In this document: piece after piece, positions 1 through 64,000 of the stretch | Layout of the letters: each line of letters starts with the position of its first letter | Numbering within the stretch: the stretch's first letter is position 1 | Source of the DNA: an uncultured Candidatus Saccharibacteria bacterium | GTDB taxonomy: Bacteria > Patescibacteriota > Minisyncoccia > UBA6257 | DNA: 64,000 nt | Assembly (NCBI GenBank): GCA_964618625.1 | Contig: CAZUBI010000001.1 | Coordinates: 396,901 to 460,900, forward strand | Direction of reading: 5' to 3' | The notes under the pieces: generated by a model | The model's input: the letters and a program-made list of their open reading frames with translations, nothing else | Databases searched by the model: none | What the model was told of the DNA's origin: nothing | Position numbers and translations under genes: made by a program

Positions 1-1788
1 ATAATTCTGGATAGTTTTTCCACGTGATGTACGGGAGGTTTCTGTAATTTCAAAAGCGCGTAATTTAAAAAGACGTCCTCGGTCAGTGAAAAACAAAATT
101 TCATCCCTTGTATTACAAGAAACAAGATGTGTTAAAATATCTTCTTCATTTTTTGCTTCGTAAGCTATTACTCCTTTTCCTCCTCTTTTTTGTCCTCGTA
201 AAACATTTGGATTAAATCGTTTTACATATCCATTTTGGGAAAGGGCAATTAATGTTTCTTGCGATGGAATAAGTTGCTCTTCAGTAATGGCTTCTGGTAG
301 ATATGCACGTACTTCAGTTCGTCGTTCATCCCCATATTTTTCTTTTAGTTCTTTAATCTCTTCTTTAATGATATTAGAAATTCTTTTTGGCTTTTTTAGA
401 ATTAATGTATATTTTTCTATTAATTTTTGTTTTTCTGCTAATTCTTTTTCAAGTTTTTTTCTTTCCAATTTTGCCAGATTTTGAAGTTTCATTTCTAGAA
501 TAGCATTTGCCTGGATTTCACTGAAATGATATTTAGCTATAAGTTTTTTCTGCGCGTCTTCTTTGTTTTCAGATGCTTTTATTAATTTGATAATGTTATC
601 AATATGATCTAAGGCTTTTGAAAGCCCTTCTAGTATATGCGCTCTTTCCTTTGCTTTTTTGAGCAAATATTCAATGCGTCGTTTAACAATGTTTTTTCGG
701 TGCGCAACATATTCTTCCAAGATATCTTTTACTGAGAGAACCTGAGGTTGCAATCCGTTTTCTGTCAGAGACAGCATATTTAAATGAAAATTCTTTTCCA
801 GAGATGTAAATTTAAATAATTGATTGAGGATTCTTTTTGGAACTACATTGTTTTTTAACTCAATAACAATTCGAAGCCCTTCTTTATCAGATTCATCTCT
901 AAGGTCTTTTATTCCTTCGATTTTTTTTTCTTCCACCAAATGAGCAATATGAGTTATTAATTCAGCTTTATTTACTTGGTATGGGACTTCTGTAACAATT
1001 ATTTTTCTTGTTTTATCTTCTACGACTTCTGTTTTAGCTCGACAGATTATTTTACCTTTTCCATTTGCGTAAGCCTCCAAGATATTTTGTGTGCCAAAAA
1101 TAATTCCTCCAGTTGGAAAATCAGGACCTTTAATAAAGTTCATCAAATCTTCAACTGAAGCATGTGGATGATCTATTAAATATATAAGGGCATTTGCTAC
1201 TTCTTCTAAGTTATGAGGAAGAATGTTTGTTGCCATCCCTACGGCAATACCCATAGTTCCATTCAGGATAAGCTGTGGTAATTTTGCCGGTAAATATTTA
1301 GGTTCTGTTCTTGTCCCGTCATAATTAGGTATAAAATCTACAGTTTCTTTATCCAAATCTTCTAATAATTCTTCAGCTAAAGGAGTTAATTTTACTTCAG
1401 TATATCTCATTGCAGCTGCTGGATCTCCATCAACGCTACCAAAATTTCCTTGTCCTTTGACTAAAGGGTAACGCAATGAAAAATCTTGAGCCATTCTTAC
1501 CAAGGCGTCGTAAACAGCAATGTCGCTATGTGGATGGTATTTTCCTAATGTATCACCAACTACTGTGGCTGATTTTCTTGATTTTGAACCAGAACCCAGA
1601 CCCAATTCATGCATGGCAAAAAGAATTCGTCTCTGTACTGGTTTGAGCCCATCACGAACATCAGGTAATGCTCTTGAAATAATAATAGACATAGCATAAT
1701 CCAAATAAGACTCTCTGAGTTCCTCAGATATGTTTCTTGGTTGAATCGATTGGGCTTTTTCTTTTTTTTCTTCTTTCTTTTTCTCCAT
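1..1788 (-). CDS. gyrA: DNA gyrase / topoisomerase IV subunit A, N-terminal ~595 aa; the 3' end runs off the window start
   Basis: Manual minus-strand translation from ATG at 1786-1788: [19 protein letters not shown]...[24 protein letters not shown]...GKYHPHSD...[18 protein letters not shown], the GyrA/ParC breakage-reunion domain. Absent from the ORF track because the window edge truncates it. Confidence 0.8.
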
Positions 1789-1837
1789 AGAAATTAACGG
1801 ATTACGTTTAATGCGAATATTTTTATAAGGTTCGGAA

Positions 1838-1885
1838 ATGTTGTTGAGAAAACTATAGCGTTTTGCGTGTTTATGAAACAATATT
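1838..1885. repeat. Dyad-symmetric ~48-nt intergenic element, family 2, copy 1 of 3
   Basis: ATGTTGTTGAGAAAACTATAGCGTTTTGCGTGTTTATGAAACAATATT. Near-identical copies at 40721-40765 and 55326..55374. The arms TTGTTGAGAAAAC and GTTTTTGAAACAA are imperfect inverted repeats. Confidence 0.6.
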
Positions 1886-1898
1886 CCGAATCTTAAAT

Positions 1899-2507
1899 CT
1901 ATTGCTTATTAAGTGTTATTAATTTTGTTTCTCCTGGTAAATTATTTTTTCTAATAACTAATTTATCCAAAACCTCTGGTTTTTTGCTTATAGCTTTAAG
2001 AAATTTGTCAAGCGAATCTAATTTAATTTTTAAATTAGGCAAAGCATAATGCATAGGAATAATTATTTTCGGTTCTATTTGGTTAATTAGAGAAATTGCT
2101 TCTTCATGATCTATAGTATCATGTCCGCCTATGGGAACAAGGAGAATATCAACATTCGCAACTTTTTCTAAGAGTTCTTCTTTTAAATTCTTTTTCTCTA
2201 AATTGCCTAAATGGCAAAGCGTTATATCTTCTGATTTTACAAGATAAATTGTATTGGATTCTTGCGCTATTCCTTCAATAAAGATTCCTTTAGTTTCTAT
2301 TTCTCCGGGTCCTTCAAGAATTAAGGGATCACCCATAATGACACTTTTATTATTGTGGTTTTCTTGTTGCTGAGTAATGAGAAGGATATCAGATTTAAAT
2401 CGCGGAGGATTTAAACCAGTTGTTGATTTAGAATAAGGATCAATAGCAATAATTTTATTTTTGCTGTCAATACGAAAATATGAATGACCGAACCATTGAA
2501 TAATCAT
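1899..2507 (-). CDS. MBL-fold metal-dependent hydrolase (UPF0173-like)
   Basis: 202 aa; composition and motif [14 protein letters not shown] typical of small metallo-beta-lactamase-fold hydrolases. Confidence 0.45.
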
Positions 2508-2536
2508 AATATTTTTATTTTAACAATAAACATAGC

Positions 2537-3322
2537 TCAATTCAATTTTTTAAACACTCGAACGCTAAGAAACGTTATCACAATATTAAAAGCAAGAAGA
2601 AAAAGGAGGCATACAGGCAAAGAATGCGTAGTCATAAGTAAAATTTCTTCACTATCTAAGGACTTAGAAAGAACAACCCAACGCAGAGCATCTACACTAT
2701 AAGCCAAGGGATTATAATGCGCCATTGTTGCCATCCAAGAGGGGACATTTTTTAGAGGGAAAAAAGCCCCAGATAAAAAAGCCATTGGCGCAATAATTAT
2801 TTGGGAGAGAATGGAAAAACTTTCCATTCTTTTCAAACGGGAAGTAAAGAAAATTCCCAAAGCGGCCATTCCATAACCAATTAGAAAAATAACAAGAACA
2901 ATTTTTATAAATGAAAATATATCAACATTAATGCCCAAATAGGGCATTATGAGTAGAATAAGAACACCTTGCAAAAGGGCAGTTGTAGCTGCCCCTAAGA
3001 TTTTTCCTAAAGCAATATATGATCTACTAATGGGAGAAACCAGGATTTCTTTTAAAAATCCGAATTCTCTATCCCAGACAATAGACATAGTGGATGAAAT
3101 GGCCATAATACTAACACTTAAAGCTAATATTCCGGGAAAAAAGAATTGCACAAAATCATAATGTAAAACGGGTGTAGGAAATATTGTTTTTAATCCAGTA
3201 CCAAAAAATATTAAAATTAGAAGAGGCAAAAATATAGAAGTAAAGAATTTTAAAGAATTGCGTAAATAGATAAGCACTTCTCTATACCAGATTACATAAA
3301 GAGTTTGTAATTTTTTATTCAT
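2537..3322 (-). CDS. ABC-2 type transporter permease
   Basis: 261 aa with about six hydrophobic TM segments. Its start overlaps the stop of the upstream ATPase gene by 8 nt. Confidence 0.7.
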   Translation of the reverse strand: MNKKLQTLYVIWYREVLIYLRNSLKFFTSIFLPLLILIFFGTGLKTIFPTPVLHYDFVQFFFPGILALSVSIMAISSTMSIVWDREFGFLKEILVSPISRSYIALGKILGAATTALLQGVLILLIMPYLGINVDIFSFIKIVLVIFLIGYGMAALGIFFTSRLKRMESFSILSQIIIAPMAFLSGAFFPLKNVPSWMATMAHYNPLAYSVDALRWVVLSKSLDSEEILLMTTHSLPVCLLFLLAFNIVITFLSVRVFKKLN

Positions 3323-4406
3323 CGTTTCTCTGTTTTTGACTTTTTTCTTCTACCTCTGACGAATTAAAAAGAGTAAATAAAGAAGATATATCAAACCCCT
3401 GATTTTCCTCTTCTTCTAATTTTCCATTGATTTCTTCTCTTATTTTTCTGCCCGTAATTTCCAAAAAAACATCTTCTAAAGTGGGCTGCCTCAATTGCAT
3501 TGAAGTGATATGAGGGCTGATAGCCTTAACTAATATTGGCAAGAATTTATCGCCATTATCTATTTCGATTCTTAATTCTTTGCCAATCCATTTGATTGGA
3601 TATTCAGGAAATTTTTTTCGAAATTCTTTCTCCGCTTGTTTATTATTTTCAGTTTTGAAAATAATAATATCACCACCAATCATTCTTTTTAAATTTTTCG
3701 GAGTATCAATAGTTACAATTTTTCCATGGTCTATAATAGCAATTCTGTCGCATCTTTCCGCCTCATTTAGGTATTGGGTGGTTAAAAAAATGGTTGTATT
3801 TTTTTTGCTCCTTACAGTAAAAATATAATCCCAAATTTTTTTTCGTGTTTGTGGGTCTAATCCGACAGTCGGTTCATCCAAAAATAGAATTTGAGGCCAA
3901 TGTATTAAAGCCCGGACAAGTTCCAGTCTTCTTTTCATACCGCCTGAGAATGTTTCAACTTTCATTTTTCTTTTATTCCAAAGCTCACATAGCTTTAAAA
4001 TTTCCCTTTTCCTTATAATAAAATCTTTTCTAGAAACTCCGTAAAGCATTGCATGAAGATAAAGATTTTCTTCGGCAGTTAAGTGGTTGTCCAAAGTTGT
4101 CTCTTGAAAAACCAAACCAATAGATTCCCTTACAAGATTTGGTTGATTTACTACATGATAACCGTTTACATACGCTAATCCAGAATTAGGTAAAGTAAGT
4201 GTGCAGAGAATATTAATGGTTGTAGTTTTACCTGCTCCATTAGGACCCAAGAAACCAAAAACCTCACCCCTTTTTACAGAAAAAGAAATCCCATCAAGGG
4301 CTGTTATATGTTTATATCTTTTTTTGAGATTTTTTACTTGGATAATCTCAAGAATATTGTTTTGATTTTCTTCAGTTTGTTCAGCTTTTTCTGATAAATC
4401 CTCCAT
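3315..4406 (-). CDS. ABC transporter ATP-binding protein
   Basis: Walker A GPNGAGKTT, ABC signature LSGGMKRRLEL, Walker B ILFLDEPT. Confidence 0.85.
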   Translation of the reverse strand: MEDLSEKAEQTEENQNNILEIIQVKNLKKRYKHITALDGISFSVKRGEVFGFLGPNGAGKTTTINILCTLTLPNSGLAYVNGYHVVNQPNLVRESIGLVFQETTLDNHLTAEENLYLHAMLYGVSRKDFIIRKREILKLCELWNKRKMKVETFSGGMKRRLELVRALIHWPQILFLDEPTVGLDPQTRKKIWDYIFTVRSKKNTTIFLTTQYLNEAERCDRIAIIDHGKIVTIDTPKNLKRMIGGDIIIFKTENNKQAEKEFRKKFPEYPIKWIGKELRIEIDNGDKFLPILVKAISPHITSMQLRQPTLEDVFLEITGRKIREEINGKLEEEENQGFDISSLFTLFNSSEVEEKSQKQRNDE

Positions 4407-4428
4407 AGAATTAGATTAAAAATATTTT

Positions 4429-5439
4429 TTATATCAATCCCATCTTTTCTTTTACCTCTTTGAGAGTTTGTTTGGCAATTTGAGAAGCGTATTTTTGCCC
4501 CTGCTCTAAGATTTCATCTACTATTTCAGGTCGCTCTTCATAATATTTTCTTTTTTTCTGGATTGGTTTTAATTCTTTATATATTGCCTCAGCGAGTTCG
4601 TCTTTTAATCCTTTATATTTAATTCCTGAGCTAAGATATAATTTTTCATATGATTTTCTTTTTTCCTTGCCTTCAAACAATTCAATTAACATTAATAAAA
4701 CAGCTATTCCTCCTTTTTCTGGCACTTTTTTGCCTTTTCCTGAATCTGTTGGAACTTTTGCCAACTTTTTCTTAATTGTGGGTAAATCGTCAATCAGATT
4801 AATATAACTGCCTGGTTTTGATTTTGACATTTTTCCTTCTCCAGTTAAAGAAGGGATATAAGAAAATGGCATAAGATATGTTTGAGGCTCAGGAAAGGTT
4901 TGGCCAAAATGGCGGTTAAAAGCCCGCGCAATTTCTCTTGTTACTTCTAAGTGAGGAGCTTGGTCTTTCCCAACTGGGACAAATTGAGCTTTATATAAAA
5001 GAATATCTGCTGCCATAAGAATAGGATAATAAAAAAGTCCCATATTAATATATCTAGGTTGTTCTTTTTTCTTGTCTTTATAAGTAGGAAGTTGTTCTAA
5101 GCGGGACACTGGATAGATTGTGCTTAGAAGATATGCTAATTCTATATGTTCTGGAATTTGGGATTGAATTATTAAATGGCATTTTTTAGGGTCTAAACCG
5201 CATGCTAAATATTCTAAAACTACTTCTCGAACATTGTCTTGAAAAGTTTTTGGGTTATATGGCGAAGTAATACCATGAAGATCCACAACCGCATAGATAC
5301 AATCATGATTCTTTTTGTTCTGGAACTCAATATATCCTTTTAAGCCGCCTAAATAATTGCCTAAATGAAGAAAACCAGTAGGTCTGCTACCGGAAAAAAT
5401 TCGGGTTTTGAAATTGTCTTTTTTTGCCTTTTTATCCAT
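4429..5439 (-). CDS. trpS: Tryptophanyl-tRNA synthetase
   Basis: 336 aa; class I HIGH-type motif PTGFLHLGNYLG and KMSKS; size typical of TrpRS. Confidence 0.85.
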   Translation of the reverse strand: MDKKAKKDNFKTRIFSGSRPTGFLHLGNYLGGLKGYIEFQNKKNHDCIYAVVDLHGITSPYNPKTFQDNVREVVLEYLACGLDPKKCHLIIQSQIPEHIELAYLLSTIYPVSRLEQLPTYKDKKKEQPRYINMGLFYYPILMAADILLYKAQFVPVGKDQAPHLEVTREIARAFNRHFGQTFPEPQTYLMPFSYIPSLTGEGKMSKSKPGSYINLIDDLPTIKKKLAKVPTDSGKGKKVPEKGGIAVLLMLIELFEGKEKRKSYEKLYLSSGIKYKGLKDELAEAIYKELKPIQKKRKYYEERPEIVDEILEQGQKYASQIAKQTLKEVKEKMGLI

Positions 5440-5444
5440 GAATT

Positions 5445-5518
5445 TGGAGCGGGTAACGGGACTCGAACCCGTGTCTGAATCTTGGAAGGATTCCGTACTG
5501 CCACTATACTATACCCGC
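5445..5518 (-). tRNA. tRNA-Gly(UCC), CCA encoded
   Basis: Reverse complement GCGGGTATAGTATAGTGGCAGTACGGAATCCTTCCAAGATTCAGACACGGGTTCGAGTCCCGTTACCCGCTCCA. Anticodon loop CTTCCAA, T-loop GGTTCGAGTCC. Confidence 0.8.
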
Positions 5519-5600
5519 AAGTAAACAAAAGAGATCTTTAAAGACCTCTTTTTATTTTAACTCTTATTTTTCTAAAAATCAATCCTAATATTAGAAGGGG

Positions 5601-5628
5601 TTGACAAACTATTTTTCTTTGTTATAAT
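5601..5628 (+). promoter_or_regulatory. Consensus sigma70-type promoter TTGACA-N16-TGtTATAAT
   Basis: TTGACA at 5601-5606, extended -10 TGtTATAAT ending at 5628. Both hexamers match consensus fully. It points rightward, convergent with argS. Confidence 0.5.
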
Positions 5629-5634
5629 GGAAGT

Positions 5635-5682
5635 GCTGTCGTTTTGAGAAGCTTGCTTCAAAGAACGGCGGCATTTTTTTAT
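5635..5682 (+). ncRNA. Candidate small RNA: promoter-proximal stem-loop (GCUGUCG / CGGCGGC) followed by a U7 run
   Basis: Immediately downstream of the consensus promoter: gctgtcg...(24-nt loop containing the mini-palindrome gaagcttgcttc)...cggcggc attttttt. It ends 2 nt before the argS stop codon on the opposite strand. Confidence 0.3.
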
Positions 5683-5684
5683 CT

Positions 5685-7415
5685 TTAGATTTCCTTTAAA
5701 ACTTTGACCCCTAATATTTCTAATCCTTTTTCAAGAACATTAGTGGTAGCTTTTAGAAGAACAAGCTGGGCATTTTGCCGGGCTTTATTTTTTTCTTTTA
5801 ACACAGGCACAGTTTCGTAATATTTGTTAGTTAAATCAGCTAATGATAAAAGATAAGTAGCTAAATAATTTGGTGAGTATTTTTCAGCACTGGCTTGAAT
5901 TATTTCTGGAAATTCAGATAATTTTTTAATAAGATAAATTTCCAATTCATTGGTTAGTAATTTGCAATCATATTTTCCGATTTTTTTGGCTTTAAAGAGA
6001 ATTTTATTTATACGGGCATAGGCATATTGAAGGTAAACACTTGTATCTCCTGAAAAATCAAGAATCTTTTTCCAATCAAAAACAATATCAGAATTACGGA
6101 ATGATTTTAAATCGTTAAATTTCAAAGCACCAATTGCAATTGTTTGGGCTAATTTTTTTTGTTCTGCTAACGGCCATTGGGATTTCTTTTCTTTAATTAT
6201 TTCCAATGATTTTTCGATTACTTGATTAATAACCTGTTCGAGAGGGATAATTCCTCCTTCTCTAGTGGAGAACTTTTTCCTTTTTTCTGATAGGACTAAG
6301 CCAAATTTAATATGGACTAATTCAGTTTTTTCTTTTGGAAGAATAATTTTTAATAGAGTAAAAAGTTGTTTAAAATGCATGTCTTGTTCATTGCCAACAA
6401 CATAAAGAATTTTTGCAGGGCGATATTTCTTTAAACGGTATTTTAGTAAAGCTAAATCGCGGGTAAGATATAAACTTGCTTCGTCTGATTTTTGAATTAA
6501 GGCGGGGGGAAGATTATATTTTTCTAAAGGAACAATAAGCGCTCCTTGGCTTTTTTGCGCCAAATTCTTTCTTTTCAGAAGATTTACTAGCGGCATTAAA
6601 TCTTTTTCAAAAAAACTCTCGCCTAAAAGAAGGTCAAATTTAATATCTAAAAGCTTATATATTTTTTGAAAATCTTTTATAGATTCTTTTTTGAACCAGA
6701 GCCATAATTTCCTGTTTTCTTTGTTACCTTTTTCTAATTTTTTGAATTCTTCTTGTCCTAATTTTTGCAAATCCGGATCATTCTTCATTTCTTGGTGGAA
6801 TTTTATATAAAGGGTAAGAAGGGCAGAGATGGGGCTTTTTTCTATTTTCTTTTTTTCTCCCCAAAGTTTGTAAGCGGCAATTAACTTTCCAAATTGAGTA
6901 CCCCAATCGCCAAGATAATTCCAGCGGATAACTTTATAACCCAACGCCTCATATAAATTAGCCAATGTTTCACCAATGATTGTGGAACGTAAATGCCCAA
7001 TGTGCATTGGTTTGGCAATATTAGGGGAAGAATAATCAATTATTATCGTTTTGTTTTTACCTGTTTTTGAAAGCCCAAATTTTGTTTTTTGTTTATATAT
7101 GGTTTCTAATTCTTTCTCGATGAATTCTTTATTAATAAAGAAATTAATAAAACCATTTTTAGCTAATTCTATTTTTTTTATCTCCTTCGGCAGTTTTTTC
7201 TGCATCTGATTTATTAAAATTGTAGCTATGTCAAAAGGAGATTTTTTAATATCTTTACTAATGGAAAAAGCTATAGTTGTGCTGTAGTCTCCATATTGCT
7301 CGTTTTTTGGCATTCCTAATAAAACATTAGGGATGGAAGAAAGAGACCATTTATTTTTTATAGCTGTTTTTTTACAGGATTCTTGAACGAAGCTTTTGAT
7401 TATTTGTTTTAGCAT
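5685..7415 (-). CDS. argS: Arginyl-tRNA synthetase
   Basis: 576 aa; HIGH motif PMHIGHLRSTIIG; typical ArgRS length and anticodon-binding C-terminal domain. Confidence 0.9.
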   Translation of the reverse strand: MLKQIIKSFVQESCKKTAIKNKWSLSSIPNVLLGMPKNEQYGDYSTTIAFSISKDIKKSPFDIATILINQMQKKLPKEIKKIELAKNGFINFFINKEFIEKELETIYKQKTKFGLSKTGKNKTIIIDYSSPNIAKPMHIGHLRSTIIGETLANLYEALGYKVIRWNYLGDWGTQFGKLIAAYKLWGEKKKIEKSPISALLTLYIKFHQEMKNDPDLQKLGQEEFKKLEKGNKENRKLWLWFKKESIKDFQKIYKLLDIKFDLLLGESFFEKDLMPLVNLLKRKNLAQKSQGALIVPLEKYNLPPALIQKSDEASLYLTRDLALLKYRLKKYRPAKILYVVGNEQDMHFKQLFTLLKIILPKEKTELVHIKFGLVLSEKRKKFSTREGGIIPLEQVINQVIEKSLEIIKEKKSQWPLAEQKKLAQTIAIGALKFNDLKSFRNSDIVFDWKKILDFSGDTSVYLQYAYARINKILFKAKKIGKYDCKLLTNELEIYLIKKLSEFPEIIQASAEKYSPNYLATYLLSLADLTNKYYETVPVLKEKNKARQNAQLVLLKATTNVLEKGLEILGVKVLKEI

Positions 7416-7424
7416 ATTTTCATA

Positions 7425-8168
7425 TTAAATTAAAATTACCATGCTTAATATTATTAGATAAAGCGAGAACCAAAAATATTTTCCTCTTTTTAATATTTTT
7501 TCTAAAATTTTTAAACTAATAATTCCTATAAAGAATGAAATTAACATTCCTATTCCGCCTAATAAATAACTATTTTCTCCTTGTTGTATTAATGCAGGCA
7601 GTTGTAAGATAACAGCTCCGAAAATAACAGGAAGAGCTAAAAGAAAAGAAAATTTGAAAGCAATTTCCGGCTTTAATTTTCTTAATAATCCTGCAGAAAT
7701 AGTAAACCCAGAACGGGAAATTCCCGGGAAAAGAGCAACTGCTTGAGCAATTCCTATTATTAAAGCGTCAGACCAGGATATAGTATCTTTTTGAGCTTTT
7801 GAAAATTTAGTTAGTAAAAGGAACAAGGCAGTAATTAAAAAAGATAAACCGATAAATTTCAAAGACACAAAACTTTGTTCAATCTTTGTTTGGAAGAGAA
7901 CACCAAAAATTACGGCTGGAATTGTTCCAATAATAATAAGTTTAATTAATTGCCAGTTTTTACTGTAAAATATTCTTTTAATCTCTTGCCAAAATACTGC
8001 CAATATAGCTCCTAATGTTCCAAAATGAAGAAGAGCGTCAAATGTTATTGAAGATTTTGGCAAATTCCAGAGAATTTGCAGTACAGCTAAATGGCCAGAA
8101 CTGGAAATTGGCAGGAATTCAGTTATGCCTTGTGTAATAGCTAAAATAATTGCTTGAAATACGTTCAT
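7425..8168 (-). CDS. uppP: Undecaprenyl-diphosphate phosphatase (BacA/UppP)
   Basis: 247 aa polytopic membrane protein; conserved PGxSRSG-like motif (FPGISRSGFT). Confidence 0.8.
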   Translation of the reverse strand: MNVFQAIILAITQGITEFLPISSSGHLAVLQILWNLPKSSITFDALLHFGTLGAILAVFWQEIKRIFYSKNWQLIKLIIIGTIPAVIFGVLFQTKIEQSFVSLKFIGLSFLITALFLLLTKFSKAQKDTISWSDALIIGIAQAVALFPGISRSGFTISAGLLRKLKPEIAFKFSFLLALPVIFGAVILQLPALIQQGENSYLLGGIGMLISFFIGIISLKILEKILKRGKYFWFSLYLIILSMVILI

Positions 8169-8173
8169 ATTAT

Positions 8174-8247
8174 TGGTCGGGCCGCCGAGATTTGAACTCG
8201 GGCTAAATCCTCCCGGGGGATTCGTGCTGCCACTACACTACGGCCCG
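8174..8247 (-). tRNA. tRNA-Pro(CGG) with unusual C33; CCA encoded
   Basis: Reverse complement CGGGCCGTAGTGTAGTGGCAGCACGAATCCCCCGGGAGGATTTAGCCCGAGTTCAAATCTCGGCGGCCCGACCA. Anticodon stem AATCC/GGATT, loop CCCGGGA. Confidence 0.6.
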
Positions 8248-9756
8248 TTAATTTACATAATATTTCTTTTTAATTTCTTTTTCATCTTCTTCTAAAAGGT
8301 TTTTGTATTTTTTTTGGGCTATTTTGTGTTTTTTCTTTAATTCATTTTGAGAAAGCAGGCTTATTTCTTTAGCCTCTTTTTCCATATATTTTTTATTGTT
8401 CTTTTTAGGATCATCTAATACTTGTTCTAATAAAATACTTAAGATTGCTCCAATTTTAGGTCCTGGTTCAATACCTAATGTTTTTATTATATCATTTCCA
8501 TTTATTTTTAATATTTTAAGAGATGGCTGTTGTCCCTCTAATTCTTTCAATACTTTTTCTACGCGGAATAAGAAATGACGAAGACGAAAAGGAAGAGCTT
8601 TGGGGCATCCAGATCCTATTCTATCAGCCTCTCTTACTTGAGCTAATTCCTGAATATTTTCTTTTCCGACTTTAACTAATAATCTGCGTATAGCAGCATC
8701 TGTAGTAATTTCTGGATCATAAACAAAACCATGGTAACGTACTAATTTGATAATCTTTTCTGATTTATTTTTTGGAAATTTTAAACGATTTAAAATGCGA
8801 GCTGTAATTTTAGCTCCTTGCCATTCATGGTTATAAAAAGTAGCGTCTATGCCTTCGCCTTCTTTAGTATATGGTTTTCCAATGTCATGAAATAAACTGG
8901 CTAATTTTACTTCTAAACCATATTCTTTTTTGCAGGCATATTTTAAAGAGCGCCAAGCATGTTCCCAAACAGTATAAATATGGTGTTTGTTTTGAGTTAC
9001 CCCAATGCCTTTTTCTAATTCCGGAATAATTTGTTTTAACAAATCATTTTCTTGCAAAAGAAAAATTCCTTTAACTGCTTGTGGAGAATTGATAATTTTG
9101 ATTAATTCATCGCGAATTCTTTCTTTAGAAATAAAAGCGAGAAGAGAAGCATTATCTTTTATAGCTTTTGATGTTTTGGGTTCTACTTGAAAATTTATCT
9201 CGCAGGCAAAACGAATAGCTCGCATTAAGCGTAAGCCATCTTCAGAAAATCGTTCTTTTGCATTTCCTACAGTTCTGATAAGTTTGTTTTGAAGATCTTT
9301 CTGGCCATCAAAAGGATCAACTAAAGTGTATTCCGTATTCTGTATTGCGTATTCTGTGTTTTTGGGTTTTATTGCCATTGCATTTATTGTAAAATCACGG
9401 CGGCTCAAGTCTTCTTCAATTGTTTTAGCGAATTCTATTTTATCAGGGTGGCGTTTGTCGCTGTATTTTCCTTCTTTTCTAAAGGTGGTAATCTCAATAA
9501 TTTTTAGAGCAACATTTTCTGAACCGGTTTTTACCGCAACAGTGCCGAATTCATTTTCATAAACACAATCAGGAAAAATTTTCTGGATTTGTTCGGGCTT
9601 GGCATTAGTAGTGATATCCCAATCTTTAGGATTTCTTTTTAATTTTTTGGTTTCACTCAAGACAAGATATCTAACACAACCCCCAACAATATAGGCTTCA
9701 AAATCAGCTTGATTAAGTTTTTCTATTATTTCCATCACTTCTAAAGGTATTTGCAT
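8248..9756 (-). CDS. cca: CCA-adding tRNA nucleotidyltransferase with HD domain
   Basis: 502 aa; Pol-beta NTase head GGCVRYLVL...DWDITT; HD motif LFHDIGK. Confidence 0.8.
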   Translation of the reverse strand: MQIPLEVMEIIEKLNQADFEAYIVGGCVRYLVLSETKKLKRNPKDWDITTNAKPEQIQKIFPDCVYENEFGTVAVKTGSENVALKIIEITTFRKEGKYSDKRHPDKIEFAKTIEEDLSRRDFTINAMAIKPKNTEYAIQNTEYTLVDPFDGQKDLQNKLIRTVGNAKERFSEDGLRLMRAIRFACEINFQVEPKTSKAIKDNASLLAFISKERIRDELIKIINSPQAVKGIFLLQENDLLKQIIPELEKGIGVTQNKHHIYTVWEHAWRSLKYACKKEYGLEVKLASLFHDIGKPYTKEGEGIDATFYNHEWQGAKITARILNRLKFPKNKSEKIIKLVRYHGFVYDPEITTDAAIRRLLVKVGKENIQELAQVREADRIGSGCPKALPFRLRHFLFRVEKVLKELEGQQPSLKILKINGNDIIKTLGIEPGPKIGAILSILLEQVLDDPKKNNKKYMEKEAKEISLLSQNELKKKHKIAQKKYKNLLEEDEKEIKKKYYVN

Positions 9757-9827
9757 ATTTAAAGTTTTTTTACTATACTTGGAAGATTCCTCTAATCATA
9801 AAGCAAAACAGTTTTTTTTTCAATCCT

Positions 9828-9901
9828 GCCCTCGTAGCTCAACTGGATAGAGTGTGTGGCTTCGGACCACAAGGTTGCAGGTTCGAATCCTGCCGAGGGC
9901 A
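9828..9901 (+). tRNA. tRNA-Arg(UCG)
   Basis: GCCCTCGTAGCTCAACTGGATAGAGTGTGTGGCTTCGGACCACAAGGTTGCAGGTTCGAATCCTGCCGAGGGCA. Anticodon loop CTTCGGA. No CCA encoded. Confidence 0.75.
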
Positions 9902-9919
9902 CGACAATAAATTATTTGA

Positions 9920-9992
9920 GCCCCCATAGCTCAATTGGTAGAGCAGATTCCTCTTAAGAATAAGGTTCCAGGTTCGAGTCCTGGTGGGGGCA
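9920..9992 (+). tRNA. tRNA-Lys(CUU)
   Basis: GCCCCCATAGCTCAATTGGTAGAGCAGATTCCTCTTAAGAATAAGGTTCCAGGTTCGAGTCCTGGTGGGGGCA. Anticodon loop CTCTTAA. Confidence 0.75.
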
Positions 9993-10061
9993 CTATTTGA
10001 AAGGATAAATTTTAGAATAATTTTATTTGTTTTTGTACTTTTGTTGTGATAGAATGGAATA

Positions 10062-11096
10062 ATGGCTGGATTAGTACGGAATAATAAATATTGTCAGTTG
10101 GAAAAAAGAGTTATTTTTCATATTGGCGGACAATATCGATTTTTATTAAAAGCGAAAAAGAATCTAAAATTATCTTGGTTTTTGTTCGCACATGAAATCA
10201 GAGTAAATCAAAGAACACTTAATGATTGGAAAAGAGAGAAATATTCTTTGCCTTACGATATTTTTCAAAAAATTTCTAAGATTACAAAATCGAAAATACC
10301 ACATGGAATAAAGATTAAAGAACCTTTTTGGTATGTTCGTAAAGGAGCTAAGCTTGGTGGTATTGCTGTTTATAAAAAATATGGAAAAATTGGTGGCGAC
10401 CCAGAGATACGAAAACAGAAATGGTTAGAGTGGTGGGAAAGAGAAGGTAAATATAATCCAAAAGAATATTTTGTAACAAAGGAAATTATTGCACCACAAA
10501 AAGGAGTTGATTTATCTGAATTTGTTGGAATTATGATTGGAGATGGCGGGATTACTAATAAACAAGTTGTTGTAACCCTTAATAATAAAACAGATAAACT
10601 TTATAGCGTTTTTGTAGAAGATCTTATAAATAGACTTTTTGGGGTAAAAGCAAGTATGAATATTAGAAAAGAAGAATCTGTTGTTAATATTACTGTTTCA
10701 CGCATACGCTTAGTAGCTTTTTGCAAATCGATAGGTCTTAAGATTGGAAATAAGTTAAAACAAAATTTGGATATTCCTGCATGGGTTAAAAAAGATAAAA
10801 GTTTTAAAGTATCTTGTTTAAGGGGTTTAGTAGATACAGATGGTTGTTTTTTTGTTGAGCGTCATAAAATTAATAAGAAAAAATACTGTTATCCTAGATT
10901 GTCTTTCGTAAGTTATTCTAAACAACTCCGTGCTTCAGCTTTTAAGATATTAAAAGAATTAGAATTTTCGCCTAACATTCGTAGTAATAGAAGCGTGCAA
11001 TTAGAAAATATAGCAGACATTAAAAAATATTTTAATTTAGTAGGTACTCATAATCCAAAACATAAAGAGAGATTTAGATTATTTTTGGAGGGGTAG
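10062..11096 (+). CDS. HTH (Xre-like) + double-motif LAGLIDADG homing-endonuclease-like protein
   Basis: 344 aa; LAGLIDADG-type motifs FVGIMIGDGGI and LRGLVDTDGCF with acidic residues retained; N-terminal HTH-like segment LSWFLFAHEIRVNQRTLNDWKREK. The 3' end overlaps the first 10 nt of tRNA-Ser(TGA). Confidence 0.7.
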   Translation: MAGLVRNNKYCQLEKRVIFHIGGQYRFLLKAKKNLKLSWFLFAHEIRVNQRTLNDWKREKYSLPYDIFQKISKITKSKIPHGIKIKEPFWYVRKGAKLGGIAVYKKYGKIGGDPEIRKQKWLEWWEREGKYNPKEYFVTKEIIAPQKGVDLSEFVGIMIGDGGITNKQVVVTLNNKTDKLYSVFVEDLINRLFGVKASMNIRKEESVVNITVSRIRLVAFCKSIGLKIGNKLKQNLDIPAWVKKDKSFKVSCLRGLVDTDGCFFVERHKINKKKYCYPRLSFVSYSKQLRASAFKILKELEFSPNIRSNRSVQLENIADIKKYFNLVGTHNPKHKERFRLFLEG

Positions 11097-11175
11097 GGAG
11101 TGGTTATCCCAAGCGGTTTTGAAAACCGCTATTCGTTTACACGGATCGTGGGTTCGAATCCCACCCCCTCCGCCA
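11087..11175 (+). tRNA. tRNA-Ser(UGA), long variable arm, CCA encoded
   Basis: GGAGGGGTAGGGAGTGGTTATCCCAAGCGGTTTTGAAAACCGCT...CGTGGGTTCGAATCCCACCCCCTCCGCCA. The ORF-track protein at 11100 reads through this tRNA as a false N-terminus. Confidence 0.85.
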
Positions 11176-11186
11176 TATTTATTAAT

Positions 11187-12668
11187 ATGAAAGATAAAAG
11201 CAAACAATTAGGTTTGGTTTCTCGTCCTCCGATTATTGTAGTTTTGGGACATGTTGATCATGGCAAGACAAGTCTTTTAGATTATATAAAAAAAACTAAA
11301 ATTGCTGAAAAAGAATCAGGTGGAATTACTCAACATATTGGTGCTTATGAAATAGAGATAAAAGATAAAAAGATTACTTTTATTGATACTCCTGGGCATG
11401 AAGCATTTTCTAAAATTCGTTCTAGGGGAGCAAAAGTCGCTGATATTGCTCTTTTAGTAGTTGCCGCTGATGAAGGGGTAAAAGTGCAAACTAAAGAATC
11501 ATTAAAAGATATAAAAAAAGTTCAAATTCCTTATATCGTAGCAATTACTAAAATTGATAAGGAAGGGACTAATTTAGAAAAAGTAAAAAACGAATTATCA
11601 GAAGCAGGCGTATTATTAGAAGGCCGTGGTGGCGATATTCCTTTTGTAGGCGTTTCTTCAAAAACAGGGCAAGGCATTGATGAACTTTTAGAACTTATTC
11701 TTTTGTTATCAGAGATGCAGGAATTAAAAGCTGATCCAAACAATCAAGCCATAGGATTTGTAATAGAGTCTCATCTAGATAGGTCTAGAGGAAATACAGC
11801 TAGCTTAATTATTACTGATGGAACTTTACATCTTAAAGATGAAATTATAGTGGATCAGATAAAAATAGGAAAGGTAAAGATTCTAGAAAATTTCAAAGGG
11901 GAATCTATTTCAGAGGCAACTTTTTCTTCACCTGTAAGAGTTCTTGGCTTTGAAACATCAGTACCAGTTGGAGCGAAACTTTCAGCAGGTGGTCTTAAAG
12001 ATAAAACAATGGCATCTGCTCAAGAATCAAAAACAATTGGTAAGGAATTAGGAAGTCACGATTCAAAAATTAAAATTCCTCTTATTATTAAAAGTGATGC
12101 TTCTGGTTCGGGCGAGGCGTTAGAACAAGTTATAGTGCAATTAGGAAAAAAGAACGATTGGCTTTTTTTCCTTTTGAAAAACGAGACTGGTGATATCTCT
12201 GAAAGTGATTTTAAGATAATACCTTTAGGGAAAACTTTAATCATAGGTTTTCGAGTTAGAAAAAGACCTGAAATAAATAATATTCTTTTAACTAATAAGA
12301 ATTTACTATTGATTGAAGGGGATATTATTTATGAAATAGAAAATAAAATTAAAGAATTGGTAGAAAATAAATTTGTAAAAAAACCAACTGAAGAAATACT
12401 TGGGAAATTGGAAGTTTTAGCTGTGTTTAACCCTATAAAAGGTAGTCAATTAATTGGAGGGAAAGTTGTTGAAGGTAATGTTCAAAATAAAATTCGTTTT
12501 CGTTTAGTGCGTAATGAAGAAATTATAAGCCAAGGAAAAATTTTAAACTTACAAAAGAATAAGGTAGATATAACAGAAGTAAAGATTGGAGGAGAATGTG
12601 GTTTATTAATAAATTGCCCAGAAAAAGCAGAACAAGGAGATTTACTTGAATTTTTTAGAAAAATTTAA
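11187..12668 (+). CDS. infB: Translation initiation factor IF-2 (short form; start reassigned to ATG 11187 after the tRNA)
   Basis: G domain [17 protein letters not shown]...[10 protein letters not shown]...ITKIDK, followed by the beta-barrel and C-terminal IF-2 domains. The first 29 ORF-track codons are a translated tRNA-Ser. Confidence 0.85.
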
Positions 12669-12683
12669 TATGATTATACTAAC

Positions 12684-12755
12684 GGCCTAGTGGCGAAGTG
12701 GTAACGCGACTGTCTGCAAAACAGTTATGCGTCGGTTCGAATCCGACCTAGGCCT
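12684..12755 (+). tRNA. tRNA-Cys(GCA)
   Basis: GGCCTAGTGGCGAAGTGGTAACGCGACTGTCTGCAAAACAGTTATGCGTCGGTTCGAATCCGACCTAGGCCT. Anticodon loop CTGCAAA; discriminator U. Confidence 0.85.
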
Positions 12756-12782
12756 CAAGATTTACCAGTTGGTAAATTAATT

Positions 12783-12870
12783 GCCGGGGTGGTGGAATTG
12801 CTAGACACGAAGGATTTAAAATCCTTTGGAGGAATACTCCGTGCGGGTTGGAGTCCCGCCCTCGGCACCA
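12783..12870 (+). tRNA. tRNA-Leu(UAA), long variable arm, CCA encoded
   Basis: GCCGGGGTGGTGGAATTGCTAGACACGAAGGATTTAAAATCCTT...GCGGGTTGGAGTCCCGCCCTCGGCACCA. Confidence 0.85.
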
Positions 12871-12881
12871 TTTGAAATTTT

Positions 12882-13634
12882 ATGGGAGGTTTATTTACAA
12901 AACATATTAATCAAGATTTTTTTAAAACTTGGACATATGAAATGAGTTATGTTTTGGGTTATATTACTGCTGATGGTTGTATTACCGTGAGTAAAGATAG
13001 AACAAAACACCCTTTTTCATTAAATATTACTTCTATTGATAAAAAACATTTATATAGGATTAGAAAAGTATTAGAATCTGAGCATAAAGTTGGTAGGAAG
13101 TCAGCAGGGAGATTAAATGCTTTTGCCTATCAATTAGTCATACGCAACCCAGTTATAACTAGAGACTTGATGGATTTGGGAATATTACCTAGAAAGACTT
13201 ATAATTTAGGACCTATTGAAGTTCCGAAGAAATATTTCCCTGACTTTGTTCGTGGATTTTTTGATGGAGACGGAACAGTTTATATTTATAAAGTTAATGG
13301 AACACGACAAATTAAAGCTGGCTTCGTAAGTTCAAGTTTGCCTTTTATAACGAGATTTAATCAACAGCTTTGCGAAAGTCTAAATATTTCTATAAAATCT
13401 ATTCACAAAACAATTGATAGACGAAAAAATAGGATGATTCAATATAATATTTGTTTCTATATTGATGATTGTGAGAAATTGAGCGACTTTATGTATGGAA
13501 ATAATTCAACTTTATTTTTGCCTCGTAAATATAGAATTTTTAAGAAATGGAAGTCAATGAAAAGACGACATTATGTAAAGCAAAATTATCCCTCAAAAAT
13601 CGGCTGGCGGTTAAATGAAAAAGTCACTGTTTAA
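12882..13634 (+). CDS. LAGLIDADG homing-endonuclease-like protein (two motifs)
   Basis: 250 aa; motifs VLGYITADGCI and FVRGFFDGDGTV. It starts 12 nt after tRNA-Leu(UAA). Confidence 0.75.
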   Translation: MGGLFTKHINQDFFKTWTYEMSYVLGYITADGCITVSKDRTKHPFSLNITSIDKKHLYRIRKVLESEHKVGRKSAGRLNAFAYQLVIRNPVITRDLMDLGILPRKTYNLGPIEVPKKYFPDFVRGFFDGDGTVYIYKVNGTRQIKAGFVSSSLPFITRFNQQLCESLNISIKSIHKTIDRRKNRMIQYNICFYIDDCEKLSDFMYGNNSTLFLPRKYRIFKKWKSMKRRHYVKQNYPSKIGWRLNEKVTV

Positions 13635-13700
13635 AGAATTAACGAAATATTAATTAAAGAATTTATCGTTAAAGTAAGATTTGGAATTGTATAACAATAC

Positions 13701-13733
13701 AAAAACACCCTGTCTTTGGCAGGATGTTTTTAA
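13701..13733. terminator. Bidirectional rho-independent-type terminator
   Basis: AAAAACACCCTG-tctttgg-CAGGATGTTTTT: 11-bp stem with one mismatch, flanked by an A-run and a T-run. It lies between convergent genes 12882..13634(+) and 13759..14262(-). Confidence 0.5.
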
Positions 13734-13758
13734 TTATCTTGTTATTAATATTAGGTAG

Positions 13759-14262
13759 TTATCTCAATATTTCCATTATTGTTTCTTTAATTCCGAACTC
13801 TTTTGCCGATTCTCTGTCAGGAAACCAGATATCTACTCTCGTATCAGTAAAACGATTATGCATTTTGTCGTCAACAGTAAAAATTTTATCCCTAAATAAT
13901 TCAGGGAATCTTACTTTTGTTCCAAATGGTAGAAAATTAGAGGCGACAATTCCATCATAAACCCAAGCGCCAGAAGCAGTGATGAATGGAGTATCATCTG
14001 TTTGGTCAGGAGTGGAAGAATAGGCTGTTACAGTAATTTTTCTCGTTTCAATTGAAGGCTGAAGAGAATTTGCTGTAGTAAAGAAAGTATCACTTGAATT
14101 ATGGTAAAATTCTTCATCAGTGCTAAGAATTTCTTGTTCAGAGCTATTAATAATAGTGGATGGCGAGCCTTCTACTATTAATCCTGACAAAGGGCTAAAA
14201 AAGCTAAAACTTAAGACCATAGCAAGGATTCCAGCTTTCGTGACTCTATTAAGAATATTCAT
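13759..14262 (-). CDS. Secreted 3D-domain (MltA-like, Asp-Asp-Asp) protein
   Basis: 167 aa; N-terminal signal peptide; C-terminal TVTAYSS..DQTDDTPFITASGAWV..FGTKVRFPE...TVDD..TRVDIW resembles a 3D domain. Confidence 0.5.
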   Translation of the reverse strand: MNILNRVTKAGILAMVLSFSFFSPLSGLIVEGSPSTIINSSEQEILSTDEEFYHNSSDTFFTTANSLQPSIETRKITVTAYSSTPDQTDDTPFITASGAWVYDGIVASNFLPFGTKVRFPELFRDKIFTVDDKMHNRFTDTRVDIWFPDRESAKEFGIKETIMEILR

Positions 14263-14331
14263 AATATTTTAATTCCGCATTAAAAAACTCCCTTCTTGGG
14301 AGACTTTTTAGATTCTATCATATAAATAACT

Positions 14332-14408
14332 TTTGTCAACCCCCACACTATAACAAGGACTGGTTTTACCCCCACAACACCTATGCATAAGTGTGGGGGT
14401 TGATCAAA
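14332..14408. repeat. 18-bp perfect inverted repeat (TTTGTCAACCCCCACACT / AGTGTGGGGGTTGATCAAA) with a 40-nt spacer
   Basis: Left arm 14332-14349 is exactly complementary to right arm 14390-14408. The spacer contains a partial copy ACCCCCACAACACC. It sits in the divergent intergenic region between the 3D-domain gene and tRNA-Ser(GCT). Confidence 0.6.
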
Positions 14409-14523
14409 TTGATGCCTTCGGCATTTGTCCTTATTTGGTGTGAGGGTCAAGGTTTTGGTTGCATTTTTATTATTTTTTAGATAAACTTAATAACATAGAT
14501 CTTATTAGATTTATATTTTGATT

Positions 14524-14613
14524 GGAGGAGTGCGCCGAATGGTAAGGCAGCAGATTGCTAATCTGTGACGGTGTAAAAGCCGTTTGCGGGTTCGACTCCC
14601 GCCTCCTCCGCCA
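14524..14613 (+). tRNA. tRNA-Ser(GCU), long variable arm, CCA encoded
   Basis: GGAGGAGTGCGCCGAATGGTAAGGCAGCAGATTGCTAATCTGTGACGG...GCGGGTTCGACTCCCGCCTCCTCCGCCA. Confidence 0.85.
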
Positions 14614-14664
14614 TAACAACTTAGTATCGGATAGGCCTATTTAGTTGAGATAGCAGGGCGACAC

Positions 14665-14691
14665 GAGTGGTTCGAATTCAAGTCCCCCAGC
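14665..14691 (+). repeat. Post-tRNA-Ser T-loop-like motif GAGTGGTTCGAATTCAAGTCCCCCAGC, copy 1 of 2
   Basis: 23/27 identical to 56276..56304, which follows tRNA-Ser(CGA). Contains a GGTTCGAAT T-loop-like core and a terminal CCCCAGC. Confidence 0.5.
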
Positions 14692-14757
14692 CGTCTAGTT
14701 TTTATCAAGAGACCGAGAAAATCGTATATTAAACACTTTTTCGAGTTTAGTTTGCTT

Positions 14758-14773
14758 CCTGCCTCCTCTGCCA
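14758..14773 (+). other. Degenerate duplicate of the tRNA-Ser 3' end (CCTGCCTCCTCTGCCA)
   Basis: 14/16 identical to the 3' terminus of tRNA-Ser(GCU) (CCCGCCTCCTCCGCCA at 14598-14613); lies 145 nt downstream of that tRNA. Confidence 0.4.
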
Positions 14774-14778
14774 AGTTT

Positions 14779-14810
14779 AAAAAGTCCCATAAAGGGACTT
14801 TTCTGATTTT
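14779..14810 (+). terminator. Rho-independent-type terminator
   Basis: AAAAAGTCCC-ataaa-GGGACTTTT followed by ctgatttt. Confidence 0.55.
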
Positions 14811-14858
14811 GAATGTTGCTTTAGCAAATAAATTATGATAATATAAAGATATTAAAAT

Positions 14859-15119
14859 ATGCTTACTGCAAAACAAAAAGAAAAAGTTATTGAGGAGTTT
14901 GCCACTCATAAGAAAGACACTGGATCGCCTGAGGTGCAAATTGCTTTATTAACAAAAGAAATAAAATTATTAAGTACGCATTTAAAAAAACATCCAAAAG
15001 ATTACCATTCAAGGAGAGGTCTTTTGGGGATGGTTTCTGACAGAAGAAGACTCCTTTCTTATTTAAAAAAAGTATCGCTTCGTCGTTATAATAAAACGAT
15101 GAAGAAACTTGGTTTATAA
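14859..15119 (+). CDS. rpsO: 30S ribosomal protein S15
   Basis: 86 aa; [12 protein letters not shown]...[31 protein letters not shown] is canonical S15. Confidence 0.9.
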
Positions 15120-15128
15120 TTTTAATTT

Positions 15129-15698
15129 ATGCTTATCAGACACAAAAACCAGCGCGTAGCGGTTTTGATAGATGTTCAAAATCTTTATCATTCTGCAAAG
15201 AATCTTTATGGCGCCAGAGTAAATTTTAAGAATCTTCTTTTAGAAGCAACAGCTGGTCGTCAGTTAATTAGAGCAATTGCATATGCGACTAAAGCCGATG
15301 AACCTGGCGAGGCTTCTTTTTTTGATGCTTTAGAAAAAGCCGGGATTGAAGTTCGATTAAAGGATTTGCAAGTTTATCCTGATGGAACAAAAAAGGGAGA
15401 TTGGGATGTAGGATTGGCAGTAGATGCTATCAGGTTATGCGCCAATATTGATGTGATAGTTTTAGTAACTGGAGATGGAGATTTTATTCCCATGGTTGAA
15501 TACTTAAAAGCACTAGGAAAACATGTAGAACTTATGGGTTTTGGGAAAACTTCTTCCTTCCATTTAAAAGAATTAGTTAATGAGTTTACAGATTTAGATT
15601 CTCGCCCAGATTATTTTCTTTTTAAATCCCAAAAACAGAGTTTTGCAAAAAAATTGCCTAATATTATTAAAAGCAGGTTGAGAAGGCATAACAAATAA
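15129..15698 (+). CDS. NYN-domain (LabA-like, PIN-fold) protein
   Basis: 189 aa; VAVLIDVQNLYHSA...VIVLVTGDGDFIPMVEYLK typical of NYN/LabA. Inserted between rpsO and pnp. Confidence 0.55.
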   Translation: MLIRHKNQRVAVLIDVQNLYHSAKNLYGARVNFKNLLLEATAGRQLIRAIAYATKADEPGEASFFDALEKAGIEVRLKDLQVYPDGTKKGDWDVGLAVDAIRLCANIDVIVLVTGDGDFIPMVEYLKALGKHVELMGFGKTSSFHLKELVNEFTDLDSRPDYFLFKSQKQSFAKKLPNIIKSRLRRHNK

Positions 15699-15728
15699 AA
15701 CAAATAAAACAGAATTAGGATAATATTA

Positions 15729-17846
15729 ATGGAAAAAAAAGAATATCAATTAAAAATTGGAGATAAGATTATAAGTGTAGAATTTTCTAATCTTGTCGAA
15801 CAGTCTAATGGTTCAGTAATGGTAAGAATGGGAGATACTGTGGTATTGGCTTCTGCGGTTATGGGCAAGGAAGACAGAATGGATTTAGATTACTTTCCCC
15901 TTATGGTCAATTACGAAGAAAAATATTATGCTGCTGGTAAAATTTACGGCAGTCGTTTCCTTAGAAGAGAATCCAGGCCATCAGACAGCGCAATTTTGAC
16001 TAGTCGCCTTATAGACAGAACTATTAGGCCTCTTTTTCCCGCTGATATGAGAAGAGATGTTCAGATTGTGATTACTTGTTTATCAATTGATGAGGAGAAT
16101 GATCCTGATATTTTAGGGATTATTGCCGCTTCATTGGCTTTAGGTACTTCCAATATTCCATGGCAAGGACCAATAGCGGCAGTGAGAATTAGTTGGTCAG
16201 AAAAAACAGGATTTGTTATTAATCCAATTTACAAACAAAGAGAGGAAGCGCTATTAAATATGGTAGTTTCAGGCCCCGATAATGTAATAAATATGCTAGA
16301 GGCAGAATCTAAGGAGGTTGCAGAGGATATTGTCAAAGAGGCTATGGGAATCGCTCAAAAAGAAATTACGGAGCTTAATAAAGGAGTAAATAATATTATT
16401 ACGAAAGAGGGCTCTTCTAAAGATAGAGTTATCTTAAAAGAATATGACAAAAATATTAAAGAAGAAGTAAAGAACTTTTTAAAAGACAAATTAGAATCTG
16501 CTATTTATGTTGTAGATAAAACCGAAAGAGAAAATAAACTATCATTTTTAAAAGAAGAATTAATAAGCCATCTTCATGATAAAGATTATTCAGAAGAGAG
16601 TTTAATTGGTGCTAAATCTATTTTTGAACAAGAAATTGACGAAGTTGTGCATAAAAATATTTTAGAGAAAGATAAAAGGCCTGATTCGCGAAAATTAGAT
16701 GAAATTAGGCCCTTGGAAGTGGCTATAGATATTTTGCCGCGGCCTCATGGTTCAGCTTTATTTATGAGAGGTAAAACTCACGTTTTGTCAGTTGTTACTT
16801 TAGGTTCTCCTGGTGATGTTTTGCTTTTACAGGGAATGGAAATTTCAGGAGAAAAAAGATTTTTGCATCATTATAATTTTCCAGCTTATTCATCAGGGGA
16901 GATAGCGCCTTTAAGAGGTCCAGGCAGGAGAGAAATTGGGCATGGCGCCTTAGGTGAAAAGGCCATTTTACCAATGATTCCTTTGCAGGAAGAATTTCCT
17001 TATACAATTCGGGTAGTTTCAGAAATTTTATCTTCAAATGGCTCTACTTCCATGGCAGCTACTTGTGCTTCATCATTAGCTTTAATGGCTAGCGGAGTGC
17101 CAATTAAAGAGCATGTTGCTGGAATTTCTATGGGTTTGATAATGGGTGAAGAGAATAGGTATAAAATTTTAACTGATATTCAAGGGTTTGAAGATCATTA
17201 TGGAGATATGGATTTTAAAGCAGCTGGAACTAAAAATGGAATAACCGCTTTACAAATAGATGTGAAAATAAAAGGAGTAGAATCAAAGGTTTTGTCAGAA
17301 ATTTTAGATAAAGCTAAAAATGCAAGACTTTTTATTTTAGAAAAAATGAATGAAGTTATTTCTGAGTCAAGAAAAAATCTTTCTCCTTTTGCTCCAAGAA
17401 TATTTACTCTTAAAATAAAACAAGAACAAATAGGTAGCCTTATTGGTCCTGGTGGTAAAATTATAAATAAGATTATTGAAGATACTGGTGCTGCTATTGA
17501 TATTAATGATGATGGCACTATTTTTGTGACAGCTCCTGATGAAGAAAAAGCTCAGTCAGCAATTTCCAGAATTAAAGAAGTAACCAAAGAATTTTTAGCA
17601 GGGGAATTGGTGCAAGGGACAGTGTCAGAAATTAGAGATTTTGGGGCCATTATAAATTTAGGCGGTCGCAAAGAAGGTCTTCTTCATATTTCAGAACTAG
17701 CTTCTCGTCATGTAGCTAAGGTAGAAGATGTTGTTCACTTAGGCGATGTTTTAAAGTTAAAAATTAGAAAAGTGGAACCAAATGGCAAGATCTCTCTTTC
17801 TTTGAAAGATGTTTCTGATCAAAATGATAAAAGTAAATTTTCTTGA
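15729..17846 (+). CDS. pnp: Polynucleotide phosphorylase
   Basis: 705 aa; two RNase PH domains, a KH domain (IGSLIGPGGKIINKII) and a C-terminal S1 domain. Confidence 0.95.
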   Translation: MEKKEYQLKIGDKIISVEFSNLVEQSNGSVMVRMGDTVVLASAVMGKEDRMDLDYFPLMVNYEEKYYAAGKIYGSRFLRRESRPSDSAILTSRLIDRTIRPLFPADMRRDVQIVITCLSIDEENDPDILGIIAASLALGTSNIPWQGPIAAVRISWSEKTGFVINPIYKQREEALLNMVVSGPDNVINMLEAESKEVAEDIVKEAMGIAQKEITELNKGVNNIITKEGSSKDRVILKEYDKNIKEEVKNFLKDKLESAIYVVDKTERENKLSFLKEELISHLHDKDYSEESLIGAKSIFEQEIDEVVHKNILEKDKRPDSRKLDEIRPLEVAIDILPRPHGSALFMRGKTHVLSVVTLGSPGDVLLLQGMEISGEKRFLHHYNFPAYSSGEIAPLRGPGRREIGHGALGEKAILPMIPLQEEFPYTIRVVSEILSSNGSTSMAATCASSLALMASGVPIKEHVAGISMGLIMGEENRYKILTDIQGFEDHYGDMDFKAAGTKNGITALQIDVKIKGVESKVLSEILDKAKNARLFILEKMNEVISESRKNLSPFAPRIFTLKIKQEQIGSLIGPGGKIINKIIEDTGAAIDINDDGTIFVTAPDEEKAQSAISRIKEVTKEFLAGELVQGTVSEIRDFGAIINLGGRKEGLLHISELASRHVAKVEDVVHLGDVLKLKIRKVEPNGKISLSLKDVSDQNDKSKFS

Positions 17847-17910
17847 CATTTGTTTTTATGGTACAATATAAATAAATATGAGCAAGCTTAAACTTTAATT
17901 TTTTAAAAAC

Positions 17911-19062
17911 ATGCCAGAAAATTTTTCTTTACCTTCTAATGTTTCTAATGAAGATTCTGGAGTAAAACCAGAACAATCTTCTGAGCAAGTTCCTGAGAAA
18001 CAGGAACCAGCACAAAGATTTTCTCCCCCACCTTCAAATGTTTTTATAAGAACATCACAGTCAGACTTAGAAAAGATTAAATCTGAAGGAGGGGCAATTT
18101 CAGGAATGCCGCCTCCACCTTCTTCACCGCCTCCCGTTACTCCTACACCTACTCCTGTTCCTCCTATGGAACAGGAACCCAGTGTGCAAGGTGTGCAAGC
18201 AGAGCCTGGTATACAACCAGAACCGGCTTTTTCTGAATCAGAGCCTTCTTTTGCGCCAGAAGCGCCAGTTGGAATATCTGAGTTTCCAACTACTGAGGCA
18301 GAACCTCCACAGAAAAATAAATTATTGCCTTTTATCATTATAGGTGTATTAATTGTGGCAGTAGCTGCATTAGGATATTTTTATCTTTGGCCTAAGTTTT
18401 TTGAAGCTAAACCTGTTGTTACTACTACGACAACCACAACTACAAGTACAACAACTACAACTTTAGCTGCTTCGCCATATCCTCAAATCAGTGGTCCGTT
18501 TCAAAAATCCCTTTTTAATATAGAAATCAGCGGTTCAGACATTGTTAAAGCCATAAAAGATACAGCCACTTCTGAAATGGCTGCTCCTGGAACTTTCAAA
18601 ATTCTTATTCCTAAAGTACACAATGATGCTCTTACAAATGAAGAAGTAGTTCTTTCTCTTATTCCGCAACTGCCAACAAGATTAAAGCCTTATATGTTGG
18701 CCCGTAAATACCTAGTTTATTCTTATTATGGGGAAGTTAATCCATCGCTTGGTTTAATTATTGATATTGGAGAAGAAAGCAAGGAGGAAGTAAAATCTAT
18801 TTTCTTAGCTTGGGAAAAAAGATTAGGAATTTTGAATGATTTAAAAGATTTCTTCCTTGTAAGTATTCCTAAGAAAACTGTTAATGATTTTAAAGAAACT
18901 ACTAATGCAGGTGCAGAAATTCGTTACTTTACTTATTCTGGAGAAGAAGCGGCTATTACTTATGCTTTTTCTGATAAATATCTTATAATGAGTTCTTCTT
19001 TGGAGTCAGTAAATAGCGCTATTTCCCATCTTCAGGGTATAACTGAACCTATCTATCCATAA
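17911..19062 (+). CDS. Hypothetical single-pass membrane protein with a Pro-rich N-terminus and a poly-Thr linker
   Basis: 383 aa; PPPPSSPPPVTPTPTPVPP, TM helix LLPFIIIGVLIVAVAALGYFYLW, TTTTTTTTSTTTTT run, then a globular C-terminal domain. The stop TAA is embedded in repeat family 1. Confidence 0.5.
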   Translation: MPENFSLPSNVSNEDSGVKPEQSSEQVPEKQEPAQRFSPPPSNVFIRTSQSDLEKIKSEGGAISGMPPPPSSPPPVTPTPTPVPPMEQEPSVQGVQAEPGIQPEPAFSESEPSFAPEAPVGISEFPTTEAEPPQKNKLLPFIIIGVLIVAVAALGYFYLWPKFFEAKPVVTTTTTTTTSTTTTTLAASPYPQISGPFQKSLFNIEISGSDIVKAIKDTATSEMAAPGTFKILIPKVHNDALTNEEVVLSLIPQLPTRLKPYMLARKYLVYSYYGEVNPSLGLIIDIGEESKEEVKSIFLAWEKRLGILNDLKDFFLVSIPKKTVNDFKETTNAGAEIRYFTYSGEEAAITYAFSDKYLIMSSSLESVNSAISHLQGITEPIYP

Positions 19063-19107
19063 GAACTTGCTTCGCAGGACCTTGTTTCTCACTTTGCTCG
19101 AAATAAA
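19059..19107 (-). repeat. Dispersed intergenic repeat family 1, copy A (consensus strand is minus)
   Basis: Reverse complement TTTATTTCGAGCAAAGTGAGAAACAAGGTCCTGCGAAGCAAGTTCTTAT. The 32-nt 5' core is shared with 45423, 45978 and 47851. It overlaps the stop codon of 17911..19062. Confidence 0.65.
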
Positions 19108-19145
19108 TTGCTTTTTAGTTTAGTTTAAGATAAAATAGTATTGCT

Positions 19146-20954
19146 ATGAATAAATTAGCTAAGTCTTTTTTAATAGTGTTTCTTCTTTTTTTGGCTCTTT
19201 CTTTACTTTTTTCTGCTATAGAAGGCACGTCTTTAGAGACAAAAAAAGTAAGTTTTTCTGAAGCAATTCAAGCTTTAAGAGAACAAGAAATAACAAAAAT
19301 TGTAATTCATCCTAGCCGCATTAATATTTTTCTTCAGGATGATACTGTTTTAATTACAGAGAGGGAAGTAAACGTTTCTTTTCCAGAAACACTTCAAAGT
19401 TTTGGTTTTTCTTCAGAAGAAATATCTTCTTTAAATATAGAAATTGAAAGTGATGGTGCGTCAGCTATCTTCTTTACTATAATATTGCCGATACTTATTC
19501 CGATTCTTTTAATAGGATTTTTGTTGTTCTACTCTCTTCGTCGTGCTAACCAAGGAGCAATGCAGATTTTTTCTTTTTCTCGTTCTAATATTAAATTATT
19601 TTCTCCTTCTAAAGACAGAATTACTTTTAAAGACGTGGCTGGTTTGAAAGAAAGCAAGGAAGAATTAAAAGAAGTTGTTGAGTTTTTAAAAACTCCAAAG
19701 AAATTCCATGATTTAGGAGCTAAAATTCCTCGTGGCGTTCTTCTAATGGGGCCGCCGGGCTCGGGAAAAACTTTATTAGCCCGTGCAGTGGCAGGGGAGG
19801 CTAAAGTACCTTTTTTTCATATTTCTGGATCAGAATTTGTTGAAATGTTTGTTGGAGTTGGCGCAAGCAGAGTGAGGGATACTTTTGCTACAGCTAAAAA
19901 AGCAGCCCCTTCAATTTTGTTTATTGATGAAATAGACGCTATTGGTAGAGTAAGAGGCGCTGGTATTGGTGGAGGTCATGATGAAAGGGAACAAACATTG
20001 AACCAGATTTTAGTTGAAATGGATGGTTTTGACAGAGATACTAAAACCATAGTTATTGCGGCGACAAATAGACCAGATGTTTTAGACCCTGCTTTATTAC
20101 GCCCAGGGCGTTTTGATAGACGGGTGATTTTAGATTTACCTAGTATTAATGATAGGGAAAAGATATTAGAAATTCATGTTAAGGGGAAAAGTTTGGCTCC
20201 ATTAGTTAATTTAAGAGAAATAGCAGAACGAACTCCAGGCTTTTCTGGTGCTGATTTAGCTAATTTAACAAATGAGTCTGCTATTTTGGCAGCTAGAAGG
20301 AATCAAAAAACTATTACTCAGAAGGAATTATTAGATTCTATAGAAAAAGTTATTTTAGGGCCAGAAAGAAGAAGTAGGGTTTTAACAAAGAAAGAAAAAG
20401 AAATTACTGCTTATCATGAAGCTGGTCATGCTTTAATATCCGCTTTACTTCCTAATACAGCTCGTGTAAGAAAAATTTCTATTATAACGCGCGGAAGAGC
20501 AGCTGGTTATACAATGCGAATGCCAACTGAAGAAAAATATATGAAAACTCGCTCAGAATTTTTAGATGATTTGTGTGCTCTTTTAGGAGGATATGCAGCT
20601 GAAGAGATTAAATTTAAAGAAATATCAACAGGTGCGGCGAATGATTTAAAAGAAGCAACAGATATAGCAAGAGGGATAGTAACTAAATATGGGATGAGTA
20701 AGAAAATGGGACCAATTTCTTTTGGTAGGACAGAAGAATTGATATTTTTAGGCAGAGATATTTCTACTGAGAGACAATATTCAGAAGAAACTGCAGCGAA
20801 AATAGATAAAGAAGTAATTAGTATTCTTAAAAAGTGTTACAATAACACAAAACGGTTACTAAAGAAAAATATAGATAAGCTGGAAAAAGTTACTAAAGAA
20901 TTGATGAAGAAAGAAACTTTGGAAAAAGAAGAATTTGAAAAATTGGTAAAGTAG
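19146..20954 (+). CDS. ftsH: ATP-dependent zinc metalloprotease FtsH
   Basis: 602 aa; N-terminal TM segments, AAA Walker A GPPGSGKT, second region of homology, zinc motif HEAGHAL. Confidence 0.95.
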
Positions 20955-20965
20955 CTAGTTTTTAT

Positions 20966-20994
20966 TTGTTCTTTAAAAATATTAGTGGTATAAT
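20966..20994 (+). promoter_or_regulatory. Putative promoter (TTGTTC-N17-TGgTATAAT) for the 21041 gene, overlapped by the inverted repeat ATGAAC-N8-GTTCAT (20993-21012)
   Basis: Extended -10 TGgTATAAT at 20986-20994. The 6-bp inverted repeat spans the predicted +1 region and is candidate operator-like. Confidence 0.35.
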
Positions 20995-21040
20995 GAACCT
21001 GGGACTGTTCATGAAATAGATATAATCTAAAGGTTTAATT

Positions 21041-21715
21041 ATGGCACGTTTTAAAGATCGCGAAAAAGCGATAATTTTGAGAAAGCAAGGGATGAGTTAT
21101 AGCCAGATAAAGAAGATTTTAAAAGTATGTAAAGGTACTTTAAGCACTTGGCTCAGGAATTATCCCCTTCCAGAAGCGAGAATAAGACAATTAAGGGATT
21201 GGAGTGAACAAAGAATTGAAAGATGCCGTGAAACAAAGAGAAAAAAGAAGGAAAGAAGACTAGAGGGTTTTTATCAAGAACAAAAAGAATTTATTTTTCC
21301 TTTTAATAAACGTGAATTATATCTCGCAGGTTTATTTCTCTATTGGGGAGAGGGAGCAAAAACTAGAATGACTGAATTGTCTATTTCCAATACAGATCCT
21401 TCTGTCATTAAACTTTTCCTTTTTTGGTTTACAAAATCTTTGCTAGTTCCAAAAGAAAGAATTAAAATTGGATTGCATTTGTATAAAGATATGAATATTA
21501 GTAAAGAGATAAATTTTTGGTCAGATATTTTGAAAATTCCTCTAAAACAATTTTATAAACCTTATATAAAAAAAAGTTTACTCAAATCTATAAATCATAA
21601 AGGAGGATTTGGTCATGGTACTTGTAATATAAGAGTTTCAGATGCAAGGCTTTCAGAGAAGATATTGATGGCTCTAAAAGTAATTAGCGATAAATATAAT
21701 AAAATGCGCACGTAG
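21041..21715 (+). CDS. HTH + divergent LAGLIDADG-like (LAGLFLYWGEGAK) protein
   Basis: 224 aa; N-terminal HTH-like KQGMSYSQIKKILKVCKGTLSTWL; single LAGLIDADG-like motif YLAGLFLYWGEGAK with E replacing D. The 3' end overlaps tRNA-Ile by 10 nt. Confidence 0.5.
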   Translation: MARFKDREKAIILRKQGMSYSQIKKILKVCKGTLSTWLRNYPLPEARIRQLRDWSEQRIERCRETKRKKKERRLEGFYQEQKEFIFPFNKRELYLAGLFLYWGEGAKTRMTELSISNTDPSVIKLFLFWFTKSLLVPKERIKIGLHLYKDMNISKEINFWSDILKIPLKQFYKPYIKKSLLKSINHKGGFGHGTCNIRVSDARLSEKILMALKVISDKYNKMRT

Positions 21716-21781
21716 CTCAGTGGTAGAGCAGGGTCCTTATAAGGCCAAGGTTCGCAGGTTCGATCCCTGCCGTGCGCACCA
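21706..21781 (+). tRNA. tRNA-Ile(UAU) (rare AUA-decoding anticodon), CCA encoded
   Basis: GCGCACGTAGCTCAGTGGTAGAGCAGGGTCCTTATAAGGCCAAGGTTCGCAGGTTCGATCCCTGCCGTGCGCACCA. Anticodon loop CTTATAA (U33, UAU, A37). Confidence 0.6.
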
Positions 21782-21783
21782 GA

Positions 21784-21857
21784 GGGTGATTAGCTCAGTG
21801 GTTTAGAGTGCTTCGTTGACATCGAAGAGGTCGCTGGTTCAATTCCAGCATCACCCA
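21784..21857 (+). tRNA. tRNA-Val(GAC)
   Basis: GGGTGATTAGCTCAGTGGTTTAGAGTGCTTCGTTGACATCGAAGAGGTCGCTGGTTCAATTCCAGCATCACCCA. Anticodon loop TTGACAT. Confidence 0.85.
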
Positions 21858-21888
21858 CAAAATTGCCTAGTATTAGGTGATTTTTTAT

Positions 21889-21918
21889 TTGTTAAGTAAT
21901 ATCTGTTTTTGTTATAAT
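21889..21918 (+). promoter_or_regulatory. Promoter module TTGTTA-N18-TATAAT, copy 1 of 2
   Basis: TTTTTTATTTGTTAAGTAATATCTGTTTT is repeated at 23746-23774; both copies are followed by a -10 hexamer (TATAAT / TATACT). Confidence 0.45.
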
Positions 21919-22008
21919 GTTAGTAAGTTTTGATGGTTTTACAACTAAATCCACGAATCTTGGAGAGGTTGATTTTTAAGTAAGTTTTTTTGAATGCGCA
22001 TTTAAAAC

Positions 22009-22572
22009 TTGTTATCCGTAATTTTCTCGGGTGCCTTTTGTGCAGGCTCCTTTTCAAAAGAATTAAAAATATTGAAGATAAACTATCATAATATGAGCAA
22101 TATCGAAATCCTACAATACAAAAACCATAAGTTTATGTTTATAGATGGCCGTTTATGGATGTGGGATACTCCAGAAGAAAGAGAACTTCAAAAAGAATTG
22201 GGCGAACAAGCTTTTGGAGATGTTTTAATAGCTGGTTATGGTTTTGGAATTTTAACCGAATTTTCGATGAAAAATCCTAAAGTAAATTCTGTTACAACAG
22301 TTGAGAAATATCAAGAAGTAATTAAAAAAATGAAAGAGTTTAGTAAAATACATGGTAAAATTATAATTAGTGATTTTTACACTCTGTCAGAAAATCAAAA
22401 ATTCAACTGTATTATTAGTGATATTTGGCCAGATATTGATGCAAAATTTCTAAAAGATTATGTAAAATTCAAAAAGAAAGCTAAAAGACTTTTGAAAAGA
22501 AATGGGCTCATCTTAGCATATGGTAAAGATTTTTTTGAATATTTACTAAAAAACAAAATTAAAAAGTCATAA
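22009..22572 (+). CDS. Minimal spermidine-synthase-like aminopropyltransferase (likely start at Met28, nt 22090)
   Basis: FIDGRLWMWDTPEERELQKELGEQAF, VLIAGYGFGILTE and KFNCIISDIWPD align to the PABS N-terminal / SAM-binding / active-site regions of SpeE, but the protein is only ~160 aa. Confidence 0.5.
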   Translation: MLSVIFSGAFCAGSFSKELKILKINYHNMSNIEILQYKNHKFMFIDGRLWMWDTPEERELQKELGEQAFGDVLIAGYGFGILTEFSMKNPKVNSVTTVEKYQEVIKKMKEFSKIHGKIIISDFYTLSENQKFNCIISDIWPDIDAKFLKDYVKFKKKAKRLLKRNGLILAYGKDFFEYLLKNKIKKS

Positions 22573-22573
22573 A

Positions 22574-22927
22574 ATGAAAGACGGTACTCATTTAATTCTT
22601 GATTTGAAAGAATGCAAAAATGTAGATAATCTTTCAAATGAAAGGTTTATAAAAAACCTTATTCTTGATTTAATAAAAATTACGGGGATGAAAGCTATAA
22701 CAAAACCAAGCGTGTTATACTACGAACATAAAGAGAAAAAAGAAAGTGGTATCACAGGATTTGTAATAATTTCTGACAGTCATACAAGTATTCATGCCTA
22801 CCCCTTCAAGAAATCTTTATATCTTGATTTATTTTCATGTAGAAATTTTGGTTCCAAAGAAATAATTAACTGTATAAAAGAAATATTTAAACCAGAAAAA
22901 TTAACAAAAAGAATAATTAGAAGATAA
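22574..22927 (+). CDS. speD: S-adenosylmethionine decarboxylase proenzyme, class 1b (pyruvoyl-dependent)
   Basis: 117 aa; GFVIISDSHTSIHAYPF...YLDLFSC aligns to B. subtilis SpeD GVVIISESHLTIHSFPE...IDVYTCG, including the cleavage Ser. Confidence 0.8.
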   Translation: MKDGTHLILDLKECKNVDNLSNERFIKNLILDLIKITGMKAITKPSVLYYEHKEKKESGITGFVIISDSHTSIHAYPFKKSLYLDLFSCRNFGSKEIINCIKEIFKPEKLTKRIIRR

Positions 22928-23004
22928 TATTTTTGGTGTTCTTGGAGATTCGGAGGCGCCCTTAAAACCAAATTTTTATAAATAAAGAAGAATAAAGAAA
23001 TATT

Positions 23005-23616
23005 ATGGAACAGGAGACAAAGTTTATAATTTTAGCATCGTTATTTGTCACATTTTTAATGACCGCTGTATTAACTGGATCAAAAATAGTTGAATTTCTT
23101 GGATTAACTTTTTCAGCTGGAACTTTAGCAGCCTCACTAACTTATCCAATAACAGATGTTATTTGTGAAGTATGGGGAAAAGCTAAAGCAAGGAAAGTAA
23201 TATTTGCAGCTTTGATTTGTTGGATAGTTGTACTAATTTTACTTTACATATCAATAATGGCTCCTCCTGCTTCTTTCTGGAAACTGCAGGCAGCTTATGC
23301 AAAAATTTTTAGCACAAGTATGCGGCTTATTTTAGCAGGATTTATAGCTTACACTGTTGCACAATTTCATGATATTTGGGCCTTTATGTTTTGGAGAGAG
23401 AAAACAAAAGGAAGACATCTCTGGTTAAGGAATAATCTTAGTACTATTATGAGCCAATTGTTGAATACAATCATAATAGTAATGATTGGTTTTTATGGCT
23501 TAATTCCGCATACTGCAATAATACCAACAATATTTGGATGGTGGTTGATTAAAATTTTAATTGCTGTTTGTGATACACCCGCTGTTTATTTACTGGTAAA
23601 ATGGGCAAAGAAATAA
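23005..23616 (+). CDS. yhhQ: Queuosine-precursor transporter, YhhQ/VUT family (DUF165)
   Basis: 203 aa; about six TM segments; conserved LTYPITDVICEVWG motif. Confidence 0.65.
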   Translation: MEQETKFIILASLFVTFLMTAVLTGSKIVEFLGLTFSAGTLAASLTYPITDVICEVWGKAKARKVIFAALICWIVVLILLYISIMAPPASFWKLQAAYAKIFSTSMRLILAGFIAYTVAQFHDIWAFMFWREKTKGRHLWLRNNLSTIMSQLLNTIIIVMIGFYGLIPHTAIIPTIFGWWLIKILIAVCDTPAVYLLVKWAKK

Positions 23617-23753
23617 TTTCATCGTGTCACCTTGCACCACAAAAATTCAATTTTTCCTAATCACAATATTATACGCTGTGAATTTCTAAAAATTAGAAAG
23701 ATTATGTAAGAAATCTACGCCTCATATTTACTCGCTAACAGCGGGTTTTTTAT

Positions 23754-23782
23754 TTGTTAAGTAATATCTGTTTTGCTATACT
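23754..23782 (+). promoter_or_regulatory. Promoter module TTGTTA-N17-TATACT, copy 2 of 2
   Basis: Same 29-nt module as at 21885. The ORF-track TTG start at 23754 is part of this element; the real start is ATG 23793. Confidence 0.45.
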
Positions 23783-23792
23783 GATAAAAACT

Positions 23793-24983
23793 ATGAAGAT
23801 ATTTTATGCTCTAGAGACTTTTTTACCCCATATTTCTGGCGTAACAATTTCTACAGAGAGATTGGCTGATTATTTTAGTCAGAATAAAAAAAATAAGGTC
23901 TATATAATTACTGCCTCACCTGATGGGGATTTTCAAATTGATTCAGATTCCCATAATTATACTATTATACGGATTAAATCTCATCCAAATCCTATAAGAA
24001 AAAAATTAAAAGTCAGTTATTTAGCTTCATTGCATATTAGAAAAATATTAGATGATTTTAAGCCCGATGTTATTCATCTTCAGGATCCTTTTTTTATTTC
24101 TCAATCTTTGGCTTTTGAAGCAAAAAAAAGAAAGATTCCTGTAGTTCTTACGCAACATAGTTCTTTAAAATTCCCTTTGTCATATTTAAAATTGCCCAAA
24201 TTTTTACAAAAAACTACAGAAAAAACAATGGCAAAAGTTTTAGCGGTTTTTATTAACAATTATTGTAAAATTTTAATTACGCCAAGTGAATTTATTAAAG
24301 AGCAGGCAATTAAATGGGAGATAAATATTCCAGTGGAAGTTATTTCTAATGGAGTCAATCTTGATGCTTTTGCAAAAAGTCGGATTTCCGAAGAATTTTT
24401 AAAAAAATATAAGATCGAAGATTTTATTTCCAGACCGATTGTTTTTTATAGCGGACGCATTGATAAAGATAAAAATTTAGAGACGCTTATTAAAGCAATT
24501 CCATTGGTTTTAAAAGAAGTTGATGTTAATTTTCTTTTTTTAGGGGGCGGTGACTTAAAAGAAGAATTGATTTGCCAATTGGCGGATAAAGACTATTCTT
24601 TTAAAGAAAACGTGTGTTTTTTAGGACCTATCGAGTCCCAAGATCCAGATTTGACGAAATTTTATCGCTTAGCCACTCTTTTTGTAATGCCATCTCCAAT
24701 TGAAGCTCAAAGTTTGGCAACAATGGAAGCAATGGCCTCTGGCCTGCCTGTTGTTGCCGCTAAAAAAGGAGCTTTGCCAGAATTGATAAAAAACAGGGAA
24801 AATGGATTTTTAGTAGAAGCGTTTAATCCAAAAGGATACGCTGAAGCGATTATAGAAATTATTAAAAACAAAAATTTAAGGAGAAAATTAGAAAAAAAGA
24901 GCTTGGAATTAATTACTTCTCATGATTTTGAAAAAACTTTTCAAAAAATAAAAAAGATTTATGCCAAAAATTATAAAAGTTGA
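23793..24983 (+). CDS. GT4-family glycosyltransferase (start reassigned to ATG 23793)
   Basis: MKIFYALETFLPHISGV...; C-terminal EAQSLATMEAMASGLPVVA (E-x7-E motif). Confidence 0.75.
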   Translation: MKIFYALETFLPHISGVTISTERLADYFSQNKKNKVYIITASPDGDFQIDSDSHNYTIIRIKSHPNPIRKKLKVSYLASLHIRKILDDFKPDVIHLQDPFFISQSLAFEAKKRKIPVVLTQHSSLKFPLSYLKLPKFLQKTTEKTMAKVLAVFINNYCKILITPSEFIKEQAIKWEINIPVEVISNGVNLDAFAKSRISEEFLKKYKIEDFISRPIVFYSGRIDKDKNLETLIKAIPLVLKEVDVNFLFLGGGDLKEELICQLADKDYSFKENVCFLGPIESQDPDLTKFYRLATLFVMPSPIEAQSLATMEAMASGLPVVAAKKGALPELIKNRENGFLVEAFNPKGYAEAIIEIIKNKNLRRKLEKKSLELITSHDFEKTFQKIKKIYAKNYKS

Positions 24984-25962
24984 AAAGCTTTCCAAGCCTA
25001 TTCGCATAGATAAATATTTAAAGAAGGAAATAAAGGATATTTCCCGTGAAAAGATTATTTATTGCATTAAAGAAGGGAAAATAAAAATTAAAGGCAAAAC
25101 TAAAATTAAGCCAAGTTTTATTTTAAAGGGAGAAGAAAAAATCGTGTTAGAAATTTCCAATTTTCTAAACTCAACTAAAAAATCATTTTCAATAAAACCT
25201 CAGTTTGTCTTTCCTGAACCAAAAATCTTGTATGAGGATAAAGATTTATTAATTATTGATAAACCCGCAGGAATAATAGTTCATTCGACTATTAATAATA
25301 TTAATAATCCATCAATTGCAAGCTGGTTTTTACAAAAATATCCTTTTGTTTCCAATGTGGGTGACCCTTCGACAGGCTCAGGGCAGGCTCCTTCGGTAAA
25401 CTTAGGGCAAGAGAATTTGCGGCCTGGTATTGTGCATCGTTTAGATAAAGAAACATCAGGTACGCTCATTCTTGCTAAGAATAATTTTATATTTAATTAT
25501 TTAAAAAATCTTTTCAAAACAAGAAAAATAAAAAAGAAATACATTGCGTTAGTGAAAGGAGAAATTAAAAAACAGCAAGGGACAATAAATTTGCCTTTAA
25601 TACGCTCTAAAAGATTACCCATGAAAAGGAAAGTTGTGATCAAAAAAGATAAAGGAAAGATTGCTTTAACAAAATATAAGGTTCTAAAACTATATAAAGG
25701 ATATACACTTCTAGAGATTTTTCCTAAAACTGGCCGGACTCATCAAATAAGGGTACATTTAGCAAGTATTGGTTTTCCTGTGGTTGGCGATAAGATGTAT
25801 GGTAAGCCGAAAAAATTAAATAAATTAAATTTATCTCACCATTTTCTTCATGCTCAAACAATTTCTTTTGTTTTGCCTTCTGGAGAGTCCATTAAAATAC
25901 GAGCGCCTTTACCAGAGGATTTAAAGAATATATTGCAACAAATAGAGCCTAAAGTTGACTAA
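24961..25962 (+). CDS. rluD: RluA-family 23S rRNA pseudouridine synthase (RluD-like)
   Basis: N-terminal S4-like domain; catalytic motif GIVHRLDKETSGTLILAK. Carries a ~20-aa GC-rich insertion (DPSTGSGQAPSVNLGQENL). Overlaps the upstream gene by 23 nt. Confidence 0.8.
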   Translation: MPKIIKVEKLSKPIRIDKYLKKEIKDISREKIIYCIKEGKIKIKGKTKIKPSFILKGEEKIVLEISNFLNSTKKSFSIKPQFVFPEPKILYEDKDLLIIDKPAGIIVHSTINNINNPSIASWFLQKYPFVSNVGDPSTGSGQAPSVNLGQENLRPGIVHRLDKETSGTLILAKNNFIFNYLKNLFKTRKIKKKYIALVKGEIKKQQGTINLPLIRSKRLPMKRKVVIKKDKGKIALTKYKVLKLYKGYTLLEIFPKTGRTHQIRVHLASIGFPVVGDKMYGKPKKLNKLNLSHHFLHAQTISFVLPSGESIKIRAPLPEDLKNILQQIEPKVD

Positions 25963-26010
25963 AGCCATTTATCCGTGTTAGAGTAATGATAATCAACTTG
26001 ATTTATTAAT

Positions 26011-26334
26011 ATGATTGAAATAAAAGCAGAAGGAATAAAGCCCGGAATGTATATTAAGATTTCCCAGAGAATTAAAGATGGAGATAAAGAAAAAACACAG
26101 CATATAGAAGGGTTAGTAATAGCAAGAAAGCATGGCAAAGAACCAGGCGCCACCATTACTATAAGAAGAATAATGGACGGAATAGGTGTGGAATGGATAT
26201 TACCGGTTTTTTCTCCAAAAATAAAAAAGATTGAATTAGTTAGAGCTGCTCGAGTAAGGAGGGCAAAATTGTATTTTCTTAGGGATAAATCTCAGAAACA
26301 GATTCGCGCCAAATTGAAAAAGGAGGTCAAATGA
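26011..26334 (+). CDS. rplS: 50S ribosomal protein L19
   Basis: 107 aa; canonical L19 (KPGMYIKISQRIKDG...HIEGLVIARKHGK...TITIRRI). Confidence 0.9.
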   Translation: MIEIKAEGIKPGMYIKISQRIKDGDKEKTQHIEGLVIARKHGKEPGATITIRRIMDGIGVEWILPVFSPKIKKIELVRAARVRRAKLYFLRDKSQKQIRAKLKKEVK

Positions 26335-26604
26335 TAATAAACTGAATATTTCTCCCTTCACTCCTTCATTCCAGCAGAGACAAATTAAGCTCGAAATATA
26401 GTTTTCGAAAACGTCCAAAATCCCCAGCGAGGATTTTAGGACTCGCCAAACCTCCTCGCTCTCCGCCAGCTGGCGGAACCATGCCCGCTCGTCGGCTTGA
26501 GCGTTTCTCAAACTACATTTTCTCGCTTCTTTCACTAATGTCGTTCAGGAAGAAATATTCAATTTATATTAAGAATTATTGGAGAACCGAAATAGTATAA
26601 TTTT

Positions 26605-26692
26605 GCGCGGGTGCTGTAACTTGGTAGCCAGGCAGGATTGAGGTTCCTGTGTCCGTAAGGACGTGGAGGTTCGAGTCCTCTCCCGCGCACCA
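26605..26692 (+). tRNA. tRNA-Leu(GAG), long variable arm, CCA encoded
   Basis: GCGCGGGTGCTGTAACTTGGTAGCCAGGCAGGATTGAGGTTCCTGTGTCCGTAAGGACGTGGAGGTTCGAGTCCTCTCCCGCGCACCA. Confidence 0.8.
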
Positions 26693-26820
26693 GTAAGGAA
26701 TTTTGTCTACTCCGTAGCCAACCGAAAATTCTACTATTGGGTGGCGAAAAATCAGTTAATGATTTTGTGCCAGCGGAACTGAAAACAAAAGAAAATTTTT
26801 AAATACATTCAACAAAAACT

Positions 26821-28371
26821 ATGTCAAAATTTGAAGGTGCTTCAAATTTAAATAATCCCGAACTAAACCCGAGCGAACTTGAGGATAGTGTTAATGTTGA
26901 GAAAAAACAGGGAGAGGGAAAAGAAATAATTGAAATGCTGCAAAAAGAATGCAGCGAACCAATTAGTGAAATTACTAAAATGCCAATATATTCTTTTAGC
27001 AAATTGATGGAAAAATTTGAAACGAATGACCTAAAGACCATTACTGAAACCGGTGAATATAAAGAAATGATTAAAAATGGTTTTATATTGGGTTCTGGCG
27101 AAGAAAGAATTTATTATGAACAAAAACCAGGCAGAATTTCCGAGAAAGAACCAACTAATATTCATCTAGGGGTTGATTTTATGGTTGAAAACGGTAAAGA
27201 TGTTTTAGCTATAAATGATGGCGAAGTTGTAGATATTGAAAATATAGATATTAAATCACAGCCTAAAGATCAAAGTATTTATAAAGGAGAAGGTGGTTAT
27301 GGAAATATGCTTGTTCTGAAACATAAATTAGAATCAGGCGAAGAAATTTACTCGCTTTATGGACATCTGTCTTCTTCTGAAAAACCGTTAAAGTTGGGCG
27401 ATGTTGTTAAAAAAGGACAAATTATTGGTAATGTTGGAAGATCTTTCAGTCACGAAAATGGTGGTTGGCCATCTCATTTACATTTTTCGATTTTAAAAGA
27501 AAAAATTGCTATTGCTGGTTATGGGGCAGGGAAAGATGCTGAAAAAATTATTGATCCGTTAAAAATATGGATTCAAGAAAAAGGAGTCGATTCAGGAGAA
27601 CTTCCCCTTGAAAAATTGGAAGTACGGAAAACAGAAAGGGGAGCAGAAAAACCAGAGCTATCGCCAGAAGAACAACTTAAAAATTTAGAGGGCGAAGCTG
27701 AAATGAAGCAACAAGAAATCGCTAGATTAACTGAATCAGTCGCAGGAACAAAAGTAAGACTAAACGAAGCTCGAGAAAAACTCGGATTGCCCCCGACCGA
27801 GGAAGATCCGCCAAGTGTATTTTCAGAAAAAGATAAATTGGAAAAGCTCCAAACTGAACAAAAAACTCTGGACAAACAAAAAGAAGAAATTATTAGCCAA
27901 CAGGAAAAAGAGCGAATGATTCGCGAGGAAAAAGAGAAAATTTTGCAGGAAAAGATTGACGAATTGTTTAAGGAATTTGAAGGGCTTACCTCGCGTGATT
28001 TTGAAAGCATTTTTAAGAATGGTAGAACTAAAGAAGGTAGAAATGTTGAAAGCCCTTCAATGGGAGAACTTAACCCAGAAATTGCTAAGTCGTTGGCAAA
28101 GGCTTTCAAAAAAGGGATTAAACTGCTTCCAAAAATTCTTGAAATTTTGCCGGAGCTTTTGAAAAAGTTTGATAAGGATTTAACAAAGGAAGCAACAGAG
28201 CGCGTGGAAGAAAAATTGGAGGAAGAAAAGAAAGAGTTAAAAGAGAAGGAAGTAAAAGAAAAAAAGCCGGCTGAACAAAAACCGGAAGAAAAACGAGAAG
28301 TTCCGGGAAGTAAAATTAAACAAGAGCTAAACCCCATTGAAGGTGGGAATATCAAAAATCCTAAAGCGTAG
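26821..28371 (+). CDS. M23/LytM-family peptidase with a ~300-aa K/E-rich coiled-coil C-terminal tail
   Basis: HLGVDFMVENG...INDGEVV...GGYGNMLVLKH...SLYGHLSS...HLHFSI (M23 HxxxD / HxH motifs). No obvious signal peptide. The C-terminal half is a low-complexity E/K-rich coiled coil. Confidence 0.7.
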   Translation: MSKFEGASNLNNPELNPSELEDSVNVEKKQGEGKEIIEMLQKECSEPISEITKMPIYSFSKLMEKFETNDLKTITETGEYKEMIKNGFILGSGEERIYYEQKPGRISEKEPTNIHLGVDFMVENGKDVLAINDGEVVDIENIDIKSQPKDQSIYKGEGGYGNMLVLKHKLESGEEIYSLYGHLSSSEKPLKLGDVVKKGQIIGNVGRSFSHENGGWPSHLHFSILKEKIAIAGYGAGKDAEKIIDPLKIWIQEKGVDSGELPLEKLEVRKTERGAEKPELSPEEQLKNLEGEAEMKQQEIARLTESVAGTKVRLNEAREKLGLPPTEEDPPSVFSEKDKLEKLQTEQKTLDKQKEEIISQQEKERMIREEKEKILQEKIDELFKEFEGLTSRDFESIFKNGRTKEGRNVESPSMGELNPEIAKSLAKAFKKGIKLLPKILEILPELLKKFDKDLTKEATERVEEKLEEEKKELKEKEVKEKKPAEQKPEEKREVPGSKIKQELNPIEGGNIKNPKA

Positions 28372-28455
28372 GTGAAAATAAAAAGGATTTATCAATAAGG
28401 ACAAAAGAAATTTTTTCATAAAAGGTCGACATATTAATTTAAAATTTTCCTTACT

Positions 28456-29211
28456 ATGAATTTATTTGAAAAGGGGCCAAACCCCAAACAACTTCCCAAA
28501 CAACTTAACGAAGAATCCTTGGAAAAAGTTGAAGAAAAAAAAGAAGGATTGGAAGATAAAGAAGATAAATTTGAAATAGAGCCTGCTCTTCAGGAAGAAG
28601 AAAGCATCCTTGGACGATTTAGGGGGAAAGCAAAAACAGCAGCTAGGGTAATGGTAGTGATTTCTCTTCTGTCTATTGGTTTAGGAATCGTTAAAGAAAC
28701 GCATGCACATGCACAGGAAGCGCAACCTCTTACTAAAAGCGAAGAAGTTGAGCAAGAGAAACAGGAGGAAGAGAAAGAGGAAGAGAAAATAGAAATAAAT
28801 GAAGCAAACCTTACCGCATCAAGTATGTGGTCTGGGAATATTATTGAATCTGCACGAAATGATATGGATAAAATTAAAACTGCTGAGGATGCTGAGTGGT
28901 TAGTGAGATCATATTTTAATCAATTTGTTTCCGAATATTACATGCCGACCAAAGGTAATTTGAAAGAAGGGCCATACGGAATTAAAATGAGAGATTATTC
29001 GGAAGATGACTCAAAATTCTTACTCCAGAACGCACAAGAAATGAAAGAATTACTACAAGAACTTAATGAGAAGTTCGGCATAGAGGCGTACGAAAAGCGC
29101 ATGGAACAAATTGATGATATGATTACGAAACTTGAAAGGCAGTCATCATATGTAGGACAGAAACAGAAAGAAGTGCTTGAGCGCCTGGAAAAAATGTTAC
29201 AACAACCATAA
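28456..29211 (+). CDS. Hypothetical coiled-coil protein with one TM segment
   Basis: 251 aa; E/K-rich; TM VMVVISLLSIGLGIV. Confidence 0.4.
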   Translation: MNLFEKGPNPKQLPKQLNEESLEKVEEKKEGLEDKEDKFEIEPALQEEESILGRFRGKAKTAARVMVVISLLSIGLGIVKETHAHAQEAQPLTKSEEVEQEKQEEEKEEEKIEINEANLTASSMWSGNIIESARNDMDKIKTAEDAEWLVRSYFNQFVSEYYMPTKGNLKEGPYGIKMRDYSEDDSKFLLQNAQEMKELLQELNEKFGIEAYEKRMEQIDDMITKLERQSSYVGQKQKEVLERLEKMLQQP

Positions 29212-29224
29212 CTCATAAATTTTT

Positions 29225-29494
29225 ATGAACACAAATTTTCAAAAGATTAAAGAGCTGGTTTTGAAGTCTGACATTCCTCTTGTTGAACAAGAAGAGTTGA
29301 TGCTAGCCTTTTCTAGTGCTGGTGACGCCGATTTAGAACCAATATTCAAACTATTTTCCGAAGATCAATCATGGATTCGCAAGATCAATGATAATTATAA
29401 AGCAAAACATGCAGCTATGGTTACTGGAGATACAGAATTGTGGAAACGGATAGTTCAGGACGAAGAAACCCAACTTAAGAAACTGGAACAATAA
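29225..29494 (+). CDS. Small hypothetical protein
   Basis: 89-aa ORF co-directional with its neighbours and tightly spaced after them. Confidence 0.3.
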   Translation: MNTNFQKIKELVLKSDIPLVEQEELMLAFSSAGDADLEPIFKLFSEDQSWIRKINDNYKAKHAAMVTGDTELWKRIVQDEETQLKKLEQ

Positions 29495-29626
29495 GAATTT
29501 GCCGCCAAAGAAAAACTTGAAATTGTTAAAGAACGCGGCGAGCCCGTTTAATCATCAGAGAGCTTACCCTCGTCGCTGAAGGCAGCGAAAAATGTTCGAA
29601 CTATTTTCAATATACCGTACAAAACT

Positions 29627-30625
29627 ATGTTTTTTTCAGAATCTAATCAAACTATTAAAGCAGTAAAAACAGCTACTCCTTCAGTGGTAGCTGTTTTAAT
29701 GTCTAAAGAGTTGTCAAAAGTCAAAAAAGAGATAGGAGCAGATACGGCAAGATATTTAGTTGATGAAAAAGGCATGGTTAAAATTGGTGGATGTTCAGGT
29801 TTTTTTGTTTCTTCAGATGGTTATATTTTAACAAATCGCCATATAGTTGAAGATGAAGATGCTTCTTATACAATAGTTTGGCAAAATAAAACTTATTCAT
29901 GCCAGATTTTGGTTAGAGATAAAATAACTGATATTGCCGTTTTGAAAATTAATGGAGATAATTTTCCTTATCTAAAGTTTGCCAATTCTTCAGAATTAAA
30001 ATTAGGGCAGACTGTTATGGCTATTGGCAATGCCTTAGGTGAATTTCAAAATACTGTTTCCCGCGGGATTGTTTCAGGGCTTTCACGAGACATAAAGACA
30101 GAAATCGGAGAAGATATTCAAGAATTTTTTGGTTTGATTCAAACAGACGCAGCAATTAATCCTGGAAATTCTGGCGGGCCTCTAATCAATCTTTCGGGAA
30201 AAGTTATAGGTATTTGCACAGCAGTGGTTTTAGGTGTGGAAAATATTGGTTTTGCTATTCCTGTTAATCAAGCTAAAAGTATTTTGGAGGATGTAAAAAA
30301 ATATGGGAAGATATGCCGTCCCAGCTTAGGTGTAAGATATTTTTTGATTGATGAAGAGATGCAAAAACTTCATCATTTTTCTTTTGATTATGGCGCTTTT
30401 ATTATTTATGAGACAATTCCCGGGCGAGGTGGAATAGTTTCTGGAGGGGCAGCAGAAAAAGCCGGGTTAAAAGAGGGTGATATTATATTAGAAATTAATA
30501 ACGAAAAAATAACTAAACGATCTAATTTATCTCGAATATTAGCGCAATATAAAATTGGCGATGTAATTAAAATTATTTATTGGAACAAAGAAGGGAAAAA
30601 AGAGATTGAGATTAAGTTATTCTAA
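29627..30625 (+). CDS. htrA: HtrA/DegP-family trypsin-like serine protease with PDZ domain
   Basis: 332 aa; catalytic-His region LTNRHIV, catalytic Ser GNSGGPLIN, C-terminal PDZ domain. Confidence 0.8.
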   Translation: MFFSESNQTIKAVKTATPSVVAVLMSKELSKVKKEIGADTARYLVDEKGMVKIGGCSGFFVSSDGYILTNRHIVEDEDASYTIVWQNKTYSCQILVRDKITDIAVLKINGDNFPYLKFANSSELKLGQTVMAIGNALGEFQNTVSRGIVSGLSRDIKTEIGEDIQEFFGLIQTDAAINPGNSGGPLINLSGKVIGICTAVVLGVENIGFAIPVNQAKSILEDVKKYGKICRPSLGVRYFLIDEEMQKLHHFSFDYGAFIIYETIPGRGGIVSGGAAEKAGLKEGDIILEINNEKITKRSNLSRILAQYKIGDVIKIIYWNKEGKKEIEIKLF

Positions 30626-32772
30626 GATAGGCGTGTCTTTTGAGTAAATTCTTGAAAATTGGCCAATAATAAAGGCCATTTTTTTAATGTTGGATCCTGT
30701 TGGAGGATTTCTTGTGCTTGTTTATGAACTTTTTCTATAAATTTTTTATCAAGGAGCGAGCTCATAACTAAATCAGGGATTCCAGATTGTTTAGTGCCTA
30801 AAAATTCCCCAGGCCCTCTTAAAGAAAGATCCATTTCTGCTAAGCGGAATCCGTCATTACATTTAACCAATATTCTCAGACGACTGGTAATAGAATGATT
30901 AGGCGATCCAGAAAAGAGAAAACAATAAGATTGATAATAAGATCTGCCTATTCTGCCTCTAAATTGATGCAATTGCGCTAAGCCAAAATGTTCTGCTCCT
31001 TCAATTATCATTAGGGATGCGTTTGGAATATCAACACCTACTTCTATTACAGAAGTGGATACCAAAAGGTTGATTGTCTTTTCTTGAAAATCTTTCATCA
31101 CAATTTCTTTTTCTTTTGGCTTCATTTTTCCATGTAGCATAGCAACCTTTAAGTCAGGGAAGATTTCTTCAGATAGTTTTTTATATTCTTTTTTAACTGC
31201 TTTTACTTCATAATTTAGTCGTTCTGATAAAGTGATTAAGTCTTTTGCCTTAATATCAGATGTTTCTGTTTCTTCAATTCTTGGGCAAATAACAAAAGCT
31301 TGCCTGCCTTTATTAATTTCTTCACGAATAAAATCATAAACTTTTTCTCTGCCTTTTGGAGTGATAACTTTGGTAATTATTTTTTTTCTTCCTTTTGGTA
31401 ATTCATCTAATATAGAAAGGTCTAAATCTCCATAAAAAGCCAGAGCCAAAGTACGGGGAATAGGCGTGGCTGTCATTGATAAAAGATGCGGCGTTTCATT
31501 TTTATTAGCGTTTTTAGCAATAAGTTTTTTTCTTTGCTCTATGCCAAAGCGATGTTGTTCATCAACAATAATTAATCCTAAGCGGCTAAAGCGGACATTT
31601 TTTTGAATAAGAGCATGAGTTCCGATTACAAGGATAGGATTTGAGGAAGCAATGATTTTATTTAATGATTGTTTAGAAATTTTACCTTCTAATTCATCGT
31701 TATAAATTTTTGTTGTTGAAGATGTTAAGAGGGCGATTTTTACTTGAAATGGTTTAAGAATCTTTTTAAATTCATTAAAATGTTGTTTGGCCAATATTTC
31801 TGTTGGGGCCATTATAGCCACTTGATATCCTGATTTTATTGTTAATAAACTTGCGGCAACAGCGACTATAGTTTTTCCAGAGCCTACTTCTCCTTCTAAA
31901 AGCCGATTCATGGGTCTTTGATGAAGATTTTTAGCGATTTCCCATATTGTTTTCCTTTGACATTCAGTAAAAGGAAATGATAAAGAACCTGTAAATGATT
32001 GAAGAAGAGGAATGTCAAGATTAATTTTTGGGGTTTTTAAAAGGGCGTTTTTCCTTTTTATTTTTAAAAGATAAAGCTGGGAAAGCAATAATGATTCAAA
32101 AACAAATCTTCTTTTCGCTTTTTTTGCCAGAAGCAAAGATGATGGAAAATGAATTTGATTAAGTGATTCTTGGAGTCCAATCAGTTGATGTTTTTTAAGT
32201 ATAAAATCAGGAAGCGTATCCTCCATATTTTGGGCCAATTCCAGAAGTGGTTTAATAAAATGACGTAACATTTTAGAACTTAAGCCTTTTGTTTCTGAAT
32301 ATATAGGGATTAAGCGACCAGTATGCACGGCTTCTTGATAAAATTCTTTTTCCAGTTTTTGCTTTGAAATGATTTCATAAGATGGACTGGAAAGGATTAA
32401 TTTTTTCCCTTTTCTTTTTACTTTTCCTGATAGAGAAAGAGTTGCGCCCAAGGGTATATTTTTTAATAAATAAATTTGATTAAACCAAATTGCGGTAATC
32501 TCACCAGTGCTATCTTCAATTACAGCCTCAATAATAATCATTTTTTTTCTGAAAGTCCGTCTTACATTGATTCTTTTAACAGTTCCTATCATTGAGCACT
32601 TTTCTTCTGGTTCTAACTCATTTATCTTTTTAATTTTGGAGAAATCTTCGTAACGAAAAGGAAAATACCAAAGTAAATCTTTTATTGTTTTTATTCCTAA
32701 TTTTTCCAAGTACTTTAAATAACGCGGACCAATACCGTGTAGTTCTGATACAAAGTTAGAGAGTTTAATCAT
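30622..32772 (-). CDS. recG: ATP-dependent DNA helicase RecG (start reassigned to Met18 at 32772)
   Basis: MIKLSNFVSELHGIGPRYLKYLEKLGI..., wedge domain, DEQH-box helicase motifs GEVGSGKT / VDEQHRFG. The 17 upstream ORF-track codons are a translated tRNA-Arg. Confidence 0.9.
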   Translation of the reverse strand: MIKLSNFVSELHGIGPRYLKYLEKLGIKTIKDLLWYFPFRYEDFSKIKKINELEPEEKCSMIGTVKRINVRRTFRKKMIIIEAVIEDSTGEITAIWFNQIYLLKNIPLGATLSLSGKVKRKGKKLILSSPSYEIISKQKLEKEFYQEAVHTGRLIPIYSETKGLSSKMLRHFIKPLLELAQNMEDTLPDFILKKHQLIGLQESLNQIHFPSSLLLAKKAKRRFVFESLLLSQLYLLKIKRKNALLKTPKINLDIPLLQSFTGSLSFPFTECQRKTIWEIAKNLHQRPMNRLLEGEVGSGKTIVAVAASLLTIKSGYQVAIMAPTEILAKQHFNEFKKILKPFQVKIALLTSSTTKIYNDELEGKISKQSLNKIIASSNPILVIGTHALIQKNVRFSRLGLIIVDEQHRFGIEQRKKLIAKNANKNETPHLLSMTATPIPRTLALAFYGDLDLSILDELPKGRKKIITKVITPKGREKVYDFIREEINKGRQAFVICPRIEETETSDIKAKDLITLSERLNYEVKAVKKEYKKLSEEIFPDLKVAMLHGKMKPKEKEIVMKDFQEKTINLLVSTSVIEVGVDIPNASLMIIEGAEHFGLAQLHQFRGRIGRSYYQSYCFLFSGSPNHSITSRLRILVKCNDGFRLAEMDLSLRGPGEFLGTKQSGIPDLVMSSLLDKKFIEKVHKQAQEILQQDPTLKKWPLLLANFQEFTQKTRLS

Positions 32773-32774
32773 AG

Positions 32775-32846
32775 TGCCCCCGGGAAGAATCGAACTTCCA
32801 TCACAGGCTCCGCAAGCCCGCATTCTATCCGTTGAACTACGGGGGC
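32775..32846 (-). tRNA. tRNA-Arg(GCG) (unusual G34 anticodon)
   Basis: Reverse complement GCCCCCGTAGTTCAACGGATAGAATGCGGGCTTGCGGAGCCTGTGATGGAAGTTCGATTCTTCCCGGGGGCA. Anticodon loop TTGCGGA. Abuts the recG start codon with a 2-nt gap. Confidence 0.6.
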
Positions 32847-32925
32847 TTGATTTTAAATTATCACAAAATATTCATATTTTCAAGACATTTTTTAATATTT
32901 TTCTTTTGTGATATGATAAATCCAA

Positions 32926-33648
32926 ATGGAACATTACTCAACTTTAGCTTTTGTTTTAAAGCAAGAATCAATTAAAGAGCATGATCGCCGCTATATCTTT
33001 TTTACCCAAGAATTTGGAAAATTAAGTTTATTAGCTCCAGGGGCAAGAAAAATTAATGCTAAACTTGCAGGACATTTGGAAGCACCAACGTTAGTGCAAA
33101 TTCAATTTACAATGGTCCATAATCCGCGCTTGATTACTGCATTGGAAGAAATTCCTTATTTGGGGATAAAGAAAAAAAAGAAAGCTCTTACTATAGCTTT
33201 TTGGATTACAGATTTAGTTAACGGGTTAGTTATAGAGAAACAATCTGATGCTGATATTTGGAAACTACTTCTTGATACCTTTTATTTTTTAGAAAAGAAT
33301 TTAAATAAATTTCCTGAAATAGCTGATTTTACATGGATATATTTTAATGCTCAATTTTTGAAAATTCTTGGTTTTTTACCATTTTTAGATAGATGTATCG
33401 AATGTGGTAGTAAAACTAATAATAAATTTTTTAGTTTTGAGAGAAAAGGAACTATTTGTCAGTTACACCATGACAAAAATGACAGGCCTATTAGCGGCCA
33501 ACAAAGAAAATTTCTAAATTTTTTATTTAATTCCACTTTTCGAGATTTCTCACAAGTCATTCTTGTTAGAGAGATTCTCAAAGAAAAGGAATATCTTCAG
33601 CAGTTTCTTAATAAATTTACTTTAATCATAAAATCAGATATAATATAG
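32926..33648 (+). CDS. recO: DNA repair protein RecO
   Basis: 240 aa; N-terminal OB fold; C-terminal Cys cluster CIECGS...C..H. Confidence 0.75.
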   Translation: MEHYSTLAFVLKQESIKEHDRRYIFFTQEFGKLSLLAPGARKINAKLAGHLEAPTLVQIQFTMVHNPRLITALEEIPYLGIKKKKKALTIAFWITDLVNGLVIEKQSDADIWKLLLDTFYFLEKNLNKFPEIADFTWIYFNAQFLKILGFLPFLDRCIECGSKTNNKFFSFERKGTICQLHHDKNDRPISGQQRKFLNFLFNSTFRDFSQVILVREILKEKEYLQQFLNKFTLIIKSDII

Positions 33649-33722
33649 TAATATTGCTAACGTAATACAGTAGTATTGTCGATATAACATAAAGTAATTA
33701 TTATAAATTAGAAACAAATATT

Positions 33723-35462
33723 ATGAAAATCAAAGATTTTTTAAAAACTTTTTGGGGTGGAGCATTGGTCACAATTTTTATCTTAGCTGCAAGTTATTTT
33801 GTTTGGAGTTTTGTAAAAAGTGGAGGAATAACTTTTGCTTTTTCAGGGCCAGATGAAGCAAAGTCAGGCGAGATAAAAGAATTTCATTTTGTTTTAAATA
33901 ATAATTCTAGAGTAAGCCTCCAAGAAGTAGAAGCGGAGATTAATCTTCCAGAGGGGGTGATAGCTGTTGACAATCCAGACCAGCAAACTATCTCATATAG
34001 TTTAGGCGAAATGGCTCCTCGTGGCTCAGAAGATAAAATAATAAAATTATTAATTACTGGTGAACCCAAGACAGTTAAAAATATTGAGGCTATACTTCGC
34101 TATCGCCCCAAAACGCTTAGTTCTGTTTTCGAAAAAAAGGAAATAAAAACTGTTTTAATCTCCGGCTCTTCTTTTCGGCTGGAGTTAGTAACCCTTAATC
34201 AGGTTTTTTCTGAACAGATTTTTCCCTTAGAAATAAATTGGGAAAATCTTTCCAGCTATACATTTGATAATGTTGAAATTAGGGCAGAATGGCCATCGGG
34301 ATTTGTTTTTCAGGAATCTAATCCCGAGATTTTTTCTGAGAGCTCAGAATATAACAGATGGACATTAGGAGAATTGAGTTCAGCCAGCCATGGAAAAATA
34401 ATAGTAAAAGGATTTACTACTGGTCAACCAGGCGAGACAAAAAGGATAATTTTGCATTTAGGCATGGTTAAAGATAATGTTTTTCTTCCTTTGGCTAAAA
34501 CCGAAGGCTATACAACTTTAATAAGAAATCCTTTATTAATTTCATCTTTAGTTAACAGTGAAATAATTCATAATGCCGATTTGGGCAAAACATTAAATTT
34601 TGTTATTAATTACCAGAATAATTATTCTGCTACTTTAAGAAATTTGGTAGTAAAGGTAGTTTTTAGCGGGGATGTTTTTGACTTCTCTACTTTAAGAGCG
34701 CCTAATGGTGCGTTTTCTTCGCGTTTAAAAATTTTAACTTGGGAAGGAACAAAAGTACCCCAGCTTTACGCGCTTAATCCTGGCGAGCGTGGAAATCTTC
34801 CGTTTTCCATAAAGCTTAAAAAGGATTGGCCAATGAGAAGCCAAGCTCAAAAAAATATAGTTTTGGAAACACATATTACTATTGAGAGCTCTAATATTCC
34901 GGAGCAGTTAGAAGTTTCTGAGTTACCGCGCGCAGCTGCTTTAAATACGATTAAACTTAATTCAAATAGTAAAGTGACAATTGGCAGTTATTTTCGTGAT
35001 GCTTCTGCAGGAATTGCTAACACAGGAAGCCTTCCCTTGAAAGCAGGTGAGTCAACTGATTTTACTATTCATTGGAAGATTATTAATAATTTCAACTCTC
35101 TAAAAGATATAACCATAAGAACCACATTGCCTCTTTGGGTGGAATTTACTGGTCAAATTGCAGGGGATTATGGGCAAAATCCGCCATATTATGATTCTGC
35201 AATAAGGGAAGTTTCGTGGGCTATTCCTTCTGTTCCTGCCGGCTCAGGAGTTTTAACCAAAGCATCAGAAGCTATCTTTCAGATTAAAGTTACTCCTTCA
35301 TCGTCCCAAGTAAATCAGGAGATTGATTTACTTGCTAATACAATTTTTACAGCCACAGATGCGTTCACAGGAAAAAATATTTCACTTAGTTATCCTGTTG
35401 TTAAATCTACGCAATTAACTGATAAGACTGTTTTTGCTGGAGATGGAATAGTAAGACCTTAG
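33723..35462 (+). CDS. Large hypothetical exported/anchored protein (N-terminal TM, beta-rich ectodomain)
   Basis: 579 aa; TM GGALVTIFILAASYFVWSFV; no recognisable catalytic motifs. Confidence 0.45.
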   Translation: MKIKDFLKTFWGGALVTIFILAASYFVWSFVKSGGITFAFSGPDEAKSGEIKEFHFVLNNNSRVSLQEVEAEINLPEGVIAVDNPDQQTISYSLGEMAPRGSEDKIIKLLITGEPKTVKNIEAILRYRPKTLSSVFEKKEIKTVLISGSSFRLELVTLNQVFSEQIFPLEINWENLSSYTFDNVEIRAEWPSGFVFQESNPEIFSESSEYNRWTLGELSSASHGKIIVKGFTTGQPGETKRIILHLGMVKDNVFLPLAKTEGYTTLIRNPLLISSLVNSEIIHNADLGKTLNFVINYQNNYSATLRNLVVKVVFSGDVFDFSTLRAPNGAFSSRLKILTWEGTKVPQLYALNPGERGNLPFSIKLKKDWPMRSQAQKNIVLETHITIESSNIPEQLEVSELPRAAALNTIKLNSNSKVTIGSYFRDASAGIANTGSLPLKAGESTDFTIHWKIINNFNSLKDITIRTTLPLWVEFTGQIAGDYGQNPPYYDSAIREVSWAIPSVPAGSGVLTKASEAIFQIKVTPSSSQVNQEIDLLANTIFTATDAFTGKNISLSYPVVKSTQLTDKTVFAGDGIVRP

Positions 35463-35496
35463 TAAATAATTTTTAATTTTGAATTTTTAATTTGTT

Positions 35497-36864
35497 ATGG
35501 CAAATGATTTAATGGAAAAAATTATATCTTTGTGCAAAAGGCGTGGTTTTGTTTATCCTTCTTCTGAGATTTATGGAGGATTTGCTAATATTTATGATTT
35601 TGGGCCATTAGGTTCGCTTTTAGCTAAAAATATTCGGGACGTCTGGATTAAAAAAATGGTCCAGGAACGAGATGATATGTATCTAATTGATGGCTCGATT
35701 TTAATGCACCCAAAGGCATGGGAAGCCAGCGGGCATACTGCTGCTTTTACTGATCCTTTAATACAATGCTCATCATGTAAAAAAAGATTTCGGGCAGATC
35801 AATTAGAAGGCTGGAAATTGGAAAAAGATAATCAAACAGGGAAATGGAATGTTTTAAAACAAGGAAGTTTAATTTGCCCAGATTGTAACGGGGATTTAAT
35901 CCCTGAAGTTAAAGAATTTAATCTTTTAATGACAACAACTGTAGGTTCAATTGAAGGGGAAAAGACAAAGGCATATCTTAAAGGTGAATCATGTCAAAAT
36001 ATTTATCTTGATTTTTTACCAATAAGGGATACGATGGGAGTAAAAATACCATTTGGTGTTGCGCAAATTGGCAAAGCTTTTCGTAATGAGATTACATTAG
36101 GCAAATTTCTGTTTAAGGTGAGAGAATTTGAGCAAATGGATATTGAATATTTTTGCTCACCAGAAGAGGCAAAGAAATTATATGAAGAATGGAAAAACAT
36201 TAGATTTAACTGGTATATTGATACAATCGGCTTAAGTAAGGATATGCTTCGTTGGAGGCAGCATTCTTCTGAAGAAAGAATTTTTTATGCCAGAGATGCA
36301 TGGGATATTGAGTACAAATTTTTCGATGAGTTTGAGGAATTGGAAGGAATTCATGATCGTTCTGATTATGATTTAAAACAACAAGGGAAGTTTTCTGGAA
36401 AAACACTTGATTATTTTGATCCAGTAAGCAAAACGAGATTTATTCCTAATATTATTGAATGCTCTGGTGGCCTTCAAAGGACATTTTTGGCTATTTTAGC
36501 AGAGAGTTATCAAGAAGAAAAAGTAAATAATGAAAAAAGAGTGTTTTTGAAAATTAAACCAATCCTTTCCCCATACAAAGTAGCGGTTTTCCCTTTAGTT
36601 GCAAATAAAGATAATTTAACTGAAAAAGCTAAAGATGTTTTTAATCTTTTAAAACCGGAATTTATGACAATGTGGGATAACATTGGCAATATAGGAAAAA
36701 GATATCGACGCCAAGATGAGATTGGTACACCGTGGTGCATAACAATTGATTATCAAACTTTAGAAGATAACACTGTTACCCTTCGCTGGAGGGATACAAT
36801 GAAGCAACAAAGAATTAAAATTGAAGAGATTATTGGATGGATAAAAAAACATTTAAATGTATAA
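35497..36864 (+). CDS. glyQS: Glycyl-tRNA synthetase, dimeric (GlyQS) type
   Basis: 455 aa; N-terminal VYPSSEIYGGFANIYDFGPLG; class II core; C-terminal anticodon-binding domain. Confidence 0.9.
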   Translation: MANDLMEKIISLCKRRGFVYPSSEIYGGFANIYDFGPLGSLLAKNIRDVWIKKMVQERDDMYLIDGSILMHPKAWEASGHTAAFTDPLIQCSSCKKRFRADQLEGWKLEKDNQTGKWNVLKQGSLICPDCNGDLIPEVKEFNLLMTTTVGSIEGEKTKAYLKGESCQNIYLDFLPIRDTMGVKIPFGVAQIGKAFRNEITLGKFLFKVREFEQMDIEYFCSPEEAKKLYEEWKNIRFNWYIDTIGLSKDMLRWRQHSSEERIFYARDAWDIEYKFFDEFEELEGIHDRSDYDLKQQGKFSGKTLDYFDPVSKTRFIPNIIECSGGLQRTFLAILAESYQEEKVNNEKRVFLKIKPILSPYKVAVFPLVANKDNLTEKAKDVFNLLKPEFMTMWDNIGNIGKRYRRQDEIGTPWCITIDYQTLEDNTVTLRWRDTMKQQRIKIEEIIGWIKKHLNV

Positions 36865-38128
36865 ATTCAAGCTGACAAAATTAAGTAATGGATTGAGAGT
36901 TCTTATGGTTCCTTCAAAAGAATCACTTTCAACTAGAATAATGGTCTTAGTTAATACAGGCGCTGATTTTGAAACAAAAGAAAATAACGGGATCTCTCAT
37001 TTTTTGGAGCATATGTGTTTTAAGGGGACAAAAAAGCGTCCTTCTAGTCTTGCAATTAGTCAAGAATTAGATGCTGTTGGCGGTTCCTTTAATGCTTTTA
37101 CCGGCGCAGAACATACAGGTTATTATGCAAAAGTAGCTCATCAGAACAAAGAATTGGCTTTGGATATTGTTTCTGATATTTACTTAAATTCACAATTTCC
37201 TGAAAAAGAAATGAAAAAAGAGAAAGGAGTAATAATTGAAGAAATCAATATGTACAAAGATAATCTCCAGGCTTATATTTGGGATCTTTGGGAAAAATTA
37301 TTGTATGGTGATCAAGCGGTTGGGCGTTCTATTTTAGGGACAAAAACAAATATTAAAAATTTTAAAAGAGAAGATTTTCTAGAATATTATAAGTCCCAGT
37401 ATAAAGTTAGGTCTACTTTAGTAGTAGTGAGTGGGAATTTTAATGAGAGGGAGATTATTAGTAAGGTAAAAGATCGTTTTTGCGATATTAAATTAGGCAA
37501 AGGAAAGGCCAAGGAATTAGTAAAAGAAAAGCAAAATAAACCGCAAGTGTTTATAAAAAACAAAAAAACAGATCAAACTCATTTAATTTTAGGATTTAGG
37601 GGTATAAGTTTATTTGATAAAAGACTTTATGCCTTAAAAGTGCTTGATGTTATTTTTGATGGTGGTATGTCTGGTATTCTTTTTCAGACAATTCGAGAAA
37701 AATTAGGCGTAGCTTATTATATATACAGTACTATTTCTTGTTCTACTGATTATGGCTTTTGGGCAGTGGCAGCAGGAATAGATAATAATCGTTTAGAAGA
37801 AGTGATTAGCTCAGTTTTAGAAGAATGGAAAAAGTTTAAAACAAAACCGGTTGATATTAAAGATATTAAAAAAGCTAAAAGTTTTATTACTGGTAAACTT
37901 GCTTTAAGATTGGAAAATGTTCATAATGTAGCCAGAAGCTTTGCTTTTCAAGAATTATTAAAGAGAAAAATAGAAACCCCAGGTCAATATTTAAAAAAGA
38001 TTAAACAAGTTACTGCACGCGATATCCAAAAAGTGGCAGAAGACTTATTAAAACCTCAGTCTCTGAATTTAGCTTTGATAGGTCCTTATAAAAATAAACA
38101 AAAATTACAAAAGTTACTTTATGTTTAA
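36857..38128 (+). CDS. M16-family (insulinase-like) zinc peptidase
   Basis: HFLEHMCFKGT inverted zinc motif (HxxEH); 423 aa. Confidence 0.8.
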   Translation: MYKFKLTKLSNGLRVLMVPSKESLSTRIMVLVNTGADFETKENNGISHFLEHMCFKGTKKRPSSLAISQELDAVGGSFNAFTGAEHTGYYAKVAHQNKELALDIVSDIYLNSQFPEKEMKKEKGVIIEEINMYKDNLQAYIWDLWEKLLYGDQAVGRSILGTKTNIKNFKREDFLEYYKSQYKVRSTLVVVSGNFNEREIISKVKDRFCDIKLGKGKAKELVKEKQNKPQVFIKNKKTDQTHLILGFRGISLFDKRLYALKVLDVIFDGGMSGILFQTIREKLGVAYYIYSTISCSTDYGFWAVAAGIDNNRLEEVISSVLEEWKKFKTKPVDIKDIKKAKSFITGKLALRLENVHNVARSFAFQELLKRKIETPGQYLKKIKQVTARDIQKVAEDLLKPQSLNLALIGPYKNKQKLQKLLYV

Positions 38129-39173
38129 AACAACCCAAAATATAGATATTTCCTGGCAAAGCATTCTACGGCTCTATATCATTTTATTGGCTTTTATCGC
38201 AGCTTGGTATTTTCGGCAGGTTATTTTTATTATTTTACTTGGTTTTATTGTAGCTTCGCTTCTGGATAGGCCAATAGATTATTTTGAAGAAAAATGGAAA
38301 AGTCGCTGGTTAGCAACTTTTATCATTTATTTTATCTTTTTAAGTGTTTTAGGGTTGATTGCTTATTTATTTATCCCAGTTTTTAATAATTATATAGTTG
38401 GGTTTTTAGATTTTTTTCCGTCATGGATGAATAAAGGAGCTTTTCTTCAATTATGGCAAGGATGGCAATCTGTAGAATTTCCAATGCAAAATTGGCTAAG
38501 TTTGTTAGGTATTTCCCAAGGCCAATTGTCAGAATTTTTGCTTCAGTCTGGTAATTTACTTACTAAAATTTTAGGAGGAGCTTTTTCCGCTTTTTTTGTT
38601 CTTCTTTTATCCTTCTTTATTAATACAGAAAAAAAGGGAATTGAAAAAGCAATTCGTTTGATTTTTCCAAGCGCTTATGAAGATTATGCGGTTCATCTTT
38701 GGGAAAAAACACGTCGTAAAGTTGGAACTTGGTTTTTTAGCCAGTTAATTCTTAGTTGTATAGTTGGAGGATTGGTTTTTATTAGCTTAAAGATTTTAGG
38801 AATTCCTCAGGCTGAATTTTTAGCGATATTGGCGGCTTTATTTGATTTTATTCCTTATATCGGTCCTTTAATTATTGGTTTTATAGTATTCTTAGTTGGA
38901 ATAAGCCAAAGTTTATTCCTTGGAACTTCAATAGTAATTGTTTTTATTATTATTCAGGCCATTGAAGGCTTTATTGGCCCTCTATTGCGGGCTAAAACAA
39001 TGAAATTAAATCCTTTAGTAATTATTCTGGCTGTTTTAATAGGAGGAAAATTAGCTGGAGTTGCTGGAATTATTATTGCTTTGCCATTAGCAGCAGCCGC
39101 AATTGGATTGATTAGGGATATTCAGACAGGCCGTATTGCCGCTTATTTGCCGCAGAAAAAACTTTTGCAATGA
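38121..39173 (+). CDS. AI-2E family transporter (PerM/UPF0118-like)
   Basis: 350 aa; about eight TM segments; typical AI-2E topology and glycine-rich C-terminal helices. Confidence 0.7.
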   Translation: MFKTTQNIDISWQSILRLYIILLAFIAAWYFRQVIFIILLGFIVASLLDRPIDYFEEKWKSRWLATFIIYFIFLSVLGLIAYLFIPVFNNYIVGFLDFFPSWMNKGAFLQLWQGWQSVEFPMQNWLSLLGISQGQLSEFLLQSGNLLTKILGGAFSAFFVLLLSFFINTEKKGIEKAIRLIFPSAYEDYAVHLWEKTRRKVGTWFFSQLILSCIVGGLVFISLKILGIPQAEFLAILAALFDFIPYIGPLIIGFIVFLVGISQSLFLGTSIVIVFIIIQAIEGFIGPLLRAKTMKLNPLVIILAVLIGGKLAGVAGIIIALPLAAAAIGLIRDIQTGRIAAYLPQKKLLQ

Positions 39174-39220
39174 TTTATTAAGTTTCGTTAAGATTTTTAT
39201 TAGACAAATTATAAAGAATT

Positions 39221-40696
39221 ATGAGGAGAATATTAATTACAACTCCGATTTATTATGTTAATGATAAACCGCACATAGGTCATGCTTATACTACTTTAGT
39301 TGCAGATGTTTTGACGCGGTTTTTTAGAATGCAGGGAAAAGAAGTTTTTTTCTTGACTGGGACAGATGAACACGGAGCGAAAATTACTGAAGTAGCAGAA
39401 AAAGCGGGGAAAACACCAAAAGAAATTTGTGATGAAAATAGCGAGGATTTTAAAAAGGCATGGCAGAATTTAGAGATAAAATACGATTACTTTATAAGAA
39501 CAACTGATAAACGACACGAAGAGGCAGTCAAGAAATTTCTTGAAAAACTAAAAGAAAAAAACGCTATTTACGAAAAAGAGTACGTGGGTTTGTATTGTGT
39601 TGGCTGTGAGAAATTTTTAACTGAAAAAGATTTGGTTGATGGTTTATGCCCTGATCATAAAAGAAAGCCGGAAACAATTTCAGAGAAAAATTATTTTTTT
39701 AAGTTAAACTTAAAAGCAGTAGGAGAATTAATTAAAACAAAAAAATTAAAAATTTTGCCTTGTAGAGCAGAAAGTGAGGTTTTGGGATTATTAAATCAGA
39801 AGCTAGACGATTTTTCTATTTCTCGGCAAAAAGAAAGGGTAAAATGGGGGATTGATCTGCCATTTGATAAAAATCAAACTACTTACGTATGGGTGGACGC
39901 ATTGCTGAATTATATTTCAGCAGTTGGTTATAATGATAATGAAGAAGAGTTTAAAAAATGGTGGGTGGACGCCAGAGTCATTCATTTACTAGCTAAGGAT
40001 ATTTTGAAATTTCATGCAGTTTATTGGCCGGCAATGTTATTGTCAGTTGAAATTAAAACTCCAGACGAGGAATTTGTTCACGGATTTTTTACAATTAATG
40101 GGCAGAAAATGAGCAAAACATTAGGCAATTTTATCGACCCGAATGATTTGGTTAAAAAATTTGGTGCTGAAGTTACACGCTATCTTTTACTCTCGCAATT
40201 TCCTCTTAGTCAAGATGGTGATGTTAAAGAAGAAAAATTTGCTGAAAAATATAATTCTGATTTAGCACAAGGAATAGGAAATTTAGTTTCACGGGTTTTG
40301 GCTTTAGGAGAACAGTATGGTAAGCAGATAATGGTTCAATGTCCAGATCCTGATCTGACTATTAAATACTTCAATGATTATAAAAAACAAATGGAAGAAT
40401 TTCGTTTTAATGATGCTTTAGCAACTACTTGGAATTTAATTTCTTATTGCGATAAATATATAAGCGACACGAAACCGTGGGAAAAAATAAGTGATGAAAA
40501 AGAATTCCAGAAGATTTTAGGCGAATTAATATATATGCTAGGCAATATTTCTTTAATGCTTTCTCCTGTAATGCCTAAGACATCTCAAAAAATACTTGGA
40601 TTTCTTAAATTGCAAGGTATATCAAAACAAGATTGGTTATTACAAAAAGTTTCCTTAGAAAAACAACCAGCTTTGTTCCCGAAGAATGAATTATAA
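39221..40696 (+). CDS. metG: Methionyl-tRNA synthetase
   Basis: HIGH motif PHIGHAYTTL, KMSKS motif KMSKT, zinc knuckle CVGCEKF...CPDH. Confidence 0.9.
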   Translation: MRRILITTPIYYVNDKPHIGHAYTTLVADVLTRFFRMQGKEVFFLTGTDEHGAKITEVAEKAGKTPKEICDENSEDFKKAWQNLEIKYDYFIRTTDKRHEEAVKKFLEKLKEKNAIYEKEYVGLYCVGCEKFLTEKDLVDGLCPDHKRKPETISEKNYFFKLNLKAVGELIKTKKLKILPCRAESEVLGLLNQKLDDFSISRQKERVKWGIDLPFDKNQTTYVWVDALLNYISAVGYNDNEEEFKKWWVDARVIHLLAKDILKFHAVYWPAMLLSVEIKTPDEEFVHGFFTINGQKMSKTLGNFIDPNDLVKKFGAEVTRYLLLSQFPLSQDGDVKEEKFAEKYNSDLAQGIGNLVSRVLALGEQYGKQIMVQCPDPDLTIKYFNDYKKQMEEFRFNDALATTWNLISYCDKYISDTKPWEKISDEKEFQKILGELIYMLGNISLMLSPVMPKTSQKILGFLKLQGISKQDWLLQKVSLEKQPALFPKNEL

Positions 40697-40720
40697 GAGT
40701 TAATAAAAAAGCGAAAGTAG

Positions 40721-40765
40721 ATTGTTGAAAAAACCATAGCGATTAGCGTGTTTTTGAGACAATCC
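40721..40765. repeat. Dyad-symmetric intergenic element, family 2, copy 2 of 3
   Basis: ATTGTTGAAAAAACCATAGCGATTAGCGTGTTTTTGAGACAATCC, between metG and tatD. Confidence 0.6.
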
Positions 40766-40784
40766 TACTAAGTTTTAATTAATT

Positions 40785-41636
40785 ATGTTTTTTGACTCTC
40801 ATACGCATTTAAATTTAGCTGCTTTTGACAAAGATAGAGAAGAAATAATAAAAAAAACCCTGGATCAGGGTGTTTTTGTAATTAATATAGGAACTTGCTA
40901 TGAAACTTCTAAAAAAGCAATAGAAATTGCTCAACAATATGAAAATTGCTGGGCCACAGTAGGGTTACATCCTAGCCATACAATACCAATGAAAATTGAT
41001 AAAAGTGAATTAGTAATAAATACCAAGGAAGATATATCTGAAGCAGAAGTTTTTAATGAAAAATTTGAATCATTTTTAAAAGAACCATTCGACTTTGCTC
41101 AGGGCAGGTCCAAGGTAGTAGCAATAGGAGAGTGCGGGCTGGATTATAGCTATCTGAAAGATTTTTCTAAAAAGGATAAAGCAAAGTATGAAAAAATGGA
41201 AGAGGAAGGGTTTAGAAAACAAATTCAGGCTGCCAAAAAATATAATTTACCTTTGTCTCTTCATGTACGTGATTTATATGCAAAAGCTCTAATTATTTTG
41301 GAAGAAGAAAAATATAAAGGAGGGGCAGTATTCCATTTTTTCACTGGTAACGTAAATCAGGCGCAGAAGATTTTAGAAAGAGGGTTTTATTTAGGTTTTT
41401 CAGGCATCATTACATATTCAGAAATAATGAAAGATGTGATTAAAAGCGCGCCGCTTGAGAAAATATTAATTGAAACAGACGCTCCCTATGTAGCGCCAAT
41501 TTCTTATAGGGGCAATAGGAATGAGCCAATCTATGTAAGAGAAGTGGCTAAAAAAATTGCCCAGATAAAAAAACTTCCTCTAAAAAAAATAGAGGAAGCT
41601 ACATTCAAAAATACCCTTCGATTATTCGGAATATAA
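40785..41636 (+). CDS. tatD: TatD-family metal-dependent hydrolase/DNase
   Basis: MFFDSHTHLN...; conserved His/Glu/Asp TIM-barrel residues (IGECGLDY, FHFFTG, ETDAPY). Confidence 0.85.
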   Translation: MFFDSHTHLNLAAFDKDREEIIKKTLDQGVFVINIGTCYETSKKAIEIAQQYENCWATVGLHPSHTIPMKIDKSELVINTKEDISEAEVFNEKFESFLKEPFDFAQGRSKVVAIGECGLDYSYLKDFSKKDKAKYEKMEEEGFRKQIQAAKKYNLPLSLHVRDLYAKALIILEEEKYKGGAVFHFFTGNVNQAQKILERGFYLGFSGIITYSEIMKDVIKSAPLEKILIETDAPYVAPISYRGNRNEPIYVREVAKKIAQIKKLPLKKIEEATFKNTLRLFGI

Positions 41637-41671
41637 TTTTTAAAGGTTCGGAATATTCAGTTTATTATCAT

Positions 41672-43375
41672 TTATATTTCAATAACAACTGGTAATACCA
41701 TTGGGCGACGTTGTGTTTTTTTAAATAGGAATAGACCTATTTCATTTCTTAAATTGTTACGGATATAACCTTCATTAAATGTGTTTCCGCTAGTAGAGCG
41801 GCTAACAATTTCTCTGACTAGTTTTTTTGTTTGATTTATTAGTTCTTTTGATTCTTTCATATAAACAAATCCTTGTGAAATAATTTCAGGATTATTATGA
41901 AGTAATCCTGTTTTTCTATCCACCAAAGCAATAACGATAAAAATTCCATCCTTGGAAAGGGTTTGCCTTGCCCGAAGTACTACTTCTTTAACATCTCCTA
42001 CTCCTAATCCGTCAACCATTATGTAGTTTGTCGGAACAAATTTTTCTGTAGCCATAATTTTATTGCTGGTTAATTCAACTATTTGACCATTAGCAGTTAC
42101 CATTATATTTTTTTTAGGAATTTCTAAAGATTCTGCTAATTCTGCATGGAGTTTTAACATAGAAAAGTGGCCAAGAATGGGCATAAAGAATTGCGGCTTA
42201 GTAAGGTTAATCATCATTTTTAAGTCTTCCTGATAGCCATGACCAGAGGCATGAATATCAAGCATTTTATAGTGATAAACTTTAGCTCCTTGTTTTGCTA
42301 AATTATCTTTTAAATTTTGGACAGCTAATTCATTTCCCGGGACAACAGAAGAAGAGAAAATTACGGTATCTCCTTTCTGTATTTTTAAATGCTTATGTTC
42401 TCTATTTACTATTCTCATTAAAGTTGCTTCACTTTCGCCCTGTGCGCCAGTACATAGTATTGTTAATTTTTGTGGATCTAGACGGTTGGCTTCTTTCCAA
42501 TTAATTAAAGTTCCTTTTTTTATGTTTACATATTTTAGTTTTTCTGCAATGGCTAAATTGGTTCTCATTGCATACCCTTGTATAATAACTTTCCTGTCAT
42601 ATTTTTCTGATAACCAGATAGCTTGCTGGAGGCGGTTAATTAATGAAGCAAAGGCGGCTAAAATAATTCTTCCTTTACATTGCCCAAAAATAGAATCTAA
42701 ATTATCCATTATTGTTTTTTCTGAAATTGAGTGCCCAGTATTTTCTACGCCAGTTGAATCAGACATTAAAAGCTGAACTCCTTGGGAAGCAAGTGTAGTA
42801 ATACGTGATAAATCAGCTGGTTTATCACCCACTGGATGAAAATCAAATTTAAAATCAGTCGCATACATAATTAATCCATATGGTGTATCAATAGCCAGCC
42901 CTAAAGTATCAGGTATATTATGGTTTAAATGAAATGGAGAAATTTTAAAAGGGCCTAAGGTTATAGATTTATTTGGATTTATTTCTTCAATATTTAATTT
43001 TTTCAAATGAGGGAAATCCTCCTGCCTTTTTAAAATTATTCCCCGACTAAGAGGAGCAGTATAAATAGTAGGATAATTTAATTTATCAATTAAGTAAGGT
43101 ATGGCTCCTATGTGGTCATAATGAGCATGAGTAATCAAAATCCCCAATATTTTTTTCTCTGGATGGTTAATTAAATATTCTATATTAGGAATAATAAAAT
43201 CAATACCTGGCATATTTTCGTCAGGAAACTGTAGCCCCATATCAACAATTAGGATCTGATTCTCGTATTCAAAAAGAGTCATATTGCGGCCAACTTCTTC
43301 CAATCCTCCTAATGGAATAATTTTTAATGGGTTAGAAGATATTTTTGTTTTTTTACGAAATTTTTTACGTTCCAT
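41672..43375 (-). CDS. rnj: Ribonuclease J (start reassigned to Met35 at 43375)
   Basis: MBL motif ILITHAHYDHIGAIPYL, beta-CASP and a C-terminal domain. The 34-codon ORF-track N-terminal extension (MPRWRNWQTRTVQNRVPKFWDVGSNP...) is a translated tRNA-Leu. Confidence 0.9.
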   Translation of the reverse strand: MERKKFRKKTKISSNPLKIIPLGGLEEVGRNMTLFEYENQILIVDMGLQFPDENMPGIDFIIPNIEYLINHPEKKILGILITHAHYDHIGAIPYLIDKLNYPTIYTAPLSRGIILKRQEDFPHLKKLNIEEINPNKSITLGPFKISPFHLNHNIPDTLGLAIDTPYGLIMYATDFKFDFHPVGDKPADLSRITTLASQGVQLLMSDSTGVENTGHSISEKTIMDNLDSIFGQCKGRIILAAFASLINRLQQAIWLSEKYDRKVIIQGYAMRTNLAIAEKLKYVNIKKGTLINWKEANRLDPQKLTILCTGAQGESEATLMRIVNREHKHLKIQKGDTVIFSSSVVPGNELAVQNLKDNLAKQGAKVYHYKMLDIHASGHGYQEDLKMMINLTKPQFFMPILGHFSMLKLHAELAESLEIPKKNIMVTANGQIVELTSNKIMATEKFVPTNYIMVDGLGVGDVKEVVLRARQTLSKDGIFIVIALVDRKTGLLHNNPEIISQGFVYMKESKELINQTKKLVREIVSRSTSGNTFNEGYIRNNLRNEIGLFLFKKTQRRPMVLPVVIEI

Positions 43376-43389
43376 ATTTTTTATTTTAG

Positions 43390-43475
43390 TGCCGCGGGTG
43401 GGATTTGAACCCACATCCCAAAATTTTGGGACACGGTTCTGAACCGTGCGCGTCTGCCAATTCCGCCACCGCGGC
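43390..43475 (-). tRNA. tRNA-Leu(CAG), long variable arm
   Basis: Reverse complement GCCGCGGTGGCGGAATTGGCAGACGCGCACGGTTCAGAACCGTGTCCCAAAATTTTGGGATGTGGGTTCAAATCCCACCCGCGGCA. Anticodon loop TTCAGAA. Confidence 0.8.
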
Positions 43476-43487
43476 AAATTTATTTAT

Positions 43488-45170
43488 TTACTTATTTATT
43501 ATTGTACGTTTTGTATATATATACCAATTCTCAATGTCAGCGAATTTTTCTGATGGCAGATTGGCATATTGAATATTATAACCTTTTATTTTTTGCGGAA
43601 GGATATAGAGATAAAAGGGATTATAAAGAAAAAGGGCAGGTTTGTCTTCGAAAAGTATGCTTTGAATTGTTTTTAGGTCATTTGTTCGTTGTTCTTCATC
43701 AAAGGTTTGTCTCGTTTTTTCTAAAAGTTCGTCTAAATCTTTGTTTTGATAGGCAGAAAGATTAAGGCCCGGATCAGTTATTTGTGAAGAGTGCCAAAAA
43801 GAAAATAAATCAGGGTCTTGTCCTATAATTTCTCCGAAAAGCAATGCGTCGTAAGATCTAGTTTGAATAATTTCTTTTTCCAAAGTAGCTAATGGAAGAA
43901 TTTGTAATTCCACAGAAATTCCTATTTTTTCCCAGCAAGTTGCTAAATAATTAGCCACTCTGATTAATTCTAAGTTATCAGGAAGTGAAAGGATAAAAGT
44001 TCTTTGGTCTGGTTCTAATTGTTCAATGATTTCTTTTGCCTCTTGTAGCGAATATTCTGGCAAGAGATTAAATTCTTTTTCTAAGAATCCGGGAGTAAAA
44101 GGGCCTCCCAAAGGGAAAGCTTGTTCTTTTAATATTTCTGTCATTAATTCTTGCCGTGGTATTGCTAAATCTAATGCCTGTCGAATTTCTTTTTGATCAA
44201 ATAAAGAGTTTTTTAGATTCAAAAACACTGCATAATAGCGGGGAAGATACAAAGAAGCTATTTGGATGTTCTTTTTGCTTGCAAAAAAATCTACATCTTC
44301 GATTAAAACAGGAGAGAATCCGTCGATTTCTTTTTTTAATAATCCGCTTTTAGCTAAATCATAATTATCGTAAGAACGGAAGATTAATTTGGAAATATAA
44401 GGTTCTTTTTTAAAATAATTTTCATTAGCTACCAGAGAATAACTAATAATCTTTCCAGGTTTGTTTTTTTCCAAACTGTCAAAAAGATATGGTCCTGTTC
44501 CAATTGGTTTAAGATTATAATCCGCTGATAAAAAATTTCTTGATTCAATATTTTCCCAGATATGTTTTGGAATTATTTTTAAAGTAAGGTTTTGTAAGAA
44601 TGGCTTATAAGGGTTTTTAAGATTAAAACGTATAACATGTGTCCCTAATTTTTCTACAATAACTCCTCCCCAATTTAACCTCAATGGGCTTCTTATACTT
44701 GGATTTTGGATTGTCTCAATTGTAAAAATTACATCATCTGCCGTGAAAGTCACTCCATCATGCCAAAAAACATTGTCCTTAAGAAATATGATATAGGTCT
44801 TGCCATCTTTACTAACTTCTGTTTTTTCTGCTAAATTAGTGATTAATTTTCCTTGTCCATCAATAGAATATAAACCGTCATAAATTAATTCTATCAAATC
44901 CTTATCATAGTCGTTGGATTGAGCTAAAACAGGGTTAATATAAGATGGGCGGCCAATGATGCCTAAATGTAAGACTCCTCCTTTTTCTGGTTCAAGTGTT
45001 GTAAATTTGCAAATAAAATTAAAAATTAGAAGAAAAATGCCGGCAAGCAGAAAGCATAAAAATAGAAAACCGAGAGCTTTCTTTTTTGATGGCAATTTTA
45101 ACCACTTTCTAAATAAGGAGTACCTTGTTTCTCCCTTCGCTCGAAATAAAGAACTAAAAATGGTTTTCAT
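43488..45170 (-). CDS. ABC transporter substrate-binding protein, family 5 (oligopeptide/dipeptide type), N-terminally membrane-anchored
   Basis: 560 aa; N-terminal TM LGFLFLCFLLAGIFLLIF; SBP_bac_5-like architecture. Confidence 0.7.
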   Translation of the reverse strand: MKTIFSSLFRAKGETRYSLFRKWLKLPSKKKALGFLFLCFLLAGIFLLIFNFICKFTTLEPEKGGVLHLGIIGRPSYINPVLAQSNDYDKDLIELIYDGLYSIDGQGKLITNLAEKTEVSKDGKTYIIFLKDNVFWHDGVTFTADDVIFTIETIQNPSIRSPLRLNWGGVIVEKLGTHVIRFNLKNPYKPFLQNLTLKIIPKHIWENIESRNFLSADYNLKPIGTGPYLFDSLEKNKPGKIISYSLVANENYFKKEPYISKLIFRSYDNYDLAKSGLLKKEIDGFSPVLIEDVDFFASKKNIQIASLYLPRYYAVFLNLKNSLFDQKEIRQALDLAIPRQELMTEILKEQAFPLGGPFTPGFLEKEFNLLPEYSLQEAKEIIEQLEPDQRTFILSLPDNLELIRVANYLATCWEKIGISVELQILPLATLEKEIIQTRSYDALLFGEIIGQDPDLFSFWHSSQITDPGLNLSAYQNKDLDELLEKTRQTFDEEQRTNDLKTIQSILFEDKPALFLYNPFYLYILPQKIKGYNIQYANLPSEKFADIENWYIYTKRTIINK

Positions 45171-45191
45171 TAGGATAAATAAGCAAAAAGA

Positions 45192-45410
45192 TTAAATCAG
45201 GAAGCAAATAATTGATAGAGCGATAAATAACCCGCCTAATATAATAGTGAATACAAAAATTGTTTTTTCCAAGCCCCTTCTCGTACCATAGAATTGAGAA
45301 GATATTCCTCCTAATACTCCCATTCCCCCTCCTCGCTGTTGCAAAAGAACAAGAATTATAAGAAGGATACCGATAACGATTTGAGCAATAGCTAAATCAA
45401 GTTGATTCAT
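45192..45410 (-). CDS. secG: Preprotein translocase subunit SecG
   Basis: 72 aa; two TM helices flanking a Gly-rich loop QQRGGGMGVLGGISSQ. Confidence 0.7.
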   Translation of the reverse strand: MNQLDLAIAQIVIGILLIILVLLQQRGGGMGVLGGISSQFYGTRRGLEKTIFVFTIILGGLFIALSIICFLI

Positions 45411-45422
45411 AATTAAAATATA

Positions 45423-45481
45423 TTTATTTCGAACAAAGCGAGAAACAAGGTTCTCTTGAGCGAAGCGAAAGAGGTCCTTAT
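45423..45481 (+). repeat. Dispersed intergenic repeat family 1, copy B
   Basis: TTTATTTCGAACAAAGCGAGAAACAAGGTTCTCTTGAGCGAAGCGAAAGAGGTCCTTAT, followed by further GCGAAG(C/A) short repeats to ~45540. Confidence 0.65.
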
Positions 45482-45564
45482 TTTAATTTCAACATCCTTA
45501 AGCGAAGACACGTTAAACGTGGCGAAGCGAAAGGTTGTTATAATTGTTTAATTTTTAATCATCA

Positions 45565-45927
45565 CTACTTAATCCGATGTAAAAAAGAATTAAAAATGCT
45601 AATAATAATGGATGCAGCTAACCAAGTTATAGGATACTGAATTACTAACACGGGCATGAAAATAGTCGCAACTTTTAGCAGGATGATATTGATAATAAAG
45701 ATAAAAATACCAAGAGTTACCCAAATGAGCGGGAGAAAAAGAATTCGTAAGATTGGTTTTATTAGTAAATTAAGGAGCGAAAGAATCAAAGCGAGAAGAA
45801 TAAGTTGTTCTAATGTGCCTTGAAAATAAAAATCATTAAATAAATAATTTAATAATCTCTGGCAGAGCAAAATCGCCGCAATATTGAGAATAACACCAAA
45901 AAGAAGCCTCTTTAAAAAACGCATCAT
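45565..45927 (-). CDS. Small 4-TM membrane protein (YvlD/DUF360-like)
   Basis: 120 aa; four hydrophobic helices. Bracketed by family-1 repeat copies on both sides. Confidence 0.35.
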   Translation of the reverse strand: MMRFLKRLLFGVILNIAAILLCQRLLNYLFNDFYFQGTLEQLILLALILSLLNLLIKPILRILFLPLIWVTLGIFIFIINIILLKVATIFMPVLVIQYPITWLAASIIISIFNSFLHRIK

Positions 45928-45977
45928 TTAATAGATGTATTATACGTTAATAAGAATAAAAAGTCAAAAGCAAGAGA

Positions 45978-46033
45978 TTATTTTGAGCAAAGCGAGAAAC
46001 AAGGTTCTACGAGCAAAGTGAGCAGGTTCTTAC
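45978..46033 (+). repeat. Dispersed intergenic repeat family 1, copy C
   Basis: TTATTTTGAGCAAAGCGAGAAACAAGGTTCTACGAGCAAAGTGAGCAGGTTCTTAC. Its terminal GTAAGAAC supplies the gpmI stop codon (TAA on the minus strand). Confidence 0.65.
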
Positions 46034-47628
46034 TTTTTAATTCCAAGTAATGGAATTAAGCTTTGCCCCGTCATTTCTGAAGGGATTGGTAAACCAAATA
46101 ATTCTAAAATTGTAGGTGTAACATCGGCAAGCATTCCTCCAGCCCATTTTTCTATTTCCAAAATTCTTTTTATTGAACGAGGAGAGGAAAATTTCCACCT
46201 TTTATCTATTAAATAAAAAGGAACAAGGCTGGTATCATGCTTGGTTTCTATTTCTCCTGTCAGAGGATTTATCATTCTTTCTAAATTGCCATGGTCAGCG
46301 GTAATAATGGTAGTATAATTCAATGCTTGGATTTTTTGAATTATTTTTGCCACTTCCTGATCCATAATTTTCGCGCATTGAATACCCGCTTTCATATTGC
46401 CTGTATGGCTTATTAAATCAGGATTAGCGTAATTTACTAATATAAAATCATAAATATTTTCATCAAAAGATTGAAAAAGCCGCGTAGTAATTTCTGGAGC
46501 CCTCAATTCCGGATAATCTTCAAGATGCAATGTTTTTATAGAAGGAATAATTACCCAATATTCACCCGGGAATGGTTTTTCTTTAAATCCGTCGAAAAAA
46601 TATGTAACATGGGCGTATTTTTCTGTTTCTGCTAAATGAAGTTGTCGTTTTCCAGCCTTAGAAAGTATTTGAGATAAACAGGTAGAGATTTTTTGAGGAG
46701 GGAATGCTACTGGTAAAGCAAAATCTCTTTTATATTGAGTAAATGTAGTAATTTTCAATTCTTGGAATTTTTTAATAGGAAATTTGTCAAATTGAGGATT
46801 AATAAAAGGTTCTACCAATTGTCGCATTCTTTCTTCGCGAAAATTGAAGAATATAATACCATCTCGTTCTTTGATAATACTTGAAGGCTCTTGTTCGTTT
46901 GGATCACCAATCAGTGCCGGAACAATAAATTCATCAGTAATGCTTCCTTTATAAGATTTTTCTAAATAAGCGAGAGCATCATTTTCTGTTTTGCATTTAC
47001 CAAAAACCAAAGCGTCATAACATTTAGCTATTCTGTTAAAATTATTATCTCTATCCATAGCATAAAAACGTCCTGACAAGCTGGCGATTTTGCCTTTTCC
47101 TCGTATTTTTATATCTTCTTGCAATTGAGTTATTAATTCTTTTGCTTTTGTCGGAGAGGAATCTCGTCCATCAGTAAAAAGATGCAAATTTATTTTTTCT
47201 ATCTTTAGAGAATTGGCTAAATCCAAAAGCGCCATAAGGTGCTCGTAAGAACTATGAACAATATTATTACTAAATAAACCGGCTAAATGTAATGTGCTAT
47301 TATTCTTTTTAACATGGTTATATGTTTCCAACAAAGCTGGGTTTTGGAAAAAAGATCCATTTTGTATGCTTTGTGAAATACGGACAGAATATTGGTATAA
47401 AATTTGACCAGTGCCTAATGTTAAATGGCCTACCTCGCTGTTTCCAGCTTTGTTAAATGGCAATCCTACAGAAATGCCTGATGCTTGTAAGGCGATCATA
47501 GGATAATATTTTTTAATCTCATCAATATTTGGAGTACCAGCTCGATGGATAGCATTAGAAAAATCTTTTTTTCCTATTCCCCAACCATCTAAAATTATTA
47601 AACAAATTTTTGAACAAAGACCAGGCAT
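46030..47628 (-). CDS. gpmI: 2,3-bisphosphoglycerate-independent phosphoglycerate mutase
   Basis: 532 aa; N-terminal ILDGWG, catalytic Ser region, C-terminal metal-binding ADHGN. Confidence 0.9.
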   Translation of the reverse strand: MPGLCSKICLIILDGWGIGKKDFSNAIHRAGTPNIDEIKKYYPMIALQASGISVGLPFNKAGNSEVGHLTLGTGQILYQYSVRISQSIQNGSFFQNPALLETYNHVKKNNSTLHLAGLFSNNIVHSSYEHLMALLDLANSLKIEKINLHLFTDGRDSSPTKAKELITQLQEDIKIRGKGKIASLSGRFYAMDRDNNFNRIAKCYDALVFGKCKTENDALAYLEKSYKGSITDEFIVPALIGDPNEQEPSSIIKERDGIIFFNFREERMRQLVEPFINPQFDKFPIKKFQELKITTFTQYKRDFALPVAFPPQKISTCLSQILSKAGKRQLHLAETEKYAHVTYFFDGFKEKPFPGEYWVIIPSIKTLHLEDYPELRAPEITTRLFQSFDENIYDFILVNYANPDLISHTGNMKAGIQCAKIMDQEVAKIIQKIQALNYTTIITADHGNLERMINPLTGEIETKHDTSLVPFYLIDKRWKFSSPRSIKRILEIEKWAGGMLADVTPTILELFGLPIPSEMTGQSLIPLLGIKK

Positions 47629-47668
47629 AAATTTAAAATTGTTTATAGTATATCTTATTTTTTTCTCT

Positions 47669-47698
47669 TTGACAAAGGATGTATCTTTCTGATAGAAT
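47669..47698 (+). promoter_or_regulatory. Putative promoter TTGACA-N18-TGaTAGAAT upstream of rny
   Basis: TTGACA at 47669-47674 and an extended -10 at 47690-47698. It predicts a ~250-nt rny leader containing family-1 repeat copy D. Confidence 0.4.
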
Positions 47699-47850
47699 TA
47701 TATTGTTCTACATTTAAACTTTAACTTAGGCACTATTTATTCTCTCGCGATTAACTTTTTAGGATGTTTTACCTGAAAGATTTCTATCAAATCATATTTT
47801 ATTTATTAAAGTTAAATCAAAAACTCTTAAGGGTTTCTTAGGTTTAATTT

Positions 47851-47918
47851 ATAAGAACCTGCTCGTTTCACTCGCAGAACCTTCGCAGAACCTTGTTTCT
47901 CACTTTGCTCGAAATAAA
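47851..47918 (-). repeat. Dispersed intergenic repeat family 1, copy D (consensus strand is minus)
   Basis: Reverse complement TTTATTTCGAGCAAAGTGAGAAACAAGGTTCTGCGAAGGTTCTGCGAGTGAAACGAGCAGGTTCTTAT, which contains an internal 11-nt tandem AAGGTTCTGCG x2. Confidence 0.65.
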
Positions 47919-47949
47919 CATAGAGGATAATAGGCCTTAAATTAAAATT

Positions 47950-49476
47950 ATGGCTATATTAGATATATCAAGCATAGTTCTGTCTATTGGGATAGGCTTG
48001 TTTTTGGGGTATGTTATTCGTCAGAAAATTGCCCAAAAATATTCTGATTCTATCGAGACTAAATTAAAGTCCCGTATCGAGAAAGTTCGTGAAGAAGCAA
48101 AAAAAGTTGTTTTAGAAGCCAGAGAAAAGGCTACGAAAATCTTAGAAGAATCTGAAGAAGAAAACAAGAAGAGAAAGATTCAGATTGATAAAATGGAAGA
48201 AAGATTATTCCAACGGGAAGAGTTGGTTGATAAGAAACAAAAAGAATTAACAGAGGAAGAGAAAGAGAATAAAAGAATCTTTGAGAAAATACAAAACTTA
48301 AAAACAGAACTGGAAAAACTTCAAAAAAGCGAATTAGAATCCTTGGAAAAGGTAGCAGGATTATCAGTAAAAGAGGCAAAAGAGGAACTTCTTCAAAGAG
48401 CAGAAAAAGAATATAAAGAGGATATATTGAAATCATTAAAAAAATTAGAAACAACAAGGAAAGAAGAAATGGAGAATAAAGCGAAAGATATAATGGTAGA
48501 CGCAATTCAAAAATACAGTCGTTCCAATGTTAGTGAAATTACTACCACTATAATGAATTTGCCTTCAGAGGATATAAAGGGAAGGATAATAGGCCGTGAA
48601 GGAAGAAATATTCGTCATTTTGAGAGACTTTCAGGAGTGGAATTGATAATGGATGATTCACCAAACACAATTATTCTTTCAAGTTTTGATCCTGCAAGGC
48701 GCGAAGTTGCGAGGATAGCTTTAGATAAATTAATCAAAGATGGTCGTATTCAACCAGCTAGAATTGAAGAAAAAATTATAGAGGCTCAGGCAGAAATTAG
48801 GGATACAATTAAAAAAGCAGGTGAAGATGCTGTATATGAAGTTGGCATATTAGATTTACCGCCAGAAATAATTTATTTATTAGGGAGATTAAACTTTAGG
48901 ACAAGCTATGGTCAGAATGCTTTAATGCATTCAATGGAAGTTGCTTTATTAAGCGCGGCTTTGGCTTCAGAACTTGGAGCTGATGTTGAAGTGGCCAAAA
49001 AAGCAGGACTACTTCATGATATTGGAAAAGCGGTTGATCAGGAGATTGAAGGCACTCATTTGGAATTAGGGAGGAAAATATTAAAAAAATATCATCAGTC
49101 AGAGGAAATAATTAAAGCAATGCAGTCTCATCATGATACATATCCTGTAGAGACTTTAGAAGCGGCTATTGTAAATGCTGCCGACGCTATTTCCGCTGCT
49201 CGTCCTGGAGCAAGAAAAGATAATGTTGAGGCATATCTTAAACGATTAGCTAATTTAGAAGAAATAGCTTATTCTTTTAAAGGGGTTGAGAAGGTTTATG
49301 CTGTTTCTGCTGGCAGGGAAATTAGAGTTTTTGTTCATCCGAATCAGATTGATGATCTTGGGGCAATGAAATTAGCAAAAGATTTAGCCAAACGTATAGA
49401 GGAAACATTGAAATATCCTGGCGAAGTTAAAGTCGCGATAATTCGTGAAACAAGAGCTATTGAAATTGCCAGATAA
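47950..49476 (+). CDS. rny: Ribonuclease Y
   Basis: N-terminal TM, coiled coil, KH domain GRIIGREGRNIRHFERLSGV, HD domain HSMEVALLSA...LLHDIGKA. Confidence 0.9.
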   Translation: MAILDISSIVLSIGIGLFLGYVIRQKIAQKYSDSIETKLKSRIEKVREEAKKVVLEAREKATKILEESEEENKKRKIQIDKMEERLFQREELVDKKQKELTEEEKENKRIFEKIQNLKTELEKLQKSELESLEKVAGLSVKEAKEELLQRAEKEYKEDILKSLKKLETTRKEEMENKAKDIMVDAIQKYSRSNVSEITTTIMNLPSEDIKGRIIGREGRNIRHFERLSGVELIMDDSPNTIILSSFDPARREVARIALDKLIKDGRIQPARIEEKIIEAQAEIRDTIKKAGEDAVYEVGILDLPPEIIYLLGRLNFRTSYGQNALMHSMEVALLSAALASELGADVEVAKKAGLLHDIGKAVDQEIEGTHLELGRKILKKYHQSEEIIKAMQSHHDTYPVETLEAAIVNAADAISAARPGARKDNVEAYLKRLANLEEIAYSFKGVEKVYAVSAGREIRVFVHPNQIDDLGAMKLAKDLAKRIEETLKYPGEVKVAIIRETRAIEIAR

Positions 49477-49546
49477 CTTTTAGAGTATTTGCTTTATTTA
49501 AGCCATTTTGATATAATTGAAATGGGTACATTCCAATATAACGTTC

Positions 49547-49575
49547 TTGAGCGATAGCGAAAAGGGTGTTATAAT
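49547..49575 (+). promoter_or_regulatory. Putative hup promoter TTGAGC-N17-TATAAT
   Basis: TTGAGC at 49547-49552 and TATAAT at 49570-49575, ~85 nt upstream of the hup ATG. Confidence 0.45.
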
Positions 49576-49659
49576 TGAGACATAAGGTAAAAGGTCGAAC
49601 CCTGTTTAGGCAGTATCTATTAGCCTAAAAAGGTAAAAAATATTATAAAAATTATTACA

Positions 49660-49932
49660 ATGACAAAAGAAGGTTTAACTGAGTCCATTGTTAACAAAGT
49701 TGGTTGTTCTAAAGCAGATGCAGGCAGGGCTTTAGACGCAATTCTTGAAGCAATTACTAAAAGTTTAACAAGTGGAGATTCTGTAACAATAACAGGTTTT
49801 GGTACTTTTAGCGCTAGAGCAAGAGCTGCCAGAGCTGGAGTAAATCCTAAGACCGGCGAGAAGATTCAGATTCCTGCTATGACAGTTCCAAAATTTAAAG
49901 CAGGAAAAGGCCTTAAAGAGGCTGTAAGATAA
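49660..49932 (+). CDS. hup: HU-family nucleoid-associated DNA-binding protein
   Basis: 90 aa; ITGFGTFSARARAARAGVNPKTGEKIQIPA is the canonical HU arm. Confidence 0.9.
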   Translation: MTKEGLTESIVNKVGCSKADAGRALDAILEAITKSLTSGDSVTITGFGTFSARARAARAGVNPKTGEKIQIPAMTVPKFKAGKGLKEAVR

Positions 49933-49951
49933 AAGAGATAGATTCCTTTTT

Positions 49952-49982
49952 AAAACCCCGACTAATTTAGTCGGGGTTTTAA
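49952..49982. terminator. Bidirectional rho-independent-type terminator
   Basis: AAAACCCCGACT-aattt-AGTCGGGGTTTT: perfect 8-bp GC-rich stem with an A-run and a T-run. It lies between convergent hup(+) and the S1-domain gene(-). Confidence 0.7.
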
Positions 49983-50003
49983 TAATTTGAGTTTTTTATC
50001 CTA

Positions 50004-50828
50004 TTAAGCTTTTTTTGGTTCCTTTTCTTTTAAATCTTTAAAAGATAATGAAATTTTGTCATCTTCTATACTAATAATTTTTGCTTCTTTTATTTCTCCT
50101 TCTTTTAAAATATCGTTAATCTTGGCAGCTGATTCATTAGGGATTTGCGATATATGAACAAGTCCATCGATTCCGCTATCCTCTAATTTTACAAAAGCGC
50201 CGAAATCTACAATTTTAGTAATTTTTACCTGTATTTTATCTCCAATATTATATTTATTTATAATATTTTTTATTTTATCTTTTTCTACCAATTTTTCAGA
50301 AAAGATTAATTTATTTGCAGCAGGGTCAAAGTCCAATATTTTAACTGGTATTTTTTCCCCGATTAAAAAATTTAGTTTTTCTAATATTTTATTCTTATTA
50401 CCTTCACCTACTTTTGGATAATGTTCTGTTGATAATTGGGAAGCAGGAAGGAATCCTTTAATGTTTTCTACTTTTCCCATTAAACCCCCGGCATTAGCTT
50501 CTGAGATTAACAAAGGAAATGTTGTTTCCTGTTTTTTCATTTCTTTTATTTTTTCCCATGCTTTTTCTTTTTCTAAATTTTGCAAAGCCATTTCTATTAG
50601 TCCATCTTCATTATTCCAATCAAGAATTTTTACTAAAACCTTAGTACCTATTTCCAATTTTTTGATATAATTTTTTGTTTCTATATAATTTACTCCTTGA
50701 ATAATACCTGTGCCATAAGGAGACAGGTCTATAAATAAAGATCTTTCTTTTTTTTCTAAAATAAATCCCTCAACAAAAGATCCAATTGAGGGCATAGAAA
50801 TTGAATTATTTTTTTTCTCAGAATACAT
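50004..50828 (-). CDS. S1 RNA-binding-domain protein (short RpsA-like, three S1 repeats)
   Basis: 274 aa; three S1-like segments (GSFVEGFIL.., GGLMGKVENIKGFLPAS.., IGDKIQVKITKIVDFGAFVKL..). Confidence 0.6.
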   Translation of the reverse strand: MYSEKKNNSISMPSIGSFVEGFILEKKERSLFIDLSPYGTGIIQGVNYIETKNYIKKLEIGTKVLVKILDWNNEDGLIEMALQNLEKEKAWEKIKEMKKQETTFPLLISEANAGGLMGKVENIKGFLPASQLSTEHYPKVGEGNKNKILEKLNFLIGEKIPVKILDFDPAANKLIFSEKLVEKDKIKNIINKYNIGDKIQVKITKIVDFGAFVKLEDSGIDGLVHISQIPNESAAKINDILKEGEIKEAKIISIEDDKISLSFKDLKEKEPKKA

Positions 50829-50878
50829 TGATTATTTTAATTTTTTAATCTGTTTTTTGATTCTTGTTTTTTTGTGTG

Positions 50879-50950
50879 TGCCTGGGCGGTGAATCGAACA
50901 CCGGACGCTTTGCTCTTCAAGCAAACGCTCTACCACTGAGCTACCCAGGC
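50879..50950 (-). tRNA. tRNA-Phe(GAA)
   Basis: Reverse complement GCCTGGGTAGCTCAGTGGTAGAGCGTTTGCTTGAAGAGCAAAGCGTCCGGTGTTCGATTCACCGCCCAGGCA. Anticodon loop TTGAAGA. Confidence 0.85.
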
Positions 50951-51013
50951 TTAAACTCAGATTACCAGTTTAGCATAATAGATTTTTAAAGTAAATACGA
51001 TGAGAGGAATTAG

Positions 51014-51087
51014 TGGGCGTGTCCCGACTCGAACGGGAGGCCTTCTCGGTGTAAACGAGACGCTCTAACCAGCTGAGCTACACGCCC
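51014..51087 (-). tRNA. tRNA-Val(UAC)
   Basis: Reverse complement GGGCGTGTAGCTCAGCTGGTTAGAGCGTCTCGTTTACACCGAGAAGGCCTCCCGTTCGAGTCGGGACACGCCCA. Anticodon loop TTTACAC. Confidence 0.85.
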
Positions 51088-51135
51088 AAAATTTTTCGCC
51101 GCCAATCTGATAAATAAAATGATTTTTTTCATAGG

Positions 51136-52143
51136 TTATTTTCGACGATCAATCATCCCTTTGTTTGATTGCGCCGTTCCAATAAGCGTTATTGGTACTC
51201 CCAAATTGCTCTCAAGATTTTCAATATAGGTTTTGGCCTCTTGGCTTAAAGAATCCCAAGAATTTTTCCCTTCATCTTGTGGGTAAAGATAATTTAAGAA
51301 TTGAAGTGCAATTTGTGTTGGACGGTTCACTAAAATCGCCTTTTTAACAATTTCAATATCAAACTCGGCTACTCGTCTAATTTTTTTAGTAACTGTTGTT
51401 TTTTCTTCAACTTTCTTACCAATACGATTAGATAATTCTTCCCAGGTGATTTCATTTTTTAATGGTCCGGAATTTCCGGCGACTCTTATAGGATAGGTGC
51501 GTATAACAAGAATAATTTCGGTTGCAAGCCGTGGAGAAATTCCAGCTTCTGCTAAAAAGTTTGCGGCATTTGTATCACGAGAAGTAACGAACGGATAAAT
51601 GCCATGATAGATTGATAGTCCAAATCCTTGTGTGCCCTCAACGAGAACATTTTTACCCTCATCAACCCCCCGATTGAGAATTTCTGCTACATTGGCAATT
51701 TGAAAATCTTTCAAAATATCTTTTGCAAGCTTAAAATCTTTTCGCCAAATTCTGTCTACTAGCGCTGCACCGCAACCCTTTCCTGTGCTTCCGATTTTTT
51801 CAATAAGCTCACCTTCTTGTAAAGAATGCTTTTCTTCTATAATGCCAGCTTGTGGATCGATAAAAAGGCGTTCTTTTGTGTTGGTGCGTTCAACTTCTTT
51901 TCTTAGAATGTCGGGGTTTATAAGTGCGCCTGCTCCGATACAAAGAATGCATTTCTGATTTAAAAAAGTTGCTGGAATTTGTTGAAGCGGATATATTTCA
52001 TCGTCTTTTAAAACAGTATGCCCTGCGTTTGGTGCTCCAGTTCTTACGGCAATATCAAATTCATTAGCAAGGAATGAAATTACTTTGCCTTTTGCCTCCG
52101 AGCCGAATTGTCCACCGATAACAATTGTTATTTTGCCTTTCAT
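51136..52143 (-). CDS. purA: Adenylosuccinate synthetase-like protein, short (archaeal-type, ~335 aa)
   Basis: P-loop GGQFGSEAKGKV, GHTV, and GTTxxGxG-like GSTGKGCGAA; about 100 aa shorter than bacterial PurA. Confidence 0.65.
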   Translation of the reverse strand: MKGKITIVIGGQFGSEAKGKVISFLANEFDIAVRTGAPNAGHTVLKDDEIYPLQQIPATFLNQKCILCIGAGALINPDILRKEVERTNTKERLFIDPQAGIIEEKHSLQEGELIEKIGSTGKGCGAALVDRIWRKDFKLAKDILKDFQIANVAEILNRGVDEGKNVLVEGTQGFGLSIYHGIYPFVTSRDTNAANFLAEAGISPRLATEIILVIRTYPIRVAGNSGPLKNEITWEELSNRIGKKVEEKTTVTKKIRRVAEFDIEIVKKAILVNRPTQIALQFLNYLYPQDEGKNSWDSLSQEAKTYIENLESNLGVPITLIGTAQSNKGMIDRRK

Positions 52144-52231
52144 AATAAATTATTCATTTTAACCACAAAGACTTTCGCAATTTTTTGCATAATTTTAAGC
52201 GATAGGCCAAGACAAGATATATCGCTTATAG

Positions 52232-52302
52232 TGGACCCAGTGGGAGTCGAACCCACGACGCCTCTATGCCATAGAGGTATTTTACCACTAGACTATGGGC
52301 CC
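52232..52302 (-). tRNA. tRNA-Ala(GGC) with G3:U70
   Basis: Reverse complement GGGCCCATAGTCTAGTGGTAAAATACCTCTATGGCATAGAGGCGTCGTGGGTTCGACTCCCACTGGGTCCA. Anticodon loop ATGGCAT. Acceptor G3 pairs with U70, the Ala identity element. Confidence 0.75.
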
Positions 52303-52413
52303 ATGCTGTATTTAGGAATCTTATCAGTTTTTTTATCAATTTTCAAGAAAAATCTGCATTTCTTTATTTATTTTAATAAATAAACATGGTATTATTAAAG
52401 ATATAAATTATTT

Positions 52414-53280
52414 TTGTTTATTATAATTATGAAGCTAACACTAAAAGAGATGGAAGATTTGACGATAACTATTCGTCAAGAAATAATTAAAATGCTTTTA
52501 GAAGCAAAATCAGGTCATTGTGCAGGGCCTTTAGGCGCAGTGGAATTATATGTTGCTCTTTATTTTAGTGGGATTTTAAATTATGATCCTAAAAATCCAA
52601 ATTGGGAAAAAAGGGATAGGGTTGTTATTTCCAATGGACATTATGCGCCTTTACTTTATACAGTTTTAGCTCATGCTGGATATTTTCCTTTGGAAGAATT
52701 GAAAACTTTAAGAAAATTAGGGAGTAATCTTCAAGGTCATCCTCATCGTCTATTATTACCAGGAATTGAAACTTCTTCTGGTCCAGTAGGTGAAGGTCTT
52801 TCTCAGGCAGTTGGTATGGCTTTGGGGGCAAAAATGAATAAAAAGAAACTTCAAGTTTATTGTTTAATGGGAGATGGAGAGCAAGATTGCGGAAATACTT
52901 GGGAAGCAGTAATGACAGCAGGGAAATATCGTTTAGATAATTTAACAGCTATTATTGATAGAAATAATATTCAAATTGATGGGTTTACTGAAAATGTTAT
53001 GCCTTTAGAACCTTTAAAAGAAAAATATGAATCTTTTGGTTGGAAAGTTTTAGAAATAGATGGTCATAATATTCCAGAAATTATTAAAGCTGTTAATGCT
53101 TCAAAATCCGTTTTTGTTAAACCAGTCGTAATTATTGCTAATACTATTCCCGGAAAAGGAATAGATTTTATGCAATGGGAATATCAATGGCATGGAAAAA
53201 CGCCAAGTTCTAAAGAAACAGAAGAAGCCTTACGCCAATTAAGGAGTATGAACGGACAAATTGAATCAGAAATAGAATAA
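52414..53280 (+). CDS. tkt: Transketolase, N-terminal (TPP-binding) subunit of a split enzyme
   Basis: 288 aa; GHCAGPLG, GDGE..G TPP-binding motif. The C-terminal half is encoded by the next gene. Confidence 0.9.
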   Translation: MFIIIMKLTLKEMEDLTITIRQEIIKMLLEAKSGHCAGPLGAVELYVALYFSGILNYDPKNPNWEKRDRVVISNGHYAPLLYTVLAHAGYFPLEELKTLRKLGSNLQGHPHRLLLPGIETSSGPVGEGLSQAVGMALGAKMNKKKLQVYCLMGDGEQDCGNTWEAVMTAGKYRLDNLTAIIDRNNIQIDGFTENVMPLEPLKEKYESFGWKVLEIDGHNIPEIIKAVNASKSVFVKPVVIIANTIPGKGIDFMQWEYQWHGKTPSSKETEEALRQLRSMNGQIESEIE

Positions 53281-53293
53281 TTAATTTTTAAAT

Positions 53294-54289
53294 ATGCTTA
53301 ATCCTGATATTAAATTTAATCCGAAAATCTTTACAGAGAAGATTAAACAAATTTCTATTCGCGATGGTTTTGGCGAAGGTTTGGTTATAGCTGGGGAAAT
53401 GGATGAAAGAGTAGTTGCTTTATGCGCTGATGTGACAGAATCTCTAAGAATGCATTTATTCAGAGGCCGTTTTCCAGAAAGATTTATTCAAGTAGGGATT
53501 GCTGAACAAAATATGGTTGGTATTGCTTCAGGTTTAGCAGCTTCAGGAAAGATTCCTGTGATTGGATCTTATGCTGTTTTTTCTCCTGGAAGAAATTGGG
53601 AGCAGATTAGAACAACTATTTGTTACAATCAACAAAAAGCTATTTTTATTGGCTCGCACGCTGGATTAAATGTAGGGCCTGATGGTGCTAGTCATCAGGC
53701 CTTGGAAGATATTGCTTTAATGAGGGTTTTACCCAATATGGCAGTTGTATGCCCTGCTGATGCCTTGGAAGCTCGTAAAGCTATCCTTTCAGCAATTGAG
53801 TACAAGGATTCAGTATATATCCGTTTGCCTCGGGAAAAATCACCAATTTTCACAACAGAAGAAACATCTTGGGAAATTGGAAAGTCTCAAGAACTTTGGA
53901 TTCCAAAACAAGGAGAACAGTTCTCCGGCATTACAATTTTTGCTTGTGGGTATTTAGTATATAAAACATTGGAAGCGGCTAAAGAATTAGAAAAAGAAGG
54001 CATATTAATAACTGTTATAAACAATTCTGCAATTAAACCATTAGATGAAAAAATGATATTAAAATGGGCTAAAAAATCCAAAGCCATAATTACTTTAGAA
54101 GAACATCAAGTAGCTGGAGGAATGGGATCAGCCATAGCAGAATTTTTAAGTGAAAATCATCCTTTGCCAATTAAATTTATGGGCATAAAAGATAGATTTG
54201 GACAAAGTGGGCAAACAGAAGAATTATTAACAAAATATAATCTTAATAAGGAAGCGATAAAAGAAAGAGTAAAAGAGCTTCTTAATTAA
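53294..54289 (+). CDS. tkt: Transketolase, C-terminal (pyrimidine-binding + C-terminal domain) subunit
   Basis: 331 aa; FIQVGIAEQNMVGIASGLA, SHAGLNVGPDGASHQALEDIA. Confidence 0.9.
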   Translation: MLNPDIKFNPKIFTEKIKQISIRDGFGEGLVIAGEMDERVVALCADVTESLRMHLFRGRFPERFIQVGIAEQNMVGIASGLAASGKIPVIGSYAVFSPGRNWEQIRTTICYNQQKAIFIGSHAGLNVGPDGASHQALEDIALMRVLPNMAVVCPADALEARKAILSAIEYKDSVYIRLPREKSPIFTTEETSWEIGKSQELWIPKQGEQFSGITIFACGYLVYKTLEAAKELEKEGILITVINNSAIKPLDEKMILKWAKKSKAIITLEEHQVAGGMGSAIAEFLSENHPLPIKFMGIKDRFGQSGQTEELLTKYNLNKEAIKERVKELLN

Positions 54290-54302
54290 ATAGATATTTA
54301 TT

Positions 54303-55304
54303 ATGTTTGACGTAATTACAATTGGTTCTGCCACTCGTGATGGATTTTTTGAAGGGATTGATTTTTTATCTGTTGAAGGAAAATGTTTTGTGGCTAATAA
54401 GGGTATTTGTCTTCCTTTAGGAGCTAAATTAAGAATTCCAAAAGTTCATTTTCTTACTGGAGGGAGTGCTACAAATACTGCAGTTAGTTTTGCTCGGCAG
54501 GGATTAAAAACCGCAATTATTTGCCGTGTTGGTAATGATATTTCAGGAAAAACAATTATTGAAGAGCAAAAAGATGAAAAAATAGATATTCAATTTATTC
54601 AAAAAGATTATACTGTACCCACTGCTTATTCAGTTATCTTTTTAACTTCTTCAGGAGAAAGAACAATTCTTTCTTATAAAGGTTGTGCTGAGAATTTGAC
54701 TATTCAGGAAATCCCTTGGAAAAAGATAAAAACTCGTTGGTTATGTATTGGGTCTTTGGGAAAAGAAAAGAACATTTTAAAAAAGGTAATTGAATTTGCT
54801 GTTTCTAAAAATATTAAATTAGCAATTAATCCTGGTTGGTATGAATTGAATTGGTTAAAGAAACATCCAAAATGGTTAGAAAAATTTGAAATATTTATAT
54901 GTAATCAAGAAGAAGCAGCATATTTTACAGATATTCCATACACCAAAGAAAAGAAAATCTTTAAGAAGTTAGATGATTTTGTAAAAGGAATAGTCGTAAT
55001 GACAAAAGGTGAAAATGGTGTTAGTATTTCTAATGGAAAAACTCTATGGAAAGCAGGCGTTTTTAAGAAAAAAAAGACGATAGATACTACGGGTGCTGGT
55101 GATGCTTTTGCGTCTGCGTTTATATCAACATTTATTAAAAAAGAAAAAATAAATGAAAAGATAATAGAAGAGGCGATTCGTATAGGAAGCGCTAATGCTT
55201 GTTCAGTAGTAGAATATATTGGAACAAAACCCGGTATTCTTTATAAAAAAGATTTTAAGAAATCCCGTTTCCAGCATCTTAAAATAAAAAGAGTATTACT
55301 TTAA
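54303..55304 (+). CDS. PfkB-family (ribokinase-like) sugar kinase
   Basis: GG motif near the N-terminus; C-terminal DTTGAGDAFASAF catalytic motif. Confidence 0.75.
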   Translation: MFDVITIGSATRDGFFEGIDFLSVEGKCFVANKGICLPLGAKLRIPKVHFLTGGSATNTAVSFARQGLKTAIICRVGNDISGKTIIEEQKDEKIDIQFIQKDYTVPTAYSVIFLTSSGERTILSYKGCAENLTIQEIPWKKIKTRWLCIGSLGKEKNILKKVIEFAVSKNIKLAINPGWYELNWLKKHPKWLEKFEIFICNQEEAAYFTDIPYTKEKKIFKKLDDFVKGIVVMTKGENGVSISNGKTLWKAGVFKKKKTIDTTGAGDAFASAFISTFIKKEKINEKIIEEAIRIGSANACSVVEYIGTKPGILYKKDFKKSRFQHLKIKRVLL

Positions 55305-55325
55305 GAATAATAAAAAGGTTTAGAG

Positions 55326-55374
55326 ATGTTGTTGAGAAAACTGTAGCGATTAGCGTGTTTTTGAAACAATATTT
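55326..55374. repeat. Dyad-symmetric intergenic element, family 2, copy 3 of 3
   Basis: ATGTTGTTGAGAAAACTGTAGCGATTAGCGTGTTTTTGAAACAATATT, between the pfkB-like kinase and the aldolase. Confidence 0.6.
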
Positions 55375-55401
55375 CAAACCTTAAACTTTAAAATTAAAAT
55401 T

Positions 55402-56163
55402 ATGAATAGTAATTTCCTTCAGCCATTTTTATACAAAGACAGGGCTTTGTTTTTGTCTTATGATCATGGCTTTGAACATGGCCCAAAAGACTTAATAGGT
55501 GAAAGCATAGACCCAGAATATATTTTAGATTTAGCAGTAAAAGGAGACTACACAGGGATTATTTTACAAAAAGGAATTGCGGAAAAATATTATACAGGTA
55601 CTAAGTATGAGAGAACAGTCCCGCTGATTTTGAAAATTAATGGTAAGACTAATATTCCACAAACTACTGATCCTTATTCTTCAATTAATTGTTCAGTAGA
55701 TTATGCTAAGAAATTAGGGGCTAAAGCAGTGGGCTATACTATTTATTTAGGAAGTAAATATGAAGAGAAAATGTTTTCGGATTTTGGAAAGATTCAAGAA
55801 CAAGCTCATAAATTAAAAATGGCAGCAATTGCTTGGATATATCCTCGAGGTTCAGCAGTAGAAGATGAAACCTCTCCAGAAATGACAGCTTATGCTGCCA
55901 GAGTCGGGTTGGAATTAGGAGCTGATATGATAAAGATAAAATATTGTGGTTCTGAAGAAACATTTAGAAAAGCAGTGCAAGCAGCTGGAAAAACAAAAGT
56001 CATTTTGTCAGGAGGACCGAAAATAGAAGACGAGGAAATTCTAAAAATAATTAAATCTGTTATGAAAGCTGGAGCAACAGGAATAGCTGTAGGACGTAAT
56101 GTTTTTCAGCACCAAGATTCATTAGCTATGACTGAAAAAATAAAGAAAATTGTTTTTGATTAA
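55402..56163 (+). CDS. Class I fructose-bisphosphate aldolase (DhnA/archaeal type)
   Basis: 253 aa; LSYDHGFEHGP, Schiff-base Lys region IKIKY, and C-terminal GATGIAVGRNVFQ typical of the DhnA family. Confidence 0.65.
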   Translation: MNSNFLQPFLYKDRALFLSYDHGFEHGPKDLIGESIDPEYILDLAVKGDYTGIILQKGIAEKYYTGTKYERTVPLILKINGKTNIPQTTDPYSSINCSVDYAKKLGAKAVGYTIYLGSKYEEKMFSDFGKIQEQAHKLKMAAIAWIYPRGSAVEDETSPEMTAYAARVGLELGADMIKIKYCGSEETFRKAVQAAGKTKVILSGGPKIEDEEILKIIKSVMKAGATGIAVGRNVFQHQDSLAMTEKIKKIVFD

Positions 56164-56175
56164 AAAATCTTACTG

Positions 56176-56264
56176 GGAGGAGTACCGAAGTGGTCATAAC
56201 GGAGCCGTTTCGAAAACGGTTAGTCCTTTTTTAGGACACGTGGGTTCGAATCCCACCTCCTCCG
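56176..56264 (+). tRNA. tRNA-Ser(CGA), long variable arm
   Basis: GGAGGAGTACCGAAGTGGTCATAACGGAGCCGTTTCGAAAACGGTTAGTCCTTTTTTAGGACACGTGGGTTCGAATCCCACCTCCTCCG. Anticodon loop TTCGAAA. Confidence 0.8.
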
Positions 56265-56275
56265 CATTTGAAGAT

Positions 56276-56304
56276 CCGAGTGGTTCGAATCCTAGTTCCC
56301 CAGC
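56276..56304 (+). repeat. Post-tRNA-Ser T-loop-like motif GAGTGGTTCGAATCCTAGTTCCCCAGC, copy 2 of 2
   Basis: Related to 14665..14691 and to the 31-bp R1 repeat (GGTTCCAACATCGTTCCATAGCCCCAGC). Begins 12 nt after tRNA-Ser(CGA). Confidence 0.5.
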
Positions 56305-56342
56305 AAATTAGAATAGCCAAAGAGGCGATTTTTTGGTAGAAT
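56298..56342 (+). promoter_or_regulatory. Terminator + extended -10 promoter module (R2), copy 1
   Basis: CCCCAGCAAATTAGAATAGCCAAAGAGGCGATTTTTTGGTAGAAT: imperfect hairpin, T6 run, then TGgTAGAAT extended -10, ~35 nt upstream of the 56380 ATG. 39/45 identical to copy 2 at 58374..58417. Confidence 0.5.
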
Positions 56343-56379
56343 ATCTAAAATATTTAAAAATATTAATTAATAAAAAAAT

Positions 56380-56850
56380 ATGGAAGAATTTAATAAAATT
56401 AATTATTCTCCAGAAAATTCCAGAGATGGAAATCCTCCTGTTGATAAAGATAAAATTGAACAGTTAGAAAAAGATAGAGAAGAGGAAATTAATAAAATAA
56501 TTGCTGATTTTTTGATTTCGCCAAGGAAATTTATCGAAAAGCCTAATAATGAAAATAAATTAGATAAAAAAGTAGCTATTAAACTTATTGAAGAGTATAG
56601 GGCATCTGCGCTTTTAAACTATATTGATAAATTTCAAGGCTTAGATAAAGAAGTAGCTCTTAATCTTATTGAAAGCGGTTGTGCATCTGCTATTCTTAAA
56701 AATTTTAATAAATTTCAAGGCTTAGATAAAGAAGTAGCTCTTAATCTTATTGAAAGTGGTGATGCAGATGCTGTTCTTGATAATATTGATAAATTCCAAG
56801 GACTAGATAAAGAATCAACTCTTAAGATGATTGAAGAAAGCGATAGCTAG
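56380..56850 (+). CDS. Hypothetical acidic protein with 3.5 tandem ~27-aa repeats (IDKFQGLDKEVALNLIESG...)
   Basis: 156 aa; DNA-level near-identical 51-nt repeats at 56629-56679 and 56710-56760 (period 81 nt), indicating recent internal duplication. Confidence 0.4.
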   Translation: MEEFNKINYSPENSRDGNPPVDKDKIEQLEKDREEEINKIIADFLISPRKFIEKPNNENKLDKKVAIKLIEEYRASALLNYIDKFQGLDKEVALNLIESGCASAILKNFNKFQGLDKEVALNLIESGDADAVLDNIDKFQGLDKESTLKMIEESDS

Positions 56851-56890
56851 TATAGCTAGTAATGAAGTGGAGTAAAGCTACATAGTTGCT

Positions 56891-56921
56891 AAAAAGGTTC
56901 CAACATCGTTCCATAGCCCCA
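56891..56921 (+). repeat. 31-bp perfect direct repeat R1 (AAAAAGGTTCCAACATCGTTCCATAGCCCCA), copy 1 of 3
   Basis: Identical 31-mer at 58347..58377 and 59381..59411. Lies 41 nt after the stop of 56380..56850. Confidence 0.7.
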
Positions 56922-57052
56922 CGGATTTCGAAAATAAACAGTAAAATATATAAGCCAATTCTATAATAATAATTTTTAAGCTTTTATGTTAGAGTTAAAA
57001 TATTAGAAAGGTCGATTCCAAGTAGTAAATAAAATAATAAAAAAAACAAATT

Positions 57053-57886
57053 ATGTCAGAAGAATATACAAAAAGTGAAAGTAATTCTGTAGTTAAAATT
57101 ATTAAAGATGTAGTAATTGCTTTAATCGCAGTAATCTTAGTATTCGGTACTTTCGGAATGGTGGGAGCTGGACACAGAGGAGTTATGCTTAACTTCGGTG
57201 CAGTTCAAGATAAAGTTTTAGGTGAAGGATTCTATATTAAGATTCCTATCGCTCAGAAAGTAGTTAAGATAGATGTTAGAACAGTTAAAATGGAAGTTCA
57301 GGCACTCTCTTATTCAAGAGATATTCAGATAGTAGATAGCACAATAGCATTGAATTATCATCTATCTCCTAAGGCAGTTAATAAGCTTTATCAGGAAATA
57401 GGTTTGGACTTTGAGTCAAGAATTATAAGTCCAGCAATTCAAGAATCTGTTAAGGCAACAATAGCTAATTATACAGCCCAGGAATTAGTTGAAAAAAGAG
57501 GAGAAGTTAAGGATGGTATTAAAGTATTCTTAACAGAAAGATTATTAAGACAAGATATAATCGTTGATGAATTATCAATAGTTAACTTCGATTTCTCTGA
57601 TACATACGAAGCAGCTATCGAAGCTAAACAGGTAGCACAACAAGAAGTTCTAACAGCTAAGAACAAATTAGAACGAGTTAAATTTGAAGCAGAACAAAGA
57701 ATTGCTCAAGCTAAAGGTGAGGCAGAAGCTATTAAGATTCAAGTTGAAGCTATTACTCAGCAAGGTGGAAAAGATTATGTAAATCTTAAATGGGTTGAAG
57801 CTTGGGGTAGTGGCCTTGCACCAGTCCCTCAAACATTAATTGGAGAGGGAAGTGGAAGCTTTTTATTCAATTTGAATAGTAAATAG
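57053..57886 (+). CDS. SPFH/band-7 (prohibitin/HflK-like) membrane protein
   Basis: 277 aa; N-terminal TM IALIAVILVFGTFGMVGA; SPFH core; C-terminal coiled coil (QQEVLTAKNKLERVKFEAEQRIAQAKGEAEAI). Confidence 0.75.
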   Translation: MSEEYTKSESNSVVKIIKDVVIALIAVILVFGTFGMVGAGHRGVMLNFGAVQDKVLGEGFYIKIPIAQKVVKIDVRTVKMEVQALSYSRDIQIVDSTIALNYHLSPKAVNKLYQEIGLDFESRIISPAIQESVKATIANYTAQELVEKRGEVKDGIKVFLTERLLRQDIIVDELSIVNFDFSDTYEAAIEAKQVAQQEVLTAKNKLERVKFEAEQRIAQAKGEAEAIKIQVEAITQQGGKDYVNLKWVEAWGSGLAPVPQTLIGEGSGSFLFNLNSK

Positions 57887-57979
57887 TATAGGTGATTAAG
57901 TCCCACCGTTTTAAATATTTAAATGGTCGATAGTTTAATTAAATTAATGCTATGAAAAATCAATTTTAATTATAAAAAT

Positions 57980-58276
57980 ATGTTAAAATTCAAAAACGCA
58001 AAAAAATTTAATAGGACTAGTATAAAAAAGTTACCAGAAGAAAAACCAATTATTTATAAACTTTTAAATAATACTAGAAAAGAATTGTATGTTGGCGTGG
58101 CAAAAAGGAATAGAGTTCAAGAGCGTTTATTGGAGCATTTAACCTTGAAGGAAGAAAAGATTCCAGGTGTGGTAAAAGTTAAATTTGTACAGTTCTCAAG
58201 TATAGAGAAAGCAAAAAAGGCAGAAAAGCAATTAATAAAAAAGATACAACCAAAATTCAACGAACAAAATAAATAG
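57980..58276 (+). CDS. Small GIY-YIG nuclease-superfamily protein
   Basis: 98 aa; IYKLLN...ELYVGVAKRNRVQERLLEHL matches GIY...YVG...R..ERL..H catalytic core. Confidence 0.6.
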   Translation: MLKFKNAKKFNRTSIKKLPEEKPIIYKLLNNTRKELYVGVAKRNRVQERLLEHLTLKEEKIPGVVKVKFVQFSSIEKAKKAEKQLIKKIQPKFNEQNK

Positions 58277-58346
58277 TTAGAAACTTAGGAGGGTATAATT
58301 AAGCTAAAAAACGCTTCATATCTAGCATCATACGTTTTTTAAAGCC

Positions 58347-58377
58347 AAAAAGGTTCCAACATCGTTCCATAGCCCCA
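58347..58377 (+). repeat. R1 31-bp direct repeat, copy 2 of 3 (fused to R2 copy 2)
   Basis: Perfect match to 56891..56921. The same CCCCAGC runs straight into the R2 module. Confidence 0.7.
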
Positions 58378-58417
58378 GCAAATTAGAATCGCCAAAAAGG
58401 CGATTTTTTGGTAGAAT
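58374..58417 (+). promoter_or_regulatory. Terminator + extended -10 promoter module (R2), copy 2
   Basis: CCCCAGCAAATTAGAATCGCCAAAAAGGCGATTTTTTGGTAGAAT: perfect 6-bp hairpin ATCGCC/GGCGAT, T6 run, then TGgTAGAAT, 10 nt upstream of the 58427 ATG. Confidence 0.55.
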
Positions 58418-58426
58418 TATTAAAAG

Positions 58427-59341
58427 ATGAAATTAGAAAAAGTTTTAGAAAAATTAAAAGAGCTTTTCGGTAAATGGGGTCTTGAGCAGAAAGATTGGAT
58501 TTTGGTTGCTAACTATGCTGTTAAACTACAAGGCTATGACGTAAGATTAAGAAAAGGCCATTTTAATACCATAGTTGATAAGAAAAAACTTCCTTGGAAC
58601 GTGAAGGAAGGTTTTGAAATTTTTCCACCGAAAAATTCAATATGGTCCAAGGATTATATTGAATGGATGAAATTAACTGGTTTTGAAACTGACCTGATAG
58701 CTTATGATAGCAGGAAGATTAAAAAGTATTTAAAATATAGTATCACTTATAAGCTTCCAAACAAGGGATCTATTTATTTAATAACAATGGAAGGTAATTT
58801 AATCAGCCTTAATGATTTTTTGGTTCATTGTCGAGAAGAAGAAGCAGGCATTGCTAAAGGTATGTACTTATTAGATGTTATTAAAAATTTACAAAAAGCA
58901 TCTAGAGAAAAAAAAGATGAAAAATCAATTCTTCTATCTGATAAAATATTGAAAAAGTATCAATTTTTAAATAAGAAAAAACCCCGGGAAGAAAAAATAA
59001 TATTTAAAGGAAGTATAAAAGGAGATGGAGTTTGCAGTGGAAAGGTTGTAGGTAGAGCAAAATTAATTAAAGGTAAAGGTAATAAATATATGGATATTAA
59101 GGGAAAGGTAATTTTAGTAGCTAAAATGACCTCTCCTGATTTTGTTATTATTATTAATAAAATTAAAGGCATGATTACTGATGAAGGTGGTAAATTATGC
59201 CACGCGGCAATTTTAGCAAGAGAATTTGAAATTCCTTGTATAATTGGGACGAAAGTAGCTACCAAAGTTATAAATAATGGTGATCTTATAGAATTGGATG
59301 CTGATTTTGGGATAGTAAGAATATTAGAAAGAAAGAAGTAA
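58427..59341 (+). CDS. Protein with C-terminal PEP-utilising-enzyme mobile (phosphohistidine swivel) domain and an N-terminal domain of unknown function
   Basis: 304 aa; GGKLCHAAILAREFEIPCIIGT matches the PEP-utiliser phosphohistidine signature. The N-terminal 180 aa have no motif I recognise. Confidence 0.55.
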   Translation: MKLEKVLEKLKELFGKWGLEQKDWILVANYAVKLQGYDVRLRKGHFNTIVDKKKLPWNVKEGFEIFPPKNSIWSKDYIEWMKLTGFETDLIAYDSRKIKKYLKYSITYKLPNKGSIYLITMEGNLISLNDFLVHCREEEAGIAKGMYLLDVIKNLQKASREKKDEKSILLSDKILKKYQFLNKKKPREEKIIFKGSIKGDGVCSGKVVGRAKLIKGKGNKYMDIKGKVILVAKMTSPDFVIIINKIKGMITDEGGKLCHAAILAREFEIPCIIGTKVATKVINNGDLIELDADFGIVRILERKK

Positions 59342-59380
59342 GTTACAGAAAAAATCTAATATTATTTAATTCCTAAGGTC

Positions 59381-59411
59381 AAAAAGGTTCCAACATCGTT
59401 CCATAGCCCCA
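59381..59411 (+). repeat. R1 31-bp direct repeat, copy 3 of 3
   Basis: Perfect match. It lies between the convergent 3' ends of 58427..59341(+) and comF(-). Confidence 0.7.
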
Positions 59412-59420
59412 GCCAAATAT

Positions 59421-60167
59421 TTATCCTCTAGCTAATACCAAACCGATGATTTTCTTCGCCCCTGATTTTTTTAATATACGAGCCGCTTCTTGCATTGTTG
59501 CTCCGGAGGTATAAACATCGTCAATTAAAATTATCCACTTATTTTTAATTAGATTTAAGCTAGAAATAGGAATTTGAAAAACATCTTTGGTATTTTTTTC
59601 TCTTTCAATAAAATTATTGATTTTTGCTTGAGGTGGATTATTTTTAATCCTAAGAAGAATTTTAGAATGAAAGTTTAGAGAAAAATGAGAAGCAATAACT
59701 TCTGTTAATAATTCTGATTGATTAAATCCTCTTTGCCTCTTTTTTCTTTTATGAAGTGGAATTGGAATTAGTAATATATTCTTTTTATTAATTTCAGAAA
59801 AAAAGTTGGTTTCTTTTAAAAATCTTATTATTAAACTAGCCAAAGGTTTTTGTAATGAAATAATTGGTTGATATTTAAAAAGATGAATAGTTTTTCTAAT
59901 AATTGAATTTTCATAAAAAGAAACTACGCCCAAAGCGAATAAATTGGTTTTACAAAAACAACAACGTTTTGAAAAATTAATTACTCTTTTTTTACAAACA
60001 GGACAAATAAAGGAATAATTAATTGGGATATTTTTTTGGCATTTTTTACAAAGCGGATAAGAAAGATGAACTTCTCTTTTGCAAGAAACGCATTGCCAAG
60101 GGAAAAAAGTGTCTAAAAATAATTTTAAAAAACGGCGGGGCATAGATATTATGTTTGCATTTGGCAA
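59421..60167 (-). CDS. comF: ComF-family phosphoribosyltransferase-domain protein (competence protein F-like)
   Basis: 248 aa; N-terminal double Cys-pair zinc finger (CVSCK...CKKC, CPVC...C); PRT motif IILIDDVYTSGATMQEA. Confidence 0.7.
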   Translation of the reverse strand: MPNANIISMPRRFLKLFLDTFFPWQCVSCKREVHLSYPLCKKCQKNIPINYSFICPVCKKRVINFSKRCCFCKTNLFALGVVSFYENSIIRKTIHLFKYQPIISLQKPLASLIIRFLKETNFFSEINKKNILLIPIPLHKRKKRQRGFNQSELLTEVIASHFSLNFHSKILLRIKNNPPQAKINNFIEREKNTKDVFQIPISSLNLIKNKWIILIDDVYTSGATMQEAARILKKSGAKKIIGLVLARG

Positions 60168-60227
60168 AACATGTACTATATTATATAATATAGTTATAAT
60201 GTTGTATATAGTTATTTAGTAAAATAT

Positions 60228-61286
60228 ATGTTTTTCAATTTTTTTAAACAGAATATTTTTTTAGGCATAGACATTGGAACCACTTCAATTAAATTAGTGG
60301 AATTGCTAAAAACCAGACAAAAGATAGAATTGACTAATTATGGAATTTTGGAAAAGTACGGGCATTTAGAAAGGATCAATGACGCTATTCAAACTAATAG
60401 TTTTAAATTGTTAGAAGAAAGTACTGCTTTGCTTTTGAAGCAATTGATAGAGAAATCAAAAACGAAGAATCGGAAAACCTATATGGCTTTACCAAGTTTT
60501 TCTGGGTTTGTTTCAATTATGGAACTTCCAGAAATGTCAGATAAAGAACTTACTAAAGCAGTGAATTTTCAAGCAGGGCAGTATATCCCTATGTCTCTGC
60601 AGGAAACAACTTTAGATTGGCAAATTATAGAAAGAACAAATGGTAAAATTTTTGTTCTTTTAATGGCTGTACCAACTGATATTGTTAAAAGATATGTCCA
60701 AAGCGCAGAACTGGCTAAAATTAATTTAAAAGGTTTGGAATTAGAAACTGTGGCGGTTGCTCGCTTATTAGGTAAGAAAGAAACGGGTGTGGTAGCTTTA
60801 GTGGATATTGGGGGAAGAAGTACATCTATTAATATAATGGACAAGGGAGCGTTGAGAACAAGCCATAATGTAGATACTGCTGGTGGAGATTTTACCCAAG
60901 TTATTAGTAGTGGGTTGGGGATTAATCCTTTCAGAGCCGAGAAATTAAAAAGGGCATATGGTTTGAATATTCAGGCGCGCGGAGGAGTTAAAATTACAAA
61001 TCTTTTAATGCCATTATTAGATGTTATAAAAAGAGAAACAGAAAAAGCTATTAATAATTACTTTTTAAGAACCAAGAAGAAAGCAGAGAAGGTAATTTTA
61101 ACTGGTGGAGGCGCGAATCTTCAGGGATTGGAAGATTATTATTCTAAACAATTGGCTTTGCCTGTTATTAAAGGTGATCCTTTTTCTTGGGGATTAATTT
61201 CTTATAACCCAAATCTTTCTCCTATTATGAAAGATATTGGTCCAAGTTTAACCAGTGCTTGCGCTGTAGTATTTAAAGATATTTAA
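60228..61286 (+). CDS. pilM: Type IV pilus assembly protein PilM (actin-like ATPase)
   Basis: 352 aa; N-terminal LGIDIGTTSIKLVEL; actin/HSP70 fold motifs. Confidence 0.8.
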   Translation: MFFNFFKQNIFLGIDIGTTSIKLVELLKTRQKIELTNYGILEKYGHLERINDAIQTNSFKLLEESTALLLKQLIEKSKTKNRKTYMALPSFSGFVSIMELPEMSDKELTKAVNFQAGQYIPMSLQETTLDWQIIERTNGKIFVLLMAVPTDIVKRYVQSAELAKINLKGLELETVAVARLLGKKETGVVALVDIGGRSTSINIMDKGALRTSHNVDTAGGDFTQVISSGLGINPFRAEKLKRAYGLNIQARGGVKITNLLMPLLDVIKRETEKAINNYFLRTKKKAEKVILTGGGANLQGLEDYYSKQLALPVIKGDPFSWGLISYNPNLSPIMKDIGPSLTSACAVVFKDI

Positions 61287-61361
61287 TTCCCTTGCCCCAT
61301 TAGAAGTTTACTTCTAATGGGACTTGCTTGATTTTTTAAAAAGAGGTAAAATATATAAAAT

Positions 61362-61904
61362 ATGCAGAATTTTGATTTAGAATCTCTAAAACCAAAAGAA
61401 CTTCCTCCTACTTGGCCAAAGGGGCTTTTGACATTTACTTTGGTGGTTTTTCTTATTACTGTGGGCGCTTATTTTGGATTAGATTATTGGAATAAGAATG
61501 AAGATGCGCAATTGGTTGTTTTGGAGGAAGAATTTCAAAATTTAAGATCTGATTTTCCTTTGCAAAAAGAGCGAGAAGCTATCCTTTTTGAAAAAAAATT
61601 AAATAGTTTAAGCAAACTGCTAACTAACCATACATATTTTTCTAAAGTATTGCTAGTTTTAGAAGAATTAACTCACCCTCAAATTTATTATACTAATCTG
61701 GATTTTTCAACAGATACAAATATGTTGATTTTAGAAGGTGTGGCTAGAAGCCAGGCGGTATTTAGTGAAGCTGTAAGCGGATTAGTAAATACTCCAGACA
61801 AAATTAAAGCTGTGGCAGTAAAGGATATGAAAATTGATAAGAATAAAAATATTGCTTTTTCTTTGTATGTTTTTATTCAACCAAGTTTATTAAAATATCA
61901 ATAA
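61362..61904 (+). CDS. pilN: PilN-like bitopic pilus assembly protein
   Basis: 180 aa; single N-terminal TM (LLTFTLVVFLITVGAYFGL); position between pilM and pilO. Confidence 0.5.
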   Translation: MQNFDLESLKPKELPPTWPKGLLTFTLVVFLITVGAYFGLDYWNKNEDAQLVVLEEEFQNLRSDFPLQKEREAILFEKKLNSLSKLLTNHTYFSKVLLVLEELTHPQIYYTNLDFSTDTNMLILEGVARSQAVFSEAVSGLVNTPDKIKAVAVKDMKIDKNKNIAFSLYVFIQPSLLKYQ

Positions 61905-61905
61905 G

Positions 61906-62460
61906 ATGACGGAGACTACTAAACAAAATCTTTCAATTTTATCAATTACTTTATTAATAGCAGCAACTATTTTTTTACTTGCTCGCTTTATTAAACCATC
62001 CTTTGACAAGACAAAAGAATTAACGCTAGGGATAAAGGAAACAGAAGAAAACATAAAGCTTTTACAAGAACATAAAACCAGGTCAGAGTTTTTAATCCAA
62101 AGTTATTTGAATTTAGGAGAGCAGGTAGAAAGTATTAACTTGGCCTTACCTGACAATCCGCAAACAGCTCAGGTGCTAGCTGTTCTGGATATGATTTCTA
62201 AAAATACTGGTATTTCTTTGAATAGTTTAAGTTTTCGTGAGATCACTAAAGATAGCCAGAATCATTTAGAAATTAAAACAAGATTTTCTGCAACCTATGA
62301 GAGTGCTAAAGAATGGATTAAAGAAGTTGAAAAAGAACTGCGTATCATTGACATTACTGAGTCTGATATTAAATCAAGTATTTCCTCAAAAGGTAAAGTA
62401 TCAGATATTTTAGAATATAATATTACACTAGTAACGTACTTTTTGTCTTATGGCGATTGA
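61906..62460 (+). CDS. pilO: PilO-like bitopic pilus assembly protein
   Basis: 184 aa; N-terminal TM then coiled coil; gene order pilM-N-O. Confidence 0.5.
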   Translation: MTETTKQNLSILSITLLIAATIFLLARFIKPSFDKTKELTLGIKETEENIKLLQEHKTRSEFLIQSYLNLGEQVESINLALPDNPQTAQVLAVLDMISKNTGISLNSLSFREITKDSQNHLEIKTRFSATYESAKEWIKEVEKELRIIDITESDIKSSISSKGKVSDILEYNITLVTYFLSYGD

Positions 62461-62743
62461 AATTAAAAAACAAAAAAAGAATAATATTTTACTATATCTC
62501 TTAATAATTTTAGTTTTATTTTTAATTGGCTGGATAGGTTGGAGTTTTTTTAAGCCTGGAGAAATCTTTCAAAAATCAGATATTGAAGATCTGCTTCCTC
62601 CTTCTTCGCAAGAATTAATTGAAGCCAAATTGGATATTGGGATAATTTTAAATCATTCTGTTTTCCAAACATTAAGCCCGCATATTACTTGGCCATTGGA
62701 TGTTCCTGATTTAGGCCGCGCCAATCCTTTTAAAGTGTTCTAA
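62450..62743 (+). CDS. Small bitopic membrane protein in the pilus cluster (PilP-like?)
   Basis: 97 aa; TM ILLYLLIILVLFLIGWIGW; overlaps pilO by 11 nt. Confidence 0.3.
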   Translation: MAIEIKKQKKNNILLYLLIILVLFLIGWIGWSFFKPGEIFQKSDIEDLLPPSSQELIEAKLDIGIILNHSVFQTLSPHITWPLDVPDLGRANPFKVF

Positions 62744-62823
62744 AGCCGTATTCAGTATTTTGTATTGAGTATAATTGATTATTATTCGTATATTTGTAAT
62801 AGATTCGTTATTCGTTGATTACT

Positions 62824-64000
62824 ATGATTCAAGAAGAACTTTTTCTTTCTGCTCTTATTCAAAAAGGGCTGATAAAACAAGCAGATGCTTACACGCTTTT
62901 ACAGGAAGCAAAAAGCCTGGAGAAAAGAGTTGAGGACATAATTTATGAGAAAAATTTAGTTGATGAGAAAAAACTCTCGCAGATTAAAAGCGAGCTTTTT
63001 AAATTACCAGTAAAAATATTTTCTAAAACCGAAATTATTCCTCAAAATGTTTTAAATTTGATTCCTGAAGACACAGCTCGTCATTATGGATTTATTGCTT
63101 TTAATAAGGAGAAAGATGTTTTAGATGTTGGAATGGTTTATCCTGATGATACAAAGGCGCAAAAGGCTGTAAAATTTATAGTAGAGCGATTAGGTTTAAA
63201 AATAAGGGTTTCAATCATCATTCCTTCTGATTTTAAAAATATTCTAAAGCAATACCAAACATTTGCTAAAGAGTTTGATAAGCTTTTGCAGGATTTTCAC
63301 AAAAGATTTAGTGGTGTGAAAAAAAAGAAATCACCTTTTGCGTTAGTGGATTTAGAATCTACTGTTGGGGCTGTAGCTGAAGAAGCGCCAATTATTAAAC
63401 TTTTTGCCTCAATATTAAAATATGCTGTTCGTTCACGGGCTTCTGATATACATATTGAACCTGAGCGTAATAAATTGAGGGTGCGTTTTCGTGTTGATGG
63501 CAATCTTTCCAGTACATTAAGTTTGCCTTTGGCAGTTCACCAGGCCATTATCACCCGTGTGAAAATAATGACTAATTTGAAAATTGATGAAACACGCTTG
63601 CCGCAAGATGGGCGTTTTTTCACTATTATAGATGATAAAGAAATAGATTTTAGAGTATCTACTTTTCCAACTGCTTTAGGAGAAAAAATAGCAATTAGAA
63701 TTTTGGATCCAACTTCTGGATTAAAAAGCATTCATGAATTAGGTTTGGAAGGAAGAAATTTGGAGATCCTTCAGACCGAAATGTTTAAACCGTACGGAAT
63801 GATTTTAATTACAGGGCCTACAGGTTCAGGAAAAACAACTACTTTATACGCAATCATGCAAATATTGAATCAAGATAAAGTAAACATTGTTAGCTTGGAA
63901 GATCCTGTTGAATATACAATGGAAGGGATTAATCAGTCCCAGGTTCTTCCTGAGATTGGATATACTTTTGCGCGCGGATTACGCCATATGGTTAGGCAAG
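62824..64000 (+). CDS. pilB: Type IV pilus assembly ATPase PilB (GspE family), N-terminal 392 aa; the 3' end runs off the window
   Basis: Manual translation from ATG 62824 shows no stop before 64000. It ends with Walker A ITGPTGSGKTTTLYA. Absent from the ORF track because the window edge truncates it. Confidence 0.85.
   Translation, partial: MIQEELFLSALIQKGLIKQADAYTLLQEAKSLEKRVEDIIYEKNLVDEKKLSQIKSELFKLPVKIFSKTEIIPQNVLNLIPEDTARHYGFIAFNKEKDVLDVGMVYPDDTKAQKAVKFIVERLGLKIRVSIIIPSDFKNILKQYQTFAKEFDKLLQDFHKRFSGVKKKKSPFALVDLESTVGAVAEEAPIIKLFASILKYAVRSRASDIHIEPERNKLRVRFRVDGNLSSTLSLPLAVHQAIITRVKIMTNLKIDETRLPQDGRFFTIIDDKEIDFRVSTFPTALGEKIAIRILDPTSGLKSIHELGLEGRNLEILQTEMFKPYGMILITGPTGSGKTTTLYAIMQILNQDKVNIVSLEDPVEYTMEGINQSQVLPEIGYTFARGLRHMVRQ

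Follow-up and report, generated by a model that had tools for sequence, protein, structure and literature searches.

Gene content and architecture of the array

The window, meaning the whole 64-kb stretch of DNA that was analysed, carries a 3.1-kb region between tRNA-Ser(cga) and the convergent comF gene in which a short tRNA-proximal motif (the L-site) is followed by three gene units on the + strand (Table 1). Their genes encode a protein with tandem repeats (3 x 81-nt), an SPFH protein, a GIY-YIG nuclease and a PEP-utilizers swivel-domain protein, as the original prediction had stated, and each unit closes with a copy of a repeat termed R1. On balance we favour the view that these units are three small mobile gene cassettes arrayed behind the tRNA. 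The exact spans of cassettes 2 and 3 were found as the Logan unitigs L153 (1481 nt) and L001 (1021 nt), respectively. The first ~130 nt of cassette 1 (R2 and the 5' end of the gene) show ~82% identity to a cassette that follows the tRNA-Ser(gct) L-site in L136 and R1 in L049; this likeness does not rest on a direct comparison of the window with L136, and the two products did not fall into one cluster. A defence-system search with the four cargo proteins of the window array gave no matches and does not bear out the earlier idea of defence-island cargo for them; other cassettes of the R1 family do carry defence-type genes.

Table 1. Coordinates of the features at the two tRNA-Ser loci of the window
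Feature	Position	Strand	Remarks
tRNA-Ser(gct)	14524..14613	+	Anchor of the second putative docking locus
Second L-site GGTTCGAATTCAAGTCCCCCAGC	14669..14691	+	Empty; native distal flank directly after
R3 module CGTCTAGTTTTTATCAAGAGACCGAG...	14692..14773	+	Includes decayed tRNA-Ser T-loop-to-3'-end remnant (14740-14773)
tRNA-Ser(cga)	56176..56265	+	Conserved anchor upstream of array; ARAGORN; Rfam tRNA, 54.6 bits
L-site GGTTCGAATCCTAGTTCCCCAGC	56282..56304	+	Putative docking site, attI/attB-like; T-loop-like motif; tail is the shared core CCCCAGC
R2 module, first copy	56298..56342		45 nt
Cassette 1	56305..56921	+	Predicted R2 promoter module 56305-56342; repeat-protein gene 56380-56850; R1 copy 1 56891-56921
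Cassette 2	56922..58379	+	SPFH/Band_7 gene 57053-57886; GIY-YIG gene 57980-58276; R1 copy 2 58347-58377 + GC
R2 module, second copy	58373..58417		45 nt
Cassette 3	58380..59413	+	Predicted R2 promoter module 58380-58417; PEP-utilizers swivel-domain protein gene 58427-59341; R1 copy 3 59381-59411 + GC
comF	59421..60167	-	Convergent; conserved distal flank of array

R1 repeat and promoter modules

R1 (AAAAAGGTTCCAACATCGTTCCATAGCCCCA) was confirmed to be identical at 31/31 positions in its three copies, all on the + strand; the start of the third had been misprinted as 58381. No copies are expected by chance, no further copy with three or fewer mismatches was found elsewhere in the 64-kb window, and the three lie within 2.5 kb. 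The repeat is thus confined to arrays and is not the ubiquitous genome-wide intergenic motif that would have refuted the original proposal. In R1, two GTTCCA repeats spaced by one helical turn lead into the core CCCCAGC, which is complete in copies 2 and 3 only, copy 1 reading CCCCACG; the claim of a CCCCAGC tail therefore holds in part. R1 lacks an inverted repeat and has no palindromic symmetry, and conservation does not extend to the right of the core; canonical core sites of tyrosine recombinases have a different build. Each of the three R1 regions in the window was folded as single-stranded DNA for the top and the bottom strand; no R1 hairpin resulted (z-scores -1.9 to +1.2), the sole stem being a terminator-like hairpin upstream in the region of copy 2. 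R1 has no Rfam match and is absent from phage, plasmid and viral collections. At ~20% of sites a degenerate copy, R1', precedes R1 in tandem and directly abuts it.

The R2 module is present in two copies that differ at 2 positions; none is expected by chance and no other was found in the 64-kb window. It had been read as a terminator, which was not borne out, since its stem is just 3-4 bp and a terminator scan makes no call there. Both copies were instead called as sigma-70-like promoters (TCGCCA/TAGCCA, 17-nt spacer, TAGAAT, with TG upstream). A further promoter module, R4, consists of TTGACt, a 17-nt spacer and TATATT. The distance from the end of R1 to the -35 element is fixed at ~12 nt in R2 and R4 modules alike. 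These assignments are consensus matches only, without expression data, and on that basis R2 is predicted to be the promoter-bearing 5' end of a cassette.

Distribution and conservation of R1 arrays

A profile search with nhmmer recovered 351 R1-type sites in 131 low-GC, CPR-like loci, with a maximum of 11 per locus, and R1 orientation was uniform within every one of them. Together they delimit 220 cassettes with a median length of 830 bp, of which 154 (70%) contain exactly one ORF. The cassette ORFs are nearly all co-oriented with R1 (285 '+' vs 11 '-'), and the intervals between R1 sites, which span 73-4049 bp, are coding. Most copies are perfect at every base between -6 and +25 in a set that spans at least 10 species-level genomes and more than 118 metagenome contigs, and an identical 25-33-mer turns up in more than 130 independent loci sampled by many projects. 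This architecture and its conservation are directly shown, and the suggestion of a recent duplication can be set aside. The hosts are related tiny-genome bacteria, probably of the CPR.

Anchoring to tRNA genes is equally a direct observation. At other loci the anchors are tRNA-Ser(gct) (15), (cga) (13) and (gga) (5) and tRNA-Gln(ttg) (6); the anchor is invariably upstream of the array and on the same strand, and a genome has several platforms, each behind a tRNA gene.

R1 arrays fall outside the definitions of several known element types. A CRISPR array would have short, regular, non-coding spacers, unlike the R1 intervals described above, and REP or MITE repeats do not fit an array-confined element without an inverted repeat. 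IS200/IS605-type and other HUH single-strand transposons, with their non-autonomous derivatives, are defined by subterminal hairpins at either end together with a Y1/Y2 HUH transposase; R1 arrays have no conserved left end, no HUH motif in the linked ORFs and, apart from a 4-bp RRYY/GGTT stem that might form, no hairpin of significance.

The L-site as a pseudo-copy of the tRNA-Gln end

The L-site was found to be a pseudo-copy of the T-loop-to-discriminator segment of tRNA-Gln, also where it follows a tRNA-Ser gene, differing from the tRNA-Gln(ttg) 3' end by 1-2 nt. The post-tRNA motif of the original prediction therefore resembles tRNA-Gln and not the adjacent tRNA-Ser. At tRNA-Gln loci the left junction is the tRNA's own 3' end, and a tRNA 3' end is a classic type of target for tyrosine integrases. 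The only contiguous sequence common to L and R1 is the 7-nt CCCCAGC, R1 sharing just this tail with the tRNA-Gln end. Because this stretch is too short, exchange between L and R1 by RecA-type homologous recombination is disfavoured.

Cassette polymorphism and mosaic junctions

In relatives, the order pfkB-deoC-tRNA-Ser(cga)-L on one side and comF-pilMNO on the other is conserved at 82-90% nucleotide identity, and from L to the last R1 the window, L013, L143, L141 and L115 have wholly different cassettes. Homology stops at 56304/56305 (or within R2) and restarts at 59378-59381; in L141 and L115, synteny with the window ends exactly at 56304/56305. The presence or absence of cassettes is thus shown to be precise. 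Relatives with the same gene order and no repeats, which would have spoken against cassettes, were not found: synteny breaks off at the L-site and resumes at R1 copy 3 (~59380), with different cassettes in between.

Mosaic junctions give the same picture across loci. In 77 pairs of R1 sites, one flank is 80-100% identical and the other is unrelated; for example, downstream sequences identical at 398/400 and 400/400 positions follow unrelated upstream sequences. Right-hand breakpoints fall at +26 to +28, just past CCCCA, CCCCAG or CCCCAGC. One and the same cassette is preceded in different genomes by L(cga), L(gct), a tRNA-Gln 3' end or R1, the join in every case lying between the A and the final G of CCCCAG. 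L and R1 replace one another at the left junction of a given cassette. R1 variants at core positions 8 and 11 go with the upstream cassette (discordant pairs 0/27 vs 10/72), which is weak evidence for a crossover at the 3' end of R1.

Many of the loci are metagenome assemblies, and R1/R2 repeats of 33-78 nt could be mis-joined in them. Some of the mosaicism might accordingly be an assembly artefact, although loci with both flanks cannot be explained in this way. Homologous exchange between the repeated 5' promoter types (R2 and R4) could also imitate some junctions.

An empty L-site in the window

At the second tRNA-Ser locus of the window, the L-site is seen without cassettes and runs directly into R3, the distal flank that comes after the last R1 in filled arrays. 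In other genomes the homologous gct locus is filled, L and R3 being separated by 1 to at least 7 cassettes with R1 as their boundary. Two closer relatives also have an R1 there. In L071 (96.6% nucleotide identity to the window), one cassette lies between L and R1, and in L123 (99.3% in the distal flank) R1 and 855 nt foreign to the window lie directly upstream of R3, the contig not including the L side. A filled site differs from the empty one in a precise insertion delimited by CCCCAGC. The gct platform has as its boundary a separate remnant of tRNA-Ser type.

Search for a recombinase

No match to XerD or lambda Int was obtained with phmmer among 1,556 ORFs of at least 100 aa (974 kb, comprising the 64-kb window and all 131 loci). 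Motif screens of the linked ORFs revealed neither an HxLRH box nor an HUH motif, and Pfam identified no recombinase or transposase among 40 cargo and flanking proteins. In the window and the 131 loci, no recombinase gene is linked to the arrays. No circular intermediate or excision junction was observed. One unrelated ORF of IS481-like appearance was recognised among the loci by eye, not by scanning.

The comparative data uphold the original proposal of unrelated genes in cassettes bounded by an att-like repeat akin to a tRNA-proximal motif, with repeated use of one core and no integrase nearby. They also support R1 as a site-specific recombination target, although recombination is inferred and not demonstrated.

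Proposed mechanism

The explanation we lean towards, with modest confidence, is that integrase-less cassettes are moved by an unlinked recombinase acting at CCCCAGC. Each cassette would be self-contained. It would open with a 5' promoter module, R2 in the case of cassettes 1 and 3, carry one or two genes and end in a 3' R1 that serves as the recombination site it bears. The L-site would be the chromosomal docking site with the same core. An as yet unidentified site-specific recombinase, encoded at another place in the genome and most plausibly a tyrosine integrase with tRNA-Gln as its ancestral target, would join a circularised cassette (R1 linked to its own 5' end) to the L-site or to the R1 of a resident cassette, the crossover falling within CCCCAGC. 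Since circular cassettes could use either site, new ones would stack and resident ones could be excised or shuffled. The conservative site-specific exchange, the circular intermediate and the class of enzyme are all inferred.

A bolder reading, which we put forward tentatively and hold to fall a little short of an even chance, is that R1/L arrays are an unrecognised, self-standing gene-capture system of CPR/Patescibacteria, an independently evolved functional analogue of integrons. Its att site would be short and double-stranded, with its origin in the 3' end of tRNA-Gln; each genome would have several platforms linked to tRNA genes, the cassettes would bring their own promoters, and the dedicated recombinase would be unlinked and possibly of a non-canonical class. 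No published description of an integron-like R1/L gene-capture system was found in the literature searched. If this reading were true, reduced genomes would be supplied with accessory genes for metabolism and defence from an exchangeable pool.

Alternative explanations

R1 might instead be a conserved regulatory or termination element between accessory genes (the site of a direct-repeat regulator or a C-rich Rho-loading patch), the cassettes being shuffled passively by homologous recombination or gene conversion between identical R1, R2 and R4 sequences after natural transformation. In its favour, GTTCCA-N5-GTTCCA shows the 11-bp periodicity typical of winged-helix response-regulator sites, R1 keeps its fixed distance from the -35 element, the competence genes comF and pilMNO flank one locus and a linked recombinase is absent. 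However, the last R1 of every array has no co-oriented gene downstream and abuts either the stop codon of convergent comF or R3, and the first cassette is preceded by L rather than R1. Moreover, L and R1 accept the same cassettes at the same junction with only 7 contiguous nucleotides in common, the empty L-R3 site differs from filled ones by a precise CCCCAGC-bounded insertion, and R1 is confined to arrays (3 copies in 64 kb). We therefore consider this alternative unlikely.

Also unlikely is transposition of the IS200/IS605, IS91 or Helitron type, in which the cassettes would be non-autonomous units with a single-strand or one-ended mode of movement, mobilised and inserted 3' of CCCCAG by a trans-acting HUH-type enzyme, with R1 as a right-end signal of the same terminal sequence. 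Such units would account for conservation at the 3' end only with variable 5' ends, for insertions invariably directly 3' of CCCCA(G), for the strictly uniform orientation and for the tandem R1' copies. In addition, the + strand, and only that strand, could form a stem at 77-86% of sites if G-T wobble is allowed, with R-R-Y-Y (-10 to -7) pairing to GGTT across an AAAAA loop. Against this, the linked ORFs contain no HUH motif, the window R1 has no significant single-strand fold (z between 0 and +1), the 4-bp stem is backed by one-sided variation only, and targeting of tRNA 3' ends is more typical of integrases.

Homing-type spread, in which a tRNA-Ser-linked LAGLIDADG nuclease or the cassette GIY-YIG nuclease cuts L or R1 and double-strand-break repair copies cassettes from a donor allele, is very unlikely. 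Thirteen array loci do have a LAGLIDADG ORF directly 5' of a tRNA-Ser gene, as does the window at 10062-11096, and cassette 2 holds the GIY-YIG gene. However, the LAGLIDADG gene follows tRNA-Ser genes and not arrays: the window copy adjoins tRNA-Ser(tga), which has no L-site, and the window cga array has no such gene. The GIY-YIG family is a singleton in the clustering of array ORFs and, unlike in homing, cassettes shift between loci whose flanks differ.

Recent local duplication, coincidence or a misassembly limited to the window would suit the mutual identity of the three copies but is all but excluded by the chance expectation of 0 and by the recurrence of the repeat in independent loci and its absence from phage, plasmid and viral collections.

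Comparison with known systems

Integrons, especially chromosomal super-integrons such as those with the homogeneous Vibrio VCR attC repeats, and CALINs, resemble R1 arrays in having co-oriented, mostly single-ORF cassettes of ~0.5-1 kb that each end in a conserved repeat, a separate platform site heading the array, cassette order and position that vary between relatives, and diverse accessory cargo. R1 arrays differ in having no intI by the platform or within 5 kb of the 131 loci; the genes upstream of their platforms are deoC, a LAGLIDADG gene or a tRNA. An attC site consists of imperfect inverted repeats (R''-L''...L'-R') that fold single-stranded, with the boundary in GTTRRRY. R1 is a 33-nt, non-palindromic, unfolded site, whereas the attC hairpin measures 57-141 nt, and its junction core is CCCCAG(C) as against G|TTRRRY. 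Furthermore, R1 cassettes start with promoter-like modules, whereas integron cassettes are mostly promoterless and expressed from Pc in the platform, and R1 arrays occupy multiple platforms per genome, each tRNA-linked.

Tycheposons, which form Prochlorococcus islands, are tRNA-anchored and integrate serially and site-specifically, with older elements displaced distally as new ones arrive (Hackl et al., bioRxiv 10.1101/2020.12.28.424599). They share with R1 arrays the tRNA anchor, the mode of growth (inferred for R1 arrays), streamlined hosts, units separated by tRNA-3'-end-like repeats and adaptive metabolic or defence cargo. However, tycheposons are multi-kb elements with their own tyrosine or serine recombinase and replication genes, bounded by partial copies of the island's own tRNA. 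R1 units are ~0.8 kb, have no integrase and use a dedicated 33-mer; the direct repeat behind tRNA-Ser genes is a pseudo-tRNA-Gln end and not a copy of the adjacent tRNA.

Trans-mobilised satellites (CIMEs adjacent to ICEs, psi-SCC elements of SCC composite islands at rlmH and IMEX arrays at dif) likewise accrete in tandem without a recombinase gene, are bounded by direct repeats of an attachment core and depend on an enzyme encoded elsewhere. These satellites are few, large elements whose enzymes (ICE integrase, CcrAB, XerCD) and att sites are known, whereas R1 arrays, for which the enzyme is unidentified, are built of single-gene units that number up to 11.

The cassette array in the window

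Three copies of the 31-bp direct repeat R1 (AAAAAGGTTCCAACATCGTTCCATAGCCCCA), identical at 31/31 positions and all on the + strand, were found in the window, where none would be expected by chance, and no further copy was detected there with up to three mismatches allowed. Re-examination of the sequence upheld the three perfect R1 copies, the 45-nt R2 module and the gene layout of the original prediction, apart from the third R1 coordinate, which had been mistyped. The CCCCAGC tail attributed to R1 fails for copy 1, which continues CCCCACG. R2 had also been proposed to combine a terminator with a promoter. The promoter-like part held, with both copies called (TCGCCA or TAGCCA, a 17-nt spacer, and TAGAAT after TG), and the terminator part failed, the hairpin being only 3-4 bp with no terminator called. 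The reading of the window's own cargo as defence-island material failed as well, as none of the four cargo proteins has a PADLOC hit.

The swivel-domain product was observed to match solved structures only at residues ~180-300, where the matches are the phosphohistidine swivel domain of PEP synthase or rifampicin-phosphotransferase-type enzymes and PTS enzyme I. Its N-terminal ~180 residues have no sequence-detectable relative in PDB or Pfam.

Features of the window discussed in the text
Feature	Position	Remark
LAGLIDADG ORF	10062-11096 (+)	HTH + LAGLIDADG_3; last 10 nt inside tRNA-Ser(tga)
tRNA-Ser(tga)	11087-11175	
Second L-site	14669-14691	behind tRNA-Ser(gct); no cassette
R3 module	14692-14724	CGTCTAGTTTTTTTATCGAGGGACCGAGACAC
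tRNA-Ser remnant	14740-14773	ttcgagtttagtttgcttcctgcctcctctgcca; decayed T-loop-to-3'-end copy
tRNA-Ser(cga)	56176-56265	
GGTTCGAATCCTAGTTCCCCAGC motif (L-site)	56282-56304	3' of tRNA-Ser(cga)
R2 copy 1	56298	45 nt
Tandem-repeat protein	56380-56850	3 x 81-nt tandem repeats
R1 copy 1	56891	
SPFH/Band_7 protein	57053-57886	
GIY-YIG protein	57980-58276	
R1 copy 2	58347	
R2 copy 2	58373	45 nt
Swivel-domain protein	58427-59341	C-terminal PEP-utilizers swivel domain
R1 copy 3	59381	corrected start
comF	59421-60167	convergent

Conservation of R1 in other genomes and metagenomes

Scanned against one genome per species, a degenerate R1 pattern picked out nearly base-perfect R1 copies in about ten different MAGs labelled Saccharibacteria, Nealsonbacteria or just 'bacterium', on contigs of low GC (0.28-0.37) that often hold several copies. 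A few short R1 contigs in this species-level set are very probably mis-binned, and the remaining hits are chance matches in high-GC genomes. At least 118 loci with R1 were found in a metagenome scan, and a profile built from R1 sites (nhmmer) gave 351 R1-type sites in 131 loci. The sites are co-oriented inside every locus and number at most 11 per locus. The cassette system is conserved and sequence-defined, and it occurs at multiple loci in multiple species.

Conservation extends from -6 to about +27, over a block that reads AAAAAG-GTTCCAACATC-GTTCCATAG-CCCCAG(C), with two GTTCCA repeats 11 bp apart inside it and a T-run and an R-R-Y-Y tetranucleotide on its 5' side. About one third of the sites are variants with 1-3 mismatches, where the C-run is often mutated, and a degenerate R1-like unit abuts R1 on the upstream side at ~20% of sites. 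We noticed that one R1 in locus L004 (oriented, ~3113-3160) has a tandemly duplicated tail (...CCATAGCCCCAGCTATAGCCCCAGCAAATTA), possibly a trace left when DNA broke and was rejoined at the core. Locus L009 (GC 0.41) carries at 2009-2033 and 2772-2796 an R1 core variant without the A-run, ATCCAT-GTTCCAACATCGTTCCAT[C/T]GCCCCAG, together with a homologue of a cassette gene from another locus, L005. Its contig is of higher GC than the others, and other lineages may therefore also have the system, with variant sites.

Other identities for R1 were rejected. On the minus strand R1 can be translated as WGYGTMLEPF-stop, in frame behind the comF stop, both in the window and in locus L013, which is a coincidence. 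A coding role is ruled out by more than 300 non-comF contexts, by a comF without R1 in L004 and by base-perfect conservation that is not coding-like. Rfam at E<=1 gives tRNA only. No significant fold was found for R1 as a structured RNA or single-stranded DNA element, the 4-bp RRYY/GGTT stem near R1 being supported by one-sided variation only, and R1 is therefore not an attC site. A DNA-uptake sequence is excluded by the presence of just three copies in 64 kb, in one array and on one strand, and a phage or plasmid att site by the absence of R1 from IMG/VR, INPHARED and PLSDB.

Anchoring at tRNA genes

All loci in which the array head is present have a tRNA gene upstream on the same strand, and in these loci R1 was never observed upstream of the anchor tRNA. 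The anchors are tRNA-Ser(gct) (15), tRNA-Ser(cga) (13), tRNA-Ser(gga) (5) and tRNA-Gln(ttg) (6). The L-site, with consensus GGTTCGAATCCA[C/A]GTCCCCCAG(C), separates the tRNA-Ser gene from the first cassette. The post-tRNA motif of the original prediction is this site; it does not represent the end of the adjacent tRNA-Ser. The L-site differs by only 1-2 bases from the T-loop-to-discriminator segment of tRNA-Gln(ttg), and loci anchored at tRNA-Gln have the 3' end of the tRNA itself in the L-site position. A variant L-site heads a small array downstream of rpsJ in locus L029.

The second L-site in the window holds no cassette and is abutted by the R3 module, followed by a decayed tRNA-Ser 3'-end remnant, a terminator and rpsO. 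The remnant was also observed after R3 in L074, L042, L135, L136 and other loci. The L-R3 platform therefore has the look of an ancient insertion into tRNA-Ser(gct) with tRNA-Ser-type direct repeats at its borders. R3 also lies directly behind genuine tRNA-Gln genes in locus L091, and L082 shows a looser version of it there. Behind tRNA-Ser genes, L+R3 therefore looks like the tRNA-Gln 3' end copied along with the flank that naturally follows it.

In 13 other loci, homologues of the window's LAGLIDADG ORF (37-100% identical) directly precede tRNA-Ser(gct) or tRNA-Ser(cga), and their final codons come from the tRNA 5' end. This ORF may be a free-standing homing-endonuclease gene that targets tRNA-Ser genes, and any link to the arrays is unproven.

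Anatomy and cargo of the cassettes

The first element of a cassette, directly after CCCCAG(C) and at a constant distance, is a promoter-like module of one of a few types; the cassette ends in a T-run followed by R1. The R2 module comprises a -35 of TCGCCA, the palindrome AATCGCC-N5-GGCGATT and an extended -10 TGGTAGAAT, and the R4 module consists of TTGACt, a 17-nt spacer, TATATT and then a hairpin; start modules other than these two are also present. Intervals between R1 sites (n=220) have a median of 830 bp, 154 of them hold exactly one ORF, and 285 ORFs were found in the same orientation as R1 against 11 in the opposite one. The 1,045 ORFs of the R1 loci fall into 545 clusters. By Pfam, metabolic and general cargo includes a peptide deformylase, cytidine/dCMP deaminase, a PNPOx-like protein, FAD oxidoreductase, HD, NUDIX, HAD, DUF218 and a trypsin-like peptidase, and some cassettes carry defence-type cargo (GmrSD+HNH, AAA_21/AAA_15, an NgoFVII-like restriction enzyme, RelA/SpoT and SIR2_2).

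R4 sits directly after L or R1 at many loci (for example L021, L063, L110 and L039), and its hairpin is a perfect palindrome ATATCCTAATATAGGATAT with a T-run. Because a promoter is followed here by a terminator-like hairpin, R4 might be a small RNA or an attenuator.

Polymorphic junctions

Several lines of evidence indicate that the cassettes move. The order pfkB-deoC-tSer(cga)-L ... comF-pilMNO is shared by the window and five relatives (L013, L143, L141, L115 and L004) at 82-90% nucleotide identity. Alignment with these relatives breaks at 56304/56305, the end of the L-site, or within R2, and restarts at 59378-59381, the start of R1 copy 3. Between these breakpoints only R1 and R2 align and the cassettes are different genes. 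In homologues of the gct locus in other genomes, R1-bounded cassettes separate L from R3; their number ranges from one to at least seven, and R3 joins the last R1 exactly after CCCCA. One relative 96.6% identical to the window (L071) has a single cassette between L and an R1. Another (L123), 99.3% identical in the distal flank, has R1 and 855 nt of sequence foreign to the window directly 5' of R3; its contig is without the L side.

In 77 pairs of R1 sites, one flank was found to be 80-100% identical and the other unrelated, with right-hand breakpoints at +26 to +28 and left-hand ones just 5' of the A-run. For example, L136 and L049 are identical at 398/400 positions downstream of R1 and unrelated upstream, L074 and L122 form a mosaic pair identical at 400/400, and L049 and L114 match at 115/115 positions upstream of R1 and are unrelated downstream. 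The left neighbour of one cassette varies by genome between L(cga), L(gct), a tRNA-Gln end and R1, with the junction always between CCCCA and G. The 5' end of window cassette 1 (R2 and the gene start) is ~82% identical over 100 nt to L049, and the cassette family sharing this end follows L(gct) in L136 and R1 in L049. Downstream, the product of cassette 1 is divergent, and it falls outside the cluster of that family. Where R1 carries one of its rare variants at position 8 or 11, the variant goes with the upstream cassette (discordant pairs 0/27 versus 10/72), which a crossover at the R1 3' end could explain, the numbers being small.

Proposed mechanism and alternatives

Within 974 kb of R1-flanking DNA and the window, no XerD/lambda Int-like ORF was found by phmmer and no ORF showed simple tyrosine-recombinase, serine-recombinase or HUH motifs. 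Pfam gave no recombinase among 40 representative proteins (cluster representatives and large array ORFs), and ORFs near the tRNA-Gln loci were judged by eye to be housekeeping genes. Circular cassette contigs were not found, the sole terminal overlap being a trivial R1 overlap of one Logan unitig.

The best-supported model, which we consider more likely than not, is site-specific integration and excision of cassettes by a recombinase encoded elsewhere in the genome. Crossover would occur inside CCCCAGC, with the L-site as the chromosomal platform and R1 as the cassette-borne site, and the two GTTCCA repeats, which are spaced by one helical turn, are plausible accessory binding sites. A tyrosine integrase is suggested because the target derives from the tRNA-Gln 3' end; this rests on what is generally known of tRNA-targeting integrases. 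Conservative recombination, a circular intermediate and the enzyme class are inferred, and the architecture, conservation, anchoring and precise polymorphic junctions are shown.

Passive homologous exchange between conserved regulatory modules is unlikely, as L and R1 have just seven contiguous bases in common (CCCCAGC), so that the exchange between L and R1 cannot be due to ordinary homologous recombination. Single-strand or one-ended transposition mobilised in trans, acting 3' of CCCCAG, is similarly doubtful, and homing stimulated by a nuclease is very unlikely. Artefact as the explanation is all but excluded. Metagenome assemblers can mis-join at 33-78-nt repeats and some mosaic pairs may have arisen in this way, but the double-flanked orthologous loci and the window itself are independent of such joins.

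Significance

How CPR/Patescibacteria, with their very small genomes, gain and exchange accessory functions is poorly understood. Hundreds of different single-gene cassettes make up the pool described here, among them cassettes with deformylase, deaminase, NUDIX, HAD, protease, restriction and other defence-type genes. If confirmed as site-specific, the system would be a second, independent answer to the problem that integrons solve, would offer a simple 33-nt marker with which the mobile gene pool of uncultured CPR bacteria could be mined, and would point to a recombinase that acts on a short, defined double-stranded target and might serve as a tool. Genome reconstruction is also affected. 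Assemblies at k=31 break exactly at the 31-33-nt repeat, leaving each cassette as its own contig (Logan unitigs L001 and L153), and short R1-bearing contigs were found in bins labelled Methanosarcinales and Gammaproteobacteria, probably through mis-binning; R1 repeats therefore degrade the reconstruction of MAGs.

Comparison with known systems

No description of the R1/cassette system was found in the literature searched in full text, the repeat sequence included. Functionally, the closest system is the integron, especially chromosomal arrays with homogeneous attC repeats, and the R1 arrays are likely to be integron-like, tRNA-anchored cassette arrays. Three of the four integron-defining features tested are not met, however: the R1 arrays have no adjacent intI, they lack the attC hairpin with its GTTRRRY boundary, and their cassettes carry promoter-like modules, against the integron definition. 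That they form an independent system with its own enzyme has a substantial chance of being correct, though we consider the odds to fall slightly against it. The recombinase-less satellites (CIMEs, psi-SCC and IMEX) likewise rely on an enzyme acting in trans. The nearest analogue met in the literature is the tycheposon islands of Prochlorococcus, which are likewise anchored at tRNA genes and built up by serial accretion in streamlined genomes; in tycheposons the recombinase is encoded by the element itself, and copies of the tRNA at which the island sits separate the elements (bioRxiv 10.1101/2020.12.28.424599).
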